A program made the position numbers and the translations under genes. The notes beneath the pieces were generated by a model. The model was not told the origin of the DNA and ran no database searches. It worked only from the letters and a program-made list of their open reading frames with translations. From assembly GCA_026393865.1 (NCBI GenBank), contig JAPKZI010000043.1, positions 20,519 to 84,518 of the forward strand: 64,000 bases of DNA. The letters run 5' to 3'. Origin of the DNA: Candidatus Aminicenantes bacterium (GTDB lineage: Bacteria; Acidobacteriota; Aminicenantia; Aminicenantales; UBA4085). Positions 1 to 64,000 of this stretch are shown here, one piece after another. Position 1 is the stretch's first letter. Every line of letters begins with the position of its first letter.

Positions 1-249
1 GAGATCGACATCATCGCCTATGACCGAAAGACGCTCGTCTTCGTCGAAGTCAAGACACGATCGAGAGCCGGCTTCGGCGTTCCCGAGGAATCCGTGACCT
101 CCGCCAAACAGGATCAGCTCCGGAAGATCGCCCAGGGCTATCTCGTCAAGAACCGGCTCGGCGATATCCCCTGCCGGTTCGACGTCGTCTCCGTATCGAT
201 CCATGACGACGGCCGTCCGACGATCCGGCATATCGAGAACGCGTTTTAG
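1..249 (+). CDS. YraN/UPF0102 family endonuclease-like protein, C-terminal part (5' end outside window)
   Basis: Frame 1 is open from base 1: EIDIIAYDRKTLVFVEVKTRSRAGFGVPEESVT...CRFDVVSV, a YraN-like core. TAG at 247-249. Confidence 0.75.
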   Translation, partial: EIDIIAYDRKTLVFVEVKTRSRAGFGVPEESVTSAKQDQLRKIAQGYLVKNRLGDIPCRFDVVSVSIHDDGRPTIRHIENAF

Positions 250-255
250 CCGCCG

Positions 256-735
256 TCACCGGATCATTTCGACCCGCGAGCGGTCCTTTGAGCACCTGAG
301 CAGCTCCCTGATCGTTCTTTTCAGGACCGGATGGACCGCCTCCGGAGCGATCTCAGCGAGCGGTACGAGGACGAAGTTCCTCTCGGCAAGGCGCGGATGC
401 GGGATGGTCAACTCTTCGGTCCGGATGACCGTGTCCTCCGCCAGAAGGATGTCGAGATCGATGACCCGCGGGCCGTTGGTGACGGACACTTCGCGGCCCA
501 TATCTTTCTCGATCCCTTTCAGTGTCTTGAGGAGCTCCCAGGGCGAAAGCCCGCTCTCGACCTCGACGACCTGATTGATGAACCAGGGCTGATCGGAACG
601 ACCGACGGGCTCGGTCTCATAGAGGGTCGAGGAATTCCGGATCGCCATCCCCTCTTCGGCGAGCCTGGCGCGCGCCCGGGCCCGATTTCCGGCCCGGTCC
701 CCAAGATTGCTGCCGAGACCCAGATGATAGATCAT
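256..735 (-). CDS. folK: 2-amino-4-hydroxy-6-hydroxymethyldihydropteridine pyrophosphokinase (HPPK)
   Basis: 159 aa: MIYHLGLGSNLGDR...YETEPVG...GPRVIDLDILL...LTIPHPRLAERNFVLVPLAEI, canonical HPPK motifs. Confidence 0.9.
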   Translation of the reverse strand: MIYHLGLGSNLGDRAGNRARARARLAEEGMAIRNSSTLYETEPVGRSDQPWFINQVVEVESGLSPWELLKTLKGIEKDMGREVSVTNGPRVIDLDILLAEDTVIRTEELTIPHPRLAERNFVLVPLAEIAPEAVHPVLKRTIRELLRCSKDRSRVEMIR

Positions 736-805
736 AGGGATGTCCCTCCCATTCTAGGAGAAGATCGGCCCACGGTCAATTTTCCTCGCCGGACGCTTTC
801 CCGGC

Positions 806-834
806 TTGACTTTGAAGCGGATCCGCCATAAGAA
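806..834 (+). promoter_or_regulatory. Candidate sigma-70 promoter (TTGACT-N17-TAAGAA) with a perfect 10-bp palindrome GCGGATCCGC (817-826) in the spacer
   Basis: Read directly, 45 nt upstream of the ATG at 879. The -10 is weak. Confidence 0.35.
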
Positions 835-878
835 TAATAGGCTCTTGATCGCCTGATTGGAAACCTCGGAGGTCACTT

Positions 879-2699
879 ATGCCTGAACTCACCGAAGAAA
901 TAGAACGCCGGATCAGCGAACTGTCCAGCCTGATCGGGAACACGCCCCTTCTGGCGATCGAGTTCACCTATCGCGGCGAACGGCGGGTTCTCTACGCCAA
1001 GGCCGAGAATTTGAACATGACCGGGAGCATCAAGGACCGGATGGCCTTCCATATCCTTAAGCGGGGTTACGAACGGGGCACGCTTACGCCGGGCGGCCTG
1101 ATCATCGAAGCGACCAGCGGCAACACGGGCATCGCCTTCTCAGCTATCGGGCGCGCGCTGGGACATCCCGTGACCATCTTCATGCCCAACTGGATGAGCG
1201 CCGAGAGGATCAATCTCATCCGCAGTTTGGGCGCCGAAATCAATCTGGTCAGCCCCGAGGAAGGCGGGTTTCTCGGAAGCATCCGCCTTTCGGAAGGCCT
1301 GGCCGCCCGGACGGAGAGATCTTTCCTTCCCCGTCAGTTTTCGAACGAGGACAATGTCGAAGCTCATTATCTGACGACGGGACCGGAGATTTGGTGGCAG
1401 CTCAATTTCCACGGCCTGCGGCCCGACGCCTTCGTCGCCGGCGTGGGAACGGGCGGAACGATCATGGGGACCGGGCGCTTCCTTCGCCAAAAGAATCCGC
1501 GGATCAAGCTCTATCCTCTGGAACCGTCCAACTCCCCGACCATGTCCACCGGATACAAGGTCGGAAAGCACCGCATCCAGGGGATCTCCGACGAATTCAT
1601 CCCTGCCATCGTCAAGCTGGACCGGTTGGACAAGGTCGTCGCCGTGGACGACGGGGATTCGATCATCATGGCCCGGAAATTGGCCTCCCGGCTCGGGATC
1701 GCCGTGGGCATCTCGTCGGGGGCGAACTTCCTGGGAGCCTTGATGATCCAGAACGAGCTCGGCAAGGACGCGGTCGTGGTCACGGTGTTCTCCGACGACA
1801 ACAAGAAATACCTCAGCACCGACCTTATGAAAGAGGAGCCCGTGAAGCCCGGTTTTCTCGCCCCGGAGGTCGAACTCCGGAGCTATCGGGGCTTCAAACG
1901 GACCTGCGAGACGTGCTGCCGGCCGGAGGAATGCGCGATCACGGAAGGCCCCGCAAAGAGATTCTGGACATGGCGGGTCTCGTTCTCGGCGATTTTGATC
2001 GCCGCTTCCCTCCTGACCTATGCCGCCCATTATGTCATCTTCCGCGACATGCGGCATATCGTCATTTATCTCATCGGCGACATCGCCTTTTTGTTCATAA
2101 ACGTCCTCGTCGTCACCCTCGTCATCGAGCAGATCCTGGCCCGCCGGGAAAAACGGGTCTTGTTGAAGAAGCTCAACATGGTCATCGGGACCTTCTTCAG
2201 CGACGTGGGCCTGGAGTTGCTCAGAAGGTTCTCGGAGTACGTGGAGAACGGCGGACAGCTCGGCCGCCAGCTCGATTTCAGCGGCCGCTGGCAGAAGAAG
2301 GACTTTCTTCGGGCGGAGGAAACGGCCCGGACCTTTTCTTATAAGGTGCACGTGTCTCCGGCGCGCCTCCGCGAGCTGCGCGGCCTCCTCAGCGGCCATC
2401 GCTCCTTCCTCCTCCGTCTCCTCGAGAATCCCAACCTCCTCGAGCACGACCGTTTCACCGACCTGCTCTGGGCCGTGTTCCATCTCGTCGAAGAGCTCGA
2501 AATGCGCGAGGAGAGCTTCGAGAACCTGCCCGAGACGGATTACATCCATCTAGCCGGCGACGTCAAACGGGCCTACTCCCAGATCGCCGGCGAGTGGCTG
2601 GCCTATGCCCTGCACCTCAAGGAGAGCTACCCCTTCCTGTTTTCTCTGGCGGCTCGAATCAATCCCTTCAATCCGAACCCCTCCCCCGTGGTCAGGTGA
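879..2699 (+). CDS. Cysteine synthase-like PLP-dependent enzyme fused to a Cys-rich linker, two TM segments and a helical C-terminal domain
   Basis: aa 1-~310 are CysK/CysM-like (TGSIKDR PLP-lysine motif, SGNTG, GVGTGGT). Then [10 protein letters not shown] (aa 343-352), hydrophobic segments ~366-387 and ~394-418, and a ~185-aa tail with no motif I recognise. Confidence 0.85.
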
Positions 2700-2773
2700 G
2701 GCCGGATCGCGTTTGGCGGGCGGTCGGTTCTCGGCTATAATACGGCTCTAAAATTGAAAGGAATGAGATCTTC

Positions 2774-3853
2774 ATGAAAAAACGACGCCTTCGCCGATCC
2801 CTGATCGGCCTCCTCATCCTCTTCCTCCTGTCCGGATCCGTCCTTGCCCAGTCTCCGCTGGCCATGAAGGATGTATTCGAGAAAAATATCCTGGCCGCCG
2901 GCGGAAAGGACAAACCGCTCCAGATCAAGAATATCTCGTTCAAGTCCGGCGCGACCCGCTATTTCGCCGCGTCGACCGGAGAGCTGAAGATGACGACGGG
3001 CAAAGACCCCGTCGTGACCGAGGTCATCCTGGTCAAAGGCGATAAGGTTCAGAGGAACTCCTTGAACGTTATAAGCGACCTGACGGGCATCCGCAAGGCC
3101 GCGCACCAGGTTCTGGCCAAGCTCTACGCGGGCCTCTTCACCCTCCAGAAATTCGAGAAGGAACTCGTTTTCAATGGCTTGAAGTCCTTCGGCCCGGAAA
3201 AATTCTACCACCTGACGACGAAAGCCGATCCGCTCAAGGTCGATCTTTTCGTCCGGGCCGATGATTTCCATCTCAAGCGGCTGGTGTTCCAAGGCGCGAC
3301 CCCGGAGGGCGATAAATACGAGGTCAATTACGACTTCGCTCCGTTCGAGGAGGTCGAGGGCCTAAAAATCCCGCTGTCCTGGTTCAGTTCCCAGGTCGGG
3401 ACTCGCGGCACGTTAATCGAGATCAGTGAGGTCAAGTTCAACCAGCCTCTCGCCGCGGACTTCTTTGCCAAGCCCGACGTTAACGCCGGCGCCGTGGCGG
3501 CCGCTCCGGGCCGGCTCAAGGGGAACGTCCTGGATTTCAACTCCGGGCCCAACGGCCTGACTATCGTGACCAACTGGACGAAGGCCGATATCGAGAAAGC
3601 GGGCTTGAAAAGCGGCGATAAGCTGACGCTGACGAGCGACACGCCGCGCCGGACCGGCTTCACCGTCGGCCTCGTCTTCTACGCGGCGGCCAACGAGATG
3701 CCCCCGCAAAGCGAGCTGGCCAAAGGGGCGAGGATCCTATCGCCCGCTCCACGGGGCGGCGAAACGTACGTCTTCCAGTTCGTGGCCATGGACATGTCGT
3801 CCTTGGCCTCCACCCTCCAACTCTTAGACCCCATCGAGATCGAAAGAAAATAA
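2774..3853 (+). CDS. Hypothetical secreted protein
   Basis: 359-aa ORF with a Sec signal (MKKRRLRRSLIGLLILFLLSGSVLAQ). TATAAT-like box and RBS upstream. No recognisable catalytic motif. Confidence 0.7.
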   Translation: MKKRRLRRSLIGLLILFLLSGSVLAQSPLAMKDVFEKNILAAGGKDKPLQIKNISFKSGATRYFAASTGELKMTTGKDPVVTEVILVKGDKVQRNSLNVISDLTGIRKAAHQVLAKLYAGLFTLQKFEKELVFNGLKSFGPEKFYHLTTKADPLKVDLFVRADDFHLKRLVFQGATPEGDKYEVNYDFAPFEEVEGLKIPLSWFSSQVGTRGTLIEISEVKFNQPLAADFFAKPDVNAGAVAAAPGRLKGNVLDFNSGPNGLTIVTNWTKADIEKAGLKSGDKLTLTSDTPRRTGFTVGLVFYAAANEMPPQSELAKGARILSPAPRGGETYVFQFVAMDMSSLASTLQLLDPIEIERK

Positions 3854-3867
3854 AGAAGGGAGTACTT

Positions 3868-5055
3868 ATGTCACGCATGAATCGACGGAATTTCGTCACG
3901 GCCATGACGTCGGGCCTGTTCGGTCTCGGCGTTTCGAAACATCTCGGAGCGGAGCCGCTTCATCGCGCTTCAGGACCCCAGGAAGCCGCGACGCCGAAAA
4001 TCAGGAAATACAGGGACCTCGGCAAGACCGGGCTTAAGGTCCCGGACGTCAGCTTCGGCGCGATCTCCCTCTTCGAGCCCAACGTGCTCCGCTACGCCTG
4101 CGAATGCGGCGTCACCTATTTCGACACGGCCGAGAGCTATCTGCGGATGAAGGGCGAGACCTACGTCGGACAAGGCCTCAAAGAAGTCCGCGACAAGGTC
4201 ATCATCACTACCAAGCACGGCCAGAACTTCCGCCAAAAGATCGAGAAGGACGCCTTCATCCAGCGGGTCGAAGCCAGCCTCAAGCGCCTCCAGACCGACC
4301 GCATCGACGTGGCTATGATCCACAATGTCGATGATCTGTCGCTCGCCCTCAACAACCAGGAGCTGATGTCCGCCTACGCCCAACTCAAAAAGGACGGCAA
4401 GGTCCGCTTCACGGGATTTTCGACCCATAACGCCAAGCAGACGCTGAAACAGGCCCTCGACACGGACTTCGCCCAGATCGTCCTGGTCATGTACAACCAT
4501 ATGGAAGGCAAGGAGATCGAGCCGTTAGTCAAGGCCGTCCGGGAAAAGGGCATCGGGACCGTGGCCATGAAGATCTTTGCCGGAGGCATGCAGGGCAACC
4601 TGAAACCGCTGGTCGACCAGCGGACGAGCTATTCTCAGGCCGCCATCCGCTGGGTCTTGAGCAATCCGGATTTCGACACCTGCATCCCGACCATGAGCAG
4701 CTATTCCCATGTCGAGGAATACGTGGGCGCGTCCGGACAGCCCCTGGACCGCGCGGCGCTCCAGACGCTCGCCGTGTATCGGGAAGAAGTGAACAGCGTC
4801 TATTGCCGGGTGAGCTGCCGGGATTGTCTTTCGGCCTGCCCTCACCAGGTCGCGGTCAACGATGTCCTGCGCTTCGCCATGTACTACGAACATTACGGCA
4901 TGGAACGGCAGGCCCTCGATTATTACGCGGAGCTCAAGCCGGAGCGCAAGCCGCTGAACTGCGCCGGGTGCCCGGCGCCGTGCCAGAGCGCCTGTCCCTA
5001 CGGCCTTCAGGTCAGGTCCAAGCTGCTCCGGACGCACGACATTTTATCGGCCTAA
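3868..5055 (+). CDS. Aldo/keto reductase with Tat signal peptide and C-terminal Cys-rich (4Fe-4S-like) domain
   Basis: MSRMNRRNFVTAMTSGLFGLG twin-arginine motif. AKR core (YFDTAESY, ITTK, DVAMIHN). C-terminal CRVSCRDCLSACP and CAGCPAPCQSACP. Confidence 0.85.
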   Translation: MSRMNRRNFVTAMTSGLFGLGVSKHLGAEPLHRASGPQEAATPKIRKYRDLGKTGLKVPDVSFGAISLFEPNVLRYACECGVTYFDTAESYLRMKGETYVGQGLKEVRDKVIITTKHGQNFRQKIEKDAFIQRVEASLKRLQTDRIDVAMIHNVDDLSLALNNQELMSAYAQLKKDGKVRFTGFSTHNAKQTLKQALDTDFAQIVLVMYNHMEGKEIEPLVKAVREKGIGTVAMKIFAGGMQGNLKPLVDQRTSYSQAAIRWVLSNPDFDTCIPTMSSYSHVEEYVGASGQPLDRAALQTLAVYREEVNSVYCRVSCRDCLSACPHQVAVNDVLRFAMYYEHYGMERQALDYYAELKPERKPLNCAGCPAPCQSACPYGLQVRSKLLRTHDILSA

Positions 5056-5132
5056 CTGATTCGAGGGTAAAGGCAACGCCTCTTTTGGGGCAGCCATTCG
5101 GTCAGTCGCGTTATCCTTCCAATCCAAATCAA

Positions 5133-5169
5133 TACACTCAATAATACACTTAATCAAGTGTAGTACACT
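5133..5169. repeat. Cluster of TACACT/AGTGTA heptamer-like repeats, including a 7-4-7 palindrome TACACTT-AATC-AAGTGTA (5145-5162)
   Basis: Read directly. AT-rich. It touches the fic stop codon (5169-5171) and may act as a weak terminator hairpin on the minus strand. Confidence 0.5.
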
Positions 5170-6221
5170 CAGTCGCCCGAATATTGCCAGCGAGCCGCTT
5201 TCCCTTTGCCGGAGCATGCAACCAATCCTTTCTCCTTAAGACCGAAGAGGATGGCCCGAATCCAGTCGCGTCCGACGCCGGGACACTCCCTCTCGATGTC
5301 CACGAGGCGAAATGCGACGGTATGCTTTTTGATGGCCTGGATGACCAATTCCGATTTTTCTCCTCGCGCAGCGGCTACATTTCCAGATCTCTGCTCGAGC
5401 TCGTCATATGCCTTCTTGATGATAAAGAGCAAATAGCCGATGTATGGCCAAGGATTGTGCTTGCCTTCATGCCAGCCTTGGGAGCTCTGAAGAAGGGTCT
5501 CATAATATCGCTCCTTGTTCTCCTCGATCAAACGTTCCAAGCTGATGTACCGGCCGACTTCAATGCCCATCTGGTAGCAGGTCAGCAACAGCAGAAGTCG
5601 GGACACACGCCCGTTTCCGTCGCGGAATGGATGAATGCACAGAAAATCAAGATTCAACGCGGCTAATGTAATAATTGGAGATATCCGACGATCACGGGAC
5701 TCATTATTCCAAATGCGCAACATTTCGCGAGTGAATTCTGGCGTCTTCTCGGGAGACACACTGCGAAAACGCACTCGCTGACGGCCATCCGGAAACTTCT
5801 CTATTATATCCACCGACTGGTCCTTATATTTACCGGCATCCCATATTTCCCCGCGACTCATCTTGTGTAACCGTAAGATCGTCTCTTCAGAAACCTGCAG
5901 TCTAGCCGCTTCGGTGTGAATCAGGTTCAGGGCATCCCGGTAACCGCCGACTTCCTGTTCGTTTCGATCACGCAGAGCCGGTCGGCCGAAAATAACAGTT
6001 CCCACGCGCGACTGGTCAATCTCAACGCCCTCAATCCGATTTGATGAGATGGCACTCTCCGCGATGGCGTGATCCCGGAGGACTCTCAGTCTTTGCGGGG
6101 CCTGGCGGGTGAACAACTCCTGTTTGCCCTTAGCCTCTCCGATATCGGACAAATACCACGTCACGGACATGGGGATGTTCTCGCCGATTTCTCCCGAATC
6201 AATCTGCCTTAACGTCATCAT
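5169..6221 (-). CDS. fic: Fic family protein (class II, N-terminal inhibitory helix; C-terminal winged-helix-like tail)
   Basis: Fic motif HPFRDGNGRVSR. Upstream SNRIEG fits the (S/T)xxxE(G/N) inhibitory motif. Start trimmed to ATGATG at 6221 with a GGGGAG RBS (the track ORF runs to 6284). Confidence 0.9.
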   Translation of the reverse strand: MMTLRQIDSGEIGENIPMSVTWYLSDIGEAKGKQELFTRQAPQRLRVLRDHAIAESAISSNRIEGVEIDQSRVGTVIFGRPALRDRNEQEVGGYRDALNLIHTEAARLQVSEETILRLHKMSRGEIWDAGKYKDQSVDIIEKFPDGRQRVRFRSVSPEKTPEFTREMLRIWNNESRDRRISPIITLAALNLDFLCIHPFRDGNGRVSRLLLLLTCYQMGIEVGRYISLERLIEENKERYYETLLQSSQGWHEGKHNPWPYIGYLLFIIKKAYDELEQRSGNVAAARGEKSELVIQAIKKHTVAFRLVDIERECPGVGRDWIRAILFGLKEKGLVACSGKGKAARWQYSGD

Positions 6222-6296
6222 TCGTTCTGCTCCCCGTATTCCGTCTGTCTCTCCCGCCCTACCATCGGATGGACGGCCATCCAAAGGGTTCCGTCC

Positions 6297-6470
6297 CTAG
6301 GTTTGGTTGGTCGCGACGAATCCCAAAAAGAGAAAAGCCTTCCGAATTGCATAATGATCTTCCAGATAAACCCGGAATCTGTGGAAATCCAGATTCCAAC
6401 CCATTTCTTTGATCGAAAGGTTCAAATTCTGGCTATCAATGAAGGCATGATTGTTTCCGATTTTTTTCAC
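6297..6470 (-). pseudogene. N-terminal remnant (57 codons) of an NYN/LabA-like domain protein
   Basis: My translation from the GTG at 6470: VKKIGNNHAFIDSQNLNLSIKEMGWNLDFHRFRVYLEDHYAIRKAFLFLGFVATNQT*. It resembles the start of NYN domains (FIDxxNL...LGW.lDf..l..yL) but stops after about a third of a domain. Confidence 0.45.
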
Positions 6471-6568
6471 TGAATACCCCCAGTTTTCATTGGATCAATT
6501 ATAAAACAAAATTGGGGTGGACGTAACTACTACTTGTAAGAAGAAGAATATCAACTGCAGAAAAAAAT

Positions 6569-6644
6569 TGGCTCCCCGGGCAGGACTCGAACCTACAACC
6601 TATTGGTTAACAGCCAACCGCTCTACCTATTGAGCTACCGGGGA
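6569..6644 (-). tRNA. tRNA-Asn (anticodon GTT), CCA encoded
   Basis: Reverse complement TCCCCGG TA GCTC AATAGGTA GAGC G GTTGG CTGTTAA CCAAT AGGTT GTAGG TTCGAGT CCTGC CCGGGGA G CCA folds as a cloverleaf. The layout parallels E. coli tRNA-Asn. Confidence 0.95.
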
Positions 6645-6772
6645 GCGATCCGGATCAAATTACCATAAACCGACCAGGATTTCAATCTTCGGTCAACCTC
6701 GCTTGGCTGCCCGTTTTGACAAAATGGCGCCTCTATGCTATTTGTGTCCTTCCCTCAAGGAAAGGACCGACC

Positions 6773-8548
6773 ATGACTACGCCGCTTGAACGCTGGGTCG
6801 ACGAACAGGCCCGGCTGTTCCAACCGAAAGAGGTCTACTGGTGCGACGGTTCGGAGGGAGAGGCCCATCGGCTTATCGACAAGGGCATCCGCGAAGAGAA
6901 GATCGGGGCCAACCCCATCTTCCGCGAGTTGAACCACCGAAACTGGCCCAAGTCCTATCTCCACCGCAGCCACCCCACCGACGTCGCCCGGACCGAGCAT
7001 CTGACCTTCGTCTGCCATCCAGAAAGGGAGCAATCCGGCCCGAACAACAATTGGATGGACCCGGCCGAGGCCAAGGCGCGGTTGACGGCGCTGTCCCGGG
7101 GGGGGATGCGCGGACGGACGATGTACGTCCTTCCTTACATGATGGGCCATCCCGATTCCCCCTACGCCCGGCCGTGCATTCAGATCACGGACGTGTCCTA
7201 TGTCGCCGTCAGCATGCGGATCATGACCCGGATGGGCCGGCACACGATCAAGAAGATCGGCAATTCGGAGGCCTTCGTCAAGGGCATCCATTCGGTCGGC
7301 GATTTCGACCCGGAACGGCGGTTCATCATGCATTTCCCGCAGGACAGCCTCGTCTGGAGCATCGGCTCCGGCTACGGCGGCAACGCCCTGCTCGGGAAAA
7401 AATGCTTTTCCCTCCGCATCGCTTCCTATCTCGGCTTGCGCCAGATGTGGCTCGCCGAACACATGGTCATCATCGGTATCGAGGACATCAAGGGGAACGT
7501 GACCTACGTCACGGCGTCGATGCCGTCGGCCTGCGGCAAGACGAACCTGGCCATGATGGAGTCCGCCCTGCCCGAATACAAGGTTTATACCGTCGGCGAC
7601 GACATCGCCTGGATGAATATCGGACCGGACGGCCGGCTCTGGGCCATCAACCCGGAGGCGGGCTTCTTCGGCGTCGCCCCCGGAACGTCGATGAAGACCA
7701 ATCCGAACATGATCCGGACGCTGAAGGCCTCGAACTTCTATCCGACCCTTTTCACCAACGTCGGCCTCGACCTCGACGCCAACGAACCCTGGTGGGAAGG
7801 CCTGGAAGGGCCGCCGAAGAACATGCTGGACTGGCAGGGCAAGCCGTGGGACCCGGCCAAGGGGACGAAAGCGGCCCATCCGAACTCGCGTTTCACCGTC
7901 TCGCTCTATAACTGCCCGACCCTGTCCAAGCAGTTCGACAATCCGCAGGGCGTGCCGATCTCGGCCATCCTGCTCGGCGGCCGCCGCTCGCGGGGCGTTC
8001 CGCTCGTGACCGAAGCCTTCGACTGGAGCCACGGCGTCTTCATGGGAGCCCGGATGGGATCGGAGACGACGGCCGCGGCGGCCGGCCAGGTCGGCGTCCT
8101 GCGCCGCGATCCGTTCGCCATGCTCCCCTTCTGCGGTTACAACATGGGCGACTATTTCCGTCATTGGATCAATATGGGCGGCTTCATCACCAAGCCCCCG
8201 AAGATCTATTCCATCAACTGGTTCCGCACGGACGAGAACGGCAAGTTCCTCTGGCCGGGATTCGGAGATAACATCAGGGTCATCAAATGGATCATCGACC
8301 GGGTGAACGGCAAAGCCCGGGCCAAGGAAACGCCCATCGGACTCGTCCCGGATCTCGACGATTTCGATAGGGACGGCCTGAAGACGTCCCGGCGGGACCT
8401 GGAGAAGCTCTTAGAGGTTAAGCCCGAGGAATGGCGGGACGAGGTTCGGGATATCAAGTCCTTCCTGGACCAGTTCGGCCGGCACGTGCCCTATGAAATG
8501 TGGCAGAACCACGAAACGCTGGCCGCCCGGCTCAAAGCCGGATCCTAA
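6773..8548 (+). CDS. pckG: Phosphoenolpyruvate carboxykinase (GTP)
   Basis: MTTPLERWVDEQARLF...; the ACGKTN kinase-1a loop and WMNIGPDG are typical of GTP-PEPCK. Start trimmed to the ATG at 6773 behind AAGGAAAGGA. Confidence 0.95.
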   Translation: MTTPLERWVDEQARLFQPKEVYWCDGSEGEAHRLIDKGIREEKIGANPIFRELNHRNWPKSYLHRSHPTDVARTEHLTFVCHPEREQSGPNNNWMDPAEAKARLTALSRGGMRGRTMYVLPYMMGHPDSPYARPCIQITDVSYVAVSMRIMTRMGRHTIKKIGNSEAFVKGIHSVGDFDPERRFIMHFPQDSLVWSIGSGYGGNALLGKKCFSLRIASYLGLRQMWLAEHMVIIGIEDIKGNVTYVTASMPSACGKTNLAMMESALPEYKVYTVGDDIAWMNIGPDGRLWAINPEAGFFGVAPGTSMKTNPNMIRTLKASNFYPTLFTNVGLDLDANEPWWEGLEGPPKNMLDWQGKPWDPAKGTKAAHPNSRFTVSLYNCPTLSKQFDNPQGVPISAILLGGRRSRGVPLVTEAFDWSHGVFMGARMGSETTAAAAGQVGVLRRDPFAMLPFCGYNMGDYFRHWINMGGFITKPPKIYSINWFRTDENGKFLWPGFGDNIRVIKWIIDRVNGKARAKETPIGLVPDLDDFDRDGLKTSRRDLEKLLEVKPEEWRDEVRDIKSFLDQFGRHVPYEMWQNHETLAARLKAGS

Positions 8549-9306
8549 AACCGGTAGTTCGCCTGTTTGACGAGGCGGCGGTAGTCCTTCCCCCACATCT
8601 CGACGACTTTGCACATCTCGTAGATCCGCGAGCGCAGGCGGTAACCGATGCGGTCGATCAGGGTGTCATCCCCCTTTTTGTTCATCTCGGTCTTTTTAAA
8701 CATAGGCTGGCGGGGGTCCTCTTCGTCCGCGGTATCGAGGAAGTTCGAGGTGAAGATCGTCATCTTCTTCTGGTTATAGCGGTGGTTGATGATATAAAAA
8801 ACCGTCTCTTCGACCCAAGAGGACGACCGTTTCGCCCCGAGCTCGTCCAGAACGAGCACCTTGCTCTCAAAGACGGGTTCCAGTATATCCGATTCCGACA
8901 GGACGGAATCCGGGGTGAACGTGCTCTGAATGTCCCGGATGAGGTCGCGGAAATCGTAGAACAGGCAGGGCGCGCTTTTTTGCTGCATCAGCTCCCGAAT
9001 GATCGCCACGGCCAGGTGCGTCTTGCCGACGCCGGGGGGACCGATGAAGAGGAGGCCAATCTCCTGGACGGGATAGTTATCGACGATCTTCTTGGAGATC
9101 TTGAGCGCGTCGCGGTGCGAATCGTCGTGGATCTCGAAATTGCCGAGCCCGCATTTTTCGTAGCGTTTCGGGATGCGCGCCTTCTCGAGCAGGGCCCGGC
9201 CCTGGCGCTCGAGGAAACACCGGCAGCGCCGGGCCTCGGAGCGGCCCTCGATGTCCTCGAGGACCCAGCCCGTGTCCTGGCACAGGGAGCAGACAGTTTC
9301 CGTCAT
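8545..9306 (-). CDS. DnaC/IstB-like AAA+ ATPase (putative helicase loader) with N-terminal Cys-rich segment
   Basis: Walker A GPPGVGKTHLA and Walker B VLVLDELG. N-terminal CSLCQDTGW...CRC. The start ATG overlaps the sigma gene stop (TAATG). Confidence 0.8.
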   Translation of the reverse strand: MTETVCSLCQDTGWVLEDIEGRSEARRCRCFLERQGRALLEKARIPKRYEKCGLGNFEIHDDSHRDALKISKKIVDNYPVQEIGLLFIGPPGVGKTHLAVAIIRELMQQKSAPCLFYDFRDLIRDIQSTFTPDSVLSESDILEPVFESKVLVLDELGAKRSSSWVEETVFYIINHRYNQKKMTIFTSNFLDTADEEDPRQPMFKKTEMNKKGDDTLIDRIGYRLRSRIYEMCKVVEMWGKDYRRLVKQANYRF

Positions 9307-10148
9307 TAGTTCAAATATCCTCTCAGCTGCCGGAGCGCGCTCGACCGGGACAGCCGATGCATCGCTTTCTGTTCAATCTGCCGGATGCGTTCGCGTGTCA
9401 GGTGGAGCCGGTCGCCGATCTCCTGGAGCGTCAGGGGCTGGTCGTCGTCCAGCCCGAAACGCAATTTTAACACAAGAGCTTCCTTCTCATCCAATTCCTC
9501 GAGCAGCTCCCGGATCTGGTGCTGGATGGAGCTCTTGATGATCTGGTATTCCACGGAGGGCGAGATCTCGTCGCTGATCTTCTCTTCGATCGCCAGGTCG
9601 TCCTCGTTGAACCTGTCGCTCAGCGAGACATCCTTCGCGGCGAGTATTTCCAGGTCCTCCAAATCGATCGCCGAGATGCCCATGGCCTTGGCGATCTCCT
9701 CGCGGGTCGGCTCCCGCCCCAGTTCGGCCTTCAGTTGGACCGCTTTCCGTTTCATCTGCAGGATCTGGTCCGACAGCTTCTGGGGGATATGGTAAATGCG
9801 CGCCGATTGGGTCAGGGCATGGATGACGGCCTGGCGGATCCACCAGACGGCGTAGGAAATGAACTTGACGTTCCGGTGAGGGTCAAAGCGTTTGGCCGCC
9901 TCGATCAGGCCGAGATTGCCTTCGTTGATGAGGTCGAGGAGGCTCATCCCCATCCCTTGATATTTTTTCACGTAGGAGACCGCGAACCGGAGATTGGCCT
10001 CGATCAGCTCTTTAATCGCCGTGGGATCGCCCTGGTGGATGCGCAGTCCGAGCGTCTTTTCCTGTTCTTCGGTGTGAACCGGGAACTTGGAGATCTGTTC
10101 CAAGTAGAGTCGGAGGTTGCGCGATTCTAAGTAATCCTGGTAGTTCAT
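9306..10148 (-). CDS. RNA polymerase sigma factor, sigma-70 family (RpoD/RpoS-like, 280 aa)
   Basis: Region 2 (EGNLGLIEAAKRFD, ISYAVWWIRQAV), region 3, and region 4.2 (LTLQEIGDRLHLTRERIRQIEQKAMHRL). Confidence 0.9.
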   Translation of the reverse strand: MNYQDYLESRNLRLYLEQISKFPVHTEEQEKTLGLRIHQGDPTAIKELIEANLRFAVSYVKKYQGMGMSLLDLINEGNLGLIEAAKRFDPHRNVKFISYAVWWIRQAVIHALTQSARIYHIPQKLSDQILQMKRKAVQLKAELGREPTREEIAKAMGISAIDLEDLEILAAKDVSLSDRFNEDDLAIEEKISDEISPSVEYQIIKSSIQHQIRELLEELDEKEALVLKLRFGLDDDQPLTLQEIGDRLHLTRERIRQIEQKAMHRLSRSSALRQLRGYLN

Positions 10149-10243
10149 GTCGCTCGGGTCAAACCTTCCCCACCCCCGGGAATATCCTTCTCGAAGTCCG
10201 TCATTCCATTCTTCGGACTGAAAGGGTCCGTCCCTTCCCTCCG

Positions 10244-10654
10244 TCAGGCTTTGCCGATCTTGACGATCTTCGTCTGGGTCAGCGGGACCAGGCCGCTCCG
10301 CCTGTTCTCGAACTCGTCCTCGCGTCCGGAGAAGAATTCCTTTTTGACGAATTCCAGCAGCTCGTTGACCTCCGCCTCGATCCGCTCCATCCTCTTCCGC
10401 ATGTTGAGGACGACATCGACGCCGGCCAGGTTCACACCCAGATCACGGACGAGGTTGAGGACGAGTTCCAGCTGTTTTAGGTCCTCGTCGGTGTACAGGC
10501 GGGTGTTCCCCTCGCTGCGGGACGGCCGGAGCAGGCCTTCCCGTTCATACAGCCGCAACGTCTGGGGATGGATGTTGTAGCGCCGGGAAACGCTGCTGAT
10601 ATGATAGGTGGTCCGAGTGTCCTTTTCCCCCGCGCCCGATGTCCGTTTTTTCAT
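10244..10654 (-). CDS. hspR: MerR-family heat-shock repressor HspR
   Basis: YHISSVSRRYNIHPQTLRLYEREGLLRPSRSEGNTRLYTDEDL...GVNLAG resembles actinobacterial HspR. It is the last gene behind dnaK-dnaJ. Confidence 0.85.
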   Translation of the reverse strand: MKKRTSGAGEKDTRTTYHISSVSRRYNIHPQTLRLYEREGLLRPSRSEGNTRLYTDEDLKQLELVLNLVRDLGVNLAGVDVVLNMRKRMERIEAEVNELLEFVKKEFFSGREDEFENRRSGLVPLTQTKIVKIGKA

Positions 10655-10664
10655 CTCCGTTCCC

Positions 10665-11771
10665 TCACATCCCCTCCCGGGGGTTTGCGCCGGAAACCTT
10701 TTCCAGCTCCTTCATCAGCTCCCGGACTCTCTGGTCGGCGAACGGAGGCGGAACGATGCTCACTTCGACGTACTCGGCGCCCCGGGCCCGGCCGCCCGGC
10801 AAGGGCACTCCCATCTCCCGGATCCTGAATTTCTGGCCCGATCTCGTTCCCGGAGGGATCTTGATCGTCGAATGGCCATCGAGCGTGGGGACGTCGATCT
10901 TGGCCCCGAGCGTCGCCTCGGGGACCGTGATGGGGAGCTTGATATGAATGTTCGAACCTTCCCGCTTGAACAACGGGTGGGGGGTGACTTCGATGGTGAT
11001 ATAGAGATCGCCCGGGGGACCGCCGTTGGGTCCGGCGTTGCCCTTGTCCGGGATGCGGACCTTGGAGCCGGAATCCATGCCGGCGGGGATGCGGACGTTG
11101 ATGAGCTCGGTCCGCTGAACCGCGCCGTGTCCCCGGCACTCGGCGCAATCTTCTCCCCGCAGGGAGCCTCTGCCTCCGCAGGTCGGGCACATCGTCGAAG
11201 CCTTCAAGAAGCCGCGCTGGATAAAGGCTCGGCCGCTGCCTCCGCAGGCGGAGCAAGCCTTAGCCCGGCCGCTCTGGACCGAGCCCGTCCCGCCGCAGGC
11301 GGCGCAGTTGGCCGCTCGGTTCAACTTGATCTTGGTCTGCAACCCGCGGATGGCATCCTCGAAACCGACGGTCATCGTGTAAATGAGATCTTCACCGCGT
11401 TCGGGACGGACCTGGGCCGCCTGCCCCGCTCCGGCTCCTCCAAACATGTTCTCGAAGAAGTCGCGGAACGAGGATGTCCCGGAATCGGAGAAATTGAATC
11501 CTTCGAACCCGGACGTATACGTCCCCTGCGGACCTCCGCCGGCCGGGGGCCTGTCGCCCGCGAAGCCGAATTGATCATACTGGCTCTTTTTCTTGGGATC
11601 GCTGAGGACGGCGTAGGCCTCCTGGATCTCCTTGAACTTGGCCTCGGACGACTTGTCCCCGGGATTGAGGTCGGGATGATACTTGCGGGCCAGCTTGCGA
11701 TAAGCTTTCTTGATCTCGGCGACCGCCGCTTTCCGCTCGACCCCGAGGACAACATAATAGTCTTTGTTCAT
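10665..11771 (-). CDS. dnaJ: Molecular chaperone DnaJ
   Basis: J domain (YHPDLNPGD), G/F region and four CxxCxGxG zinc motifs. Confidence 0.95.
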
Positions 11772-11826
11772 GGCCGGTCCTCCCGGCGCGTTCTATAATA
11801 CACAAGAACCCAAGGTTCTTGTAGCC

Positions 11827-13755
11827 TCAATTTTTCTTGCCGTCGTCCACGACCTCGGCGTCGATGACCTCGCCTTCGTCGCTCCCGGACTTGTTCCCGC
11901 CCGGGCCCTTCGACTCCTGCGGCTCCGCGCCGCTCCCGGGCTGGGCCTGCTCCTGGGAAGCCTGCTGGTACATCATCTCGGTCAACTTGTGCGAAGCCCG
12001 GGTGAGGCTTTCCGTGGCTTGCTTGATCCGGTCGAGGTTTTCACTTTCGATGGCCTTCTTGGTGTTCTCGATCTCAGTCCGGACCTTCTCGGCCTCGGCC
12101 TCGGGGACCCGCTCCTTGTTTTCGCGAAGGAGTTTTTCCAGGCTATAGACGAGCTGGTCGGCCTGGTTCTTAGCGTCGATCATTTCCCGCCGCTTCTTGT
12201 CTTCGGCGGAGTGGGATTCGGCATCCTTGACCATGCGGTCGATCTCCTTTTGGTCGAGCCCGCTGTGGCCGGTGATCGTGATGGCCTGCTGTTTGCCGGT
12301 CCCTATGTCCTTGGCCGTGACATGGAGAATGCCGTTGGCGTCGATATCGAAGGTGACCTCGATTTTGGGCACGCCCCGGGGAGCCGGGGGAATGCCGTCG
12401 AGATGAAACCGCCCCAAGGTCCGGTTGGCACTGGCCATCTCCCGTTCGCCCTGGAGGACGTGGATCTCGACGCTCGGCTGGCTGTCCGACGCCGTCGAGA
12501 AGACCTCGGTCTTCTTAGTCGGGATGGTCGTGTTCCGGGCGATCATCTTGGTGAAGACGCTACCGAGGGTCTCGATGCCCAGGGTCAGCGGGGTCACGTC
12601 GAGAAGCAGGACGTCCTTGACGTCGCCGGACAGGACGGCGCCCTGGATGGCGGCGCCGACAGCGACGACCTCGTCCGGGTTGACGCCCTTGTGAGGCTCC
12701 TTGCCGAAAAGGTCCTTGACCAGCTGCTGGATGCGGGGCATGCGAGTCTGACCGCCGACGAGGATGGCCTCGTCGATATCGGAAGCCTTCATGTTGGCGT
12801 CGGCCAAGGCCTGCTTAACGGGGGCCACGGACCTTTGGATCAGATCTTCCACCAGCTGTTCGAGCTTGGCCCGGGTTATCTTCATCAGAAGGTGCTTCGG
12901 GCCGGAGGCGTCGGCGGTGACGAAGGGCAGGTTGATCTCGGTCTCCATCGTCGTCGACAGCTCGATCTTGGCCTTTTCCGCGGCCTCTTTGAGCCGCTGG
13001 ATGGCCATCTTGTCCTTGGACAGGTCGATCCCCGATTCCTTCTTGAACTCGGTCACGATCCAGTCCTGGACCCGCTGGTCGATATCGTCGCCGCCCAAGT
13101 GGGTATCGCCGTTGGTCGACTTGACCTCGACGACCCCCTCGCCCACCTCGAGGATGGAGATATCGAACGTGCCGCCGCCGAAGTCATAGACGGCGATGGT
13201 CTGGTCCTTTTTCTTGTCCATGCCGTAGGACAGGGCGGCCGCGGTCGGTTCATTGATGATGCGGACGACCTCCAATCCGGCGATCGTGCCGGCGTCCTTG
13301 GTCGCTTTCCGCTGGCTGTCGTTGAAATACGCGGGGACGGTGATGACCGCCTTTTCGACCTTTTCGCCGAGATAATCCTCAGCTGCCTTTTTCAGCTTCT
13401 GGAGGATGAGGGCGGAGATCTCCGGAGGAGAGAACTTCTTGCCCAGGGTCTCGACCCTGACGTCTCCGTTGGGAGCTTCAGCGACTTTGAAGGGGACCTG
13501 CTTGATCTCTTCCGGAACCTCCTGATATCGGCGTCCCATGAATCTTTTAATGGAATAGACGGTATTTTCCGGATTGGTGACTCTTTGACGTTTAGCTACC
13601 TGGCCGACCAAACGTTCGCCTTTGGCCGTGAAAGCGACAACGGAAGGTGTTGTCCGTCCGCCTTCCTCATTGGGTATGACTGTCGGATTGTCGCCTTCCA
13701 TGACGGCGACCACCGAATTTGTCGTTCCTAAATCGATTCCAATAATTTTTGCCAT
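11827..13755 (-). CDS. dnaK: Molecular chaperone DnaK (Hsp70)
   Basis: [21 protein letters not shown]..., full-length Hsp70, 642 aa. AGGAGG RBS. Confidence 0.98.
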
Positions 13756-13780
13756 AATTTCCTCCTATTTTAGTACGAAT

Positions 13781-13811
13781 ACAATATAAAATATTAGCAT
13801 ATTGTTGTCAA
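13781..13811 (-). promoter_or_regulatory. dnaK promoter TTGACA-N17-TATATT, overlapped by inverted repeat ACAATAT-N11-ATATTGT
   Basis: -35 at 13806-13811, -10 at 13783-13788, IR at 13781-13805. It sits inside a ~140-bp strikingly AT-rich tract (13756-13899) with TGTAAATA-like direct repeats. Confidence 0.6.
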
Positions 13812-13899
13812 GTTTTATTTACAATTTATATTACATTATATTTACATTATTTTTAATAAGATATAAAGAGATGATTTCTGCCAGGCCGATATTTCGTAA

Positions 13900-14553
13900 C
13901 TATCGGCTCGGCTGAAAGATCAGCGTACTATGTCCATCTAGGAACGACCAATAGATCGCTTGGGCGTCCTTTTCGCTGGGCATGACCAACTCTATTTCCG
14001 TGAAACTCTTTTTTCTCAGGGCGAACCAAAGAGTTTTTAGAGGCAGAATGGTATGCCAAGAAATGGTTTTTCCAACATTTAAAAGCGTCGGCCAAAAGCG
14101 CTTTGTCCTTGGTTTGACCGAGATGTGCACGTTTTGTCCGAAATGAAGGCTGAAGTGAACAGGCATATCCTTCAATTCTAGAACGCCCAGGTCGGACGAA
14201 TCCTTCTTTTCCTTGTCCGTCGTTTTTTGATCTTCCTTGCCGGGAGTTATGTTCGGCCGTTCCGGTTGCGACAAGGCGCTTTTCTTTTCCATCTTGAAGA
14301 CTTTAAGAGGGACGCTTTTTCCCCAGGAACGCGTCCTGGCGATGGTCCATTTTCGAAGGACCTGGCCTCTTGCCTTCAAGGAGACCGTTCGCTCCCCGAT
14401 ATCGATGATCATATACGTCCCGGGAATCTTGGCCAGGGAAAGCTCCGCCTCAAAAAACCGGTTCTTTTCGAAGAGATCAGCCCTCTCCTGGGCATAACCA
14501 GAAAGCACTCCGGCCACGACCAAGGTCAGGACGAGAGGCGAGCTTTTTTTCAT
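13900..14553 (-). CDS. Hypothetical secreted protein (no catalytic motif seen)
   Basis: 217 aa with a signal peptide (MKKSSPLVLTLVVAGVLSGYAQ). Visibly lower GC than its neighbours. Last gene of the L,D-transpeptidase cluster. Confidence 0.65.
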   Translation of the reverse strand: MKKSSPLVLTLVVAGVLSGYAQERADLFEKNRFFEAELSLAKIPGTYMIIDIGERTVSLKARGQVLRKWTIARTRSWGKSVPLKVFKMEKKSALSQPERPNITPGKEDQKTTDKEKKDSSDLGVLELKDMPVHFSLHFGQNVHISVKPRTKRFWPTLLNVGKTISWHTILPLKTLWFALRKKSFTEIELVMPSEKDAQAIYWSFLDGHSTLIFQPSR

Positions 14554-14563
14554 CTTTTCGGCG

Positions 14564-15211
14564 TCAATAGATATAGATCTTGGCTCCTATGGGAACCCAA
14601 TGGAAGACCTCTTCCAGATCCTTGTCTCCTACCCGGACGCAGCCATGGGTGACGTTACGTCCCAGCAATCTGGTATAAAGCGTCCCGTGAATGAAGAACC
14701 CGTCGCCGAATCCAAGAGCGTAAGCGCCGAGCGAATCGTTGTCGATGCGCTCGTTGAAATTGGCCGGCGGCTTCTCCCCTTCCTCGATGAACGCCCAGTC
14801 CGGCTTGATCCAGGTTGGATTGACGAGCTTGGACGTGACGCTGAATTCGCCGCGCGGCGTGTCGAAGATCCATTTCCGTTTTCCTCCCGTTTCCTCGAGG
14901 ATATCGCCCGAACCGCAGGACACGACAACCTCTTTCTGGACCTTTTCGCCGTTCATGACATAGAGCCGGTTCTCGGCCGTATCGACGACGATAAAGAGCC
15001 CTCTTGTGGCCAATGCTTTTAGCCGACCGGCCAAAGACGCGTTCTGCGATTGAAGCTCTTTCGGGCTTTTTATCGCGGCCGTTCGTCCGGTCTCTCCGGC
15101 CGGTTTCCGCGACCATCCGAAGATTTCGATCCCGTATCCGATCAATTCGCAACCGACCAGAAGTCCGGCAAGGACGATCAACGCCAAGGGCCAGCCTCTC
15201 ATCTTAGTCAT
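14564..15211 (-). CDS. L,D-transpeptidase (YkuD domain) lipoprotein
   Basis: Lipobox LLVGC. Catalytic signature FFIHGT...NVTHGCVRV. Confidence 0.85.
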   Translation of the reverse strand: MTKMRGWPLALIVLAGLLVGCELIGYGIEIFGWSRKPAGETGRTAAIKSPKELQSQNASLAGRLKALATRGLFIVVDTAENRLYVMNGEKVQKEVVVSCGSGDILEETGGKRKWIFDTPRGEFSVTSKLVNPTWIKPDWAFIEEGEKPPANFNERIDNDSLGAYALGFGDGFFIHGTLYTRLLGRNVTHGCVRVGDKDLEEVFHWVPIGAKIYIY

Positions 15212-16316
15212 GTTTCTCGAACTTCTTGATTTCGGCCAGAATGGTGTTCTCTATGGACACGGCCCCGACGATCGTGACGGCCGTTCCGACCTCCGCCCAT
15301 TTGTAGATCTCATCCATGTCCTTGTTTTCGAGGCCGACGCAGCCCGTGGTCAGGTTGTCTTTTCCGCCCCCGTGGATCTCGATGTATCCCCCGATCCCGG
15401 CCTTGGCCGGGATCAGGCCGTTCTTCTTGGCCAAGGCATAGGTCCGTTTGTCGTCTTCGTTCGGATAATTGATCAAAAGCGCTTTATGGAACGGGCTGTC
15501 CGGATATTTTCTGGTGATCCGGTACTTCCCTTCCGGCGTCGCCTCATCACCCGAATAGAGCTTGTCTGAAAGACCGTATCGGCCCAAGCCGATATCGAAG
15601 CGGGCGAGGACGGCGCCCTTCTTATAGACCGTCAGCTTTCGCTCGAGCTTATTGACGAGAAAAGCGACCGTTCCGTTCTTTCGGGAGTCGGCGACGGTTT
15701 CGTCGGCCCATGTCCGCCATTTGTCCATCTCCCGCTTGTCCAGATAGCGGCTGAGGATGTCCGTCATGGACCGCTCGGCTTCGCGGATGCAGCCCTCGAC
15801 GACGGCCAAGCTCTCCCCCACCGAACCGAACTGCTCTTTGCGGAGGAGCGTTTCCGTCTCGCTCAGCTTGATCTCGGCCTGCGACAGGCTCTTTCGGACA
15901 GGACCGTTCTCATTAAAATAATCGGTCATCCGTTTGAGCCGGACCACCCGGCCGGCGAGGTCCGCCGTCTGATGGGTGTAAAATTCGGCTTTCGAACCCT
16001 TGAGGGTCTCGATCTGGGCTAATAGTTCATCCCCTTTTTGGAGCAGATCGCGGAAATGCGCTTGGAGGGAGGAGTAATCCCGAAACCAGCCGAATTTGGC
16101 TTTCTCTTGAGCCAGCTTCTCTCGGCCGCTCTTCAGGTCCGCTTTGAATCGCTCGTAGCTTTGTTCGGCATAAAAAGACGCACCGGCCCTCCAGAGAGCC
16201 TGCTCCAGGTTTTCGACCTGTTGGGCTTCCGGAGGAACCGGTGCTGTTTTACAGGCAAAAGAGATCAGCAGGAATCCGAGTAGCAAGACGCCGCCGCTTC
16301 TCGACCGAGTCTTCAA
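15204..16316 (-). CDS. L,D-transpeptidase-domain protein with long helical N-terminal region
   Basis: 370 aa with a signal/lipobox-like N-terminus. C-terminal YIEIHGGG...TTGCVGL is a YkuD-like His/Cys motif. Overlaps the next gene by 8 nt. Confidence 0.8.
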   Translation of the reverse strand: MKTRSRSGGVLLLGFLLISFACKTAPVPPEAQQVENLEQALWRAGASFYAEQSYERFKADLKSGREKLAQEKAKFGWFRDYSSLQAHFRDLLQKGDELLAQIETLKGSKAEFYTHQTADLAGRVVRLKRMTDYFNENGPVRKSLSQAEIKLSETETLLRKEQFGSVGESLAVVEGCIREAERSMTDILSRYLDKREMDKWRTWADETVADSRKNGTVAFLVNKLERKLTVYKKGAVLARFDIGLGRYGLSDKLYSGDEATPEGKYRITRKYPDSPFHKALLINYPNEDDKRTYALAKKNGLIPAKAGIGGYIEIHGGGKDNLTTGCVGLENKDMDEIYKWAEVGTAVTIVGAVSIENTILAEIKKFEKHD

Positions 16317-16349
16317 CGGGACTTACTACTACCGGACAAAAAAAGGCCG

Positions 16350-16949
16350 TTATCCGATCTTCTTGCCCGTCACTTTTTCGATGGCGGCCTTGACCTGGGC
16401 GGCGACTTCGGCGGCCTTGGTCATGATCGATTTGGCCTTGTCCTGGGCGGCGATATAATCTTTGCCGTCAATGGCGGTCTGGATCTCGGCGAACGCGGTC
16501 TCGGCGCCGGCGAGATCGGCCTTCAAGGCATCGATGTCTTTCTTCGTGCCTTTGCCGGTCGGAGCCTTGGCTAAAAGAGCCTTCGCTTCGTCGATGGCCG
16601 CTTTGGCCTCACCTTGGAGCTTGAGGGCCTCGTTCTTGGCCGCTTCGATCTTGGCCGGGAGAGCGGTCTTGAGGGCTTCGATGTCCGTGCCCAGGCCGGT
16701 CAGCATCTCTTTGGCCTGGCCGAATTTCTTGAAGAACTTCTTGTCCTGAGCGGCGACTTCGTCCAGGGCGGCCGTCAGCCTGTCGTTCAAGCCCTTGAGC
16801 TCGGCGACGGCGTACTTGTCGGCGCCGGCCTTCGTGACTTCGTCAATGGCGGCCTTGGTCGTGTCGACCAGCTGTGTGGGGGCTTTACATCCCGTTAAAA
16901 CCACCGCGATCGCCAGAACCAAGACAAGATTTTTTGTGAACCCTTTCAT
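16350..16949 (-). CDS. Ala/Lys-rich helical lipoprotein (DUF4398-like by recollection)
   Basis: Lipobox VLTGC. Repetitive helical A/K/E-rich sequence (GADKYAVAELKGLNDRL...). Confidence 0.7.
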   Translation of the reverse strand: MKGFTKNLVLVLAIAVVLTGCKAPTQLVDTTKAAIDEVTKAGADKYAVAELKGLNDRLTAALDEVAAQDKKFFKKFGQAKEMLTGLGTDIEALKTALPAKIEAAKNEALKLQGEAKAAIDEAKALLAKAPTGKGTKKDIDALKADLAGAETAFAEIQTAIDGKDYIAAQDKAKSIMTKAAEVAAQVKAAIEKVTGKKIG

Positions 16950-17078
16950 GATTTGTACCTCCTCTCATGAAATTCCATATCTTGCAAAAAAAAATAATCG
17001 ACTCAATCCTCGTGGGTATTGCCTAAGCTGAGCCCGACAGGACACTCCGATGGCCCGATTTGTATCATAACTTCGGGT

Positions 17079-17116
17079 AAAAGTCAAATCCGGAAAATAT
17101 TTTTTCGCTTTCCGGA
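17079..17116 (-). terminator. Putative intrinsic terminator after the malic enzyme gene
   Basis: 8-bp stem TCCGGAAA/TTTCCGGA (17089-17096 / 17109-17116), followed on the minus strand by TTTGACTTTT. Confidence 0.45.
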
Positions 17117-17123
17117 CCGACCG

Positions 17124-18473
17124 TCATTTATCCGGGTCCGCGATAAAGCCTTCCTTCATCAGGAGCTGGACCTCGGCCCGGGCCTGTCGGATGATCTCTT
17201 CGGCCATCTTTAAACGCTCCGCGGCCGGAATATTCTTGCGGGCTACCCCCTGTTCGATGGCTTTGGTGCCGACAGCGACGGCCTCCCTGGGGAAAACGGT
17301 CCACTCGTCCATGTTCGGAACGATGTATTCCTCGCTGATGCCCTTGTCGTAGGCCACCTGGGCCAGCTCGTTGGCCGCGGCGAGGCACATCTCATCGGTG
17401 ATGGTCTTGGCCCGGACGTCGAGAGCGCCCCGGAAGATGCCGGGAAATCCAAGGGAGTTATTGACCTGGTTGGGAAAATCCGAACGGCCGGTGGCGACGA
17501 TGCGCGCCCCGGCTTCCGTGGCTTCCCACGGCCAAATTTCGGGGATAGGGTTGGCTTCGGCGAAGACAATGGCGTTGGGGGCCATGGTCTTGATCCACTC
17601 GGGCTTGATCGTGCCTGGCCCGGGAGTGGAGCAGCAGATAAGCACGTCGGCGCCTTTGATGGCGTCGGGGATCTGTCCCTGCTTGCAGCGGGGATTCGTC
17701 CGCAGGCAGATCTCCCATTTCTCCTTGAATTTCGCCTGGAGCGTCTCGCGGTCCGCGCGGTCGCGAGACAAGATGCCCTTGGAATCGACAGAAAGCATGT
17801 TCTCGGGGCTGGCGCCGGCCGTCATGATCAAGCGAGCGATATTGATCCCGGAAGCGCCGGAACCGACGACCGTGCACTTGATTTCTTGGATGTTCTTCTT
17901 GACGATCTTGAGGGCATTGAGCAGCCCGGCCACGGTGACGCAGGCCGTGCCCTGCTGGTCGTCGTGCCATACGGGGATTTCGCACTCGGCACGGAGCGTA
18001 TCGAGGATCTTGAAACATTTCGGCTGGGCGATGTCCTCGAGATTAAAGCCGCCGAAGGTCGGTTGAAGGGCTTTGCAGATGTCGATGATCTTGTCGGGAT
18101 CCTTTTCGTTCAAGCACAGAGGGAACGCGTCCACGCCGCCCAGGTACTTGTAGAGAAGCCCTTTGCCTTCCATAACCGGCAACCCGGCCTCCGGGCCGAT
18201 GTCCCCCAGTCCGAGGACCCGCGTGCCGTCGCTGATGACGGCGACGTTGTTCCATTTGTTGGTGTACTCGTAAGCCTTTTCGCGGTCCTGATGGATCTCC
18301 TTGCAGACCGCGGCCACGCCGGGCGTGTACCAAATGGCGAAATCGTTGAAATCCCGGACCCGGCATTTGACCGAAACGCCGACTTTGCCCTTGTAGAACT
18401 TATGAAGACGGGGCGCATCTTCGGAGGGTTGCCGGGCCTTTTTGAGCAACTCCTCGACGGTAACCTTTTTCAT
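17124..18473 (-). CDS. NAD(P)-dependent malic enzyme (short form)
   Basis: MKKVTVEELLKKARQP...TPGVA...VISDGTRVLGLGDIG...VVGSGASG. Start trimmed to the ATG at 18473 behind AGGAGG. Confidence 0.92.
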   Translation of the reverse strand: MKKVTVEELLKKARQPSEDAPRLHKFYKGKVGVSVKCRVRDFNDFAIWYTPGVAAVCKEIHQDREKAYEYTNKWNNVAVISDGTRVLGLGDIGPEAGLPVMEGKGLLYKYLGGVDAFPLCLNEKDPDKIIDICKALQPTFGGFNLEDIAQPKCFKILDTLRAECEIPVWHDDQQGTACVTVAGLLNALKIVKKNIQEIKCTVVGSGASGINIARLIMTAGASPENMLSVDSKGILSRDRADRETLQAKFKEKWEICLRTNPRCKQGQIPDAIKGADVLICCSTPGPGTIKPEWIKTMAPNAIVFAEANPIPEIWPWEATEAGARIVATGRSDFPNQVNNSLGFPGIFRGALDVRAKTITDEMCLAAANELAQVAYDKGISEEYIVPNMDEWTVFPREAVAVGTKAIEQGVARKNIPAAERLKMAEEIIRQARAEVQLLMKEGFIADPDK

Positions 18474-18506
18474 AATATGATACCTCCTAGAATATGAAAG
18501 AACGGT

Positions 18507-18536
18507 ATTATATTTTTGTTCCGGCGCCAAAGTCAA
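18507..18536 (-). promoter_or_regulatory. Promoter TTGACT-N18-TATAAT for the malic enzyme gene
   Basis: -35 at 18531-18536, -10 at 18507-18512, 34 nt upstream of the ATG. Confidence 0.6.
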
Positions 18537-18664
18537 CTTGGTGAGAGAGAATCCGGAGAGGTCGGCCGATCCATCGGGTGCCGGCCGCGGGTCAAGGTCA
18601 AAATCGGTTCAGCCGCGACAGATCCCGGTGATGCGGCGATGTCCGAGCGTAATTTCCCGGATGG

Positions 18665-19138
18665 TCATTTCAGGAGTTTGTCGAGTCCGAAGATCAGGGC
18701 GTCGTGAGAGGTTTGGGCGAGGTCGATCTTGGCCGTGTCCATGCGGAGGGCGTCCTCGGGACAGGCCTCGACGCAGAACCCGCAGAAACAGCAGCGGTTA
18801 AGATCGATGACGAAGGTCGAAGGATATTTCTGGATCTCGGGGTCCGGGTCCTCCGCGGCTTCGATCACGATGCATTCCGAAGGGCAGACCGTGACGCACA
18901 GCAGGCAGGCCACGCAGCGCGGCTTGCCGTCGTCCCGCTTCATCAGCCGATGCAGGCTGCGGTGGCGGGAGGCCAGGTCCTTTTTCTGTTCAGGATACTG
19001 GATCGTGACCGCTCCCTTTCTCTTGGTCTTGATGCCGAAAAGGTTCAATGTATGGAACCACATATTGACGTTGAAGTGGCGGGTGGTGATCCAAATCCCC
19101 CTGAGGAGCTCGACGAAATACCCGAACGCTTTCAGCAT
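18665..19138 (-). CDS. nuoI: NADH-quinone oxidoreductase subunit I
   Basis: Two CxxCxxCxxxCP ferredoxin motifs (CVACLLCVTVCP, CCFCGFCVEACP). Confidence 0.93.
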   Translation of the reverse strand: MLKAFGYFVELLRGIWITTRHFNVNMWFHTLNLFGIKTKRKGAVTIQYPEQKKDLASRHRSLHRLMKRDDGKPRCVACLLCVTVCPSECIVIEAAEDPDPEIQKYPSTFVIDLNRCCFCGFCVEACPEDALRMDTAKIDLAQTSHDALIFGLDKLLK

Positions 19139-19139
19139 G

Positions 19140-20213
19140 TTAAAAGCTCATCACGATGGCCGTCCCGAGGATGTTCAGCAGGCTGAGAGGAACCAACAGT
19201 TTCCAGCCCAGGTCCATGAGCTGGTCGTAGCGCAGGCGCGGAAACGTCCAGCGGATCAGGATCTGGAACCAGCAGAAGAAGAAGACCTTGAGATTGAAGG
19301 CCGCCACCTGGAATACGGTGACGAGCCACGGCGCGAGATGCCAGGTCCCGCCCCAGGGGAACTGGAATCCTCCCGCCCCCAGCCAAGGCACCTGCCAGCC
19401 GCCGAAAAAGAGGGTCGTCAACAGGGTCGAGACGATGAGGATCTCCATGAAATCCGTCATCATGAACAAGCCCCATTTCAGCCCGCCGTACTCGGTGAAA
19501 AAGCCGATGATCTCTGACTCTCCTTCCGGCAGGTCGAAGGGGACTCGCTTGGTCTCGGCGATGGCCGCGAATAAAAAGAGGATGAACCCGACCGGCTGGA
19601 GAAAGACGCCCCAGGCGGGCAGGAACCCGAATAAAAGACTGCCCTGGGCCCGGACGATGTCGGACAGCCGCAGCGAGGGATAGACCATGATCAGGCCGAC
19701 GAGCGAAAGCCCCAGGGCCACTTCATAGGAGATAAGCTGGGCGGCGCCCCGGACGCTCCCGAGCAGGGCGAACCGGTTGTTCGAAGCCCAGCCGCTTAGG
19801 AGGATGCCGTAGATGCCCAGCGAGAGCATGGCCAGGACGAACAGCAGGCCGATGTCGGCGTCGAAGATCTGAAGACTGATGGTCTTTCCGGCGACGCGGA
19901 TATCGTCGCCGAAGGGAATGGCCGAAATGGTGATGGCCACGAAAAAGAAGGACAGGAACGGAGCCAGCGTATGGAGGAACTTGCGGGAAAAGGCCGGGAC
20001 GAAGTCCTCTTTGAAGATCATCTTGATGGCATCGGCGAAGGGCTGGAACAGCCCGAAGAGGCGTAGGCCGAAAATGCTGGCCCGGTTGGCCCCGATCCGG
20101 TCCTGAAGGACCGCGCTTTCCTTGCGCTCAGCCCAAGTGAGATAAAGCGTCAGGACGAGGAACCAGACCAGGGCGAGGATGATCTTGATCAGAACGATGC
20201 CGAGGTCCGTCAT
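19140..20213 (-). CDS. nuoH: NADH-quinone oxidoreductase subunit H
   Basis: 357-aa polytopic protein, LTWAERKESAVLQDRIGANRA NuoH signature. Confidence 0.93.
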   Translation of the reverse strand: MTDLGIVLIKIILALVWFLVLTLYLTWAERKESAVLQDRIGANRASIFGLRLFGLFQPFADAIKMIFKEDFVPAFSRKFLHTLAPFLSFFFVAITISAIPFGDDIRVAGKTISLQIFDADIGLLFVLAMLSLGIYGILLSGWASNNRFALLGSVRGAAQLISYEVALGLSLVGLIMVYPSLRLSDIVRAQGSLLFGFLPAWGVFLQPVGFILFLFAAIAETKRVPFDLPEGESEIIGFFTEYGGLKWGLFMMTDFMEILIVSTLLTTLFFGGWQVPWLGAGGFQFPWGGTWHLAPWLVTVFQVAAFNLKVFFFCWFQILIRWTFPRLRYDQLMDLGWKLLVPLSLLNILGTAIVMSF

Positions 20214-21772
20214 GGGCGCGCTCCGAAGAAGGGAATATCCTTCGCGAGTTCGCGATGGACCTCTTCCGGACCGGTCAAGGCGCCGAAATAGGCGTCATCG
20301 AGATGGATCTCCCGAGCCAGGTCGAGAAGGATCTGGACTTCGGGCCGGATGTCGCCGCAGGCGCGCGCGATCGCGGCGATCCTCTGGATCCGGCCGTCCG
20401 CGTTCGTCAGCGTCCCGCTTTTCTCGGCGACGGACGAGGCCGGCAGGACAAAATCCGCGGCCGAAGCGAGCTCGTTCAAGTGGGCCGTCACAAGGATTTT
20501 AACGGAGACTTTCTCCAGAGCCGCTTTCCATGCGCCGTCGTTGGAGCCTCCGGCGAGAGAGGAGCCGAAAATAAATAGGATGTCCGAGTCTCGGGCCAGG
20601 ACGTCCAGGTCAACCGGTTTCACCTCGAATCCCATTTCCCGGGCCCCGCGCCGGTTCGGCGTCCGATCGGCCCGGAGCAGGAAGCCGTCCTCCGTCCCCG
20701 GCGCCGGATCGGCGAAAGAGACGTTTCTCACGCCCAATCCGTCCTTGAATATCTTCTTGATCAGGAACAGCTCTTCGTTGGTCAGCCACGTCGTGAGGAT
20801 GAGCGAGATCCGGCCGGTTTTGCCGTTCTCGCGCAGGGCTTTGATCTTCTCCCCGATGACGATCAGCGCCTTGTCCCAGCTCAGTTCCGTCGTTGATCCC
20901 GGGCCCTTGTTCCAGATGAGCTTTTCGCAGCGGTTCTTCCGCTGCAGATCGACGTATCCGTACCGCCCGTGGTCGCAGATCCACGGCCCGTTGACCGCCT
21001 CGTTCGTCCGCGGCCGGATCCGATAGACCTTGGCGCTTCCGGCGACACGGGGAAAGCCGGGATGGTAGTCGATAAAAATGTTGCAGCCGCGGCTGCAGAG
21101 CGGGCAGATCGATTCGCCCTTCGTCAGGAACCACGACCGCGTCTTGAAGCGGAACTCCGTGTCGGTGATGGCCCCGACGGGACAGAGGTCGACCAGGTTG
21201 CCGGAGTAGCCGTTCCGGACCGGCTCGTTCTCATAGCCGCCGATCTCGGAATGGATCCCCCGCTCGAAAAGTCCGAGCTCGTGGGTTTTGGTGATCTCGG
21301 CCAGAAAGCGGACGCAACGCGTGCACAGAACGCAGCGCTCCCGGTCGAGGATGAGCTGATCTCCGATCCGGACCTTCTTCTCCCGTTTTTCCTTGAACTC
21401 GCGGAAGACGCTCTCGGTCAGGCCGTAGTCCTGGTAATAATCCTGGAGTTTGCATTCGCCGGCCTTGTCGCAGATGGGGCAGTCGAGCGGATGCTCGGCT
21501 AAGATGAATTCGAGCACGGCGCGGCGCGCTTCTCGAACAGCCGGGCTCTGGGTCGAGACCTTCATCCCTTCGCGGACGACCATGGAACAGGACAGCTCCA
21601 ATTTTGGGCTTCCCTCGATCTCGACGAGACAGAGCCGGCAGCTTCCTTCCGGAACAAAAGCCGGATGATAACAGAAATGGGGAATGGCGATGCCGGCCCG
21701 CTGAGCGGCCTTGAAGACGGTCGTCCCTTCGACGACTTCGACCGGCCCGCCGTCCAAAAAGATTTTGACCAT
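20210..21772 (-). CDS. nuoG: NADH-quinone oxidoreductase subunit G (short, 520 aa)
   Basis: N-terminal 2Fe-2S (CRLCLVEIEG...C), HPLDCPICDKAGEC and CVLCTRCVRF clusters. Confidence 0.9.
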   Translation of the reverse strand: MVKIFLDGGPVEVVEGTTVFKAAQRAGIAIPHFCYHPAFVPEGSCRLCLVEIEGSPKLELSCSMVVREGMKVSTQSPAVREARRAVLEFILAEHPLDCPICDKAGECKLQDYYQDYGLTESVFREFKEKREKKVRIGDQLILDRERCVLCTRCVRFLAEITKTHELGLFERGIHSEIGGYENEPVRNGYSGNLVDLCPVGAITDTEFRFKTRSWFLTKGESICPLCSRGCNIFIDYHPGFPRVAGSAKVYRIRPRTNEAVNGPWICDHGRYGYVDLQRKNRCEKLIWNKGPGSTTELSWDKALIVIGEKIKALRENGKTGRISLILTTWLTNEELFLIKKIFKDGLGVRNVSFADPAPGTEDGFLLRADRTPNRRGAREMGFEVKPVDLDVLARDSDILFIFGSSLAGGSNDGAWKAALEKVSVKILVTAHLNELASAADFVLPASSVAEKSGTLTNADGRIQRIAAIARACGDIRPEVQILLDLAREIHLDDAYFGALTGPEEVHRELAKDIPFFGARP

Positions 21773-21777
21773 GATCG

Positions 21778-23031
21778 CTAGGCGCTCCCCTTCAAGGCGG
21801 TTTGGAGCTCCGCTTTAAACTTTTTGGCGATGGCCAGGACCGGCAGGGCGGCGGCGTCGCCCAGCGGGCAGAGCGTCCGGCCCTTGATATTGGCCGAAAG
21901 GCGGATCAGCCCGTCCACGTCGTCCGCCCGGCCCTTCCCCGCGGCCATGCGCTTGACGATCTTATGGATCCAGGAGGTGCCGAGGCGGCAGGGCGTGCAT
22001 TGCCCGCACGACTCGTGGGCGTAAAACTTGGCCACTTTGGACAGGACATCCAGGATCGGCGTCCTGTCATCGATGACGATGATCGCTCCCGAACCGAGCA
22101 TCGATCCGGCGGCGGCCACGCAATCGCAGTCCATCTTGACGTCGACCTCGTCGGCCTTGAAGACGGGGGAAGACATCCCTCCCGGGATGACCGCCTTGAG
22201 CGTGCGTCCGGGTTTCAAACCGCCGGCATGATCGAAAATGATCTCGCGCAGGCTCGTCCCGACCGGGAGTTCATAGATCCCGGGTTTGTTCACCGCGCCG
22301 CTAACGCCGAAGATCCGCGTTCCCCCGTCCTTGGGCGAGCCCCGCTCCAGGAACCAGGCGGCCCCATTCAAAACAATGAAGGGGACGTTGGCCAGCGTCT
22401 CGACGTTGTTGATGACCGTCGGACTCTGGAACAACCCGACGGATGCCGGGAACGGCGGTTTGAGCCGAGGATTGCCCCGCTTGCCTTCGAGCGATTCGAG
22501 AAGGCCCGTCTCCTCTCCGCAGATATAAGCTCCGGCGCCGCGGTGGACGTACAGGTCAAGGTCGAAACCGACACCCAGAATGTTCTTCCCGAGATAGCCT
22601 TTCGCATACGCGTCGCCGATGGCCCCCTCCAAACGGCGGGCGATGAGCTCGTATTCGCCCCGGATATAGATATAAGCGGTATGAATGCCGACGGCGTAAG
22701 CGGCGAGGATGATCCCCTCGATCAAAAGATGAGGATCATGGGCCATGATGTATCGGTCCTTGAACGTCCCGGGCTCGCCCTCGTCGGCGTTGACGCAGAG
22801 ATATTTCGCCTTGTCCGTCTTCTGGGGGACGAAGCTCCATTTAAGACCGGCCGGAAAACCCGCCCCGCCCCGGCCCCTGAGGTTGGCCTTTTTGACCTCG
22901 TCCAGGACCTGCTCGGGTTTCCATTCGGTCAGGGCTTTTTTGACGGCCCGATAGCCGCCCTGGTCGAGATAGACGCCGATCCGGAACAGATGGTCCAGCT
23001 CGAAGCCCTTGGTGAGAACCTTCGTCTCCAT
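21778..23031 (-). CDS. nuoF: NADH-quinone oxidoreductase subunit F
   Basis: GRGGAGFPAGLKW FMN/NADH site and a C-terminal ESCGQCTPCR cluster. Start trimmed to the ATG at 23031 (METKVL...). Confidence 0.93.
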   Translation of the reverse strand: METKVLTKGFELDHLFRIGVYLDQGGYRAVKKALTEWKPEQVLDEVKKANLRGRGGAGFPAGLKWSFVPQKTDKAKYLCVNADEGEPGTFKDRYIMAHDPHLLIEGIILAAYAVGIHTAYIYIRGEYELIARRLEGAIGDAYAKGYLGKNILGVGFDLDLYVHRGAGAYICGEETGLLESLEGKRGNPRLKPPFPASVGLFQSPTVINNVETLANVPFIVLNGAAWFLERGSPKDGGTRIFGVSGAVNKPGIYELPVGTSLREIIFDHAGGLKPGRTLKAVIPGGMSSPVFKADEVDVKMDCDCVAAAGSMLGSGAIIVIDDRTPILDVLSKVAKFYAHESCGQCTPCRLGTSWIHKIVKRMAAGKGRADDVDGLIRLSANIKGRTLCPLGDAAALPVLAIAKKFKAELQTALKGSA

Positions 23032-23033
23032 TC

Positions 23034-23507
23034 CTATTTCAACTCTTCCAGGATCCGATCGACCTTCTCCGGGTCGAGGTTCCCGTGATAATCGAAATTG
23101 ACCATCATGCAGGGAGCCTGCTCGCAGGCTCCCAAGCACTCCACTTCGGTGAGCGTGTATTTTCCGTCCGGCGTCGTCTCCCCCGCCCCGATGCCCAATT
23201 TGGCCTGGAGATGCCGGAGGATCCGTTCCCCATCGGCCAGCGAACAACTGAGATTGGAACAGACCTGGAGATGGAACCGGCCGAGGGGCTTTCGAGTGAA
23301 CATCGTATAGAACGTGACGACCTCGCGGACCTTGATCGGCGGGAGGCCCAGGATCGAGGCGACCGCCCGTTCCTCCTCGGCGGAGAGAAATCCCGTCTCG
23401 CTCTGGACAAGATGCAAAACCGGAAGGAGAGCGGCCTGCCGGCTCGGATAGCGGGCCGTGATCTCTTCGATCCTTTTCTTAAGATCGGCCGTGAATTCGC
23501 GGTTCAC
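23034..23507 (-). CDS. nuoE: NADH-quinone oxidoreductase subunit E
   Basis: 157 aa from a GTG that overlaps the nuoD TGA (GTGA). 2Fe-2S ligands in QVCSNLSC...ECLGACEQAP. Confidence 0.88.
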   Translation of the reverse strand: MNREFTADLKKRIEEITARYPSRQAALLPVLHLVQSETGFLSAEEERAVASILGLPPIKVREVVTFYTMFTRKPLGRFHLQVCSNLSCSLADGERILRHLQAKLGIGAGETTPDGKYTLTEVECLGACEQAPCMMVNFDYHGNLDPEKVDRILEELK

Positions 23508-24829
23508 CGGTCCAACTCCCCGAGGATGATGTTCATGGAACCGAAAGTCGGGATGACGTCGGCGACCATGCGGCCCTTGATCAATTCCTCGATCGCGGCC
23601 AGTAGGGGGAGGCACGGGGCGCGCAGGTGGAGCCGATAAGGCCGGTCCGTTCCGTCGGAGACGATATAATAGCCCAGTTCGCCGTTGCCGCCTTCGACCG
23701 AGAGATAGGCTTCTCCTTTCGGCGGCCGGATGCCGTGGCCCTTCATGAAATACTTGAAATGCGAGATCAATCCTTCGATGGACGTGTACGTCTCTTCTTT
23801 CGGGGGGATGGTGACGCGCCGGTCGTCGGCCAGGATGTCCTTGGTGACGGCCTTCTCCGAACCCTCGAGGTTGGGCGAGAGCTTGACCGGCCGGTCCGGC
23901 TTCTGCGTCCGCGCCGCGCGGATCGCTTCGGCCGGTTCCAGGCCGTCGGCCATCAGGCCCGTTTTCGCTTTCGGGATCTTGGCCAGGCATTGCTCCACGA
24001 TCCGCAGGCTCTGGTCCATCTCCCGCATCCGGACCATATAGCGATCGAAATTGTCGCCGCGTTCGCCGGTCGGGATTTCGAAATTCAGCCGGTCATAGGT
24101 GAGATACGGGTGGGCTTTGCGGACATCGTAAGCGATCCCCGTCGAGCGGAGAGCGGGGCCGGTCCAGCCATAGTTCACGGCGTTCTCCGGCGTCATGACC
24201 CCGATGTCCCGGGTCCGGTTGAGAAAGATCTTGTTTTTGTCCAGGAGGCCATGGACGTCCTTGAGGACCTTGCGGGTCTCGGCCAGTCCCTTTTGAACGG
24301 CCGCCTCGTAATCGGCATGCAGGTCGGCCCGGACGCCGCCGATCCGGATGTAGGACGTCGTCATCCGGGCCCCCGTCGTGGCCTCGATCACGTCCCAGAG
24401 GAACTCCCTGGCCTTCATTTTGTACAAGAAGACCGTGAACGCTCCGCATTCCATGGCCATGGCGGCGAGGCAGGTCAGGTGATCCGAGATCCGGGACAGC
24501 TCGCTCATCAGGACGCGGATATATTGAGCCCGCTCAGGGATGCTCAAGCCGAGCAGCTTCTCGACCGTCATCACGTAGCCGACATTGTTGATGAGCGGAG
24601 AGACGTAATTCAGCCGGTCGGTGTAGATCAGCAGGTTGAAATACGTCCGGTTCTCGCAGGTCTTCTCGAAACCCCGGTGGAGGTAGCCGACTTCGATCTC
24701 GGAGTTCAGGATCCGCTCGCCGTCGAGCTCGAGCATGATCCGGACGGCGCCGTGCATGGCCGGATGGGACGGCCCCATGTTGATCAGGAGGCTGTCCGGT
24801 CGGGCTTGGCTCTGGATCCGGCTCGGCAT
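23504..24829 (-). CDS. nuoD: NADH-quinone oxidoreductase subunit D
   Basis: 441 aa, INMGPSHPAMHG...RAPC; appears to carry an extra segment before SIEGLISHFK. Confidence 0.93.
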   Translation of the reverse strand: MPSRIQSQARPDSLLINMGPSHPAMHGAVRIMLELDGERILNSEIEVGYLHRGFEKTCENRTYFNLLIYTDRLNYVSPLINNVGYVMTVEKLLGLSIPERAQYIRVLMSELSRISDHLTCLAAMAMECGAFTVFLYKMKAREFLWDVIEATTGARMTTSYIRIGGVRADLHADYEAAVQKGLAETRKVLKDVHGLLDKNKIFLNRTRDIGVMTPENAVNYGWTGPALRSTGIAYDVRKAHPYLTYDRLNFEIPTGERGDNFDRYMVRMREMDQSLRIVEQCLAKIPKAKTGLMADGLEPAEAIRAARTQKPDRPVKLSPNLEGSEKAVTKDILADDRRVTIPPKEETYTSIEGLISHFKYFMKGHGIRPPKGEAYLSVEGGNGELGYYIVSDGTDRPYRLHLRAPCLPLLAAIEELIKGRMVADVIPTFGSMNIILGELDR

Positions 24830-24830
24830 C

Positions 24831-25310
24831 TTATTTCCTCAGGGGGATCATCGGCTGGCGTTTGCGAAGCGGATAATCTTTGCGCAAAGGATGGCCTACA
24901 AAGCCGTCGTTCATGAACAGGCGCCGCAGGTCCGGATGGCCGGCGAAACGGACTCCGAACATATCGAAGACCTCGCGCTCGAGCCAATCGGCGTTCTTCC
25001 AGAAACGGACCAGCGAATCCACGACCGCCGCATCCTCCGGGACCGACAGTTTGATCCGGAGACGCCTGTTCGCGGCCAGCGAGAACAGGTGATAAACCAT
25101 CTCGAACCGCTCGGCGCGCTCCGGATAATCGACGCAGGTCAGGTCCAGGAGCATGGCGAACTCATAAGGTTTTTCTTTCAAGAACGGGATGATCTCGAGA
25201 AGCGCGTCCTTGCGGATGACGATGGTCGCGTCCCCCAGCGGAGCGGACGCATCCACGACGCCCTTGGGAAAACGCCGCTTGAGCGCCTCTAGGATCGTTG
25301 TTTCTTCCAT
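24831..25310 (-). CDS. nuoC: NADH-quinone oxidoreductase subunit C
   Basis: MEETTILEALKRRFP...WLEREVFDMFGVRFAGHPDLRRL. Start trimmed to 25310. Confidence 0.9.
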   Translation of the reverse strand: MEETTILEALKRRFPKGVVDASAPLGDATIVIRKDALLEIIPFLKEKPYEFAMLLDLTCVDYPERAERFEMVYHLFSLAANRRLRIKLSVPEDAAVVDSLVRFWKNADWLEREVFDMFGVRFAGHPDLRRLFMNDGFVGHPLRKDYPLRKRQPMIPLRK

Positions 25311-25765
25311 CGCCAATCCTGTTTCGTTTTTTGGATCTTGTCTTGGAGCTTGATCAGTCCGTCGAGGACCATCTCCGGCTGCGGCGGGCAGCCGGGGATG
25401 AAGATATCGACGGGGATGACCTGATCGACGCCCTGAACGACGGCGTAGTTGTCGTAGATGCCGCCGCTCACGGCGCAGGCCCCGAAGGCGATGACCCACT
25501 TGGGCTCGGTCATCTGGTCATAGACGGTCCGTAGAACGGGGGCCTGCTTCTGGGAGATGGTACCGACGACGAGAAGAAGGTCGGACTGGCGCGGGGAGAA
25601 CCGCGTCCAGCCGGCGCCGAACCGGTCGATGTCGAAATGGGCGCAGGCGGCGGACATGTATTCCATCCCGCAGCAGGCCGTCACAAAGGGATAGTGGAAG
25701 AGCGAGTACTTCCTCCCCCAGCCGAGCATGGCGTTCAAACGCGTCGTGATGAAATTTCCCTGCAT
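25289..25765 (-). CDS. nuoB: NADH-quinone oxidoreductase subunit B
   Basis: MQGNFITTRLN...ACCGMEY...GACA...IPGCPP (N2 cluster ligands). Start trimmed to 25765. Confidence 0.92.
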   Translation of the reverse strand: MQGNFITTRLNAMLGWGRKYSLFHYPFVTACCGMEYMSAACAHFDIDRFGAGWTRFSPRQSDLLLVVGTISQKQAPVLRTVYDQMTEPKWVIAFGACAVSGGIYDNYAVVQGVDQVIPVDIFIPGCPPQPEMVLDGLIKLQDKIQKTKQDWRWKKQRS

Positions 25766-25770
25766 AGGCC

Positions 25771-26112
25771 TCAATCCCACTCGAACGCGCCTTTTTTCCA
25801 GGCGTAGATGAATCCCGCGGCGAGGACGGCGCCGTACGCCAGCATGATGACGAGGGCCGGCCCCCGCATCTCTTTGAAGATGAGGGCCCAGGGGAAGAAG
25901 AAGACGACCTCGATATCGAAGAGGAGGAAGACGAAAGCGACGAGGGAGAACTTGATCGGGAACGGTTTGATCTCGTTCTGGAGGTAGGGACTGCCGCACT
26001 CGAACGGCTTTTCTTTGTCGGGATTCGTTTTCTTCGGACCAAGGAGCGCGTTCATCGACAGCAGGACGACGCCCAGAAGACCGAAGATCAGGAAAACGAA
26101 GACCAGTTCCAT
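25771..26112 (-). CDS. nuoA: NADH-quinone oxidoreductase subunit A
   Basis: 113 aa, 3 TM, PFECG...FLLFDIEVVFFFPWA. Confidence 0.9.
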   Translation of the reverse strand: MELVFVFLIFGLLGVVLLSMNALLGPKKTNPDKEKPFECGSPYLQNEIKPFPIKFSLVAFVFLLFDIEVVFFFPWALIFKEMRGPALVIMLAYGAVLAAGFIYAWKKGAFEWD

Positions 26113-26136
26113 CTGAGTCCTTCTCCGCGGGCGGAA

Positions 26137-26165
26137 ATTTTATATGAACGGCGAAGATATTGCAA
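26137..26165 (-). promoter_or_regulatory. Candidate nuo promoter TTGCAA-N17-TAAAAT
   Basis: -35 at 26160-26165, -10 at 26137-26142, 25 nt upstream of the nuoA ATG. GGAGAAGGA RBS. Confidence 0.5.
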
Positions 26166-26226
26166 ATATTTCATGAGAAAAATCGGGAAATCCGGGTGAC
26201 CTTCGCAGGCCCGGTGCGATGTCCCC

Positions 26227-27627
26227 TCAATTCATGATATGGATGGCTTCGCCATGGACCTTGAGGGCCGCCTCCATGACCGCCTCGCTGAGCGTCGGAT
26301 GGATGTGGATCGCGGAAGCCACGTCCCTGACCGTAAGGCCTTTGTGCATGGCCAGCGTCAGCTCGGCGATGAGCTCGCTGGCGGACGCCCCGAGGATATG
26401 AGCCCCAAGGATACGGTCGTCCCGGCCGGCGATGATCTTGACCTGGCCGTCCGGGCTGTCCATGGTCAAGGCCCGGCCGTTCGCCTGAAAAGAAAAGACG
26501 CCGACATGGACCTGGTCCGACTGTTGCCGCGCCTCTTCCTCGGTCAAACCCACCGAGGCGAACTCGGGCTCGGTGAACACGGCCATCGGAAGCGCTTGAT
26601 AATCAACGGTCTCGCGGCCGCCGCAGCCGTTGACCGCCGCGGCCAGGCCTTCATGGGACGCCTTGTGAGCTAGAAGCTTGCCGCCGATGAGATCACCGAT
26701 GGCGTAGATACCGGGGACGTTCGTTTCGAGCCTGTCATTGACCTCGACGCATCCGTATTTATTCACGGCGACGATCCGCCGATCGGCATGGATGCCCTCC
26801 GAATTGGATTTTCGTCCGGCGGCGAGGAGGACGCATTCGGCCGCGAACTCGAAGGGGGCTTGATCCTTCAAGCATATCCCTTTGAGCACGACCCTTCCCG
26901 CCTCTTTCACGCATTGCTCGATCCTCATCTGGGTCAGAACCTTCAAACCTTGCTTCTTCAAAACGAACTCGAGCCGGGCTCCCATCTCCCTATCGCATCC
27001 GGGAAGGACCGTCGGCAGGATCTCGAGGATGGTCACCTCGGTTCCAAGGCGGTGGTAGATCGTCCCGATCTCGATGCCGATGGCTCCGGCGCCGACGACG
27101 AGGAGGCTCTTCGGGACGTTCACGAAATCCAGGGCTTCCCGGCTCGTCACGACGGACGTCCCATCGGCCTTGAGAAACGGAAGTTCGGCTGAGCGGCTTC
27201 CTGTCGCCAGGATGATCCTGTCCGCCTCGTAGACCCTTTCTCCGTCCTCAGCCAGGGCGATGACGGTGCGTTCGTCCTTGAGAGCAGCCTTCGCCCGGAC
27301 CAGTTCGATCCCGTATCTCTGGAACAGAAATTCCACCCCCCGTACGAGCCGGTCCACGACCTTCTGCTTGTCCTCCTGCATTTTTTTCCAGTTGCAGATG
27401 ATCTGGTCCAGGGGGCCGTCCAATTTTTTGCTCGTTTTGAGCTCTTTATAGATTCCGGTTTGATGGAGCAGATGTTTTGTCGGGATACAGCCGTAGTTCA
27501 TGCACGTGCCTCCGACCGCGTCCTCCTCGAACACGACGACTTTCTTCTTGAGCTGGGCGCAGCGGATCGCCGCCGTGTATCCGCCCGGCCCTCCGCCGAT
27601 GATGGCGATGTCTTTACTCGTGACCAT
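26227..27627 (-). CDS. lpdA: Dihydrolipoyl dehydrogenase
   Basis: MVTSKDIAIIGGGPGGY...GGTCMNYGCIPTK redox disulfide; C-terminal HIHPTLSE. Start trimmed to 27627 behind GGAGG (the track ORF runs to 28011). Confidence 0.92.
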   Translation of the reverse strand: MVTSKDIAIIGGGPGGYTAAIRCAQLKKKVVVFEEDAVGGTCMNYGCIPTKHLLHQTGIYKELKTSKKLDGPLDQIICNWKKMQEDKQKVVDRLVRGVEFLFQRYGIELVRAKAALKDERTVIALAEDGERVYEADRIILATGSRSAELPFLKADGTSVVTSREALDFVNVPKSLLVVGAGAIGIEIGTIYHRLGTEVTILEILPTVLPGCDREMGARLEFVLKKQGLKVLTQMRIEQCVKEAGRVVLKGICLKDQAPFEFAAECVLLAAGRKSNSEGIHADRRIVAVNKYGCVEVNDRLETNVPGIYAIGDLIGGKLLAHKASHEGLAAAVNGCGGRETVDYQALPMAVFTEPEFASVGLTEEEARQQSDQVHVGVFSFQANGRALTMDSPDGQVKIIAGRDDRILGAHILGASASELIAELTLAMHKGLTVRDVASAIHIHPTLSEAVMEAALKVHGEAIHIMN

Positions 27628-27658
27628 GCTCCGGCCTCCGATATCAGGATGAAGTCTG

Positions 27659-27667
27659 ATTCTATCA
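27659..27667 (-). promoter_or_regulatory. Extended -10 element TGaTAGAAT for lpdA
   Basis: Reverse complement of 27659-27667, 32 nt upstream of the ATG. Confidence 0.45.
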
Positions 27668-27673
27668 GAAAAT

Positions 27674-27718
27674 AAAAGGGGACGGTTCGATTTTTTTGAA
27701 ATAGAACCGTCCCCTTTT
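27674..27718. terminator. Terminator-like hairpin (11-bp stem GGGGACGGTTC/GAACCGTCCCC, A-run 5', T-run 3') in a divergent intergenic region
   Basis: Stem arms at 27678-27688 and 27704-27714, 15-nt AT loop, AAAA before and TTTT after. It could terminate in either direction. Confidence 0.5.
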
Positions 27719-27861
27719 ATTCCCTTCCAACGAACCCGGCTCCGAACCCCCGATTCACGTAGGCTTTTGCTCGCCGTGAGATCGAGCATCCCTTGACTTA
27801 TCGCAGGATTGATTGGAAAATACCCGCGCCAAATCCGCGCCGAAGGAATCGAGGAGTCACC

Positions 27862-29688
27862 ATGCTTTCGTTTCCCGAAAAGATCATCTTCATTCTGATC
27901 ATCCTGGGGACGGCCGCCCTGTTCCTGACGCCCTTGATCACTCGTTTTAGGATCGTCCGGGCCGGCCGGCCGGAAAACCGCTTTGACCGCATGGCCAAGC
28001 GCATCCTCCATGCCTTGAGCAAAATCATTTTCCAGCGATGCACCCTGAAGAACGAGCGCCTAGCCACGGGCTTCATGCACGTCTTCATTTTCTACGGCGC
28101 TCTGACCTTCGACACGATGACAATCAACCACACGCTCGAAGGATTCATTCCGGGATTCTACATGTTCGGCGGCGGCGCCTTTGGAGATTTTTTCTCGCTC
28201 CTGGTCGACACGTTCGCCATCCTGGTCCTCGCCGGCGTCGCCTTCTTCGCCATCCGACGTTTCATTCTCCGGCCCAAGGCGTACGCGACGACGCCAAAAG
28301 ACTCAGCCATCATTTATGCCGCTCTGATCTTCATCACGCTCAGCTATATCTATTTCGAGGCGTTCTCCATCGCCCATCATCCGGATACGATGCGGCTCTC
28401 CTTTCTCGGGTCGGCCCTGGCCGCCGCCATCCAGGGCGCGGGATTCAGTGCGGCCGCCGTCGCCGCCCATTTTAAGATTGCCTGGTGGTTCCATATCCTG
28501 CTGGTCTACGCCTTCATCGCCTACGTCCCTCATTCCAAATACCTCCACATGATCACCGGCTCATTGAACCTCGTCTTCCGCGCTCCGGGCGTCGGCCGGA
28601 CCGTCCCGCCACTCGATCTGGAAGGATCGGAAATCTTCGGTATCGAGAAGGCGCTCGATCTGACCTGGAAAGACCGCCTCGACGCACTGGCCTGCATGGA
28701 ATGCGGCCGCTGCCAGGACGTCTGCCCGGCTTTCCAGAGCGATAAGCCCCTCTCCCCCAAGATGATCCTTTTCGATATGGAGCAACACCTGCTTAAGAAC
28801 GGCCCGGCTCTCCTCCAAAAAAAGCGGGACGACCTGCCCGCGCTCGTTCCCAACGTCCACACGGAAGACGAGATCTGGACATGCACGACGTGCGGCGCCT
28901 GCATGCATGTCTGCCCGGTCGAGATCGAACACATCCCGAAGATCATCGGGATGCGGCACGATGAGGAAGGAAAAAAGACCGCCCGGGCCTTTGCCTCTCT
29001 CCTGAACAAAGCCGGAGTCGACTTCGCCGTCCTGGGGGTCGAAGAGAAATGCTGCGGCGATTCGGCCCGCCGCCTCGGGAACGAGTATCTATTCCAGACG
29101 CTGGCCGCGGAGACGATCGAGCTCTTCGCCCGGCACAAGATCAAGAAGATCCTCACCATCTGTCCTCACGGATTCAACACCTTCAAAAACGAATATCCGA
29201 AGCTTCTCGATCATCTGGCGGCGGTCGGCCCCGAGGCCAAGGCGCACTACAAGACGATCGACGTGTTCCATCACGCGACCTTCCTGGCCGGGCTCGTCCG
29301 GGAAGGCCGGCTGAAGGTCCGGGCCAACCGCGAAGGGTCCCTCGCTTATCATGATCCTTGTTACCTGGGTCGGCATAACGGCATCCTTGATGAGCCGCGG
29401 AACCTGCTCTCGGAGATCGGAGGCCGCCCGGTCATCGAGCTTGAGAACAGCCGCGAGCACAGCTTCTGCTGCGGCGCCGGCGGCGGGTTGATGTGGACGG
29501 AGGAATCCCTCGGCAAGCGGATCAACCACCTGCGCGCCGACGAGGTGATCCGGGCCGGCGCGGGCGGTTTGGCCACCGCCTGTCCTTTTTGTCAGACTAT
29601 GCTCCGCGACGCCCTGAAAGACAAAGAGAAGGGCGACATCCAGGTCAAGGACCTGGCCGTCCTGTTGGCGGAATCAATCGCGGATTAG
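27862..29688 (+). CDS. Membrane-anchored (Fe-S)-binding oxidoreductase, HdrD/GlpC-like with two CCG domains
   Basis: N-terminal ~250-aa polytopic domain. CMECGRCQDVCP and CTTCGACMHVCP ferredoxin motifs. CCGDSA...CPHG and CCGAGGG...ACPFC CCG motifs. Start trimmed to the ATG at 27862 behind GAGGAG. Confidence 0.85.
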   Translation: MLSFPEKIIFILIILGTAALFLTPLITRFRIVRAGRPENRFDRMAKRILHALSKIIFQRCTLKNERLATGFMHVFIFYGALTFDTMTINHTLEGFIPGFYMFGGGAFGDFFSLLVDTFAILVLAGVAFFAIRRFILRPKAYATTPKDSAIIYAALIFITLSYIYFEAFSIAHHPDTMRLSFLGSALAAAIQGAGFSAAAVAAHFKIAWWFHILLVYAFIAYVPHSKYLHMITGSLNLVFRAPGVGRTVPPLDLEGSEIFGIEKALDLTWKDRLDALACMECGRCQDVCPAFQSDKPLSPKMILFDMEQHLLKNGPALLQKKRDDLPALVPNVHTEDEIWTCTTCGACMHVCPVEIEHIPKIIGMRHDEEGKKTARAFASLLNKAGVDFAVLGVEEKCCGDSARRLGNEYLFQTLAAETIELFARHKIKKILTICPHGFNTFKNEYPKLLDHLAAVGPEAKAHYKTIDVFHHATFLAGLVREGRLKVRANREGSLAYHDPCYLGRHNGILDEPRNLLSEIGGRPVIELENSREHSFCCGAGGGLMWTEESLGKRINHLRADEVIRAGAGGLATACPFCQTMLRDALKDKEKGDIQVKDLAVLLAESIAD

Positions 29689-29940
29689 GGTGCTTATCAA
29701 GAAGAAGATCCGGGAACGGCCTCGCTCCCGACTCGGGTTCTTAACGCCGTTTCCTCCCCGTCCTTCTCGGCGGCTCAGAACTCGCTTCCCGGCTTCCTAA
29801 ATACGGGAGTGCGCTGGCAAGCTCAAACATGCTTCGCCGGCCGGCCTCTTCCGGGCCGGCTTTCCTCGAAGGACGGCTCGGAAAGGCTGAACCCTCCATG
29901 GTCGCTTCTGCCGTTCCCGGCTCTTCTCTTGATTTCTTGA

Positions 29941-29960
29941 GAATTCGGTATGTGTCTGCG
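29941..29960 (+). repeat. Copy 1 of 20-nt motif GAATTCGGTATGTGTCTGCG (at the 3' end of ltaE)
   Basis: It matches 31066-31086 directly (16/20) and 31034-31053 as an inverted copy (core CGCAGACACAT identical). Confidence 0.5.
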
Positions 29961-29962
29961 AA

Positions 29963-30991
29963 TTATAATATTTCTTTAAAAGCCGCGACGGCGCGCTCCA
30001 CGTCCTCGTCGTCGACATCCTTGTGGGTGACGAACCGGATGCCTCCGGCCGTGGCCAAGGCCAAGATCCCCCGGTCGCTGAGCTCGGACAAGAACCGGGC
30101 GACCGAATATTTCGGATGCGAAAAACCGAAGATGATGATGTTGGTCTCGATCCTGTCCGGGTCCAGCGAGACGCCGGGCATCCCGGCGATGGCCTTGGCC
30201 AACGTCTTTGCCCGGTGATGGTCGTCTTTTAAGCGGGCCGGCATCTCCGTCAGGGCGATGATGCCCGGCGCCGCCAGCACGCCGACCTGCCGCATGCCGC
30301 CGCCCAGCGCCTTCCGCAGCCGCCGGCCGTATTCGATGAAGTCCTTCGGGCCGACGAGCATCGAGCCGACCGGAGCGGCCAGCCCTTTAGACAGGCAGAA
30401 CATGACCGAATCCACGAGTTTGGCGTATTCCTTGACCGGAACGCCCGAGGCCGTGCTGGCGTTGAAGATCCGGGCGCCGTCCATGTGGAGCTTGAGGTTG
30501 AATGTGTCCGCGATCCGCCTCACGGCTTTAAGATTGTCCAGGGGAAGCACGGCCCCGCTATGATTGTTATGGGTGTTCTCGACGCAGACAAGCGTCGTCT
30601 TCGGCGTATGGACGTTGGGGATCTTGATGTTGGCCTCGATGACCTCTGGATCCATCGCCCCCCTTGACGACGGCAGCGGCCGCGGAGTGACCCTGGAAAT
30701 GAAGGTCATATGCGTCGATTCCAAATTGTAAATATGGGAGCGGGCCTCGACGATGACTTCCTGCAATTCCTGCGTCCAGGCCTTCACCGCGATCGAGTTG
30801 CCCATCGTCCCCGAAGGACAGTACAAACCGGCCTCCTTGCCCATGGTCTCTGCGGCCAAAGCCTCCAGCTTTAAGACGGTCGGATCGTCGCCGAGGACGT
30901 CGTCGCCGACGACCGCCTCGGCCATTGCCTGCCGCATTTTCGGGGTCGGCCGGGTGACGGTGTCGCTTCGGAAATCGGAAATTCTGTTCAT
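29963..30991 (-). CDS. ltaE: Low-specificity L-threonine aldolase
   Basis: 342 aa: FRSDTVTRPT...DDVLGDDPTV...SGTMGN...DGARIFNA...CLSKGL (PLP lysine), typical of the beta-eliminating lyase/threonine aldolase family. Confidence 0.88.
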   Translation of the reverse strand: MNRISDFRSDTVTRPTPKMRQAMAEAVVGDDVLGDDPTVLKLEALAAETMGKEAGLYCPSGTMGNSIAVKAWTQELQEVIVEARSHIYNLESTHMTFISRVTPRPLPSSRGAMDPEVIEANIKIPNVHTPKTTLVCVENTHNNHSGAVLPLDNLKAVRRIADTFNLKLHMDGARIFNASTASGVPVKEYAKLVDSVMFCLSKGLAAPVGSMLVGPKDFIEYGRRLRKALGGGMRQVGVLAAPGIIALTEMPARLKDDHHRAKTLAKAIAGMPGVSLDPDRIETNIIIFGFSHPKYSVARFLSELSDRGILALATAGGIRFVTHKDVDDEDVERAVAAFKEIL

Positions 30992-31033
30992 TGTTCGCGC
31001 TCCTTTTTAGAACCCTCCGATTATATCAGAAAT

Positions 31034-31086
31034 CCGCAGACACATGCCGATTCTTGGATTCCGATGAATTCGGCGCGTGTCAGCGG
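31034..31086. repeat. Imperfect palindrome formed by copies 2 and 3 of the 20-nt motif, 12-nt spacer, upstream of ltaE
   Basis: CCGCAGACACATGCCGATTC (31034-31053) ... GAATTCGGCGCGTGTCAGCGG (31066-31086). Confidence 0.5.
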
Positions 31087-31123
31087 ATCCGGCAGGTGTC
31101 TAGGAACCGCAACCTTTTCCCTG

Positions 31124-31152
31124 TTTACTAGGTTATCCAGATATGGTATAGA
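31124..31152 (+). promoter_or_regulatory. Candidate promoter TTTACT-N17-TATAGA with TG extension
   Basis: -35 at 31124-31129, TGgTATAGA at 31144-31152, 30 nt upstream of the ATG at 31182. Confidence 0.45.
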
Positions 31153-31181
31153 TTGAGCTGTATCGAACGGATTGTGCCGAT

Positions 31182-31898
31182 ATGCCGGATAAAAAGCTTG
31201 GGGACTATGCGTTTTATGCGCTGATCTACCTAATCCTTTTTTTCCTGGCCGCCAACCTGTCCTCCCAGATCATCCTCCGGGGGGAACTCATCACCCTGCC
31301 CGATCTCAAGGGGAAAAGCCTCGAGGAAGCCCGGGCCGGACTCGCGGTCAAACGGACGTCGATCGCCATTCTTTCCCGTCAATTCGACACCCGGATCGAA
31401 AAGGGCCGGATCATCTCTCAAGATCCGGGGCCCGGATCCCGGCTGAAGACGAACAGAACGGTGAACGTCATCGTCAGCGAGGGAAGCGAACTCTTGGCCG
31501 TCCCTCGTCTCGAGAGCCGCTCTCTGGAATTCGCCGGCCAGATCCTCAGGTCCGCGGGGCTGCGCAAAGGGCGGGTAGCCCAGATCCACACGCGGCAATA
31601 CGCCGCCGGTCGGATCATCGCCCAGCAGCCGCCCGCCGAAGACATCGTCGGCCGCAATGCTCCCGTCGATTTTCTTGTCAGTCAGGGCGCCTGGGAAGCC
31701 ATGTATATCATGCCCGACCTGATCGAAAAGAACGCGGCCGCCGTCATCCGGCAGCTCAGAGCGCTCGAATTCCAGGTCGCGGAGATCCATTATTCCTATT
31801 ATCCGGGGCTCGGGCCGGGCGTCATCATCAAGCAAGCGCCGGTCGCCGGAGCCCGCATCCTCAAGCGCAATCAGATCACGCTCGAGGTGAGCAAGTAA
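31182..31898 (+). CDS. PASTA domain-containing membrane protein (three PASTA repeats, no kinase domain)
   Basis: N-terminal TM, then three ~65-aa repeats (LPDLKGKSLEEA..., VPRLESRSLEFA..., MPDLIEKNAAAV...). Confidence 0.85.
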   Translation: MPDKKLGDYAFYALIYLILFFLAANLSSQIILRGELITLPDLKGKSLEEARAGLAVKRTSIAILSRQFDTRIEKGRIISQDPGPGSRLKTNRTVNVIVSEGSELLAVPRLESRSLEFAGQILRSAGLRKGRVAQIHTRQYAAGRIIAQQPPAEDIVGRNAPVDFLVSQGAWEAMYIMPDLIEKNAAAVIRQLRALEFQVAEIHYSYYPGLGPGVIIKQAPVAGARILKRNQITLEVSK

Positions 31899-31899
31899 C

Positions 31900-32568
31900 A
31901 TGGTCCAGGTCGCCCCCTCCCTGCTGTCGGCGGATTTCACTCGGCTCGAAGAGGCGGTCAGGCTGATCGAGAAGGCCGGGGCCGACATCGTCCACGTCGA
32001 TATCATGGACGGCCACTACGTTCCCAATCTGACGTTCGGCCCCAGACTCGTCGCTCTCCTCAAAAAGAAGACCTCGCTTCCCCTCGATGTCCACTTGATG
32101 GTCGACAATCCCCACGAAGTCATCCCTTGGTTCATCGAAGCCGGCGCCGACTGGATCTCGATCCACCTCGAGGCCTCCACCCATCTCCATCGCGACGTGG
32201 CGGCCATCCGTCAAGCCGGCCGGAAAGCCGGCGTGGCCTTGAACCCGGCCACCCCGCTGCCGGCTTTGAACGATATCCTGGCCGAGCTCGATTTCGTTCT
32301 GCTGATGTGTGTCAACCCGGGACGAGGAAGCCAGCCGTTTATCGACGCCTCGCACGAAAAGATCCGGAACCTTCACCGCTGGCTTCGGGAGCGGAACTTG
32401 CCGGTGAGGATCGAGATCGACGGCGGCGTGAATTTGCAGAACATGGACATCTTGATCAAGGACGGGGCTGAGATTTTCGTCGCCGGCAACGCCGTTTTCA
32501 ACCATCCCGATCCCGGAGAAGCGGTCCGATTCATGAAGGATACGGCCCGGAGGGCCGTTGCCTCATGA
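31900..32568 (+). CDS. rpe: Ribulose-phosphate 3-epimerase
   Basis: VAPSLLSADF...HVDIMDGHYVPNLTFG...HLMV...VNPGRGSQPF...IEIDGG. Confidence 0.93.
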   Translation: MVQVAPSLLSADFTRLEEAVRLIEKAGADIVHVDIMDGHYVPNLTFGPRLVALLKKKTSLPLDVHLMVDNPHEVIPWFIEAGADWISIHLEASTHLHRDVAAIRQAGRKAGVALNPATPLPALNDILAELDFVLLMCVNPGRGSQPFIDASHEKIRNLHRWLRERNLPVRIEIDGGVNLQNMDILIKDGAEIFVAGNAVFNHPDPGEAVRFMKDTARRAVAS

Positions 32569-33533
32569 AGATCATCGTCACGGGCGCAGCCGGATTCATC
32601 GGATCGCACCTCTGCCGGCGCCTGCTTGAGGACGGGTGCTCGGTCACGGGCATCGACTGCTTCGCCGATTATTACCCCCGTTGGATCAAGGAAAGGAACG
32701 TCGCGCCCCTGCTGAAAGCGAGGCGCTTCAAGCTGATCCCCGAAGATCTGGACGCTTGGCCTCTGAAAAGACTATTGAAGGCCTCCGACGCGGTCTTCCA
32801 TCTGGCCGCCCAGGCGGGCGTCCGCGCCAGCTGGGGCGACAATTTTTCTGTCTACATCAAGAACAACATTCAGGTTACCCAAAAGCTCCTCGAGGCCGCC
32901 AAGGATGTCCCTTTGAAAAAGATCGTGTTCGCCTCTTCGTCCTCGGTCTACGGGCTGACGCCCGATCTCCCGATGTCCGAGACGAGTCTCCTCCAGCCCC
33001 TGTCTCCATACGGGGTGACCAAGATGGCGGCGGAAAAGCTCTGTTTCCTTTACCATAAGAACTACGGCCTGCCGGCCGTTTCCCTCCGCTTTTTCACCGT
33101 TTACGGCCCCGGACAGCGCCCCGACATGGCCTTCCACAAGTTCTTTAAAGCGATCCTGGAGGGACAGAGGATCACGCTCTACGGCGACGGCCGGCAGACA
33201 CGCGATTTCACCTATGTCGACGACATCGTCGAAGCCAACGTCGCGGCCCTTCATAAAGGCCGGGCCGGCCAGGTTTACAACGTCGGAGGGGGCCACCGCG
33301 AGATCCTCGACCACCTCTTCCCCGTCTTCGAACGCATCTGCGGCAAGCCCGTCCGTCTCCACCGGGAAGAACGTCAGAAGGGGGACGTCCTGCACACGCT
33401 GGCCAAGATCGACAAAGCCCGGGAGGACCTGGCTTTTCAACCCCGCATGCCGCTCGAGGAAGGCCTGCGCAGGGAATGGGAGTGGATCCAGGACCTGTAT
33501 CGCCGCGCCGCTCCTTCTCGGAAAAAAGGATGA
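32565..33533 (+). CDS. NAD-dependent epimerase/dehydratase (extended SDR)
   Basis: GAAGFIGSHL Rossmann motif and YGVTK catalytic Y-x3-K. Confidence 0.88.
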   Translation: MKIIVTGAAGFIGSHLCRRLLEDGCSVTGIDCFADYYPRWIKERNVAPLLKARRFKLIPEDLDAWPLKRLLKASDAVFHLAAQAGVRASWGDNFSVYIKNNIQVTQKLLEAAKDVPLKKIVFASSSSVYGLTPDLPMSETSLLQPLSPYGVTKMAAEKLCFLYHKNYGLPAVSLRFFTVYGPGQRPDMAFHKFFKAILEGQRITLYGDGRQTRDFTYVDDIVEANVAALHKGRAGQVYNVGGGHREILDHLFPVFERICGKPVRLHREERQKGDVLHTLAKIDKAREDLAFQPRMPLEEGLRREWEWIQDLYRRAAPSRKKG

Positions 33534-34330
33534 TCCCGATGAAAAGATCGATCGCGCTCGTTTTGATCATAGGCCTCAGCCTCGTCGCCGCTTCGTGCGG
33601 CGCCAAAAAGGCCGTCCTCGCCCCGGAGGTCGCCTCGTCGGACGAAGCCCTCTTTAAAGAAGGCGAGAAATACGTCAAGAAGGACCCGGAACGGGCCCGT
33701 CTTTTTTTCCGGCAGGTCATCGATTCGTTCCCCAGGAGCTTTTACGCCCAACGGGCCAAGCTGGCCGTCGCGGACTCCTATTTCGCGGAAGGGGACGAGG
33801 GAAACATCATTCTGGCCGCTTCCGAATACCGGGAGTTCATATCCCTCCATCCCCTAAGCCCTTCCGCCCCGTACGCCCAGTACCGTCTCGGCCTGTGCTT
33901 CTACGACAAGAGCGCCAAGCCCGGGCGCGACCAGCAGAAAACGATCCAAGCCCTGGCCGAATTCAAAAAGACGATCACCGCTTATCCTTTGACCGAGGAG
34001 GCCAAACTGGCCCGGGCCAAGATCAAGGAGTGCGAGGAGCGGTTGGCTGAGCACACGTTCACCATCGGGCTGCATTATTACCGTTCAGAGGCGTACAAGG
34101 CTTCGACGAGCCGCCTCATTGACATCCTGACCAATTATCCCGAATATACGGGGATGGATAAGGTCTATTTTTACTTGGGCGATTCCTATTTCAATTGGCA
34201 GAAGGCCGATCAGAGCATCCCTTATTTCAGGAAGCTCGTCACCGACTACCCGAAAAGCAAGTTGGCGGCAAAAGCCGAGGCCCGGCTGAAAGAGATCGAC
34301 AAGGCCCCCCCCGTCAAGACGAAAAAATGA
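33530..34330 (+). CDS. bamD: Outer membrane protein assembly factor BamD (TPR lipoprotein)
   Basis: Lipobox LVAASCG, TPR-like repeats, YAQYRLGLCFY. The ATGA overlaps the previous stop. Start could also be 33539. Confidence 0.8.
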   Translation: MIPMKRSIALVLIIGLSLVAASCGAKKAVLAPEVASSDEALFKEGEKYVKKDPERARLFFRQVIDSFPRSFYAQRAKLAVADSYFAEGDEGNIILAASEYREFISLHPLSPSAPYAQYRLGLCFYDKSAKPGRDQQKTIQALAEFKKTITAYPLTEEAKLARAKIKECEERLAEHTFTIGLHYYRSEAYKASTSRLIDILTNYPEYTGMDKVYFYLGDSYFNWQKADQSIPYFRKLVTDYPKSKLAAKAEARLKEIDKAPPVKTKK

Positions 34331-35139
34331 GAAGGTTCGCCATGTCCAAAAGAAGATTTCCGGTCATCCTCGGTCTGCTGGCCCTCGGAACGCTCCTTCT
34401 CAGGCCGGTTCCCGCCCGGGCGCAGGACGCCGAACAAGCGGTCACACGCGTCCGGCCGAGCTTGGGCCTCGAATATTTTTCGCGGACGATCGCCTGGGAC
34501 GAGGGGACTTCCACCTCGACCCTGAGCGCGTCCATCGCCGTTCTCCGCGTGGAAGCGGAATTCCAGAAGGAGGCGCGCCTTGGCCTTTTTCTCGGATACG
34601 GTTTCTCGAATTTCAATGGATTGGTCTTTCGGCAGCTTCCTTTCTCCCTCGATTACCAGGCGGGAAACATCGGCAGCCTGATCTGGGGCGGAGATCTCGG
34701 AGCGCGCTTCTTCAGCCTCGGCGCTTTTGAGATCGGGATCGAAGCCCAGTTCCTCATGTCCCTAGGCCGGACAAAAGATTTTACGATCCCCTCATTGAAC
34801 ACCGACGGCGGCCTGGAGGGGAAAGGAACCTGGTCGCGGGTCCTGGCCGGACCCGTCCTCCGATATACGGGTTATGAGAATTTCACGCCTTTTCTCTCCG
34901 TCCTATACAATGGGATGTGGGGAACGTTCACCATGAACGAAACGATCGGGGACCTCATCGGTTCCGAAGAAAAAAAGATCACGGCGCGGGGGCCGATCGG
35001 GATCGCGATCGGGACGGTCTTCGAGCCGTCGGCCATGTTCAAGATCAAAGCGGAGGTCACGGCCATCCCCTTCAAGAAATTGACGGGAGGCCTGGATACC
35101 GACTACGGAGCCTCGGTCAGGGCCGTCGTCTCTTTTTAG
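34327..35139 (+). CDS. Putative outer-membrane beta-barrel protein
   Basis: Signal peptide, alternating amphipathic strands, C-terminal ...VRAVVSF (terminal Phe). Start 34327 or 34342. Confidence 0.65.
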   Translation: MRRFAMSKRRFPVILGLLALGTLLLRPVPARAQDAEQAVTRVRPSLGLEYFSRTIAWDEGTSTSTLSASIAVLRVEAEFQKEARLGLFLGYGFSNFNGLVFRQLPFSLDYQAGNIGSLIWGGDLGARFFSLGAFEIGIEAQFLMSLGRTKDFTIPSLNTDGGLEGKGTWSRVLAGPVLRYTGYENFTPFLSVLYNGMWGTFTMNETIGDLIGSEEKKITARGPIGIAIGTVFEPSAMFKIKAEVTAIPFKKLTGGLDTDYGASVRAVVSF

Positions 35140-35154
35140 CGGAGGAGAAAGGCC

Positions 35155-36444
35155 ATGAGAAAAATAGGCAGAGTTTTAAACGCCGGCCTGATCGCGGGCA
35201 TGACGGCCCTCCTGATTTTCGGCGGTTCCGATCTTCCTCGCTCCCAGGCTGACCCGGACTTTGTCCCCGGAGAGGTCCTCCTGAAATTCAAATCCTCCGT
35301 TCCCCTCCCCGAGAGAGCTTTAGCCCTGGCCGCCTTGCGTTCACGGGCCCTGGCCCGCATCTCCTCTCTTAACGCTTATGTCGTCCGGATCCCGGAGGAC
35401 GCGACCGTCGAGGAAATGGTCGAGGCTTTCGGCCGGAATCCCGACATCGCCTATGTTCAGCCGAATTATATCTATCGAGCCTGCCTGACGCCGAACGACA
35501 AGTATTTCGAAGATCAATACGCCCTTTTTAACAAAGGCCAGCAGGTCGGCTGGGTCCCCGGCAGTCCCCAGGGGAAGCCGAGCGCCGACATCAAGGCGAC
35601 CTCGGCCTGGGAAGAGACCACGGGCATCGCCGGCGTGGTCATCGGCATCGTCGATACGGGCGTGGACCTCAACCATCCGGATCTGAAGAACAAGATCAGA
35701 AGTCGCGGCTACGACTTCGTCAACGGCGACACGGACGCGACGGACGACAATGGACACGGGACGATGGTCGCCGGCATCGCCGCCGCGGAGACCAACAACT
35801 ACGAAGGGATCGCCGGGGTCGCCTGGAACTCGAAGATCCTGCCGGTCAAGGTCTTGGACCAATTCGGATCCGGCACCACGGTCACGATCGTCAACGGCAT
35901 CCTGTGGGCCGTCGATAACGGCGCTCAGATCCTCAATCTCAGCTTCGGCGCGCCGGCCAAGGACAACGCCGTCGAAGAGGCCTTGAAATACGCCTTTGAA
36001 ACAAAGGGCGTCTTCATCGCCGCGGCCGCGGGCAACGACAACACGGCCGTCTATTACCCCGCGGCCTATGACCGATACGTCTGCGCGACGGCGGCCACGG
36101 ACTACAACGACCAGCGGACGACATGGTCGAACTTCGGCCCCGAGATCGACGTCGCCGCTCCGGGGGACAAGATCATCACCACCTACCCCGTCGCCCTGAC
36201 CCCGGCCGGATTCCAGCCTTATAAATTTCAGGACGGCACATCCATGGCCGGCGCTCATGTGGCCGGGCTGGCCGCCCTGATCCGGGGGATCAAACCCTCC
36301 TTGAGTCCGAGCGACATCATGAACATCATCCGGTATTCCGCCGATGATGTGAACTCCTCGATCCATAAAGGCCGGGACGTATTCATCGGATACGGCCGCA
36401 TCAACATGGAGAAAGCGCTCGTCCCGCTCAAAATCATCAAATAA
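35155..36444 (+). CDS. Secreted S8 (subtilisin-like) serine peptidase with N-terminal propeptide
   Basis: Triad motifs VDTGVD, HGTMVAG, GTSMAGAHVAG. Signal peptide. Confidence 0.9.
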   Translation: MRKIGRVLNAGLIAGMTALLIFGGSDLPRSQADPDFVPGEVLLKFKSSVPLPERALALAALRSRALARISSLNAYVVRIPEDATVEEMVEAFGRNPDIAYVQPNYIYRACLTPNDKYFEDQYALFNKGQQVGWVPGSPQGKPSADIKATSAWEETTGIAGVVIGIVDTGVDLNHPDLKNKIRSRGYDFVNGDTDATDDNGHGTMVAGIAAAETNNYEGIAGVAWNSKILPVKVLDQFGSGTTVTIVNGILWAVDNGAQILNLSFGAPAKDNAVEEALKYAFETKGVFIAAAAGNDNTAVYYPAAYDRYVCATAATDYNDQRTTWSNFGPEIDVAAPGDKIITTYPVALTPAGFQPYKFQDGTSMAGAHVAGLAALIRGIKPSLSPSDIMNIIRYSADDVNSSIHKGRDVFIGYGRINMEKALVPLKIIK

Positions 36445-36459
36445 GGGCGGTTCGTCGGG

Positions 36460-38145
36460 ATGATCAAATTTCTGAGGATCCGGAACCTGGCCACGATCGA
36501 GGACATCCGGATGGACCTGTCCGAGGGCCTATCCATCCTGACCGGCGAGACCGGAGCGGGCAAGTCCATCATCATCGACAGCATCCGGCTGATCTGCGGC
36601 GAAAAGGCCTTCGCGGACCTGGTCCGGACGGGATGCGCGGAGGCCTCGCTCGAAGCGATCTTCTCCCGTCCCGGCCTTGAAAGCTCCGGCCTCCTTCAGG
36701 ACGAGGCGAACGGCGATCTCGTCCTCCAAAGATCGATCGGTGGAGACGGAACGGGAAAAGCCTACGGGGACGGCGTCCTGATCCCCGTGAAAAAACTCAA
36801 AGATCTGGCCGGCCCGCTCGTCGACATCTATGGACAGAACGACCATGTCTTCCTCCTTCGCCTCGACAGCCATCTCGATTATCTCGATCATTTCAGCGGG
36901 ACGATCCCCCTCCGCGGCGAGGTGGCGGGCGCGGCCCGGGAGCTGCGCCGCCTCAGCCGCTTGAAGGCCGAGTGGAAGGAGCGCGAGCGCGAGCGCAGCC
37001 AGCGCCTCGACTATCTGGATTTCCAGATCCGGGAGATCGACAAGGCCGGCCTGCGGCCCGGCGAAGAGGAGGAGCTCCGGGCCCGCCGCCACATCCTCAA
37101 GAACGCCGAGAAGATCTCGATGCTCGTCGAACAGGCGCTCGATACGGCCTATGCCGGCGACCCTTCGCTCTCGGCTCTCCTGGCCAAGCTCGATCACGCT
37201 CTGGCCGAACTGGGAGCCTTTGATCCGGCCTTTGCCGAGATGAACGAGTCGCTCGGACCGCTGGGCATCGTCGTCCGCGAACTCGCCGATGTTCTGATGC
37301 GATACAAGGAAAAACAGGACCTGTCGCCGGAGAAGATGGAAGAGGTCGAGGCGCGGCTCAGCCTCATCGAAACCCTCAAAAGGAAGTACGGCGGCGATAT
37401 CCGCGACATTCAGTTCTATCTGGAGGCCATCAAGCGCGAGCACGGGGACCTGAACCGGGTCCAGGAAAAGCTGGCGGGCGTCGAGGCCGAAATCGCCTCG
37501 GCCTTCGCCGCCTATACGGCGAAAGCAACGGCCCTCTCCGCGGCCCGGAAAAGGGCCGCCGCCGATCTGGCCAAGCTCATCGAAAAGGAGATCGGCCTGT
37601 TGGGCATGAAAAAGGCCCGGTTCCACATCCAGATCGATTCCGTTCCTTTGACCGAAGAGAGTCCCGACCGTGTCCGGGAGACGGGGATCGACGACGTCGA
37701 ATTCGTCATCAGCCCGAATCCGGGCGAACAGCTCAAGCCGCTGCGCAAGATCGCCTCGGGAGGCGAGTTGTCCCGGATTATGCTCGCCCTCAAGGCCGTC
37801 GGCAAAGACAAGGACGGATCCAAGACCCTGATCTTCGACGAGATCGACGCGGGCATCGGGGGCCAAACGGCGGAGTTCATCGCCCAAAAACTAAAAAACC
37901 TGGCTCGGGCCCACCAGATCATCTGCATCACCCATCTGCCTCAGATCGCTTCGTTCGCCGATCACCATTTCAGGATCGAGAAGACCGTCGCTCACAACCG
38001 GACGTTCACGGCCGTGAAAAAGCTCTCGTTCGAAGAGCGGGTCGAAGAGATCGCGCGGCTCATGTCGGGCAGCCTCGCCACGCCGGCCGCGCTCGAAAGC
38101 GCGCGGGACATGCTCCGCCACCACGCGTCCGGCGCCGGGATCTGA
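36460..38145 (+). CDS. recN: DNA repair protein RecN
   Basis: GETGAGKSI Walker A, long coiled coil, SGGELSRIMLALK signature, LIFDEIDAGIGG. Confidence 0.95.
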   Translation: MIKFLRIRNLATIEDIRMDLSEGLSILTGETGAGKSIIIDSIRLICGEKAFADLVRTGCAEASLEAIFSRPGLESSGLLQDEANGDLVLQRSIGGDGTGKAYGDGVLIPVKKLKDLAGPLVDIYGQNDHVFLLRLDSHLDYLDHFSGTIPLRGEVAGAARELRRLSRLKAEWKERERERSQRLDYLDFQIREIDKAGLRPGEEEELRARRHILKNAEKISMLVEQALDTAYAGDPSLSALLAKLDHALAELGAFDPAFAEMNESLGPLGIVVRELADVLMRYKEKQDLSPEKMEEVEARLSLIETLKRKYGGDIRDIQFYLEAIKREHGDLNRVQEKLAGVEAEIASAFAAYTAKATALSAARKRAAADLAKLIEKEIGLLGMKKARFHIQIDSVPLTEESPDRVRETGIDDVEFVISPNPGEQLKPLRKIASGGELSRIMLALKAVGKDKDGSKTLIFDEIDAGIGGQTAEFIAQKLKNLARAHQIICITHLPQIASFADHHFRIEKTVAHNRTFTAVKKLSFEERVEEIARLMSGSLATPAALESARDMLRHHASGAGI

Positions 38146-38169
38146 ACAAAGGACGCAAGGAGGAGGACC

Positions 38170-38604
38170 ATGAAAAAAACCGAACAAGCGGCGGCCCTGT
38201 TCAAAGAGGGGTTCAGCTGCTCCCAGGCCGTGTTCGCGGCCTTCAGCGAAGATCATGGCTTGGACCGCGGCACGTCCCTGAAACTTGCCCAGGCTTTCGG
38301 CGGAGGGATGGCCCATCTGGGAGAAGCCTGCGGAGCCGTCACCGGCGCGTTCATGCTCATCGGGCTCAAATACGGCCGAACCAAGGCCGACGACCTCGAG
38401 GCGAGAGACCGGACCTATGCCAAGATGCGCCAGTTCGCCGAGCGCTTCAAGGCGCTCCATTGTTCGATCCAGTGCCGGTGCCTGCTCGGTCTGGATCTGG
38501 GGACCGAGGAGGGCATGCGGCTGGCCCGGGAAAAGAACCTGTTCCAGACGCTGTGCGTCAAATACGTTCAAGACGCGGCGACGATCGTCGAAGAGATCCT
38601 CTGA
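38170..38604 (+). CDS. C_GCAxxG_C_C family protein
   Basis: FSCSQAV...GEACGAVTGA...CSIQC...C pattern. Confidence 0.8.
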   Translation: MKKTEQAAALFKEGFSCSQAVFAAFSEDHGLDRGTSLKLAQAFGGGMAHLGEACGAVTGAFMLIGLKYGRTKADDLEARDRTYAKMRQFAERFKALHCSIQCRCLLGLDLGTEEGMRLAREKNLFQTLCVKYVQDAATIVEEIL

Positions 38605-38632
38605 AGAGCGCGCCCCTATTCAGCGTATTCTC

Positions 38633-39958
38633 ATGACGGACTTGAACGGCCTGATCGTTTTCGTTGAAACGTTCGGTTGCCAGATGAACGAAAGCGACTC
38701 GGAGCGGATCGCCGGTCTGCTCGTGGCGGCCGGGGCCCGCCTGACCGACCGGCCCGAGGACAGTCAGGTGACGATCGTCAATACCTGCGCCGTCCGGGGC
38801 AAATCCGAGGAGAAGCTGTTCTCCTACCTGGGCCGCCTGCGGTCCCTGAAAAAAAAGACCGGCCTGAGGATCGTCTTGGCGGGCTGTGTCGCCCAGCTCC
38901 ACCGGGACAGGATCCTGGACAGGAATCCGGAAGTGGACTTCATCCTCGGCCCGGACAATTACCACCTGCTGCCGGAGCTGCTGGAACGCCGTCTCGGCCG
39001 GCCAAGGGTCTTCACGGCCTGGTCCAAGGATTGGCGGGAGGATGAGCGCCGGCTGAGCCTCCGGCGAAGCCCGGTCTCCGCCTTCGTGACGGTCATGGAA
39101 GGATGCGACAATTTCTGCGCATACTGCATCGTCCCGTTCACGCGAGGCCGGGAGAAGTTCCGGCCGCTCCGGACCGTCCTCGACGAGGTCCGAATCCTGG
39201 CCGGCCAGGGTTACAAAGAGATCCAATTCCTCGGGCAGAACGTCAATTCCTACCGGGACCCGGACACCGGCGCCGTCTTTCCCGACCTCTTGAGGGCGGC
39301 GGATGAAATCGACGGCCTCGAATGGATTCGTTTCATCACTTCGCATCCCAAGAATTTCGGCCCCGAATTGGCCGAGGCCATGGCCCGCTCCCGGCACGTC
39401 TGCCGTCAGATCCATCTGCCCCTTCAATCCGGATCGTCGGCGGTTCTCGAGAGGATGAAAAGGAGTTATTCGCGGGAGGAGTATTTGGAGAAGACCCGGG
39501 TCCTCCGTTCGCTCCTGCCCGGGATCTGTCTGAGCACGGACATCATCGTCGGGTTCCCGGGCGAGACCGAGTCGGAGTTCTCGGAGACTTTGGGGGCCCT
39601 GGATGAGATCCGCTTCGCCAACATTTTCTCGTTCCGGTACTCGCCCCGTCCCCACACCTCCGCGGCCAAGCTGAAGGATGACGTCCCGTTCGGGGTCAAA
39701 CGCCGCCGGCTGATGGACGTCCAACAAGCCCAGAAAGCGATCCAGACCCGGATCCACGAAGGTTTCATCGGCCGGACGATCCGGGTTCTCTGTCAGGGGA
39801 AGAGCAAAAAAGATGGACGCGTTTTCTCCGGCCGGAGCGAGGGCTATCAGGTGGTCAATTTCCGATCGGAAGCCGATGTCATCGGACGCTTCGTCCAAGT
39901 CCGGATCACGTCCTGCGGGCCTTATAGTTTGCGCGGAGAGCTCGCCGAAAGTCCTTGA
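38633..39958 (+). CDS. miaB: tRNA-i6A37 methylthiotransferase MiaB
   Basis: FVETFGCQMNESDSE UPF0004 domain, radical-SAM CDNFCAYC, C-terminal TRAM. Start trimmed to the ATG at 38633 (the track ORF starts at 38285 and overlaps the previous gene). Confidence 0.93.
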   Translation: MTDLNGLIVFVETFGCQMNESDSERIAGLLVAAGARLTDRPEDSQVTIVNTCAVRGKSEEKLFSYLGRLRSLKKKTGLRIVLAGCVAQLHRDRILDRNPEVDFILGPDNYHLLPELLERRLGRPRVFTAWSKDWREDERRLSLRRSPVSAFVTVMEGCDNFCAYCIVPFTRGREKFRPLRTVLDEVRILAGQGYKEIQFLGQNVNSYRDPDTGAVFPDLLRAADEIDGLEWIRFITSHPKNFGPELAEAMARSRHVCRQIHLPLQSGSSAVLERMKRSYSREEYLEKTRVLRSLLPGICLSTDIIVGFPGETESEFSETLGALDEIRFANIFSFRYSPRPHTSAAKLKDDVPFGVKRRRLMDVQQAQKAIQTRIHEGFIGRTIRVLCQGKSKKDGRVFSGRSEGYQVVNFRSEADVIGRFVQVRITSCGPYSLRGELAESP

Positions 39959-40011
39959 TTCCGGAGAATTTCCAAATCGATAGAAAGACGGGCGCCCGCC
40001 TCATCCTCGTC

Positions 40012-40115
40012 GGTCAAGGGACGAGCCTTCGGCTCGCCACTCGCCCGTGGCTTTAATTCACGGGCGAGTACGGCGGAAGTGGACCCCCGGGTAAAGCCCG
40101 GGGCCCGGCCGCCGT
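40012..40115 (+). repeat. Three-hairpin repeat element, copy A (104 nt, intergenic)
   Basis: ~90% identical to 45449-45553. Stems CGAGC/GCTCG, CTCGCCCGTG/CACGGGCGAG (10 bp) and CCCCGGG/CCCGGGG (7 bp). Confidence 0.85.
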
Positions 40116-40182
40116 TGATATTCGCGCCTGTTTCCGTTATAATCAAGTGCTTTTAACGGAACCGGCAGGGAAAGCCGACGTC

Positions 40183-41229
40183 ATGAAGATCAATGTCTGG
40201 AACACCATTTTGCAGCTGAGCAAGGAGCGAGGCGTCGAGCCGTCCCTCATCATCAGCGCCATCCAGGAATCGCTCAAGGTCGCCGCCTCCAAATATTACA
40301 CGCGGAACGAGGACATCCACGTCGACTTCCGGCCGGAAAAAGGCGAGCTCCGGGTTTACGCGCTCAAGCGGGTGGTCGAACATCCCGCCTCCCCCGCCCG
40401 GGAGATCTCCCTGGAGGAGGCCCGGCAGATGAACCCCGCGGCGGCCGTCGACGACGCCGTCGAGACCGATCTCCCCTCCGACACGCTGGGCCGGATCGCC
40501 GCTCAGGCCGCCAAACAGGTGATCTTCCAGAAGGTCCGGGACGCGGAACAGGAAAAGATTTACGGCGAGTTCGCTTCGCGGCTGGGCGAGATCATCATGG
40601 GCGTCTATCGGCGCGAAGAAAACGACGCGATCATCCTCGAGGTCAACAAGACCGACGTCCTCTTCCCCTTCCGCGAAAAGCTTTTCAACGAGGACTTCAG
40701 GCGAGGCGACCAGATCCGGGCGGTGATCGTCCAGGTCAAAAAGGGCTATAAAGGCGCGGATCCGCAAGTCATCGTCTCCCGGACGAGCCCCAAGTTCCTG
40801 GAAAAGCTCCTCGAACTCGAGATCCCCGAGATCGCCAACGGCGCGATCGAGATCAAGGACATCGTCCGGCAGCCCGGCGAACGGGCCAAGGTGGCCGTGG
40901 CGACCCGGGAACGCGATGTCGACCCCGTCGGGGCCTGCATCGGCGTCAAGGGCGGCCGCATCCTGGCCGTCAGCAAGGAGCTGGCCGGAGAGAAGATCGA
41001 CATCATCATCTGGTCTCCCAATCCCCTGAGCTACGCCAAGGCCGCCCTCAGCCCGGCGCGCGTCGAGAACATGATCGTCCTCGACAATATCGAGAAGACG
41101 ATGCAGGCGATCGTGACCAGGGACCAGTTGTCCCTGGCCATCGGCAAGAAGGGGATCAACGTGAAGCTGGCTTCAAAGCTCGTCGGCTGGAGGATCGGGA
41201 TCCAACAGCCACCCCCTGAATCAACATAG
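40183..41229 (+). CDS. nusA: Transcription termination/antitermination factor NusA (no C-terminal AR repeats)
   Basis: [31 protein letters not shown]..., followed by S1 and two KH regions. The track ORF begins at the GTG at 40147. Confidence 0.93.
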
Positions 41230-41243
41230 AAAAGGAACGTCCA

Positions 41244-43043
41244 TTGACGGAAACTAAGATTATTAAAACGACCAAGACGACCAAGGACGGCCCTAAGGCC
41301 CGGCCGGTGATCCTTCTCCGTGAAGGGTCGACCGTGAAGGAGCTGGCGGCCAAGCTGAAGGCCCGGCCAAAGGATATCCTGGAGAAGCTGGCGGCGAAGG
41401 GTTTCAGCCTGAGCGTCAACGACGTCATCGACGAAGCGTTCGCCGCCAAGGTCGCGGCGACCCTCGGCATCGTGCTCGAGAGCGTTTCCGTCGAAAAGGA
41501 GATGCGGAAGCTCGCCGAGAGCAAGAAGGCGGACCTCGTGACGCGGCCCCCGGTCGTGACGATCATGGGCCATGTCGACCATGGCAAAACGACGCTGCTC
41601 GACGCCATCCGCTCCTCGAACCTCGTCGACAAGGAATCGGGCGGCATCACCCAGCACATCGGCGCCTACCAGGTCGTCCACAACAAACGGCCGATCACTT
41701 TCATCGACACGCCGGGCCACGAGGCGTTCACCCAGCTCCGCGCGCGCGGGGCGAAGGTCACCGACATCGTCGTCCTGGTCATCGCTGCCGACGAAGCGGT
41801 GATGCCCCAGACCAAGGAGGCCATCAGCCACGCCAAAGCCGCCGGAGTCCCGATGATCGTCGCCATCAATAAGATCGACAAGCCCGAGGCCAATCCGGAC
41901 AAAATCAAAAGGGAGCTGCAGAAGGAAAATGTTCTCGTCGAGGAATGGGGCGGCGACGTCATCAGCGTCGCGGTCTCGGCCAAAGACAAAAAGAACATCA
42001 AGGAGCTCCTGGAAATGATCCTGCTCCTGGCCGACGTCATCGAGATCAAGGCCAATCCCAAAGGGAAGGCGCAGGGGTTCGTCCTCGAGGCACGCCTCGA
42101 CGCGAAGAAGGGCCCTCTTGCGACCGTGATCATCCAGAATGGAACGTTGTCCGTGGGCCAAGCCTTCCTGTCAGGGACGACTTTCGGCAAGGTCCGCGCG
42201 CTCAACGACGAACACGGCCGCGGGCTGAAAGCCGCTGGACCTTCGACCCCCGTCGAGATCCTCGGATTCTCCGGGGTGCCTCAGGCGGGCGATTTCTTCC
42301 TCGTGCTCGACAGCCAAGAGGAAGCCAGGGCCGTCGCCGAATATCGTCTCTCCCGCGCGTCGAAGGGCGCCGCCCAAAAACCTGGACAGGTCACGCTTGA
42401 CGACCTTTTTAAGAAGATCGAAGCGGGAGAATCCAAGGAGCTGCCCATCATCCTCAAGGCCGACGTCCAAGGCTCGGTCGAGGTCTTGACCGGGCTTCTT
42501 CCCTCCCTCGGCACGGAGAAAGTGAAAATCAGGATCATCCAGGCCATGACCGGATCGATCACGGAGTCGGACATCCTCCTCGCCTCGACCTCGAAGGCCA
42601 TCATCCTCGGCTATAACGTCAAGCCCGGTCCCAAGATCCAAGATCTGGCTCAGAAGGAGAACGTCCAGGTCCTGTCCTACAAGATCATCTACCAGCTGAC
42701 GGACGACATTAAAAAGGCCGTGGCGGGTATGCTTGAACCCGTCATCAAAGAGACCTACCTGGGCCGCGCCCAGGTCCGCAAGATCTTCAGGATCCCCAAG
42801 GTCGGCGTCATCGCCGGAAGTTATGTCCAGGACGGCAAAATCGTGCGCAACGCGGAGGTCAAAGTCCTCCGGAATAAGGAGGTCGTCTTCAAGGGCCGGA
42901 TCGCCTCGTTGAAGCACCTGAAGGAGAACGTGACCGAGGTCAAAAAGGACCTGGAATGCGGCATCGGACTGGACCGGTTCAAGGAGTTCCAAGAAGGCGA
43001 CCTGATCGAGGCTTTCATCACCGAAAAGGTCTATCAGTCCTAG
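41244..43043 (+). CDS. infB: Translation initiation factor IF-2 (short N-terminus, apparent TTG start)
   Basis: [20 protein letters not shown] and NKID GTPase motifs. 599 aa. Confidence 0.95.
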
Positions 43044-43058
43044 CCGGGGACGGGGACC

Positions 43059-43340
43059 ATGGTCATCGGCTATCTCGAACTGGACCTTCATTTCCCTCAC
43101 GCCCGGTCCCTCAAGGACAAACGCAAGGAACTCAACGGGCTCAAGGATCGCATCCGCCGGAAACACAACGTCGCCCTGGCCGAGCTTGACTTTCAGGACG
43201 TCTGGCAGCGGACGAAGATCGGCGTAGTGACTCTCAACAGCCACCAGACCATCGTCGAGCAGGTCCTGTCTCGGATCCGGTCCGACGTTTTCGAGAATGT
43301 CAACGGCGAACTTCTGAGCTCCCGGATCGAGTATTATTAG
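43059..43340 (+). CDS. DUF503 (YlxP-like) protein
   Basis: MVIGYLELDLHFPHARSLKDKR... Same position as B. subtilis ylxP, between infB and rbfA. Confidence 0.8.
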   Translation: MVIGYLELDLHFPHARSLKDKRKELNGLKDRIRRKHNVALAELDFQDVWQRTKIGVVTLNSHQTIVEQVLSRIRSDVFENVNGELLSSRIEYY

Positions 43341-43345
43341 GGTCC

Positions 43346-43708
43346 ATGAAAGACGAGAGCCGGCGACAGAAGAAAATCGGCAGCCTGCTTCTTGAGGCGC
43401 TCAGCCCGATCCTCATCCAGGAGCTTCTCGGCGTAACGACCGTCCTCGTGACCGTGACGCGCGTGGACGTTCCCGCCGACCTCAAAACCGCTCATGTTTT
43501 TCTCAGCGTCTTCGGCCCCGGCGATCCCGCCCCGATCTTCGCTCATCTCGAACGGAGGACGGGGTTCATCCGCAAGCGTCTTGCCTCCACGGTCAAACTA
43601 AAGTATAATCCCATGCTATTTTTCAGCCTGGATCCGACCGCGGACATGAGCGAACGGATCGACCGGCTTCTTCGGACGACCAGGACCGATGGACACGACG
43701 CCTCTTGA
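43346..43708 (+). CDS. rbfA: Ribosome-binding factor A
   Basis: 120 aa, KKIGSLLLEALSPIL...VTVTRVDVPADLKTAHVF. Confidence 0.88.
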   Translation: MKDESRRQKKIGSLLLEALSPILIQELLGVTTVLVTVTRVDVPADLKTAHVFLSVFGPGDPAPIFAHLERRTGFIRKRLASTVKLKYNPMLFFSLDPTADMSERIDRLLRTTRTDGHDAS

Positions 43709-44678
43709 CCTCATCGTCAAAAAAATCTCCGCCAGCCGCCGCTTGGCCATCACCAGTCACCTCCGGCCCGACGGCGATTCTTTGTGCACCAGCCTGGCCC
43801 TGTCCTTCGCCGCCGAGGCCATGGGCAAAGAGGCGGACATCTTCAACACGGACCGAACGCCCGTCCCGTTCCAGGCCTTTCCCGATGCCGCCAGAATCCG
43901 GATCGGACAGATCCCGCCAGGGATCTACGACGCGGTCATCCTTCTCGAATGCGCCGACGTCTCCAGGTCCGGCCACGAGCACCTCGACCGCTATTTCAAG
44001 ATCAATATCGATCATCACTATTCGAACGACCGCTATGCCGACATCAACTGGGTCGATCCGGCGGCTTCGGCCGTCGCGGAGATGGCCTTTGACCTTTGCC
44101 AAAAGCTGCCGCTGCGCCTGACCCCGCGGATCGCCGGCCACCTGTACTGCGCGATCGTATCGGACACGGGCTCCTTCCAGTTCTCGAACACGACGGCCAA
44201 GTGTTTCGCGGTCTGCCACGCCCTTGTCGAAGCCGGCGCGGAGCCCAACCGGACGAGCGAAGCCCTTTTCCATAATAACCCTCCCGAAAAAATCAAGCTC
44301 CTGGGACGGGTCCTGTCCACCCTCGAACTCAGCCGGGACGGCGCCATCGCCATGATCCATTTGTTCAAAAAGGACCTCCGGAGCTTGAACCTGCGCGAGA
44401 TCGACACGGAAGACATCACCACGCTGACCCGTTCGATCAAGGGCGTGAACGTCGTCCTTTTCTTCAAGGAGATGGACCCTGACGTCTTCCGCGTCAGCAT
44501 CCGATCCAAGGGGACCGCCCACGCCGCGGCGATCGCCGAGCATTTCGGCGGGGGCGGTCACGCCCATGCCGCGGGATTCACGGTCTACGGCCCGTTCGAG
44601 GAGCTGATCAAAGGCGTGCCCGCGACCGTCGAGAAACTCCTCGGCGAGATGGCCCCCGGGCGCGCGACCACGACGTGA
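43689..44678 (+). CDS. nrnA: DHH/DHHA1 phosphoesterase (NrnA-like)
   Basis: HLRPDGDSL, NIDHHYSN and GGGHAHAAG motifs. Confidence 0.85.
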   Translation: MDTTPLDLIVKKISASRRLAITSHLRPDGDSLCTSLALSFAAEAMGKEADIFNTDRTPVPFQAFPDAARIRIGQIPPGIYDAVILLECADVSRSGHEHLDRYFKINIDHHYSNDRYADINWVDPAASAVAEMAFDLCQKLPLRLTPRIAGHLYCAIVSDTGSFQFSNTTAKCFAVCHALVEAGAEPNRTSEALFHNNPPEKIKLLGRVLSTLELSRDGAIAMIHLFKKDLRSLNLREIDTEDITTLTRSIKGVNVVLFFKEMDPDVFRVSIRSKGTAHAAAIAEHFGGGGHAHAAGFTVYGPFEELIKGVPATVEKLLGEMAPGRATTT

Positions 44679-44681
44679 TGA

Positions 44682-45698
44682 ATGGACGGTCTGATCCTCG
44701 TCCGCAAACCCGTTCCCGCGACTTCCCATGATGTCGTTGCGGCGCTTCGGAAGATCCTGAATCAAAAAAAGATCGGCCACTTCGGGACCCTGGATCCGCT
44801 GGCCTCCGGCCTTCTCCTTGCCGCCGTCGGAAAGGCCACGCGGCTGTTCCCCTTCTACAGCAAAATGGACAAGATCTACGAAGGCCGTATCCGCCTGGGC
44901 TTTTCGACCGATACGTTCGATGCCGCCGGCCATCCCACCTCTCCGGCCTGCGATATTTTTCCCGACCGCCCCGCGGTCGAGGAAGTCCTTCGGGATTTCG
45001 AGGGAGAGATCACCCAGATCCCACCTCCCTATTCGGCGAAAAAGGTCGGGGGAATACCCCTTTATACCTACGCCCGCCGGAAAACGCCTGTCGACGGTCG
45101 TCCGTTCCAGGTGCGGGTCCACTCCTTCGAACTCCTGGGGTACGTCGCCCCGCATATCGATTTCGTGGTGAAGTGCGGCTCGGGAACCTATATCCGGACC
45201 CTGGCCCATGACCTCGGCCAAAGGCTGGGATGCGGAGCCCACCTTGCAGGGCTCGTCCGGACCGGGATCGGCGAATTCAGCCTGAAGGACGGTCTGACGT
45301 TGGAGGAGATCCGGGGTTTTCAGGAGATGGGCGCGACCGGGAGATTCCTTCTACCCATGGAATCGCTCCTGCCTTCTTTGGCCATGATCAAAGTCAGCGA
45401 AGAAGGCGTTCAATGGATCCGGAACGGCCGACCGGTCTCGGCCGAACAGGTCAAGGGACGAGCCTTCGGCTCGCCACTCGCCCGTGACTTCTATCCACGG
45501 GCGAGTACGGCGGAAGCTGACCCCCGGGCTATGCCCGGGGCCCCGGCCGCCGTCGAGGACGCCGAGGGGAACGGGCCTCCGGTCCTCCGCGATGATCCGA
45601 CGATCATCGTCCGGGTCTTCAGCCCGGACGGCCGGCTGATCGCCCTGGCCCGCCCCGCCGCTTTTCCCGGCCATTTCGCGCCTTTCCTCGTCCTTTAA
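44682..45698 (+). CDS. truB: tRNA pseudouridine(55) synthase TruB carrying a 35-codon repeat-derived insertion
   Basis: GLILVRKPVPATSHDVV...GHFGTLDPLASGLL catalytic Asp motif. 338 aa. Confidence 0.92.
   Translation: MDGLILVRKPVPATSHDVVAALRKILNQKKIGHFGTLDPLASGLLLAAVGKATRLFPFYSKMDKIYEGRIRLGFSTDTFDAAGHPTSPACDIFPDRPAVEEVLRDFEGEITQIPPPYSAKKVGGIPLYTYARRKTPVDGRPFQVRVHSFELLGYVAPHIDFVVKCGSGTYIRTLAHDLGQRLGCGAHLAGLVRTGIGEFSLKDGLTLEEIRGFQEMGATGRFLLPMESLLPSLAMIKVSEEGVQWIRNGRPVSAEQVKGRAFGSPLARDFYPRASTAEADPRAMPGAPAAVEDAEGNGPPVLRDDPTIIVRVFSPDGRLIALARPAAFPGHFAPFLVL
45449..45553 (+). repeat. Three-hairpin repeat element, copy B (105 nt, in frame inside truB)
   Basis: Same three stems as copy A. Encodes VKGRAFGSPLARDFYPRASTAEADPRAMPGAPAAV. 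Confidence 0.85.
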
Positions 45699-45747
45699 AT
45701 AAGAGTTTCTTGAATTTTCGGCCGACCTGGTGTATTTTATAGCCGAC

Positions 45748-46026
45748 ATGAGGCTGAACAAGAATCAAATCGAACATCTGGGATTCCTCATCCTCCGCAA
45801 TCTGAAGAAGGACGGGAAGGTCCTGATCGAGGAGAAAACGGCGCTCCTTGACGAGACTATCGCCCTGATCACGGAGGAGTTCCAGAAAGAGGATCAGCTC
45901 GATCAGGAGGTCCGGGAGCTCCTCAGCAAACACATGGAAAAGATCCGGCGGGAAAATCTCGAATACCAGACGATGTTCCGCATGATCAAGACCAAGCTGG
46001 CCAAGGAAAGGAACATCGTCCTGTGA
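45748..46026 (+). CDS. DUF507 family protein (paralog 1)
   Basis: MRLNKNQIEHLGFLILRNLKKDG...; the track ORF begins at the GTG at 45730. Confidence 0.7.
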   Translation: MRLNKNQIEHLGFLILRNLKKDGKVLIEEKTALLDETIALITEEFQKEDQLDQEVRELLSKHMEKIRRENLEYQTMFRMIKTKLAKERNIVL

Positions 46027-46313
46027 GCAACCGCCTGTCGCGCGAAAAGATCAATTACCTCTCCAAACGGATCCTTGAGGCGCTGACGAAGAACGACCAT
46101 GTCGAGTTCCTCGATGATCCGAACGAGATCCGACTGTGCATCGTCCGTTCCATCGAAGAGGAAATGAAGCTCTACGAGACCCTGGATAAGCGGGCCATCG
46201 ACAAGATCCAGTCTCAGAAGAAATCCATCGAAGAAGGCAGCCGGGAGTGGGAGATCCTGTACCGGAAATATTATAATGACGAACTCGCTAAGCTCGGCAA
46301 ACTCTCCGAATAG
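46023..46313 (+). CDS. DUF507 family protein (paralog 2)
   Basis: SNRLSREKINYLSKRILEALTKND...; the GTG start overlaps the previous stop (GTGA). Confidence 0.7.
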   Translation: MSNRLSREKINYLSKRILEALTKNDHVEFLDDPNEIRLCIVRSIEEEMKLYETLDKRAIDKIQSQKKSIEEGSREWEILYRKYYNDELAKLGKLSE

Positions 46314-46746
46314 GGAGCTCCTTCGTCCCCCCGCGCCGCCTGCCGTTCCCCTCGATCTGCGGGTTCGCTATTCCGAGACGGACCAAATGGGCGTGGCCCA
46401 TAATAAAGTCTACCTGGAATGGTTCGAGCTCGGCCGGACCGAATTCTGCCGACAGCGGGGACTGCCCTACAAAGCCATCGAAGAGCGAGGCCATTATCTC
46501 GTCGTCGTCGAAGCCTTCTGCCGCTATAAGCGGCCCCTCCGCTACGACGATCCCTTCGTTGTTTTGACCTCGATCCGGGAGATCTCGGCCAAGAAAGTGG
46601 CCTTCAGCTACGAGCTGAGAATCCCGGACCGCGCCGCCCTGATCGCCGAGGGCTATACCGTTCACATCGCCGTGAATCGGAACGGCGCCGTCGCCGTCCT
46701 TCCGGACGATATTCTGGAAAAGATCTCCGCCCCCTTCGACGCCTAG
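46276..46746 (+). CDS. Acyl-CoA thioesterase (YbgC/4HBT hotdog fold)
   Basis: VRYSETDQMGVAHNKVYLEWFELGRTEF. The start is uncertain and overlaps the previous gene by 38 nt. Confidence 0.82.
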   Translation: MTNSLSSANSPNRELLRPPAPPAVPLDLRVRYSETDQMGVAHNKVYLEWFELGRTEFCRQRGLPYKAIEERGHYLVVVEAFCRYKRPLRYDDPFVVLTSIREISAKKVAFSYELRIPDRAALIAEGYTVHIAVNRNGAVAVLPDDILEKISAPFDA

Positions 46747-46750
46747 ATCA

Positions 46751-46775
46751 GGCCCCGTTTTCTTCAGGCGGGGCC
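46751..46775 (+). terminator. Hairpin after the thioesterase gene (7-bp GC stem, no T-tract)
   Basis: GGCCCCG (46751-46757) / CGGGGCC (46769-46775). Confidence 0.3.
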
Positions 46776-46867
46776 CTCAACTCCCGTCCTGCGGAAAAAT
46801 CCCTATGAATAAGGCCTGGGCCGTCCCCCCGATTCCGCTCATGAGAAACGGAGGGAAAGGCGCGCGC

Positions 46868-46898
46868 AAAAAAAAGGCCGGGGAGTTTTTCCCCGGCC
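46868..46898 (-). terminator. Intrinsic terminator for the PKD/OMP gene
   Basis: 9-bp stem GGCCGGGGA/TCCCCGGCC with a 5-nt loop, followed on the minus strand by T8. It lies 22 nt after the stop. Confidence 0.75.
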
Positions 46899-46920
46899 CG
46901 TTCAATGATGGTCTTGAAAA

Positions 46921-48343
46921 TTAGAAAATATAACGGAACCCGAGCAAGAGCTTGTGGTGATTGGCAGAGTCGCGGTCCTTCGTGATAACCGGAAGACGAA
47001 CCTCGGCGAAAATCGATCCGGCATTGCTGTAATTGTTAAAAAGGTTCACCCCGAAAGCCCCGATCAGGTCGAGTCCGCTCTTGCGCACAGTCTGTTCCCT
47101 GCCGGTGTAGCCAAGCCCGGCGTCCAGATAGACCGCGGGCCCGAGATGGATATTCATCAGGAAATCGGCCATGAAGAAGGCTTTCCAGGGATCCCCCTGG
47201 GTCGGAAGCGCGCCGCCAAACCTCAGGATGAGGTCAAGGACGTCTGGGGACAGGCTCCACATCATGCCCAAACGGCCGAAAATATAGCCCGAATAGGTCC
47301 CGCGCGCCAGGAGTCCGCCCACTTCGGCCAGGAAGAAGAACCTCTTCTGGGTCACCTCGAAGGTGATGCGACAGGGGTCGGTGGAGGCCGATGGAGCGCC
47401 CATATCATCGAATACGACGACGTTGATGGCATAAGTACCGGCCTTCGTGAAGATCTTTTCCCAGGTGAAAGGTTTTTCGGTATCCATGAAGCTGTCGATC
47501 ACCTTACCGGTCTCATCCATGACCTCAAAACTGGCCTTGACGACCTGACCGTCCGCGTCCGTCGAGCCGTTGGCGTCGAACACGATCGGCTTGCCGACGT
47601 AATCCTCGCAGGGGAGGCAGGAGGTCCACAGCTTGCAGATCGGAGGGAAATTGATGATGGTTCTGGCCTGACAGGGATTCTCGGAGACCTTGCCCTCCGC
47701 GTTAACGGCCTTGGCCCGGAAAACGTACTCCCCAGGCTTGTCGAATTTCGTCTGCCATCTCGGCGAGGCGGGGGTGAAAGCGTGCGTCGTCACTCTCGCT
47801 CCCTGGGCCGTGAAAACCTCGACGTCCATGGACGCGGCGTTCTGAGTGCCGCTCATGTCGATCGTGATCAAGTCGTTGACGTTCGCCTTGGCCGGAGTTA
47901 CGACCAGATTGCAGAGGGGAAGGACCGGCGGCTGGATCCGGACCTCGGTGACGCGGTACAAAGCGATGTTCCCGCAAGGCTTGGGAATGATGAACTCGTA
48001 GTCCTTGTTATCCTTGCGCGCCGTCAGAGAGAAGACCGGCAGCGGCTGTTTGCCCGCCCATTCGACGTCCTGCCAAACCTTGACCTTGCCCTGGACACGG
48101 AACAGCATCCAGTAGAACTTGTCGCCGACGGGGATGGTCTTCTCGGTGAACGCCCCCGCGTTCAGCTGGTCCGGCGTATTTCTCGGCGATGGTCTTCATG
48201 ACCTGAGCCGTAGGAATGTCCCCTCGGATTTGGGCGAATGTATTGACGCCGATCCGGGTCAGCTTCTTGGTCTGGGCAAAGGATACGACCGCAAAAATAA
48301 CCAAGAGGGCTGTGACGAAAAGAATGAGCTTTCGGCTTCTCAT
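46921..48343 (-). pseudogene. Signal-peptide PKD/Ig-like plus beta-barrel outer-membrane protein, split by a +1 frameshift (or a sequence error)
   Basis: The 48343-48008 frame starts with MRSRKLILFVTALLVIFAVVSFAQ and then degenerates. The 46921 frame is open up to 48195 (…NTPDQLNAGAFTEKTIPVGDKFYWMLFRVQG…) and ends GFRYIF. The junction is near the A-run in GAGAAATAC (48176-48184). Confidence 0.6.
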
Positions 48344-48428
48344 GAAGGCCTCCTTTGATGGAATGGACGCGCTTCCTTTTGTTTAGAATGCTTCCTTACT
48401 ACTAAAATCATATATTTCCATGCTTTTG

Positions 48429-49118
48429 TCAAGAGGAAAATCGCAGAAATCCGTCGATAATCTTAAAGATGAGCCCCGAATCGCGCGGGGACGAGTCCAG
48501 GGCTTTCCGGTATAAAGAGAGAACATCGGGAAAAACGCCTCCGAAATCCCGGAGCAATCCCCGGGCCGCCTCGACATCGATCTCGGGATGGATCTGCAAG
48601 CCCCAGACCGGGTGGTCCTTCATGCCGAAGGCTTGGATGGGACAAACGGGGCTCGAAGCCAGGACAAGGAACGGGTCCTCGAGATCCCTGACCTCATCAA
48701 AATGGATAGAAAACGTGTAGGCTGTCCCCTTTGGACCCAGGAGCGGAGAATCGGCCGTTATTTCGATCGGGATCCAGCCGATCTCTGGTTCCCGGCATCT
48801 TCCGACATGTCTCGGCCCGGCCAGAGCCAGGGCCAGGAGCTGATGACCATAACAGCTTCCCAACAGCGGTCGATCCAGACGGAACGCTTCGCGGACGAAG
48901 TCCACCTCCCCTTCAGCCCAGGGCTCCCGGTTCAATATGGAGGCTTCCGATCCGGTCAGGATGATATGGCTGAAATCCTGCGGCCGCGGGAGACCGCCGC
49001 CGGGAGCGGTGAACGCCGTCCATTCCACGTCTCGGAGATACCGGCTCCAGTGTTCGACGGGCTTATAGAGTTCCGGATAAACGGCATTGTCGATGATGGC
49101 GACCTTAGGTTTCGACAC
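48429..49118 (-). CDS. Class I glutamine amidotransferase-like protein
   Basis: GSCYGHQLLA nucleophile elbow and a QIHPE His/Glu motif. GTG start. Confidence 0.82.
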   Translation of the reverse strand: MSKPKVAIIDNAVYPELYKPVEHWSRYLRDVEWTAFTAPGGGLPRPQDFSHIILTGSEASILNREPWAEGEVDFVREAFRLDRPLLGSCYGHQLLALALAGPRHVGRCREPEIGWIPIEITADSPLLGPKGTAYTFSIHFDEVRDLEDPFLVLASSPVCPIQAFGMKDHPVWGLQIHPEIDVEAARGLLRDFGGVFPDVLSLYRKALDSSPRDSGLIFKIIDGFLRFSS

Positions 49119-49147
49119 GGTCCTTCTCTTTCGAGGGGCGGCCGTTC

Positions 49148-49175
49148 ATTATAATAAAATCCGGCAAAAAGACAA
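49148..49175 (-). promoter_or_regulatory. Candidate promoter TTGTCT-N16-TATAAT for the GATase gene
   Basis: -35 at 49170-49175, -10 at 49148-49153. Confidence 0.5.
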
Positions 49176-49230
49176 GCGACCGCCCGTCCTTTCCCCCGCG
49201 TTATTTTGCTTCCCATGGATGCGCGGCTTT

Positions 49231-49239
49231 TGGTATAAT
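49231..49239 (+). promoter_or_regulatory. Extended -10 element TGgTATAAT for the ACT-domain gene
   Basis: 28 nt upstream of the GTG at 49267. GAAGGAGAA RBS. Confidence 0.5.
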
Positions 49240-49266
49240 GCTTCCTTTCACGAAGGAGAATGACAG

Positions 49267-49662
49267 GTGCACAACGTCAACATCGAAACCGAGCTCCATG
49301 TGATCACGCCGAACGAGCCCGGAATCCTTGGCCGGGTGCTGGGCACCCTGGCCAACGCCGGCGTCAACCTCCGGGCGCTGTCCGTATTCTCGCATGAAGA
49401 AGAAGGCCACTTCCGCCTCCTGACGTCCAATAATAAAAAAGCGGAGACGGCCCTTCGCTCTCTGGGCTATAAAGTCAAAACGAACCGGGTGATCACGATC
49501 GAAATCAGCGACCGGATCGGAGCGGGCGCCGAGATCGGAGCCCTTCTGGGCAACGCCGTCATCGATATCGAATACTGCTATGGGAGCTCCACGGGAACGG
49601 GTCGGGCGCTCCTGGTGTTCAAAACGAACAACATCAAGAAATCCTACGATACCTTGAAATAA
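49267..49662 (+). CDS. Tandem ACT domain-containing protein
   Basis: Two ~60-aa ACT-like halves (VITPNEPGILGRVLGTLANAGVNL..., IEISDRIGAGAEIGALLGNAVIDI...). Confidence 0.78.
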   Translation: MHNVNIETELHVITPNEPGILGRVLGTLANAGVNLRALSVFSHEEEGHFRLLTSNNKKAETALRSLGYKVKTNRVITIEISDRIGAGAEIGALLGNAVIDIEYCYGSSTGTGRALLVFKTNNIKKSYDTLK

Positions 49663-49712
49663 AGCCCGCCCGCCGGCTTCTTCCGTCCGCGGGCTCAGCT
49701 CGAACAAACACG

Positions 49713-49742
49713 TTGACAGGATAAATTCAAATGTCATACAAT
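49713..49742 (+). promoter_or_regulatory. Promoter TTGACA-N18-TACAAT for exbD
   Basis: -35 at 49713-49718, -10 at 49737-49742. AGGAGG RBS before the ATG at 49777. Confidence 0.6.
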
Positions 49743-49776
49743 AATCTTCTTGATCGGACTATGGTAGGAGGAACTC

Positions 49777-50166
49777 ATGGCGAAAGCAGAACCGAATGTC
49801 GTCCCGTTATGTGATGTTCTTCTGGTGTTGCTGATCATCTTCATGGTCATCACGCCCCTTGTGCAAAAGGGCATCGATGTCCGTCTCCCCGAGACATCGT
49901 CCGACACCTCGTCCGGCCAGGCCAGCAGCTTGATCGTCGTCACCCTGAAAAAAGACCTGACGATCGATATCAACAGGGTCATTTACGCGGATTTCAAGTC
50001 CGCCGCCGACGAACTGCGCCGCATTTACTCCACGAAATCCGATAAGACCGTCTTCGTCCGGGCGGACGTCAAGTGTCTTTTCAGCAAGGTCGTCGACCTC
50101 ATCGACATCTGCAAGGCCGCCGGCGTAGAGACGCTGGGGCTCGTTCCGGAATATATCTCGGATTAA
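49777..50166 (+). CDS. exbD: Biopolymer transport protein ExbD/TolR
   Basis: 129 aa, N-terminal TM (PLCDVLLVLLIIFMVITP), VFVRAD...VVDLIDICKAAGV. Confidence 0.85.
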   Translation: MAKAEPNVVPLCDVLLVLLIIFMVITPLVQKGIDVRLPETSSDTSSGQASSLIVVTLKKDLTIDINRVIYADFKSAADELRRIYSTKSDKTVFVRADVKCLFSKVVDLIDICKAAGVETLGLVPEYISD

Positions 50167-50171
50167 GATTT

Positions 50172-50253
50172 GTCCTTCCCCTGAATGGCGGGGGGAAGGA
50201 CGCTTTCCCCCCCCCAAAAAAACGGGGACGTTTAACGAACGTCCCCTTTTTTT
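50172..50253. terminator. Two tandem hairpins; the second is a bidirectional intrinsic terminator (A7, 9-bp stem GGGGACGTT/AACGTCCCC, T7)
   Basis: Hairpin 1: GTCCTTCCCC/GGGGAAGGAC (50172-50201). Hairpin 2: stem arms 50224-50232 and 50238-50246, flanked by A-run 50216-50222 and T-run 50247-50253. It sits between convergent exbD and acd. Confidence 0.75.
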
Positions 50254-50269
50254 GTCTCGAATTCGAGCT

Positions 50270-51421
50270 CTATTTTTTGATCGGGCCGATCACCTCGTGG
50301 GCGATCACGAGCCGCTGGACCTCGTTCGTCCCCTCATAGATCTGGAGGAGCTTGGCGTCTCGCATCAACTTCTCCATGGGATAATCCCGCATATATCCGT
50401 AGCCGCCGAAGATCTGGAGAGCTTCCGTCGTCACCCGCATGGCGATGTCCGTGGCGTAGGCTTTGGCCATGGCCGATTCCTTTCCGCAGGGCAGGCCTTG
50501 GTCGGACAGCCAGGCGGCGTGCCAGACGAGGTGACGCGCGGCCGCGATCTCCGTGGCCATGTCAGCGATCTTAGCCTGGATCAGCTGGAAAAGGGCGATG
50601 GGCTTGCCGAACTGGGTCCGCGTCTTGGCATAGTTGACGGCATGTTCGAGGGCTATTTTGGCGATGCCGACGGCCGCGGCCCCGACCGAAGAGCGGGTTT
50701 GATCGAACGTCTTCATGGCGATAATGAACCCCATGCGTTCCTTTCCCAGCAGATTCTCCACCGGGACCCGGCAGTCCTCGAAAAAGATCTCGGCCGTATT
50801 GGACGCCCGGTGGCCCATTTTGTCCTCGACCTTGCCGATCGTCAGACCGGGCGTTCCGCGCGGGATGATAAAGGCGCTCATGCCCCTCGCCCCTTTCTCG
50901 GGAGAGGTCTTAGCGAACACGACATAGAGGCTGGCGACCCCGGCGTTGGTGATAAAGCATTTTGAACCGTTGAGGACGTAATCGCTCCCGTCTTTGATCG
51001 CTTTCGTCTTGATCGAACCCGCGTCGGACCCGGATTCGCGCTCGGTGAGGCAATAGGAGGCCAGCCCCATGGTCCGGCAGATAGGAGCCAGGAACTTTTT
51101 TTTCTGCTCATCCGATCCATAAAGGACGACGGGCGTCGTCGCCAGGGATACGGCCATGATGCTGGTGAACATGCCCGGGCAGCCGGCGGACAGCTCCTCG
51201 CTGATGAGGGCCATCTCGAAGCTGGTTGCGCCGCCGCCGCCGTAGGATTCGGGGATGTTGCAGGTCATGAATCCGGCGTCGAAGGCTTTCTGCATGATCG
51301 CCTCGGGAAATTCGTGGCCCTGATCGTATTTGGCTGCGTTCGGCGCCATCTCCTTCCGGGCGAACTCCCGGGCCATCTCCTGCAGCGCCGTCTGCTCTTC
51401 GGTCAGTCTATAGTCGATCAT
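50270..51421 (-). CDS. Acyl-CoA dehydrogenase
   Basis: 383 aa, CLTERESGSDAG...YEGTNEVQRLVIA, typical ACAD motifs. Confidence 0.92.
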   Translation of the reverse strand: MIDYRLTEEQTALQEMAREFARKEMAPNAAKYDQGHEFPEAIMQKAFDAGFMTCNIPESYGGGGATSFEMALISEELSAGCPGMFTSIMAVSLATTPVVLYGSDEQKKKFLAPICRTMGLASYCLTERESGSDAGSIKTKAIKDGSDYVLNGSKCFITNAGVASLYVVFAKTSPEKGARGMSAFIIPRGTPGLTIGKVEDKMGHRASNTAEIFFEDCRVPVENLLGKERMGFIIAMKTFDQTRSSVGAAAVGIAKIALEHAVNYAKTRTQFGKPIALFQLIQAKIADMATEIAAARHLVWHAAWLSDQGLPCGKESAMAKAYATDIAMRVTTEALQIFGGYGYMRDYPMEKLMRDAKLLQIYEGTNEVQRLVIAHEVIGPIKK

Positions 51422-51518
51422 AGAGACTCCTTACTTTCATAATCCTTCTCTGCGATGTCAAAAGAATGGCCTACCTTATACAGAATTCCCCCCGTCCTGT
51501 CAATTGAAGGGCCCGTCT

Positions 51519-54056
51519 TCACTTGAAGTATATCTTTTCCCGGGTCATCAGGTAGACGGCCCGCTGCAGGCCGAGGGCCCGCTCGACGACATCCTGGGGC
51601 CGAAGGGACCGTTGCGGGGAGTAGGCGATCTTCAAGACAATCTTGCGGCCGGGCTCATCGACGAAGATCTCTTGAAGCAGGTCGGGCTTGGCCGGCCGAT
51701 ATTCGTCAATAAGGCGGGCCGCGATTTTCTCCGTTACCCCCTCAGGATCGCCCTCCCCTTTCCTGACGGCCAGTCCCTCTCGCGCCTCGGCGGCGCCGAG
51801 ATCGAGCGAATAGACCATCGACGAGATCCGTTCCGTCAACGAACGTTCAGCAGGGGCGATCTTCTTCAGCCCGGAAAAAAGGATGCCGTCCGGCGCACAG
51901 CGGTCAAGGGCCGCCATGAAGCTTTGCTCGTCCAGGTCATCGGTGGATTTGAATTCAAAAGATTCGTCGTTCCCGGTCATTCCCAACGGAAGGGCCGGGG
52001 CCAGGGACATCTGCATCTTCGGATGAAATCCTTTGGTAAAGAGGGCGTTTACCCCCGCCCGTTTGAACGTCCGTTGGAGGATATTGAGAAGATCGTTATG
52101 GGAAACGAATCGGGCCTGCCCGCGCTTCCCATAAAAGGCCTGATAGCGGAAGACCGTTTCCGTCCGGCGTCCCAGGTCCGGACCGGGACGATCGCCGACC
52201 TCGATCTTCGCTTTGAATTCCCTGTCGATGTCGGCCATGAAATCGCAGCCGCGGCACAGGCCGCAGGAGGTCTCCAAACAGGACGGCGAGCGTTCGGCCT
52301 TCAGCGCTTTCTCCAGCTCGGCGAGAAGAAAGCTCTTGTGGACGCCCGTCTCGATGTGGTCCCAGGGGAGAGCGGCGCTCCGCTCCAATGCCCCGAGGTA
52401 CGTTTGGGGATCGACGCCGGTCTCGTCGAAAGCCCTCAGCCAAAGAGGCAATTGGAAATGGTCCCCCCAGCTGTCGAACCGCGCCCCGCGGTTCCAAGCC
52501 GCGCGCAGGACGGCGGACAGACGTCGGTCACCGCGTGAAAAAACGGCTTCGAGGAGGGAATTCTCGACGGGATGGTCCTTGATCTGGACATGGCGTTTTT
52601 TCTTCAAAAGGCGCTTGAGATAGACCTGTTTCTCGCGGAGAGCCTCCTCCCCATCCATCGCCGCCCACTGGAAGGGGGTATGGGGTTTCGGGATGAACGA
52701 GGAGACGCTCATGTTGATCCGCGGCGGCGAAGTCATGATCTCCCGGCCGAGCGCCGTCAGATCGTCGATCAAGGCCGCGATCCCGCGAAGGTCCTCTTCC
52801 CGTTCCGTGGGAAGGCCGATCATGAAATAGAGCTTCAACAGCTTCCAGCCTTCGCGGAACGCGTTCGCCGCGGCGTCCCAAATGTCCTGATCCTTCAGGT
52901 CCTTGTTGATGACGCTGCGCAGTCGTTCGGAGCCCGCCTCGGGGACGAGGGTGAACCCCGTCTTCCGGACTTTGATGATATCGCGGATGATCTCCGCCGA
53001 AAGACCTTGAGGCCGCAAAGAGGAAAGCGACAGCGAGACATGGTCCTTTTCCAGACTGTTCATCAGCGTCCGTATGGTCTCCCCGAGGTACGGATAATCG
53101 CTCACGGAGAGCGAGAACAGCGAGGCATCCTCATAGCCCGTCGCCCGGAGGCTCTCGAAGAGGCGGTCCACGACATAGGACGGATCCTTGATCCGGTAGG
53201 GAGCATAGAGGCTGGTCGCCTGGCAGAACCGGCATTTATGGGGGCAGCCGCGCGCGACTTCGACGGCGACCCGGTCGAAAACGGCCCGGATATTGGGGAC
53301 GATGATGTCGGCAGGAAAAAAAGAACGGCTGAAGTCGCGAAGGACGCGCTTGCGGATCAAGGCCGGCGCGCCGGCCCTCGGCCTGACCGTCAGGAGAGAA
53401 CCGCCGTCCGGGCAAAAGGCTTCATAGAAGCTCGGGACATAGACGCCGGGGATGCGGGCGAGCTCCATCAGGATGTCTTTCCGGGACGCCGCCCCACCCT
53501 TCATGTCCTCGTATTTCCCGATAATTTCCGGAACGGCCTCTTCCCCGTCGCCGAGGAGGAACAGATCGAAGAAGTCGGCCACCGGCTCCGGATTGAACGC
53601 GGCCGGGCCGCCGGCGATCACCAAGGGATGCCGGAGGTCCCTCTCGTCCGCGCGCAGCGGGATCCCGCCCAGGTCGAGGATCGTCAGGATATTGGAATAA
53701 TTCAGCTCATACAACAGCGAGAACCCGATGATATCGAATTCGGCTAGAGGGATCTTGTTCTCGAGAGACCGGAGCGGGGAGCCGCGTTCCCGGAGTTCCC
53801 TCTCGAAGTCCGGCCAGGGCGCGAAAACACGTTCGGCCAGGGCGGACGGAAGGGCGTTGATCAAGGCATAGAGGATCTTCTGGCCGAGATAGGACATGCC
53901 GATCTCGTACACGTCGGGGAAGGCCAGGGCAACTTTGACTTTGGCGCGCGCCGGGTCCTTGCGGACCTCGTTCCATTCCCCTCCGGTGTACCGGCCGGGC
54001 TTTTCGACCGCCGGCAGGATCCCGTCCAAGATTCCCCTCGTCGGTCCATCAGACAT
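51519..54056 (-). CDS. B12-binding-domain radical SAM protein fused to a DUF2344-like C-terminal domain (TIGR03960/TIGR03936-like by recollection)
   Basis: CPHKCRFC radical-SAM motif. N-terminal VEKPGRYTGGEWN. C-terminal FVSHNDLLNILQRTFKRAG. 845 aa. Overlaps the rodA stop by 8 nt. Confidence 0.88.
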   Translation of the reverse strand: MSDGPTRGILDGILPAVEKPGRYTGGEWNEVRKDPARAKVKVALAFPDVYEIGMSYLGQKILYALINALPSALAERVFAPWPDFERELRERGSPLRSLENKIPLAEFDIIGFSLLYELNYSNILTILDLGGIPLRADERDLRHPLVIAGGPAAFNPEPVADFFDLFLLGDGEEAVPEIIGKYEDMKGGAASRKDILMELARIPGVYVPSFYEAFCPDGGSLLTVRPRAGAPALIRKRVLRDFSRSFFPADIIVPNIRAVFDRVAVEVARGCPHKCRFCQATSLYAPYRIKDPSYVVDRLFESLRATGYEDASLFSLSVSDYPYLGETIRTLMNSLEKDHVSLSLSSLRPQGLSAEIIRDIIKVRKTGFTLVPEAGSERLRSVINKDLKDQDIWDAAANAFREGWKLLKLYFMIGLPTEREEDLRGIAALIDDLTALGREIMTSPPRINMSVSSFIPKPHTPFQWAAMDGEEALREKQVYLKRLLKKKRHVQIKDHPVENSLLEAVFSRGDRRLSAVLRAAWNRGARFDSWGDHFQLPLWLRAFDETGVDPQTYLGALERSAALPWDHIETGVHKSFLLAELEKALKAERSPSCLETSCGLCRGCDFMADIDREFKAKIEVGDRPGPDLGRRTETVFRYQAFYGKRGQARFVSHNDLLNILQRTFKRAGVNALFTKGFHPKMQMSLAPALPLGMTGNDESFEFKSTDDLDEQSFMAALDRCAPDGILFSGLKKIAPAERSLTERISSMVYSLDLGAAEAREGLAVRKGEGDPEGVTEKIAARLIDEYRPAKPDLLQEIFVDEPGRKIVLKIAYSPQRSLRPQDVVERALGLQRAVYLMTREKIYFK

Positions 54057-55140
54057 TGACGAATCTTCTCATCTTGACGTTGACGACGAGTCCCACGGCA
54101 ATGAAAGTTGTCAGGAGCGACGACCCTCCATAGCTGAGCATCGGGATAGGAACGCCGGTGATCGGGAACAGGCCGACGATCATCATGACATTGATCAGGA
54201 ACTGGAAGCTCAGCAGGCAAGCCGTCATGAAGACGATGTACATGCCGGCCCGGTCCCGGGATTTGCCGACGGACCGGAATATCCTGGCTAGGAAGAAGAA
54301 ATAGCTCAGGAAGACGAAGAAGACTCCGACGAAACCGAACTCCTCACCCAGCACTGAAAAGATGAAGTCCGTATGGCGCGCCGGAAGGAACCGCAGCTGG
54401 CTCTGCGAGCCTTTCTTGAACCCCTTTCCCGCCAGTCCTCCCGATCCGATGGCGATCTTCGATTGAAGGACGTGATAACCCGAACCGCGCGGGTCCTGGC
54501 CGGGATTCATCAGCGTCGTAAGCCGTTGTTTCTGGTAGTCCTTCAAAAAATAGTTCCATCCGGCGAAGCCGGCGAGGAACGTGATGATGAGAAGGAGGGC
54601 CAGCATCTTTCGGTTCATGCCCGCGAGGACCAGGCTCGCCAACAGCAGGGGCAGAAAGCTGATGGCCGTGCCCAGGTCCGGTTGGAGGGCGACCACCGCC
54701 ATGGGAGCGAAGACGACCGCTCCGCTGAGGAGGCCGAACTCGAGGCTTACGTAGGTCCGCCGGAATTCCGCAAAGATCCTGGCCAGGACAAGCAGGACCA
54801 CGACCTTGGCCAGCTCGGAAGGTTGCCCGCCGAAAACCGCCAGTCGGATCCAGCTCTTGGCCCCGGAGATCACCCGCCCGAAGACGAGCAGGCCGATGAG
54901 AAGGAGGATGAACAGGACATAAATATAGGGAGAAAATCCGACGAGGATCTTGTAATCGATCGACAACACCAGAAACAGGGCGCCCAGGCTGATGACCAGC
55001 CAGATCGCCTGTCTGAGGTAAAAATTCCCGGCCTGATATTGCGACGAGCTGTAGATCAGGAGGATGCCGATGACCGAGTTCACGAGCAGGAGCCCGATGA
55101 GGACCCAGTCAATTTCGCGGAGCTGGACTCTGTCGATCAT
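54049..55140 (-). CDS. rodA: Rod shape-determining protein RodA (SEDS family)
   Basis: Polytopic FtsW/RodA/SpoVE family member, ...LPARHTDFIFSVLGEEFGF. Start trimmed to 55140 (MIDRVQL...). Confidence 0.9.
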   Translation of the reverse strand: MIDRVQLREIDWVLIGLLLVNSVIGILLIYSSSQYQAGNFYLRQAIWLVISLGALFLVLSIDYKILVGFSPYIYVLFILLLIGLLVFGRVISGAKSWIRLAVFGGQPSELAKVVVLLVLARIFAEFRRTYVSLEFGLLSGAVVFAPMAVVALQPDLGTAISFLPLLLASLVLAGMNRKMLALLLIITFLAGFAGWNYFLKDYQKQRLTTLMNPGQDPRGSGYHVLQSKIAIGSGGLAGKGFKKGSQSQLRFLPARHTDFIFSVLGEEFGFVGVFFVFLSYFFFLARIFRSVGKSRDRAGMYIVFMTACLLSFQFLINVMMIVGLFPITGVPIPMLSYGGSSLLTTFIAVGLVVNVKMRRFVNV

Positions 55141-56905
55141 GATACTTGGCTTTATAAAGCTGGAACAACTGGCCGGCCATGGTCGCGGCTGTGGCGCCGC
55201 CCATGCCTCCAAACTCGACCAACACGGTCACGACCACCTCCGGATCGTTGCGCGGGGCGAAGCCCGTGAACCACGAATGCGTCTTCGGCTTTAGTCCCAG
55301 ACGCTCCGCCGTCTCCCGGCCGATCCTCTGAGCGGTCCCGGTCTTGGAACAGACATCGAAGTTTTCGACATTGGCGCCCTGGCCCGTCCCGCCCGCGTTC
55401 GCCGAGCGCCACATGCCCTCGATGACCTGTTCGAAGATCGCGGCGGGGATCTTGACGGATTCCGTCGGGAACGATCCATCCAGGAGGGTATGGGGACGGA
55501 CCTTCCGGCCCCGGTTGGCGATGAGGGCCGTCATCGTCGCGATTTGGATCGGCGTGACCTGGAGCGGCCCTTGGCCGATGCCCACGGAGATCGTTTCTCC
55601 GGGATACCAGGCCGTTTTTTGGGTCCTTTGTTTCCAGTCCGTGCTCGGGACCAGACCCTCCTTCTCGCCGGAGATGTCGATGCCCGTTCGTTGACCCAGA
55701 CCGAACTGTTCAGCATAGCCGGCGATGGCGTCGATGTTCATCCGGCGGCCGAGATTGTAGAAATAGACGTTGCAGGATTGCCGGATCGCCTCATAGAGAT
55801 TGAGCGAACCGTGGCCGGGCTCGAACCAACAGTGGAACGGCCGGCCGTAGATCTCGATGACGCCGCCGCAGAAGAACGTGGTCTGATCGGTGATCGTCCC
55901 GGTATCCAGGGCGGCGGTGGCCATGACCAGCTTGAAGATGGAGCCGGGCGAGTACTGCCCTTGGAGGGCCCGGTTGACGAGGGGAGTATCGGGATTGTTG
56001 GCCAGCGCCATCCACTCTTCGGGTGTAAAGCGGTTGATGAACTTGTTGGGATCATAGGTCGGATAGCTGGCCAGGGCCATGACGCCGCCCGTTTTCGCTT
56101 CCAAGACCACGATGGCCCCTTCCTTCCCCGCCAGCAACTCTTCGGCCTTGGCTTGGAGTTCGTAATCGAGGGCCAGAGTGAGCTTCGGGCTCAGTCGGGG
56201 TTCGACGCGATCGATCTCGTCCCGCTTCCGGCCCAAGCTGTCCACCACTTCGACGATCTTGCCGTCCACGCCGGCCAGACGCGATTCGTAGGCGCTCTCG
56301 ATGCCGGTCTTGCCGACCATTTCTCCGAGCCGGCGGTCTTTAAAGGTCGTCCGGAGATCGTCCGTCGTCAGTTCCTGCATATAGCCGAGGACATGGGCCG
56401 CCAGGTTGGCAAAGGGATAGAACCGTTTCGGCTCGGTCTCGATGACCAGTTCGGGCAGGTCCATCTTTCGGCCCTCGATCAGGGCGACATCCTCGAGGCT
56501 CAGATTGTCTTTCACGACGATCGGCTTGAACAGAGGCAGGGACCGGTATTTTTCGATGCGTTGTTTCAGAACGTCTTCCTCGAGCCCGAGGACCAGGCTG
56601 ATTTTCCGGCACGATTCTTCGAAGTTCTTGCAATTCTCGCGGATGATGGACGCCTTGAACGAGGCGGTGTTGTTGGCCAGCACGACCGATCCGCCGCGGT
56701 CGGTGAGAACGGCGCGCGGCGCCGGAATGACGACCTCGCGCGTCCGGTTGGCCTCCGATTGGTTCCAATACTTTTTGTAGTCGAGGATCTGGATCTTCCA
56801 ATAGTAAAACGCCACGAAGAGGAAGAAAACCTCGATGAGAAAGAAGACGACCTGGGACCTTTTCAGGAGATGGGAGACATCCTCGTAGATCGGACTATCT
56901 TTCAT
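55109..56905 (-). CDS. mrdA: Penicillin-binding protein 2
   Basis: The SPGSIFK region contains the SxxK motif; SCN and KTGT motifs are also present. N-terminal TM anchor. Confidence 0.93.
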   Translation of the reverse strand: MKDSPIYEDVSHLLKRSQVVFFLIEVFFLFVAFYYWKIQILDYKKYWNQSEANRTREVVIPAPRAVLTDRGGSVVLANNTASFKASIIRENCKNFEESCRKISLVLGLEEDVLKQRIEKYRSLPLFKPIVVKDNLSLEDVALIEGRKMDLPELVIETEPKRFYPFANLAAHVLGYMQELTTDDLRTTFKDRRLGEMVGKTGIESAYESRLAGVDGKIVEVVDSLGRKRDEIDRVEPRLSPKLTLALDYELQAKAEELLAGKEGAIVVLEAKTGGVMALASYPTYDPNKFINRFTPEEWMALANNPDTPLVNRALQGQYSPGSIFKLVMATAALDTGTITDQTTFFCGGVIEIYGRPFHCWFEPGHGSLNLYEAIRQSCNVYFYNLGRRMNIDAIAGYAEQFGLGQRTGIDISGEKEGLVPSTDWKQRTQKTAWYPGETISVGIGQGPLQVTPIQIATMTALIANRGRKVRPHTLLDGSFPTESVKIPAAIFEQVIEGMWRSANAGGTGQGANVENFDVCSKTGTAQRIGRETAERLGLKPKTHSWFTGFAPRNDPEVVVTVLVEFGGMGGATAATMAGQLFQLYKAKYHDRQSPAPRN

Positions 56906-57377
56906 GGCGGGCCTTGATCCGGCGATAAATCAGATAGACGACGGTCCCCAGCGCGGCCGTGACGAGGGGCTGGGCGAGGAGGAGCCCGCCACCCCAAGGG
57001 AAGCCTTCGGAGAAGAAGACGGCGGACAGCAGGACCCAAAGACCGAGGTCCAGGCCGCCCATGAGCCCTGTGAACACGAACAGGCGGCCCATGGGGAGGA
57101 CGTTCATCTTTCGTGAAATGAATCCCGACAGGAAACCGGTGACCGTGTGAGCCAGACCGGACAGTCCGAAGATGCCCAGGGAAAAGGAATCGACGACGAG
57201 CCCGCAGGCCATGCCCAGGACCGCTCCTTGCAACTCGCCTTCGATCAGGCCGAACAGAATGACCGCCACGGTGAAGACATTGACGCAGAGGAGGAGCGGC
57301 ACGGAGAGCTGGCGGAGCGCGCTGGTGAGAACGAAGGCCGCCAGGATCGTCAGCCCGCCTTTGATGATGGGTTTCAT
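56895..57377 (-). CDS. mreD: Rod shape-determining protein MreD
   Basis: 160-aa polytopic protein located between mreC and mrdA. Confidence 0.8.
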   Translation of the reverse strand: MKPIIKGGLTILAAFVLTSALRQLSVPLLLCVNVFTVAVILFGLIEGELQGAVLGMACGLVVDSFSLGIFGLSGLAHTVTGFLSGFISRKMNVLPMGRLFVFTGLMGGLDLGLWVLLSAVFFSEGFPWGGGLLLAQPLVTAALGTVVYLIYRRIKARHER

Positions 57378-57389
57378 TGTCTTCGAAGC

Positions 57390-58229
57390 CTAGCGCGTTC
57401 CATCGGTCCTCTGAGTGATGACGGCGACATGGCCTAGTTCGCGGAAATTCAAATGGGGCTCGACCACGATCCTCTTGAACAGAGAGCTGTCGATCGCGAT
57501 GGACAGGATCGTCCCCGCCTTGAGGCCCGGCGGGAAGATCTTGTCGAAGCCGGAGGTGAGCAGTTCCTCGCCCTCGACGAGCAGTTCGTTCGTCGCCAGG
57601 ACATATTTGAACAAGCATCTTCCGCCCCTGGCGTCGCCCACGAGCTGTCCGACGACCTTGTTCGTTTCCGACAGGACGCCGATCGCGCTGTTGTCATCCG
57701 TGAGGAGCTGAACGGTCGCCTCCTGGAGCGAAATAGGAGCCGTGACCCGGCCGACGACGTTCCCGTTTCGGTCCAGGACAGGCATGTTGCTCGTCAGGCC
57801 GTGATTCGATCCTTTGTCGATGATGATGGATTTATATATATTGGAGGCGTCCACCCCGATGACCGCCGCGACGAGAAACGATTTCTGAAGCGTCGCCAGA
57901 GTGACCTCCAGCTCCTTAGTCTCTTGAATGTCAGCGAGGGCGTTGGTCAGCCGCATATTCGTCTGGCGGAGGTGGAAGAGCTCGTCCCGCAACGCTTGGT
58001 TCTGGGTTTCCACGCGGCGCAGATAGATGTATCGGTCCCAGATCCGTCCGGCCCCCGCGAACAGCCCGTGAACGGCCCGCTGGACGGGAGCGAAGACGAA
58101 AAAGACCGCCTTTTCGAGATAGCTCGGTTCCTCGCCGAGCGGCACTTGGATCGAGACCAGGACGAGTTGGGCGAAAAGAAGACCCGCGAAGATCAGCGGT
58201 TTTTTCTGCTCTTTCAGAAAGCGGGGCAT
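57390..58229 (-). CDS. mreC: Rod shape-determining protein MreC
   Basis: N-terminal TM, a coiled coil (ENQALRDELFHLRQ), then a beta domain. Confidence 0.9.
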   Translation of the reverse strand: MPRFLKEQKKPLIFAGLLFAQLVLVSIQVPLGEEPSYLEKAVFFVFAPVQRAVHGLFAGAGRIWDRYIYLRRVETQNQALRDELFHLRQTNMRLTNALADIQETKELEVTLATLQKSFLVAAVIGVDASNIYKSIIIDKGSNHGLTSNMPVLDRNGNVVGRVTAPISLQEATVQLLTDDNSAIGVLSETNKVVGQLVGDARGGRCLFKYVLATNELLVEGEELLTSGFDKIFPPGLKAGTILSIAIDSSLFKRIVVEPHLNFRELGHVAVITQRTDGTR

Positions 58230-58243
58230 TCCATTTCTTCGGA

Positions 58244-59275
58244 TCAGGTGACGGAGATCTTCTTCAAGAGCTCCAGGTCGTCGAGCATCTTGCCCGCCCC
58301 GAGCACGACCGTCGTCAGGGGATCTTCGGTGATGAAGACGGGCAGCTGCGTTTCCTCGCGGATGCGCTTGTCGAGGTTCTTGAGCAGCGCCCCGCCGCCG
58401 GTCAGGATGATGCCCCGGTCAATGATGTCGGCCGAGAGCTCGGGCGGCGTTTTTTCCAGGGCGATCCGGACGGCGTTGACGATCGAGGCGACGACGTCCT
58501 CCAGGGATTCGCGGATCTCCTGGTCGTCGATGACGATGGTCTTCGGGATCCCTTCCCGCAGATCCCGGCCCTTGATCTCCATCGTCATCGGTTCGTCGAG
58601 CGGATAAGCCGAACCGATCTGGAGCTTGACCATCTCGGCGCTCTTCTCTCCGATCAGGAGATTGTATTTCTTCTTGAGATACTGAATGATGGCTTCGTCC
58701 ATCTCGTTGCCGGCGATGCGGATGGAATGGTTGAAGACGATGCCGTTGAGCGAGATGACGGCGATATCCGTCGTCCCTCCGCCGATGTCGACAACCATGT
58801 TCCCGGTCGGCTCGGAGATCGGGAGGTCCGCTCCGACGGCCGCCGACATGGGCTGTTCGACGAGATAGACCTCGGTCGCCTTGGCCCGCATGGCCACGTC
58901 CTTCACCGCCCGACGCTCAACCTGAGTGATGCCGGTCGGGATGCCGATGACGATCCGCGGCCGCAGCAGGAAGCCACGGTTGTTGGTCGCCTTCTTGATG
59001 AAGTAATCGAGCATCTTCTCCGCGATCTCGAAATCGGCGATGACGCCGTCGCGCATCGGCTTGATGGCCAGGATGTTGGCCGGCGTCTTGCCGAGCATGT
59101 CCTTGGCCCGGCGGCCGACGGCCTCGACCTTGCCGCTCTGGCGGTTGATGACGACGATCGAGGGCTCCTGGATGATGATGCCCTTGCCCTTGAGATAGAC
59201 GAGCGTATTCGCCGTCCCCAGGTCGATGGCTAGGTCGCAAAAGAGCCGGCTCTTGGCCCAACGGATTAAGCCCAT
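58244..59275 (-). CDS. mreB: Rod shape-determining protein MreB
   Basis: DLAIDLGTANTLVY...VVDIGGGTTDIAV, actin-like ATPase. Confidence 0.97.
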   Translation of the reverse strand: MGLIRWAKSRLFCDLAIDLGTANTLVYLKGKGIIIQEPSIVVINRQSGKVEAVGRRAKDMLGKTPANILAIKPMRDGVIADFEIAEKMLDYFIKKATNNRGFLLRPRIVIGIPTGITQVERRAVKDVAMRAKATEVYLVEQPMSAAVGADLPISEPTGNMVVDIGGGTTDIAVISLNGIVFNHSIRIAGNEMDEAIIQYLKKKYNLLIGEKSAEMVKLQIGSAYPLDEPMTMEIKGRDLREGIPKTIVIDDQEIRESLEDVVASIVNAVRIALEKTPPELSADIIDRGIILTGGGALLKNLDKRIREETQLPVFITEDPLTTVVLGAGKMLDDLELLKKISVT

Positions 59276-59346
59276 GGGTATCCTTCTCTATTCAAGGGAG
59301 TTATTTAGCACAATTCGGTCTCCGGCGCAAATAAAATCGTGCGCGC

Positions 59347-59376
59347 TTGACTATTTTGATCGAATTCCAATATACA
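59347..59376 (+). promoter_or_regulatory. Candidate promoter TTGACT-N18-TATACA for the OPT transporter
   Basis: -35 at 59347-59352, -10 at 59371-59376. AAAGGAG RBS. Confidence 0.5.
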
Positions 59377-59409
59377 TAGGACATCGATTCCGCTGAAAGG
59401 AGTGTGAGG

Positions 59410-61440
59410 ATGAGCCATCAACCCTATGTCCCCGAAAAAACCGAGATGAGGGAATTCACGTTCAAGGCCTTGATTATCGGCCTCGTCCTGACCGTCGTCC
59501 TAGGCGCGGCCAACGCTTACCTCGGCCTGCGGGCAGGAATGACCATCGCCGCAACCTACCCGGCCGCCGTCATCGGTATGGCCCTGCTCAAGCTGATGAA
59601 AGGCTCGATCCTCGAAGAGAACATCGCCCGAACCGTCGGTTCGATCGGCGAGTCCATCGCGGCCGGGGCCATCTTCACCATCCCGGCCTTTTTGATCTCC
59701 GGCGCCTGGCTGAAATTCAACACCTTCGACGCCTATATCAAATCCGCGGCCCTGATGTTCGTCGGCGGATTACTGGGAATCATGTTCGTGACCTTCCTGA
59801 GACGGGTGATGGTGACCGATCCCGATCTCGGTTTCCCCGAGTCCGTGGCCGCGGCCGAGATCCACAAGGCCGGCCAGAAAGGAAGCGCCGGAGCCAAACA
59901 TCTCTTTCAGGCCATGGGCCTGGGCTCTCTTCTCTATGCTTTGGGCGTGATCCAGATCTTCGCCGCGAGCAAAGAGTACATCATCAGAGTCGGAAAGCTC
60001 GGATTGAGCTTCGTCCGCTTGGGTGCGGCCGACGACGCGGCGAAGATCGGCACCGGCGGCACGGTGGCCGTGTCCGGCCCAGCCATCTCCCCCGCCTACA
60101 TCGGCGTCGGATACATTATCGGACCGAAGCTCGCCGCCCTCAATTTCGCCGGCGGCGTGCTCGCTTGGGGCCTCTTCGCCCCTCTCCTGATGTATTTCCT
60201 CGGCCCGCAGCTCATCACCGCCTTTTACGGACCCGGCGTGGCCATGGCCGACGTGGCCTGGTCGGACATGGTCACAAACGTCTGGAAGTTCATCATCCGG
60301 CCGATCGCCGTCGGCGGTATGCTCGTCGGCGCCGGCTACACGCTTTTCAGGATGCGCAAAAACCTGGCCAACGGATTGAAACGTTCTTTGGGAGACGTCA
60401 AGAAAGCGGCCGGCCAAACCGAGGTCACTTCGCGGCTCGAAAAAGATCTGAATATCAAGGTCGTTCTCGGCGGATTGGCCCTAATTTTCGTCCTGATGAT
60501 CTTCGTATATAAGATTTTTGCCGGGGCGATCGGTCCCGCGATCCTGGCCGCCGTGGTCATGGCCGTCGCCGGATTCTTCTTCGCTGCTGTTTCGGGGAAC
60601 TTAGTCGGGACCATCGGCTCGTCGAACAATCCGATCTCCGGCCTGACGCTATCGACATTGATCATTGCCGCCCTGCTCATGGTCGTCGTCGGCGCCGCCG
60701 GGATCAACGGGGTGGCCGCCGTCCTCGGCGTCGCGGCCGTGGTCTGCGTTTCCTCGGCCGTGGCCGGCGAAATGCTCCAGGACCTCAAGGTCGGGCACAT
60801 CCTGGGCGGCACTCCCTGGAAGATGCAGATCGGCGACATCTTAGGCATCCTTATCGCTTCCCTCGTCATGTATTTTCCTCTGATGCTTCTCCATGGAGCT
60901 TTCACTTTCGGCAGCAAAGAGCTCCCCGCTCCCCAGGCCGGACTCATGGCCGCGTTGGCCAAAGGGATCGTCGGCGGGGAGATGGCCTGGCCGCTGGTCA
61001 TCGTCGGCATGCTCATGGGCTTCGCCCTCATTCTCGTCCAAGTCAAATCCCCGATGCTCGTCGCGGTCGGGATGTACCTGCCGCTCGAAACGACGTTCGC
61101 CATTTTCTGCGGCGGCATGATCAAGGGGATCGCCGATAAAGTCACGACCAAGCGTAGACTCAACGACGCCCAGAAAGCCCGCTTCGGCAACGTCGGAATC
61201 CTGCTGGCCGCCGGATTGATCGCCGGAGAAGCATTGACGGGACTTCTGCATGCGCTGTGGAAGTTCCTTTTCCTCCCCCCCCAAAACGTCCTCAAGTTCG
61301 ACGTTCCTAAGATCTTCGCCAAACCGAGTTACGAGATCGGATTGGCCGTGCTCGTTCTGATGGCACTCTACCTCATCGTCAAGCCGTTGAGGAACGCCGG
61401 CGCGGCCGACGAGCCGCCTCCGCCGTCGGCCGTGATCTAA
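59410..61440 (+). CDS. OPT family oligopeptide transporter
   Basis: ~676-aa polytopic protein, REFTFKALIIGLVL...ANAYLGLRAGMTI, typical OPT N-terminus. Confidence 0.9.
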   Translation: MSHQPYVPEKTEMREFTFKALIIGLVLTVVLGAANAYLGLRAGMTIAATYPAAVIGMALLKLMKGSILEENIARTVGSIGESIAAGAIFTIPAFLISGAWLKFNTFDAYIKSAALMFVGGLLGIMFVTFLRRVMVTDPDLGFPESVAAAEIHKAGQKGSAGAKHLFQAMGLGSLLYALGVIQIFAASKEYIIRVGKLGLSFVRLGAADDAAKIGTGGTVAVSGPAISPAYIGVGYIIGPKLAALNFAGGVLAWGLFAPLLMYFLGPQLITAFYGPGVAMADVAWSDMVTNVWKFIIRPIAVGGMLVGAGYTLFRMRKNLANGLKRSLGDVKKAAGQTEVTSRLEKDLNIKVVLGGLALIFVLMIFVYKIFAGAIGPAILAAVVMAVAGFFFAAVSGNLVGTIGSSNNPISGLTLSTLIIAALLMVVVGAAGINGVAAVLGVAAVVCVSSAVAGEMLQDLKVGHILGGTPWKMQIGDILGILIASLVMYFPLMLLHGAFTFGSKELPAPQAGLMAALAKGIVGGEMAWPLVIVGMLMGFALILVQVKSPMLVAVGMYLPLETTFAIFCGGMIKGIADKVTTKRRLNDAQKARFGNVGILLAAGLIAGEALTGLLHALWKFLFLPPQNVLKFDVPKIFAKPSYEIGLAVLVLMALYLIVKPLRNAGAADEPPPPSAVI

Positions 61441-61460
61441 GGCGCTCGAGGACCGAAAGA

Positions 61461-61481
61461 AAGGGGACGCGTCCCTTTTTT
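61461..61481 (+). terminator. Putative intrinsic terminator after the OPT gene (AAGGGGA-CGCG-TCCCTT + T-run)
   Basis: Palindrome centred at 61469/61470, followed by T6 (61476-61481). Confidence 0.5.
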
Positions 61482-61593
61482 CCAAGGGGCGTGCGTTTGT
61501 CCCGAGTCCCCGTTATTTTTCATTAAAAAATAGATGCGTCCCCTTTTTTATGTCTCCGTTTTTTTATGCTAAAATAGTCCCGGAAAAACGATT

Positions 61594-62106
61594 ATGGCCG
61601 TTCTCAATATCCTCAAGCTCGGACACCCGACGCTCGTCAAAAAAGCCGAGTCCATCCTCCAGATCGATGATGCCGTCCGCCGGCTCGCGGAGGACATGCT
61701 CGAAACCATGCACGCGGCGCCCGGCCTCGGCCTCTCCGCTCCCCAGGTCAACGTCAGCCGACGGCTGATCACCGTGGACCTGTCCGTCGGCGAAAAAGAT
61801 GGCGAGGTGATCGTCCTCGTCAACCCTGAGATCCTCGAACAGGAGGGCAAGGTCGTCCGGGACGAAGGCTGCCTGTCCGTTCCGGAGGTGTTCGAAAAGG
61901 TCGCCCGCCCTCAGAAGGTCAAGGTCAAAGGGCTGGATCTCGACGGACGGGCGCGGACCATCGAAGCGACCGACCTGATGGCCCGCGTCCTGTGCCACGA
62001 GGTCGACCATCTCAACGGTAAGCTCTTCATCGACTGGCTGTCGCCCCTCAAGCGCAATCTGATCAAGAAGAAATTCAAGCGCCAGGCCGAAAAGAGCAAG
62101 ACCTGA
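61594..62106 (+). CDS. def: Peptide deformylase
   Basis: GLGLSAPQ, EGCLS and HEVDHL motifs. Confidence 0.95.
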   Translation: MAVLNILKLGHPTLVKKAESILQIDDAVRRLAEDMLETMHAAPGLGLSAPQVNVSRRLITVDLSVGEKDGEVIVLVNPEILEQEGKVVRDEGCLSVPEVFEKVARPQKVKVKGLDLDGRARTIEATDLMARVLCHEVDHLNGKLFIDWLSPLKRNLIKKKFKRQAEKSKT

Positions 62107-63071
62107 TGCGCGCGATCTTTTTCGGCAGCCCCGAGGCCGCACTGCCCTCGCTCGCCGGCCTTCTCGGCGCGGGCCATACCCTCGAGCTGGTCGTCACCCA
62201 ACCGGACCGGCCTTCCGGCCGGGGCCGAAAATTGACGGCCGCTCCGGTCAAGAGGTTCGCCCTCGAGCGCTCTATCTCCGTCCTTCAGCCCGAGCGTATC
62301 CGCAAAGACCCCGCCGCGTTCGAGACGATCAGGGACGTTCGGGCCGACATCCATGTCGTAGTCGCGTACGGCCAGATCATTCCGGCTTCGATCATCGATC
62401 TCCCGCGGCATCATTCCATCAACGTCCATTTCTCCCTTCTTCCAAAATACCGGGGTGCTTGCCCTGTCCAATGGGCCCTTCTAAATGGTGAGGAGCGAAC
62501 GGGGGTCACGATTTTCCGGTTGAACGAGAAAATGGATGAGGGCGAGGTCCTCTCGACGACCGAGACGGATATCCGAGCCGGCGAGAATGCCGGCGATCTC
62601 GAGGACCGGCTGGCCCGGCTCGGCGCCGATCTTCTCCTCGACACGCTGGCCCGCATCGACACGATCGTCCCCGTCCCCCAGGACCATGAGAAGGCCACCT
62701 TGGCCCCCAAGATCAGAAAAGAGGACGGGATCATCGATTGGACCGCCGAAGCCGTCCGGATCGATCGCCAAGTCCGGGCTCTCACCCCCCGTCCGTCCGC
62801 TTACGTCCTCTTCAAGGAGCGACGCCTGATTCTCCTCAAAGGGACGGTCTTGGCCGGGCCGAAGAACGAAGGAGGGCCGGGAGAAGTGGTGGCGATCCGC
62901 CGCGAAGGCATCGACGTCCGCTGCGGAGATCAAGCCCTCTATCGGATTCAGCGTTTGCAGCCCGAAAACAGGGGCCCTATGGACGCATTTTCCTTTTCTC
63001 TGAATGGACGGATCCGGCCTTTGGACGTTTTAATGGGAAGGACAGGCGGCGATCACTCGTCGAGGAGATAA
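62106..63071 (+). CDS. fmt: Methionyl-tRNA formyltransferase
   Basis: VVTQPDRPSGRG...NVHFSLLPKYRGACPV... Confidence 0.95.
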   Translation: MRAIFFGSPEAALPSLAGLLGAGHTLELVVTQPDRPSGRGRKLTAAPVKRFALERSISVLQPERIRKDPAAFETIRDVRADIHVVVAYGQIIPASIIDLPRHHSINVHFSLLPKYRGACPVQWALLNGEERTGVTIFRLNEKMDEGEVLSTTETDIRAGENAGDLEDRLARLGADLLLDTLARIDTIVPVPQDHEKATLAPKIRKEDGIIDWTAEAVRIDRQVRALTPRPSAYVLFKERRLILLKGTVLAGPKNEGGPGEVVAIRREGIDVRCGDQALYRIQRLQPENRGPMDAFSFSLNGRIRPLDVLMGRTGGDHSSRR

Positions 63072-63943
63072 TTATAGGGGTTGACGGGCTTGTCGTTGAG
63101 GTGGACTTCATAATGGAGATGGGGTCCGAGAGCCTTTCCGGTGGCCCCGACGCTGCCGATCACATCTCCCCTTTTGATCTTTTGTCCTTCTCGTACGGCG
63201 AACTTGCTCAGATGCCCGTAAAGCGTAGTCACCCCAAGCCCGTGACTCAGGGTGATGGAGTTCCCGAGATATTTGTCGCTGCTGACCTTTAGGACGAAGC
63301 CATCCGCCGGGGCGATCACCGGATTTCCCCAGGCCGCGACGATATCGATCCCCCAATGAAATGTCCGTTGTCCGGTAAAGGGGTCCGATCTCCAGCCGAA
63401 ATTCGAGGAGATCAGGCCTCCGACGACGGGCTTGATGGTCGGCGTCACGGCCAGCCTCGACGATTGGGTTTCGAAAAAGTTCGCCAGCGTGTCCAGATTC
63501 TTCTGGATGTCGTCCCTTCTCTGCTGGATGTTCTGGAGGTTACCCGATGAGATCTGGGGCGGCGAAGCGGAGAGAACCTGGTCTGAGCGGGGATAATCCC
63601 CCACGCCCGGGTCCTGCAGCTTATCCGGGGATTTGAAGCCGGCCATAAGGTTGAGGACATCAATCTTGTTCTCGAAAGCCTTGAACTTTTCTTGGAGAGC
63701 GCCGATCGAGCCTTCGTACTGCTTGATCGTCTCTTTCTGCTGCTGGTTCTCGCTCAACAAGACCGAGTATTTCTGGCCGGCGAGCTTGATCCGGACATAG
63801 TCGGCCGTCATGGCCAGAATGAAGACCCCGGCCGCGATCGTCCCCCACAGGGCGAACTTGAGGGTTTTCTTGGAAAAAGACAGAGTTCGAGAGTGGGATT
63901 TCGTATGGGGAATGATGATCAGCGATAGAAAACTCTTTCCCAT
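63053..63943 (-). CDS. M23 family metallopeptidase with N-terminal TM and coiled coil
   Basis: HWGIDI and GPHLHYEV M23 motifs. Convergent 19-nt overlap with fmt. Confidence 0.88.
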   Translation of the reverse strand: MGKSFLSLIIIPHTKSHSRTLSFSKKTLKFALWGTIAAGVFILAMTADYVRIKLAGQKYSVLLSENQQQKETIKQYEGSIGALQEKFKAFENKIDVLNLMAGFKSPDKLQDPGVGDYPRSDQVLSASPPQISSGNLQNIQQRRDDIQKNLDTLANFFETQSSRLAVTPTIKPVVGGLISSNFGWRSDPFTGQRTFHWGIDIVAAWGNPVIAPADGFVLKVSSDKYLGNSITLSHGLGVTTLYGHLSKFAVREGQKIKRGDVIGSVGATGKALGPHLHYEVHLNDKPVNPYNYLLDE

Positions 63944-63964
63944 GATATCACAAATACGCTTGAA

Positions 63965-63994
63965 TGATTACCATAAGGCTCTTTTCGATGTCAA
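63965..63994 (-). promoter_or_regulatory. Candidate promoter TTGACA-N18-TAATCA (TG-extended) for the M23 gene
   Basis: -35 at 63989-63994, -10 at 63965-63970. No clear SD follows. Confidence 0.4.
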
Positions 63995-64000
63995 GCGAAT

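Follow-up and report, generated by a model that had tools for sequence, protein, structure and literature searches.

Two copies in the miaB–nusA–truB region

The window (the whole stretch of DNA that we analysed, 64 kb in length) carries two copies of a repeat element of about 102 bp, one of them, copy A, lying in the spacer between miaB and nusA, and the other, copy B, lying inside truB (Table 1). A repeat finder applied to the 64-kb window identifies the pair as a direct repeat (40012-40106 / 45449-45543) of 91% ungapped identity, and a 30-mer from the element, GACGAGCCTTCGGCTCGCCACTCGCCCGTG, occurs exactly twice in 64 kb compared to an expectation of 0.00. In the pairwise alignment identity begins abruptly at GGTCAAGG, holds without exception over the leading 38 nt, and decays past ...GCCGCCGT(T/C)GA. 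The copies are separated by nine substitutions and one indel, located in loops, in linkers or at the closing and edge positions of helices (columns 38/46, 69, 80 and 92), with none in a stem core. Copy A has one C fewer in a CCCC run than the 102-nt consensus of the family described below, and scores E = 9e-31 in nhmmer. The five bases past each copy, GTTGA and GTCGA, are the target and lie outside the element. These two copies are the only ones in the window, also when it is searched with a subfamily model. For the genes next to copy A, the syntenic strain L113 has a miaB gene of 441 aa with the domains UPF0004, Radical_SAM and TRAM, and a nusA gene of 348 aa with the domains NusA_N and KH.

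A first-pass annotation of this DNA had described two copies of roughly 104 nt that share their first 38 nt and differ by nine substitutions and one indel. Both the copies and the count are borne out, with the lengths refined to 101 and 102 nt. The accompanying statement that all changes fall in loops or single-stranded linkers is correct in that no stem core is altered, but some of the changes are at helix closing or edge positions.

Table 1. Features of the window around copies A and B of the repeat element
Feature	Position	Strand	Description and basis
miaB (radical-SAM tRNA methylthiotransferase)	38633..39958	+	ORF list; upstream neighbour of copy A
Copy A of repeat element	40013..40113	+	101 nt, intergenic, miaB/nusA; boundaries from filled/empty alignment
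Copy A hairpin 1	40019..40038	+	GG.CGAGCC / GGCTCGCC, TTC loop; MFE structure
Copy A hairpin 2	40039..40069	+	ACTCGCCCGTG(G) / (C)CACGGGCGAGT, A/T-rich variable loop; MFE structure
Copy A outer helix	40070..40115	+	ACGGCGG/CCGCCGT, encloses hairpin 3; MFE structure, 32-copy alignment
Copy A hairpin 3	40085-40103	+	CCCCGGG/CCCGGGG
Target motif GTTGA	40114..40118	+	directly 3' of copy A; single in empty site, unduplicated
Predicted sigma70-like nusA promoter	40115..40143	+	TTGATA-17 nt-TATAAT; 11/12 consensus matches
nusA	40183..41229	+	ORF list; downstream neighbour of copy A
truB (tRNA pseudouridine-55 synthase)	44682..45698	+	338 aa; homologues carry PF01509, PF16198
Copy B of repeat element	45450..45551	+	102 nt = 34 codons, in frame in truB
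Target motif GTCGA	45552..45556	+	directly 3' of copy B; truB filled/empty alignment, flank logo

The boundaries of copy B are fixed by the DNA alignment of the filled site with the empty ones of L113 and L115. The element had earlier been noted to be stop-free in the frame that truB uses, a remark that the present results go beyond, since copy B lies within the truB ORF itself and its predicted translation, VKGRAFGSPLARDFYPRASTAEADPRAMPGAPAA, forms residues 257-290 of the protein. These 34 additional residues account for the length of the TruB in the window, the closest orthologues of which (92-95% identical) have 304-305 aa and lack the segment. Among 77 aligned homologues, an insert at this position is seen in the window protein and in P0007 only. 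The AlphaFold model of this TruB (mean pLDDT 86, pTM 0.81) has a sole low-confidence segment, residues 265-300, comprising most of the insert and the adjoining native variable loop, and the model predicts that the insert sits at the surface of the C-terminal domain, in a disordered loop. We found no evidence of a dedicated function of either copy A or copy B at its own locus.

Fold and extent of the family

Both copies fold, in the minimum free energy (MFE) structure, into three hairpins with an outer helix, ACGGCGG/CCGCCGT, around the third. The MFE is -67.0 kcal/mol for copy A and -63.7 kcal/mol for copy B (z = -5.6 and -5.0), and not one of 200 shuffled sequences folds as well. The three stems reported earlier are thus found in both copies, with the outer helix in addition, and the comparison with shuffled controls that had been suggested as a check comes out in favour of the fold. 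In copy A the final paired bases of the outer helix, GT (40114-40115), come from the target.

In an alignment of 32 copies, 95.9% of the cells are paired compared to about 40% in slid controls, with 96.8% for hairpin 1. Unpaired columns hold 3.5 non-consensus sequences on average compared to 1.46 for paired columns, a 2.4-fold difference (Mann-Whitney p = 2.6e-5) from which the columns of the hairpin 2 arms are omitted; these arms are invariant by construction in the 32-copy set, as the collection scan by which copies were sought (see below) demanded them to be exact. The loop of hairpin 2 is the most variable part of the family, with 6.3 non-consensus sequences per column.

Covariation within the 32 copies alone is not significant, with three double changes, a number reached by 56 of 500 shuffles, owing to the close similarity of the copies. 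For the hairpin 2-3 module there is a second subfamily, which was found via its neighbours only and is therefore free of the bias that the search pattern imposes on hairpin 2; it has compensatory changes from G-C to A-T and from T-A to C-G in hairpin 2, and from G-C to A-T in hairpin 3. When the subfamilies are included, seven pairs have double-sided changes and the covariation score is 0.216, compared to 0.130 for shuffles (none of 500 reaches the observed value) and 0.02-0.10 for slid controls. These compensatory changes, though they represent few independent events, agree with selection to keep the hairpins, and the argument for structural constraint rests on them together with the variability of the columns. 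The first-pass annotation had held that loops vary and stems do not, and had proposed selection on secondary structure. The former is supported by the lower variability of paired columns and does not apply to the arms of hairpin 2, which were fixed by the search pattern; the latter is supported by column variability and by compensation in the subfamilies, with covariation in the 32 similar copies giving a null result.

Mismatches in the helices are as often G·T as A·C (16 compared to 20 in one alignment, and 10 compared to 13 in the other). A fold of one RNA strand would favour one of the two types, while a double-stranded palindrome gives equal numbers, so that neither strand can be singled out as the one that folds. 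A DNA palindrome would thus appear to be a better fit to these counts than a strand-specific RNA.

To find further copies, we scanned a collection of species-representative genomes for the central hairpin, CTCGCCCGTG-N(5-13)-CACGGGCGAG, which gave at least 112 loci, many of them chance G+C-rich palindromes of unrelated phyla. When the whole element was considered (blastn, nhmmer), 13 MAG assemblies were found to carry at least 33 copies of full length, with about 20 more that are partial or composite, and the further copies whose existence the first-pass annotation had asked about are therefore present in relatives. The full-length ones are 87-97% identical to copies A and B; such identity across species, instead of pointing to recent mobility, could also reflect a host function. 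Nine of the assemblies are labelled Candidatus Aminicenantes, Aminicenantales or Aminicenantia, one Acidobacteria, and three 'uncultured Eubacteriales'. The last label is probably wrong in the case of L026, judging from its synteny with the window at 58-65% amino-acid identity. At least nine of the contigs with copies are from JAUYDS01 and seven from JBEKTZ01.

Collections of plasmids, phages and viral contigs gave no match to the element. A scan of Rfam, also proposed earlier as a check, found no family at the element at gathering thresholds, the best permissive matches scoring 23.9 and 18.5 bits compared to cut-offs of 79 and 70, and a literature search found no publication on such repeats in Aminicenantes. 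The element represents a new, previously unnamed repeat family in Aminicenantes, of an already known kind. Of the two possibilities offered by the first-pass annotation, a structured repeat of the REP/MITE/RPE kind and a structured RNA, it is the first that stands, while the second is unsupported for reasons given below.

The simple form of the element can be written as three modules, A-B-C, which would correspond to hairpin 1, hairpin 2, and hairpin 3 in its outer helix. A short form also exists, which between two CGGC repeats has lost hairpin 2 together with half of hairpin 1. Two partial copies (L028 and L098) were considered as ends of a full-length IS, a reading that was rejected as they are this short variant without hairpin 2; one of this set is in frame within a 983-aa ORF. 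A composite form, A-B1-C1'-B2-C2, of about 170 nt occurs several times in JAUYDS01 and JALHUR01, and tandem B-C arrays occur as well (e.g. L067).

Filled and empty sites

We used TruB homologues to reach syntenic contigs in which sites filled and empty could be compared, which gave three strain- or species-level comparisons and one distant one. Neither copy A nor copy B is present in L113 and L114, whose TruB is ~95% identical to that of the window. At the miaB-nusA site, these two strains are empty and the window and L115 are filled: the empty site reads CGTTG|GTTGATATT and the filled site CGTCG[GTCAAGG...GCCGCC]GTTGATATT, or in a longer context ...CATCCTCGTTG|GTTGATATTCG... and ...CGT(C/T)G[GTCAAGG...GCCGCC]GTTGATATTCG..., respectively. 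The truB site is empty in L113 and L115 (...GAACAG|ATCGCGGAC...) and filled in the window and L116 (...GAACAG[GTCAAGG...GCCGCC]GTCGAGGAC...). In the third comparison L085 is filled and L123 empty, the latter reading TATCCAC|ATGGCC on the other strand, and here the placement is unambiguous and no base is duplicated. The distant pair concerns the 5' end of a GATase gene, where L026 has the element, standing before GT(T/C)GCC, and the window, L113 and L116 have the empty site.

The conserved unit that emerges runs from (G)TCAAGG to GCCGCC and has 102 nt in the consensus. The sequence that flanks the 33 copies is random on the 5' side and reads GTNGR on the 3' side, with G in 32/33, T in 26/33, any base, G in 31/33 and A or G in 29/33. 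The insertion site lies directly 5' of this motif in all filled/empty comparisons or, seen from the other strand, 3' of YCNAC. There are no terminal inverted repeats, the 5' end of the consensus, GTCAAGGGACGAGCC, being unrelated to the reverse complement of its 3' end, GGCGGCCGGGGCCCC, and there is no target-site duplication in any of the four comparisons. The sharp ends and the missing duplication, both of which had been noted from the two copies alone, are in this way confirmed by alignment to empty sites. We also considered whether the GT that recurs at the ends is a 2-bp target duplication, and rejected this since the end dinucleotides are unlike in 14/33 copies and the L085/L123 placement is unambiguous; the recurrence of the GT is instead one of preference. 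The family thus combines presence and absence exact to the base between near-identical strains, a motif on one side only, and hairpins near both ends.

When the locations of copies are considered generally, about two thirds are intergenic, often less than 100 bp from the end of a gene, according to a gene caller based on GC1/GC2/GC3 that is crude but recovers the known genes of the window. The genes that do contain a copy are confirmed as real by Pfam. They include a PIN_2 toxin with an antisense copy that splits its domain, a TPM-domain protein in which the copy follows the signal peptide, the glycosidases GH127 and GH38, a GATase (glutamine amidotransferase) in which nine codons precede the copy, an ECF sigma factor with an ORF that continues through a copy at its 3' end, and an rfbB-like dehydratase, the frame of which is shifted by a copy of 101 nt. 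In-frame copies are found in either orientation, with TruB, the PIN toxin, the TPM-domain protein, the GATase and the ECF sigma factor among the hosts.

The consensus is stop-free in 4/6 frames, and all of the sense genic copies (6/6) use the same one, GTC-AAG-GGA..., which gives the peptide VKGRAFGSPLARGLYPRASTAEVDPRAKPGAPAA. This shared frame and peptide result from the target GTN-GRN usually lying in codon phase 0: of the 337 occurrences of GTNGR in the coding sequence of the window, 230 have their first base at codon position 1. When an antisense insertion is in the phase that is most frequent, its frame is closed by a stop codon within the A/T-rich hairpin 2 loop, and this fits the surviving antisense genic copies, which are in another frame or are of the short form without hairpin 2.

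A second lineage also has both window sites filled, to the exact nucleotide, with a copy that is rearranged or of a different subfamily. L115 has A-B2-C2 with a 37-nt extra segment at the miaB-nusA site, and L116 has A'-C1-B2-C2 at the truB site (codon 256/257). The versions of the element are about 80% identical where their flanks are about 96% identical (counted from the miaB-nusA alignment), and closer relatives of each lineage have empty sites. Chance reuse of a site is unlikely given that GTNGR occurs about 975 times in the 64 kb of the window, or about once per 66 bp. Two explanations remain, namely that targeting is far more specific than the visible motif, or that old insertions were precisely excised and remodelled. 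As a point against mobility, simple random insertion at GTNGR fails to explain why both window sites are filled in the other lineage.

Probable mobility, alternatives and related systems

We consider the element to be, very probably, a dispersed non-autonomous mobile palindromic DNA element that is multi-copy in Aminicenantes-type genomes. Its movement would depend on a site-specific enzyme acting in trans, which recognises the folded hairpins and performs both insertion and excision seamlessly, and the best candidate for this mobiliser would be a single-strand transposase (HUH/Y1) such as IS200/IS605-TnpA or RAYT. HUH Y1 enzymes act by 'peel and paste', with subterminal hairpins, insertion 3' of a specific tetra- or pentanucleotide, and precise excision (PMC5027513, PMC3201880). 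Applied to the present element, the strand that is active would be complementary to the + strand of the window, YCNAC|GGCGGCC...(hairpin 3)...(hairpin 1)...CCCTTGAC|, in which hairpin 3 would form the left end beside the target YCNAC and hairpin 1 the right end, finishing ...CCCTTGAC, and an excised circle would join the ends as ...CCGGCCGCC|GTCAAGGGAC.... Copies may persist where the harm that they do is small, as for copy A upstream of the nusA -35 box and for copy B in a surface loop of TruB. Granted that the element is a mobile palindrome, the case for an HUH-type enzyme as its mover, which is made by analogy, seems to us evenly balanced.

These bacteria do possess Y1_Tnp genes (PF01797, E = 2.6e-7 in L085; 545 relatives in metagenomes), and one of them, in L085, directly adjoins a copy. 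The queries used for transposases in tblastn (IS200, IS608 and E. coli RAYT) were approximate sequences. Linkage of Y1_Tnp homologues to the element was sought at 80 loci, of which 78 are without any copy and 2 have one, and the L085 gene was rejected as a demonstrated mobiliser since linkage across these homologous loci is not consistent. Upstream of the Y1_Tnp genes stands another palindrome, GGGGACATGTAC.., probably a REP that belongs to these genes. A search of about 1.2 Mb of sequence for a full-length parent element with the same ends found none.

Orientation of the copies shows no preference with respect to local gene direction (21/39 loci, p = 0.75), which lends no support to a coupling with the lagging strand, the direction of replication being unassigned on MAG contigs, and the GC skew at copies is confounded by coding-strand composition and provides no usable bias. 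Mutual information between flanking bases and internal bases, of the sort expected from an internal 'guide', reaches a smallest p of 0.01 over 152 tests, with none surviving correction for multiple testing.

It is possible, though we think it unlikely, that the family is a distinct class of seamless, target-directed hairpin element and not a derivative of a known IS family. The repeated use of both window sites would then reflect homing-like and much more specific targeting, or ancient insertions subject to enzyme-driven precise excision and copy turnover. Were this true, conserved proteins in an uncultured phylum would time and again acquire insertions of a 34-residue peptide from the element.

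A host-domesticated REP-like element with a cellular function, for which mobility was the mode of arrival only, is an improbable explanation. Functions of this sort include protection of mRNA 3' ends, punctuation of operons, and binding of nucleoid proteins or topoisomerase. The stems are conserved as this would predict, most copies are intergenic and near gene ends, and the identity among copies of different species is high when compared to related Aminicenantes TruB proteins, which are only 46-95% identical to that of the window. However, the need for recognition by a transposase would conserve members of the family alike, near-identical strains differ in the presence of the element at both window sites, and copies are found in frame within coding sequences and upstream of promoters. 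Nor are hairpins 2 and 3 intrinsic terminators, as neither is followed by a U-tract, and the sole terminator-like match in the element is a 5-bp sub-stem.

A classical MITE, i.e. a deletion derivative of an IS with a DDE transposase, moved by cut-and-paste via its terminal inverted repeats, would also be small, non-coding, multi-copy and structured, and in-frame insertions of MITEs are known (PMC10969869). The two features that define such an element are terminal inverted repeats and target-site duplication; here the two ends are unrelated and no filled/empty site has a duplication, and we regard a MITE as very improbable.

We give just as little credence to a cassette-like element moved by a tyrosine recombinase that acts on folded single strands, in the manner of attC or Xer sites, with the crossover in a shared GT. 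There is a GT at both junctions in most copies, the empty sites of A and B hold a single GT, and the outer helix pairs A-C with the flanking G-T; against this, the end dinucleotides differ in the 14 copies mentioned, the L085 copy has TT at its 5' end where the empty site places the boundary unambiguously, and no integrase gene was seen near copies. The R''/R' boxes of attC sites have the consensus RYYYAAC/GTTRRRY. The element does not fit this consensus when the boxes are compared without a model, and the attC-like reading was rejected on this comparison.

The miaB-nusA locus provides a further alternative based on RNA. The first-pass annotation had placed copy A in the slot that rimP occupies in other bacteria. 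In L113 and L114 the spacer is 123 bp long and holds neither the element nor rimP, within a gene order of miaB-nusA-infB-DUF503-rbfA-DHH-truB, and a search of the 64-kb window for RimP (with an approximate E. coli sequence as query and with the SSPG motif) found nothing. Since near-identical strains free of the element are also without rimP, the absence of rimP is, on this comparison of gene orders, a lineage feature unrelated to the element, and the idea that one has taken the place of the other does not hold.

The predicted nusA promoter starts within the target motif, directly 3' of copy A, and its sequence is unchanged in the empty sites of L113 and L114, so that by sequence comparison it is native and not borne by the element. 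It is predicted as a match to the consensus, the promoters of this phylum being uncharacterised. The element lies just upstream of the -35 box and would therefore not be part of a transcript begun there. A structured RNA at copy A that replaces the missing rimP or makes up for it, whether in cis as a leader or attenuator of nusA-infB or as an independent small RNA, is hardly credible and already largely refuted: it has in its favour the strong non-random fold, the place upstream of nusA, and the lack of an Rfam match, which leaves an undescribed RNA possible in principle, but the element is dispensable between strains with TruB ~95% identical that are also missing rimP, the promoter is predicted 3' of it, the same sequence is also found inside ORFs, truB among them, and with either orientation towards the genes beside it, and the equal numbers of G·T and A·C mismatches favour neither strand.

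The nearest analogues of the element are the Rickettsia palindromic elements (RPEs) in behaviour, REP/RAYT and the derivatives of IS200/IS605 in ends and insertion signature, and BOX elements in modular build. RPEs are palindromic repeats of ~100-150 bp that occur in many copies, often in frame in unrelated protein-coding genes, where they add a conserved peptide, typically at sites that the fold tolerates, and no transposase is known to go with them (PMC10969869). The Aminicenantes element is likewise a palindromic repeat in frame in TruB, PIN_2, TPM, GATase, ECF sigma and GH127 proteins, with a conserved peptide, a likeness by description; homology in sequence is not to be expected between hosts so unrelated. 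It differs from RPEs in its host phylum, Aminicenantes compared to Alphaproteobacteria, in that its copies are mostly intergenic, in the GTNGR flank and base-exact empty sites documented here, and in its modularity, with short (hairpin 2 lost) and composite (A-B1-C1'-B2-C2) forms.

REPs and REPINs are G+C-rich imperfect palindromes, high in copy number, mostly extragenic and without terminal inverted repeats or target-site duplications, and their presumed mover is a domesticated HUH enzyme of the Y1 type (RAYT/TnpA-REP), which recognises the hairpin (PMC2817692, PMC8266576). The present family resembles them as a high-copy palindrome with at least 50 copies or fragments, about two thirds of them intergenic, in bacteria that have Y1_Tnp genes. 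A REP, however, is typically a single palindrome of 20-40 nt with a conserved 5' tetranucleotide and flanks its RAYT gene, whereas here there is a fixed 102-nt unit of three hairpins that does not flank the Y1_Tnp homologues examined (L117-L196) and that also enters coding sequences.

Elements of the IS200/IS605 group and their non-autonomous derivatives (PATEs) have asymmetric ends with subterminal hairpins and a one-sided target of 4-5 nt, are inserted without duplication and are seamlessly excised (PMC5027513, PMC3201880). In the Aminicenantes element, hairpin 1 is similarly 6-9 nt from one end, and hairpin 3 with the outer helix reaches the other; the GTNGR motif is one-sided and single in empty sites, and the 5' flank is random. 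In contrast to that group, no tnpA parent with the element's ends was found in the sequence searched, and the target YCNAC is degenerate.

BOX elements consist of the modules boxA-boxB(n)-boxC, which form stable hairpins and vary in number. No transposase is known for them, nor any defined flanking motif. The pneumococcal BOX is similar to the Aminicenantes element in being built of hairpin modules and different in sequence and host, and also in being intergenic. Large BOX elements with ORFs have been mentioned (PMC10969869).

The consensus, ends, flanking motif, modules and subfamilies given here amount to a sequence-level definition of such a family for Aminicenantes (formerly OP8). These bacteria are an uncultured lineage that is widespread in sediments. 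The truB copy shows in-frame entry into a conserved gene by a palindromic element of bacteria other than Rickettsia, and the natural, exact alleles with and without the element would form a tractable system for seamless, duplication-free insertion and for how proteins tolerate or use inserts.

Recognising the family would also clean up the annotation of MAGs and explain contig breaks. Gene callers extend or interrupt real genes across the element, and where it goes unrecognised it is annotated as 'hypothetical proteins' of 42-70 aa; our peptide search for host proteins bearing the insert returned only small ORFs called on the element itself.

Copies inside genes and an extended copy

In contig L073, an antisense copy of 101 nt frameshifts an rfbB-like dTDP-glucose dehydratase gene. 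The Pfam match runs no further than residue 149, with the STDEVYG motif resuming in a different frame. Either the gene is a pseudogene, or the shift comes from a homopolymer error in the assembly. A second contig (L028) carries two in-frame copies, one a full element that splits a PIN_2 toxin domain, the other a short form lacking hairpin 2 within a 983-aa secreted protein. At the miaB-nusA site of the filled locus L115, the copy has a 37-nt addition, TTTGCCGTCCTCATTCGCTCTGCGAATATGGACTGAA, in the hairpin 3 loop, and tails of a similar kind, ...CATTCGCTTCGCGAAT, stand after truncated copies of L003 and L046; the segment and tails may represent a further module or a second, nested element.

Features at the element sites and in related contigs
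Feature	Location	Strand	Remark
miaB-nusA-infB-DUF503-rbfA-DHH(nrnA-like)-truB operon	window 38633-45698; L113 4053-10918
Sigma70-like promoter, TTGATA-17 nt-TATAAT	window 40115-40143	+	predicted, 11/12 matches; upstream of nusA
rfbB-like dTDP-glucose dehydratase gene with element copy	L073 2072-2746	+	copy at 2515-2619 (-)
Two genes holding in-frame antisense element copies	L028 5052-5570 and 1048-3996	both -	one contig
Element copy with additional 37-nt segment	L115 1922-2064		miaB-nusA site
Second palindrome, distinct from element	L117 1599-1631; also L118, L119, L120		upstream of Y1_Tnp (PF01797) gene
IS4-like DDE_Tnp_1 transposase and DUF6788 gene	L113 13040-15015	-	between epimerase and PKD-domain genes

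The nusA locus and other repeats

The first-pass annotation placed the element where rimP normally precedes nusA; none of the related contigs has rimP 5′ of nusA, and a crude tblastn and motif search found no RimP within the 64-kb window. The first bases of the predicted nusA promoter fall within the element's target motif, and strains without the element keep an identical promoter sequence. The second palindrome, CGGGGACATGTACCG/CGGTACGTGTCCCCG, is probably the Y1_Tnp genes' own REP family, and does not occur in the window. The IS4-like insertion in L113, a near-identical strain lacking both copies, is not present at the matching position in the window or in L116, a strain also filled at truB.

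Annotation and taxonomic labels

Public annotations call 'hypothetical proteins' of 42-70 aa on the element itself (P0121-P0131; NCBI locus tags Q8O91_*, JGI), and these are almost certainly spurious genes. The element is also present in metagenome-assembled genomes labelled 'uncultured Eubacteriales' (CAZZCH01, CAZLAM01 and CAZGJS01; L012, L016, L026, L032, L071, L072 and L096). This label looks wrong, because L026 is syntenic with window positions 50276-54864 at 58-65% amino-acid identity.

Follow-up and report, generated by a model that had tools for sequence, protein, structure and literature searches.

To our knowledge, in-frame selfish DNA within proteins has mostly been regarded as peculiar to Rickettsia, with scattered cases elsewhere. 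The Rickettsia palindromic elements RPE-1 to RPE-10 (Ogata et al. 2000, 2002; reviewed in PMC10969869) are described as palindromic repeats fused in frame with many unrelated genes. Here we describe a repeat family of the Aminicenantes (Acidobacteriota), one copy of which sits inside truB, the gene for tRNA pseudouridine-55 synthase, of a Candidatus Aminicenantes bacterium. The window analysed is a 64,000-nt stretch of this genome, and all positions are counted from its first letter. The truB block is very probably a copy of a selfish, REP/MITE-like palindromic family that is tolerated, and presumably translated, in coding DNA, with RPE-like behaviour. The family is Aminicenantes-specific, dispersed, non-autonomous and hairpin-forming, and it is undescribed before as far as the searched literature shows: our search brought up no account of such repeats in Aminicenantes.

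Like the RPEs, the family is a dispersed hairpin-forming repeat of ~100–150 nt with a large share of its copies in frame within unrelated housekeeping or metabolic genes. It likewise seems to have no transposase of its own and adds its peptide at a fold-compatible position, here for TruB alone and by prediction. The first-pass annotation of this DNA had drawn the parallel with RPEs; it holds for behaviour (in-frame, palindromic and tolerated) and implies no relatedness in sequence. The hosts are free-living, GC-rich, uncultured Aminicenantes, whereas those of the RPEs are AT-rich obligate intracellular alphaproteobacteria, and the 39-nt modules, nested copies and clear (G)GT|BGA target of the Aminicenantes family also set it apart. 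About 24% of its copies lie in genes, whereas for some RPE families the share is nearly half.

Other described repeats share parts of this anatomy. Short imperfect palindromes, the lack of terminal inverted repeats and a high copy number are common to the Aminicenantes family, to the REP/BIME repeats moved by RAYT and to IS200/IS605-derived palindromes; all are also mosaics of a few hairpin modules, with a short conserved sequence beside the hairpin and clean-looking empty sites. Unlike REPs, which are extragenic by definition, Aminicenantes copies are often genic, and a conserved 3′ flank such as BGA is not known for the IS200/IS605/RAYT mechanism. Classical MITEs (Correia/NEMIS, ERIC, RUP, BOX and the Coxiella QMITEs) are similarly small and non-autonomous and show occasional in-frame ORF fusions (PMC10969869, PMC5896051), among them those of the QMITEs with host ORFs (PMC5896051). 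BOX elements are modular as well, and classical MITEs can carry or abut promoters. The Aminicenantes family differs from classical MITEs in that it has no terminal inverted repeats and a 2-nt ambiguous duplication only, and in that mid-gene in-frame insertion is frequent, not exceptional. Mitochondrial GC-rich hairpin clusters, such as the yeast GC clusters in var1 and the coding palindromes of Nematomorpha, also place palindromes in coding genes with the frame kept, but these are organellar and unrelated in sequence. In Nematomorpha, moreover, the palindromes are long, perfect inverted repeats that do not form a dispersed modular family (PMC6649704).

Results

Two repeat copies in the nusA–truB cluster

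The window carries the gene cluster nusA-infB-DUF503-rbfA-DHH/DHHA1-truB, which holds two copies of the repeat, both oriented along transcription. The features of the two sites are as follows.

40015–40115, plus strand: second copy of the repeat, 101 nt net and non-coding, flanked by a radical-SAM (MiaB-like) gene and nusA
40115–40143, plus strand: nusA promoter, sigma-70-like, TTGATA-17-TATAAT (11/12 matches against 0.1 expected in shuffles)
40183–41229, plus strand: nusA, first gene of the cluster (ORF list; Pfam domains of the syntenic L002–L005)
44682–45698, plus strand: truB, tRNA pseudouridine-55 synthase, 338 aa, open through the insert (ORF, domains, structure)
45450–45451, plus strand: target GT, seen again at 45552–45553, where the element ends (the empty site of L096 reads CAG GT CGCGGAC)
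45452–45553, plus strand: net truB insertion, 102 nt, CAAGGGAC...GGCCGCCGT (filled against empty alleles, family alignment, size classes)
45456–45475, plus strand: hairpin 1, GG.CGAGCC / TTC / GGCTCGCC (97% of cells paired over 23 copies)
45476–45506, plus strand: hairpin 2, ACTCGCCCGTG / 9-nt loop / CACGGGCGAGT (two pairs with compensatory changes)
45507–45553, plus strand: hairpin 3, outer stem ACGGCGG/CCGCCGT, inner stem CCCCGGGC/GCCCGGGG (folding and stem conservation)

A repeat of ~90% identity had been claimed for 45449–45553 and 40012–40115. It is present as placed: by alignment, 45450–45553 in truB and 40013–40115 upstream of the nusA promoter are 91% identical, with one 1-nt indel. 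A 38-nt probe taken from the block matches the window exactly twice, with any match in 0 of 100 dinucleotide shuffles, and an nhmmer family profile run over the 64 kb finds these two copies and no further one. Each copy folds into three hairpins (ΔG of −65 and −67 kcal/mol), with z near −5.5 on either strand. Hairpin 2 together with GCTCGCC makes up an optional 39-nt module, the size classes of the family stepping by 39 nt, and the 3′ end of the element is the foot of hairpin 3. Rfam returned nothing meaningful, either for the whole window at gathering thresholds or for the element at E up to 5.

At nusA, element and promoter overlap by one base, with which the element ends and which is the first T of the promoter, so that the −35 hexamer is rebuilt by the GT repeat; the empty site reads ...GGTTGATATT. 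This copy is one C short of the canonical 102 nt. The indel (CCCC in truB, CCC upstream of nusA) had been taken as what keeps truB in frame; the 1-nt difference is real, but its direction is the reverse, since the multiple-of-3 length is canonical and it is the intergenic copy that lost a C.

Relative to the family consensus, the two window copies differ by 11 substitutions, 10 of them in unpaired columns (binomial 2e-4), and the 11th, a C to T in a stem, keeps a G.U pair. The copies have no common derived changes against the consensus, and local hopping, with one window copy as parent of the other, was rejected on this ground. They lie 5–6% off the consensus, yet a strain diverged by 1.6% is without them. 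This would fit a source copy that had already diverged, fast mutation of the loops, or insertions of greater age than they appear to have.

Filled and empty alleles

That strain is represented by a metagenome contig, L096, which is 98.4% identical in DNA across nusA–truB and is without both copies, with clean junctions. The nearest public TruB relatives (P0001–P0006) are 92–95% identical and 304 aa long, and the segment is absent from them. The alleles read as follows, with the inserted element in brackets.

truB site, empty: GAACAG GT CGCGGAC
truB site, filled: GAACAG GT[CAAGGG...GCCGCCGT]CGAGGAC
nusA-upstream site, empty (L002, L003, L005): CTCGTTG GT TGATATT
nusA-upstream site, filled (window, L004): ...G GT[CAAGGG...GCCGCCGT]TGATATT

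The nusA-upstream site is also empty in L096, with TT where other strains have GT, and L004 carries a different variant. Comparison of filled and empty truB alleles places the insertion point at codon 257, GT|CG after ...SAEQ. Because GT (of a GTC codon) is common to target and element, the insertion adds 102 nt net and so 34 codons, not the 35 extra codons first counted from the repeat; likewise, the length without the insert, put at 303 aa, is 304 aa in the nearest relatives. The GT at 45450–45451 is either a 2-bp target duplication or the result of insertion 3′ of a GT by an element that ends in GT. The insertion is the long form of the family; its peptide is KGRAFGSPLARDFYPRASTAEADPRAMPGAPAAV, and the peptides predicted from the filled truB allele read ...PVSAEQVKGRAFGSPLAR and ...PGAPAAVEDAEGNGPPVLR.

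In the ortholog alignment that the first-pass annotation had proposed, the 34 aa are absent from orthologs 92–98% identical, including the strain with 98.4% DNA identity. A 35-aa segment conserved at the protein level with no nucleotide repeat elsewhere, named beforehand as the contrary outcome, was not seen. Three truB alleles carry inserts and all are open: the insert of the window is 102 nt long, that of L058 141 nt and that of L001 129 nt, the last being the 141-nt form minus 12 nt, an in-frame deletion.

The insert in the TruB protein

The 338-aa product keeps both Pfam domains of TruB, TruB_N (6.7e-45) and TruB_C_2 (2.2e-12), the latter being C-terminal and PUA-type. In the PUA domain, the insert follows ...NGRPVSAEQ and precedes the VRVFSPDGRLIALAR strand, in a stretch already variable in length and sequence among relatives. 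In Thermotoga maritima TruB this stretch has only ~9 residues (query 258–309 corresponds to 254–264 of chain 1r3e_A; the query matches 1r3e at 4e-46). An AlphaFold2 model built from a 60-sequence alignment has a mean pLDDT of 85.9 and falls below 50 only at residues 265–301, and it superposes on solved TruB structures (2ab4, 1r3e) with target-normalised TM-scores of 0.87–0.89. The prediction, a check that the first-pass annotation had also proposed, gives a low-confidence PUA-domain stretch that looks like a surface loop on an otherwise intact TruB fold. The insert is thus predicted to enlarge an already variable PUA-domain loop between two beta-strands, leaving the catalytic domain and the PUA fold intact, and we infer that it is translated as a tolerated, disordered surface loop of 34 residues.

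The repeat family

The 20-nt head of the element, searched against one genome per species, returned 90 stretches, nearly all in ~10 Aminicenantes bins; one bin contributes 35 of the stretches listed and another 17. The few head matches in other phyla were discarded as chance, the rest of the element being absent. Related genomes, in which the first-pass annotation had proposed to count copies, hold a multi-copy repeat with many more in-frame insertions in unrelated genes. The head sequence has no copy in viral contigs, and ARAGORN and Rfam revealed no clear tRNA- or tmRNA-like host gene at L014 and L030.

Each element consists of an almost invariant 19-nt head, GTCAAGGGACGAGCCTTCG, followed by at least one 39-nt hairpin unit and a tail, ...CCCCGGCCGCCGT. 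Ends were delimited by iterative 11-mers and the tail motif, 10-mers being unsuited as they repeat by chance in GC-rich DNA. The two ends, GTCAAGGGAC... and ...GGCCGCCGT, are not reverse complements, and the element therefore has no terminal inverted repeats. Counted with both GTs, the size classes are 65 (n = 19), 104 (n = 22), 143 and 182 nt, with composites of 131, 167 and 245 nt. The corresponding net lengths (63, 102, 141 and 180 nt for the main classes; 129, 165 and 243 nt for the composites) are all multiples of 3 with a 39-nt step, and because the units are 39 nt (13 codons), every common form is frame-neutral. The stems are kept across the family, with 96% of cells paired and compensatory changes at three pairs.

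The insertion target is sharp. GT directly precedes the CAAGGG head in 114 of 118 cases, and the terminal GT is followed by B (not A), then by G at +2 in 66/67 and A at +3 in 50/67, which defines the target as (G)GT|BGA with a 2-nt GT ambiguity. In L008, L019, L023, L043 and L089, a complete long form is nested at AAGT|GGAC inside a short form; these nested copies are direct evidence of mobility. The consensus is stop-free in 5 of 6 frames. A search with a 61-aa composite peptide matched 77 short 'hypothetical proteins' lying over repeat copies and no large host proteins, and so provides no census of genic insertions.

In-frame insertions in other genes

By a codon-usage score, ~18 of 75 complete copies (~24%) are flanked on both sides by coding signal in a shared frame. 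Genic hosts were confirmed by Pfam domains on either side of the insert or spanning it, and include the following.

L048: glutamate-synthase-like oxidoreductase, insert between Fer4_20 and Pyr_redox_2
L038: dihydrolipoamide-dehydrogenase-like protein, insert within Pyr_redox_2
L079: ABC protein, two inserts, between ABC_membrane and ABC_tran
L031: ABC-F protein, insert in the linker
L029: PilZ/receiver domains upstream of the insert, methyltransferase downstream
L033: GH28 glycoside hydrolase
L080: alpha-L-rhamnosidase
L090: GH38 enzyme, insert within GH38C
L072: insert within Radical_SAM
L036: histidine kinase
L045 and L041: M28 and M14 peptidases

Further inserts lie close to the N-terminus of Era (L008) and of HypD (L089).

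In-frame insertion into genes is a habit of the family, and TruB is not a one-off. Without exception, genic copies have lengths divisible by 3 and are open in the frame of their host. None of the 14 copies with any other length is genic (Fisher p = 0.017), and the nusA copy of the window is one of these 14. The frame VKGRAF...AEVDPRAKPGAPAA-V is used by ~12 genic copies, where the phase of GT-B-GA sites in coding DNA predicts 33%; the frame TAAGAPGFARGS...KARPL-T, on the other strand, is used by 4 (6% predicted), and GGRGPGLCPG... by 3 (45% predicted). Frame use therefore departs from what the phase of the target predicts, and the surviving frames, small as the numbers are, have probably been filtered by the effect of the peptide on the host protein.

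Repeated occupancy of the same sites

The truB codon is also filled in a second lineage (P0007/L001/L058; TruB ~83% identical), with a different module make-up, and the relatives of that lineage, P0008 and P0009, are empty there. The nusA-upstream base is filled by another variant in L004, whose lineage is ~95% identical in DNA to that of the window, and strains with identical TruB are empty. The 10-kb region contains 65 GGT-B-G and 238 GT-B-G sites, so that two coincidences are unlikely under random choice. A simple one-off random insertion does not predict this repeated occupancy. It could reflect a hot spot, the small number of places that tolerate an insert, or an old insertion followed by exact loss and by overwriting through gene conversion.

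In the last case the insertion would predate the split of the lineages, a transposase would have excised it exactly in most of them, gene conversion would have overwritten it in the rest, and the window allele would be a survivor. The truB codon and the nusA base, each filled in two lineages and each with empty close relatives, are consistent with such a history. So are the vertical inheritance in lineage B, where L001 and L058 are 96.5% identical and both filled, the 5–6% distance of the window copies from the consensus, and the TT of L096 at the nusA site, which could be an excision scar. However, the variants at a shared site differ by ~20%, against ~5% for their flanks, and in module make-up; several independent exact deletions would be needed; and the 98.4%-identical strain is without both copies. 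As few positions in essential genes tolerate an insert, a re-hit of one of the 65 GGT-B-G sites is also less improbable than at first sight. We consider an old insertion unlikely, while giving it real weight.

Discussion

The empty alleles, the multi-copy family and the intact predicted fold support the original proposal of a selfish or structured element tolerated within a gene. A copy that enters a tolerant region of a gene would cause neither a frameshift nor a truncation of the protein, and for this reason could persist. In the window genome, a long-form copy entered truB at codon 257, as the filled and empty alleles show, and would be read through by the ribosome as 34 residues. Selection would act solely on the open frame, and the palindromes would be kept by the machinery that moves or copies the element. 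The element is most likely without function for the cell.

As to how the family moves, a single-strand route of the IS200/IS605 or REP–RAYT type would fit better than that of a classical DDE-type MITE, because there are no inverted repeats, hairpins stand at both ends, the target is short and asymmetric, and the empty sites are apparently clean. Conservation of the BGA 3′ flank is not predicted by an IS200/IS605-type mechanism, and the GT left flank is conserved as well. A tblastn search for an autonomous partner or transposase, with IS200 TnpA and E. coli RayT as approximate queries against ~800 kb of related DNA, gave none at E below 0.1. Integron attC sites, Xer/dif, IS110 with bridge RNA and group II introns were set aside by reasoning from the end sequences, which are unlike these.

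The 39-nt frame-neutral units, a machinery recognising (G)GT|BGA, exact empty sites, repeated occupancy of the same codon and peptide-selected frames might together mark a second, independent origin of 'protein-coding palindromes', this time among free-living bacteria of a GC-rich phylum, a suggestion to which we give slightly less than an even chance. RPE-like behaviour is in any case now seen at high frequency in an abundant uncultured phylum of sediment and soil. Alleles with and without the insert at 98% identity, together with the nested copies and the sharply defined target, make the data tractable for questions of movement and of protein tolerance. The elements could also supply new disordered protein loops.

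Recruitment of the repeat by the cell, either as an RNA-level signal for processing, pausing or stability in the nusA–truB operon or as a peptide that gives TruB a new property, appears improbable. Both window copies lie in one operon along the direction of transcription, their hairpins are very stable, and the C to T change in a stem keeps its G.U pair only in plus-strand RNA; the departure of genic frame use from the target-motif prediction hints at peptide selection. Yet near-identical strains are without both copies, the nusA copy is upstream of the promoter and thus outside the nusA mRNA, and identical elements occur within unrelated genes, facing either way, as well as between genes. The element has no Rfam match, its peptide is predicted to be disordered, and the frame bias is equally explained if some frames are less harmful than others.

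A tolerated, translated selfish element also accounts for the frames better than an insert that escapes translation, through ribosomal bypass (as in Magnusiomyces mitochondria or phage T4 gene 60) or through removal from the mRNA. The compact, very stable GC-rich hairpin cluster within a coding region is reminiscent of such cases, and the bypassed elements of yeast mitochondria are also mobile GC-rich hairpins. However, all genic copies are multiples of 3 and stop-free in the frame of the host, including the three truB alleles and the 12-nt in-frame deletion, and this strict frame keeping contradicts bypass and splicing alike, because either would lift the constraint on frame. A self-splicing intron is further opposed by the length of 102 nt, which is far too short, and by the lack of a match to any RNA family. 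We regard an untranslated insert as highly improbable.

An assembly artefact, in which a high-copy repeat was wrongly threaded into truB during metagenome assembly, would fit two observations: in k = 141 assemblies the repeats often lie ~120–140 nt short of where a stretch ends, a sign that they may break contigs, and in an exact-protein look-up the 338-aa TruB has no record and the filled truB allele of the window is in no independent assembly. It is, however, very hard to reconcile with junctions that are exact, in frame and at the usual GT|BG target of the family, with private loop substitutions in the truB copy in place of the consensus, and with independent assemblies from other samples (L001, JGI; L058, a GenBank bin) that are filled at the very same codon. 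Assemblies may nevertheless break within the repeats, and gene callers name them as dozens of small hypothetical proteins.

The nusA-upstream and truB insertion sites

Upstream of nusA, where the window carries an intergenic copy of the hairpin repeat (40013-40115), the corresponding site is empty in L096, a strain 98.4% identical to the window in DNA, and reads CGTCG TT TGATATT (L096 1432-1434). More distant strains have GT at this empty site, as opposed to the TT of L096, which would be a point mutation or possibly an excision scar. In the window, the nusA promoter (predicted, 40115-40143) adjoins the repeat copy, whose terminal T also serves as base 1 of the promoter's -35 hexamer, TTGATA. 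As predicted from these bases, the promoter is rebuilt, not destroyed, by the insertion. The nusA-upstream copy of a related stretch (L004 1921-2061) contains approximately 37 additional nucleotides within the loop of hairpin 3; this extra piece holds its own small palindrome (ATTCGC TCT GCGAAT) and is also present in other copies (L016, L017, and L025).

The second copy in the window lies in frame within truB, in an operon whose genes are arranged as follows:

Window 41244-44678 and L002 (a related stretch) 6563-9997: nusA, infB, DUF503 gene, rbfA, DHH/DHHA1 (NrnA-like) phosphoesterase gene, truB, in operon order.

Two DUF507 genes follow downstream of truB. The codon directly 3′ of the truB insert (window 45554-45556) is GAG (Glu), whereas all empty relatives and the other filled alleles have GCG (Ala) at this position. 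The change from GCG to GAG makes the 3′ flank in the window an exact match to the GT|CGA target consensus. L002 also carries an insertion sequence, comprising a DDE_Tnp_1 transposase and a DUF6788 gene, between epimerase and PKD-domain genes (13040-15015). Neither the window nor L001 has this insertion sequence at the corresponding position, and it is not related to the hairpin repeat.

Modular and truncated copies

A single ABC-transporter gene in L079 (2467-2790) contains two in-frame inserts of the family, separated by approximately 20 codons. The second begins at the hairpin-2 unit and lacks the 19-nt head, and therefore single hairpin units of the repeat may be able to move or recombine independently. 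One truncated copy, on the reverse strand of L061 (approximately 5043-5100), consists of the head and CGGCGGAGG only, and is bordered on both sides by approximately 25 nt of host sequence in two diverged versions, CAGCGGAGGTTCAAGAACGAAGGCC and CAGCAGAAGTTTAAAAACGAAGGCC.

In the alignment of family copies (A3), one subfamily (L014, L034, L092, and L094) is altered on both sides of one outer-stem pair, at columns 60 and 103, where T replaces G on the 5′ side and C on the 3′ side (ACTGCGG...CCGCTGT). This double change creates a T.T mismatch, leaving the pair uncompensated; what it reflects may be not base pairing but the way a protein or guide recognizes the element.

tRNA-like neighbors, annotations, and assemblies

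A sequence resembling the 3′ half of a tRNA (GGTTCAAGTCCTCTATCGCCCACCA) directly follows a family copy in L030 (3297-3443) and in L014 (reverse strand, approximately 6900-7060). In L030, ARAGORN reports an unusual “tRNA-Ala” of 94 nt overlapping the repeat copy; Rfam gave no match. The element could thus lie within a gene resembling a tRNA or tmRNA, or the arrangement could be what remains of an attachment site.

In public annotations of Aminicenantes bins, dozens of “hypothetical proteins” of 40-107 aa (P0121-P0197; locus tags Q8O91_...) are plain translations of the repeat and look like annotation artefacts. In k=141 assemblies, many copies (L012, L022, L027, L043, L051, L071, and others) are separated from the end of the sequence stretch by approximately 120-140 nt, as would be expected were the repeat a point at which contigs break.
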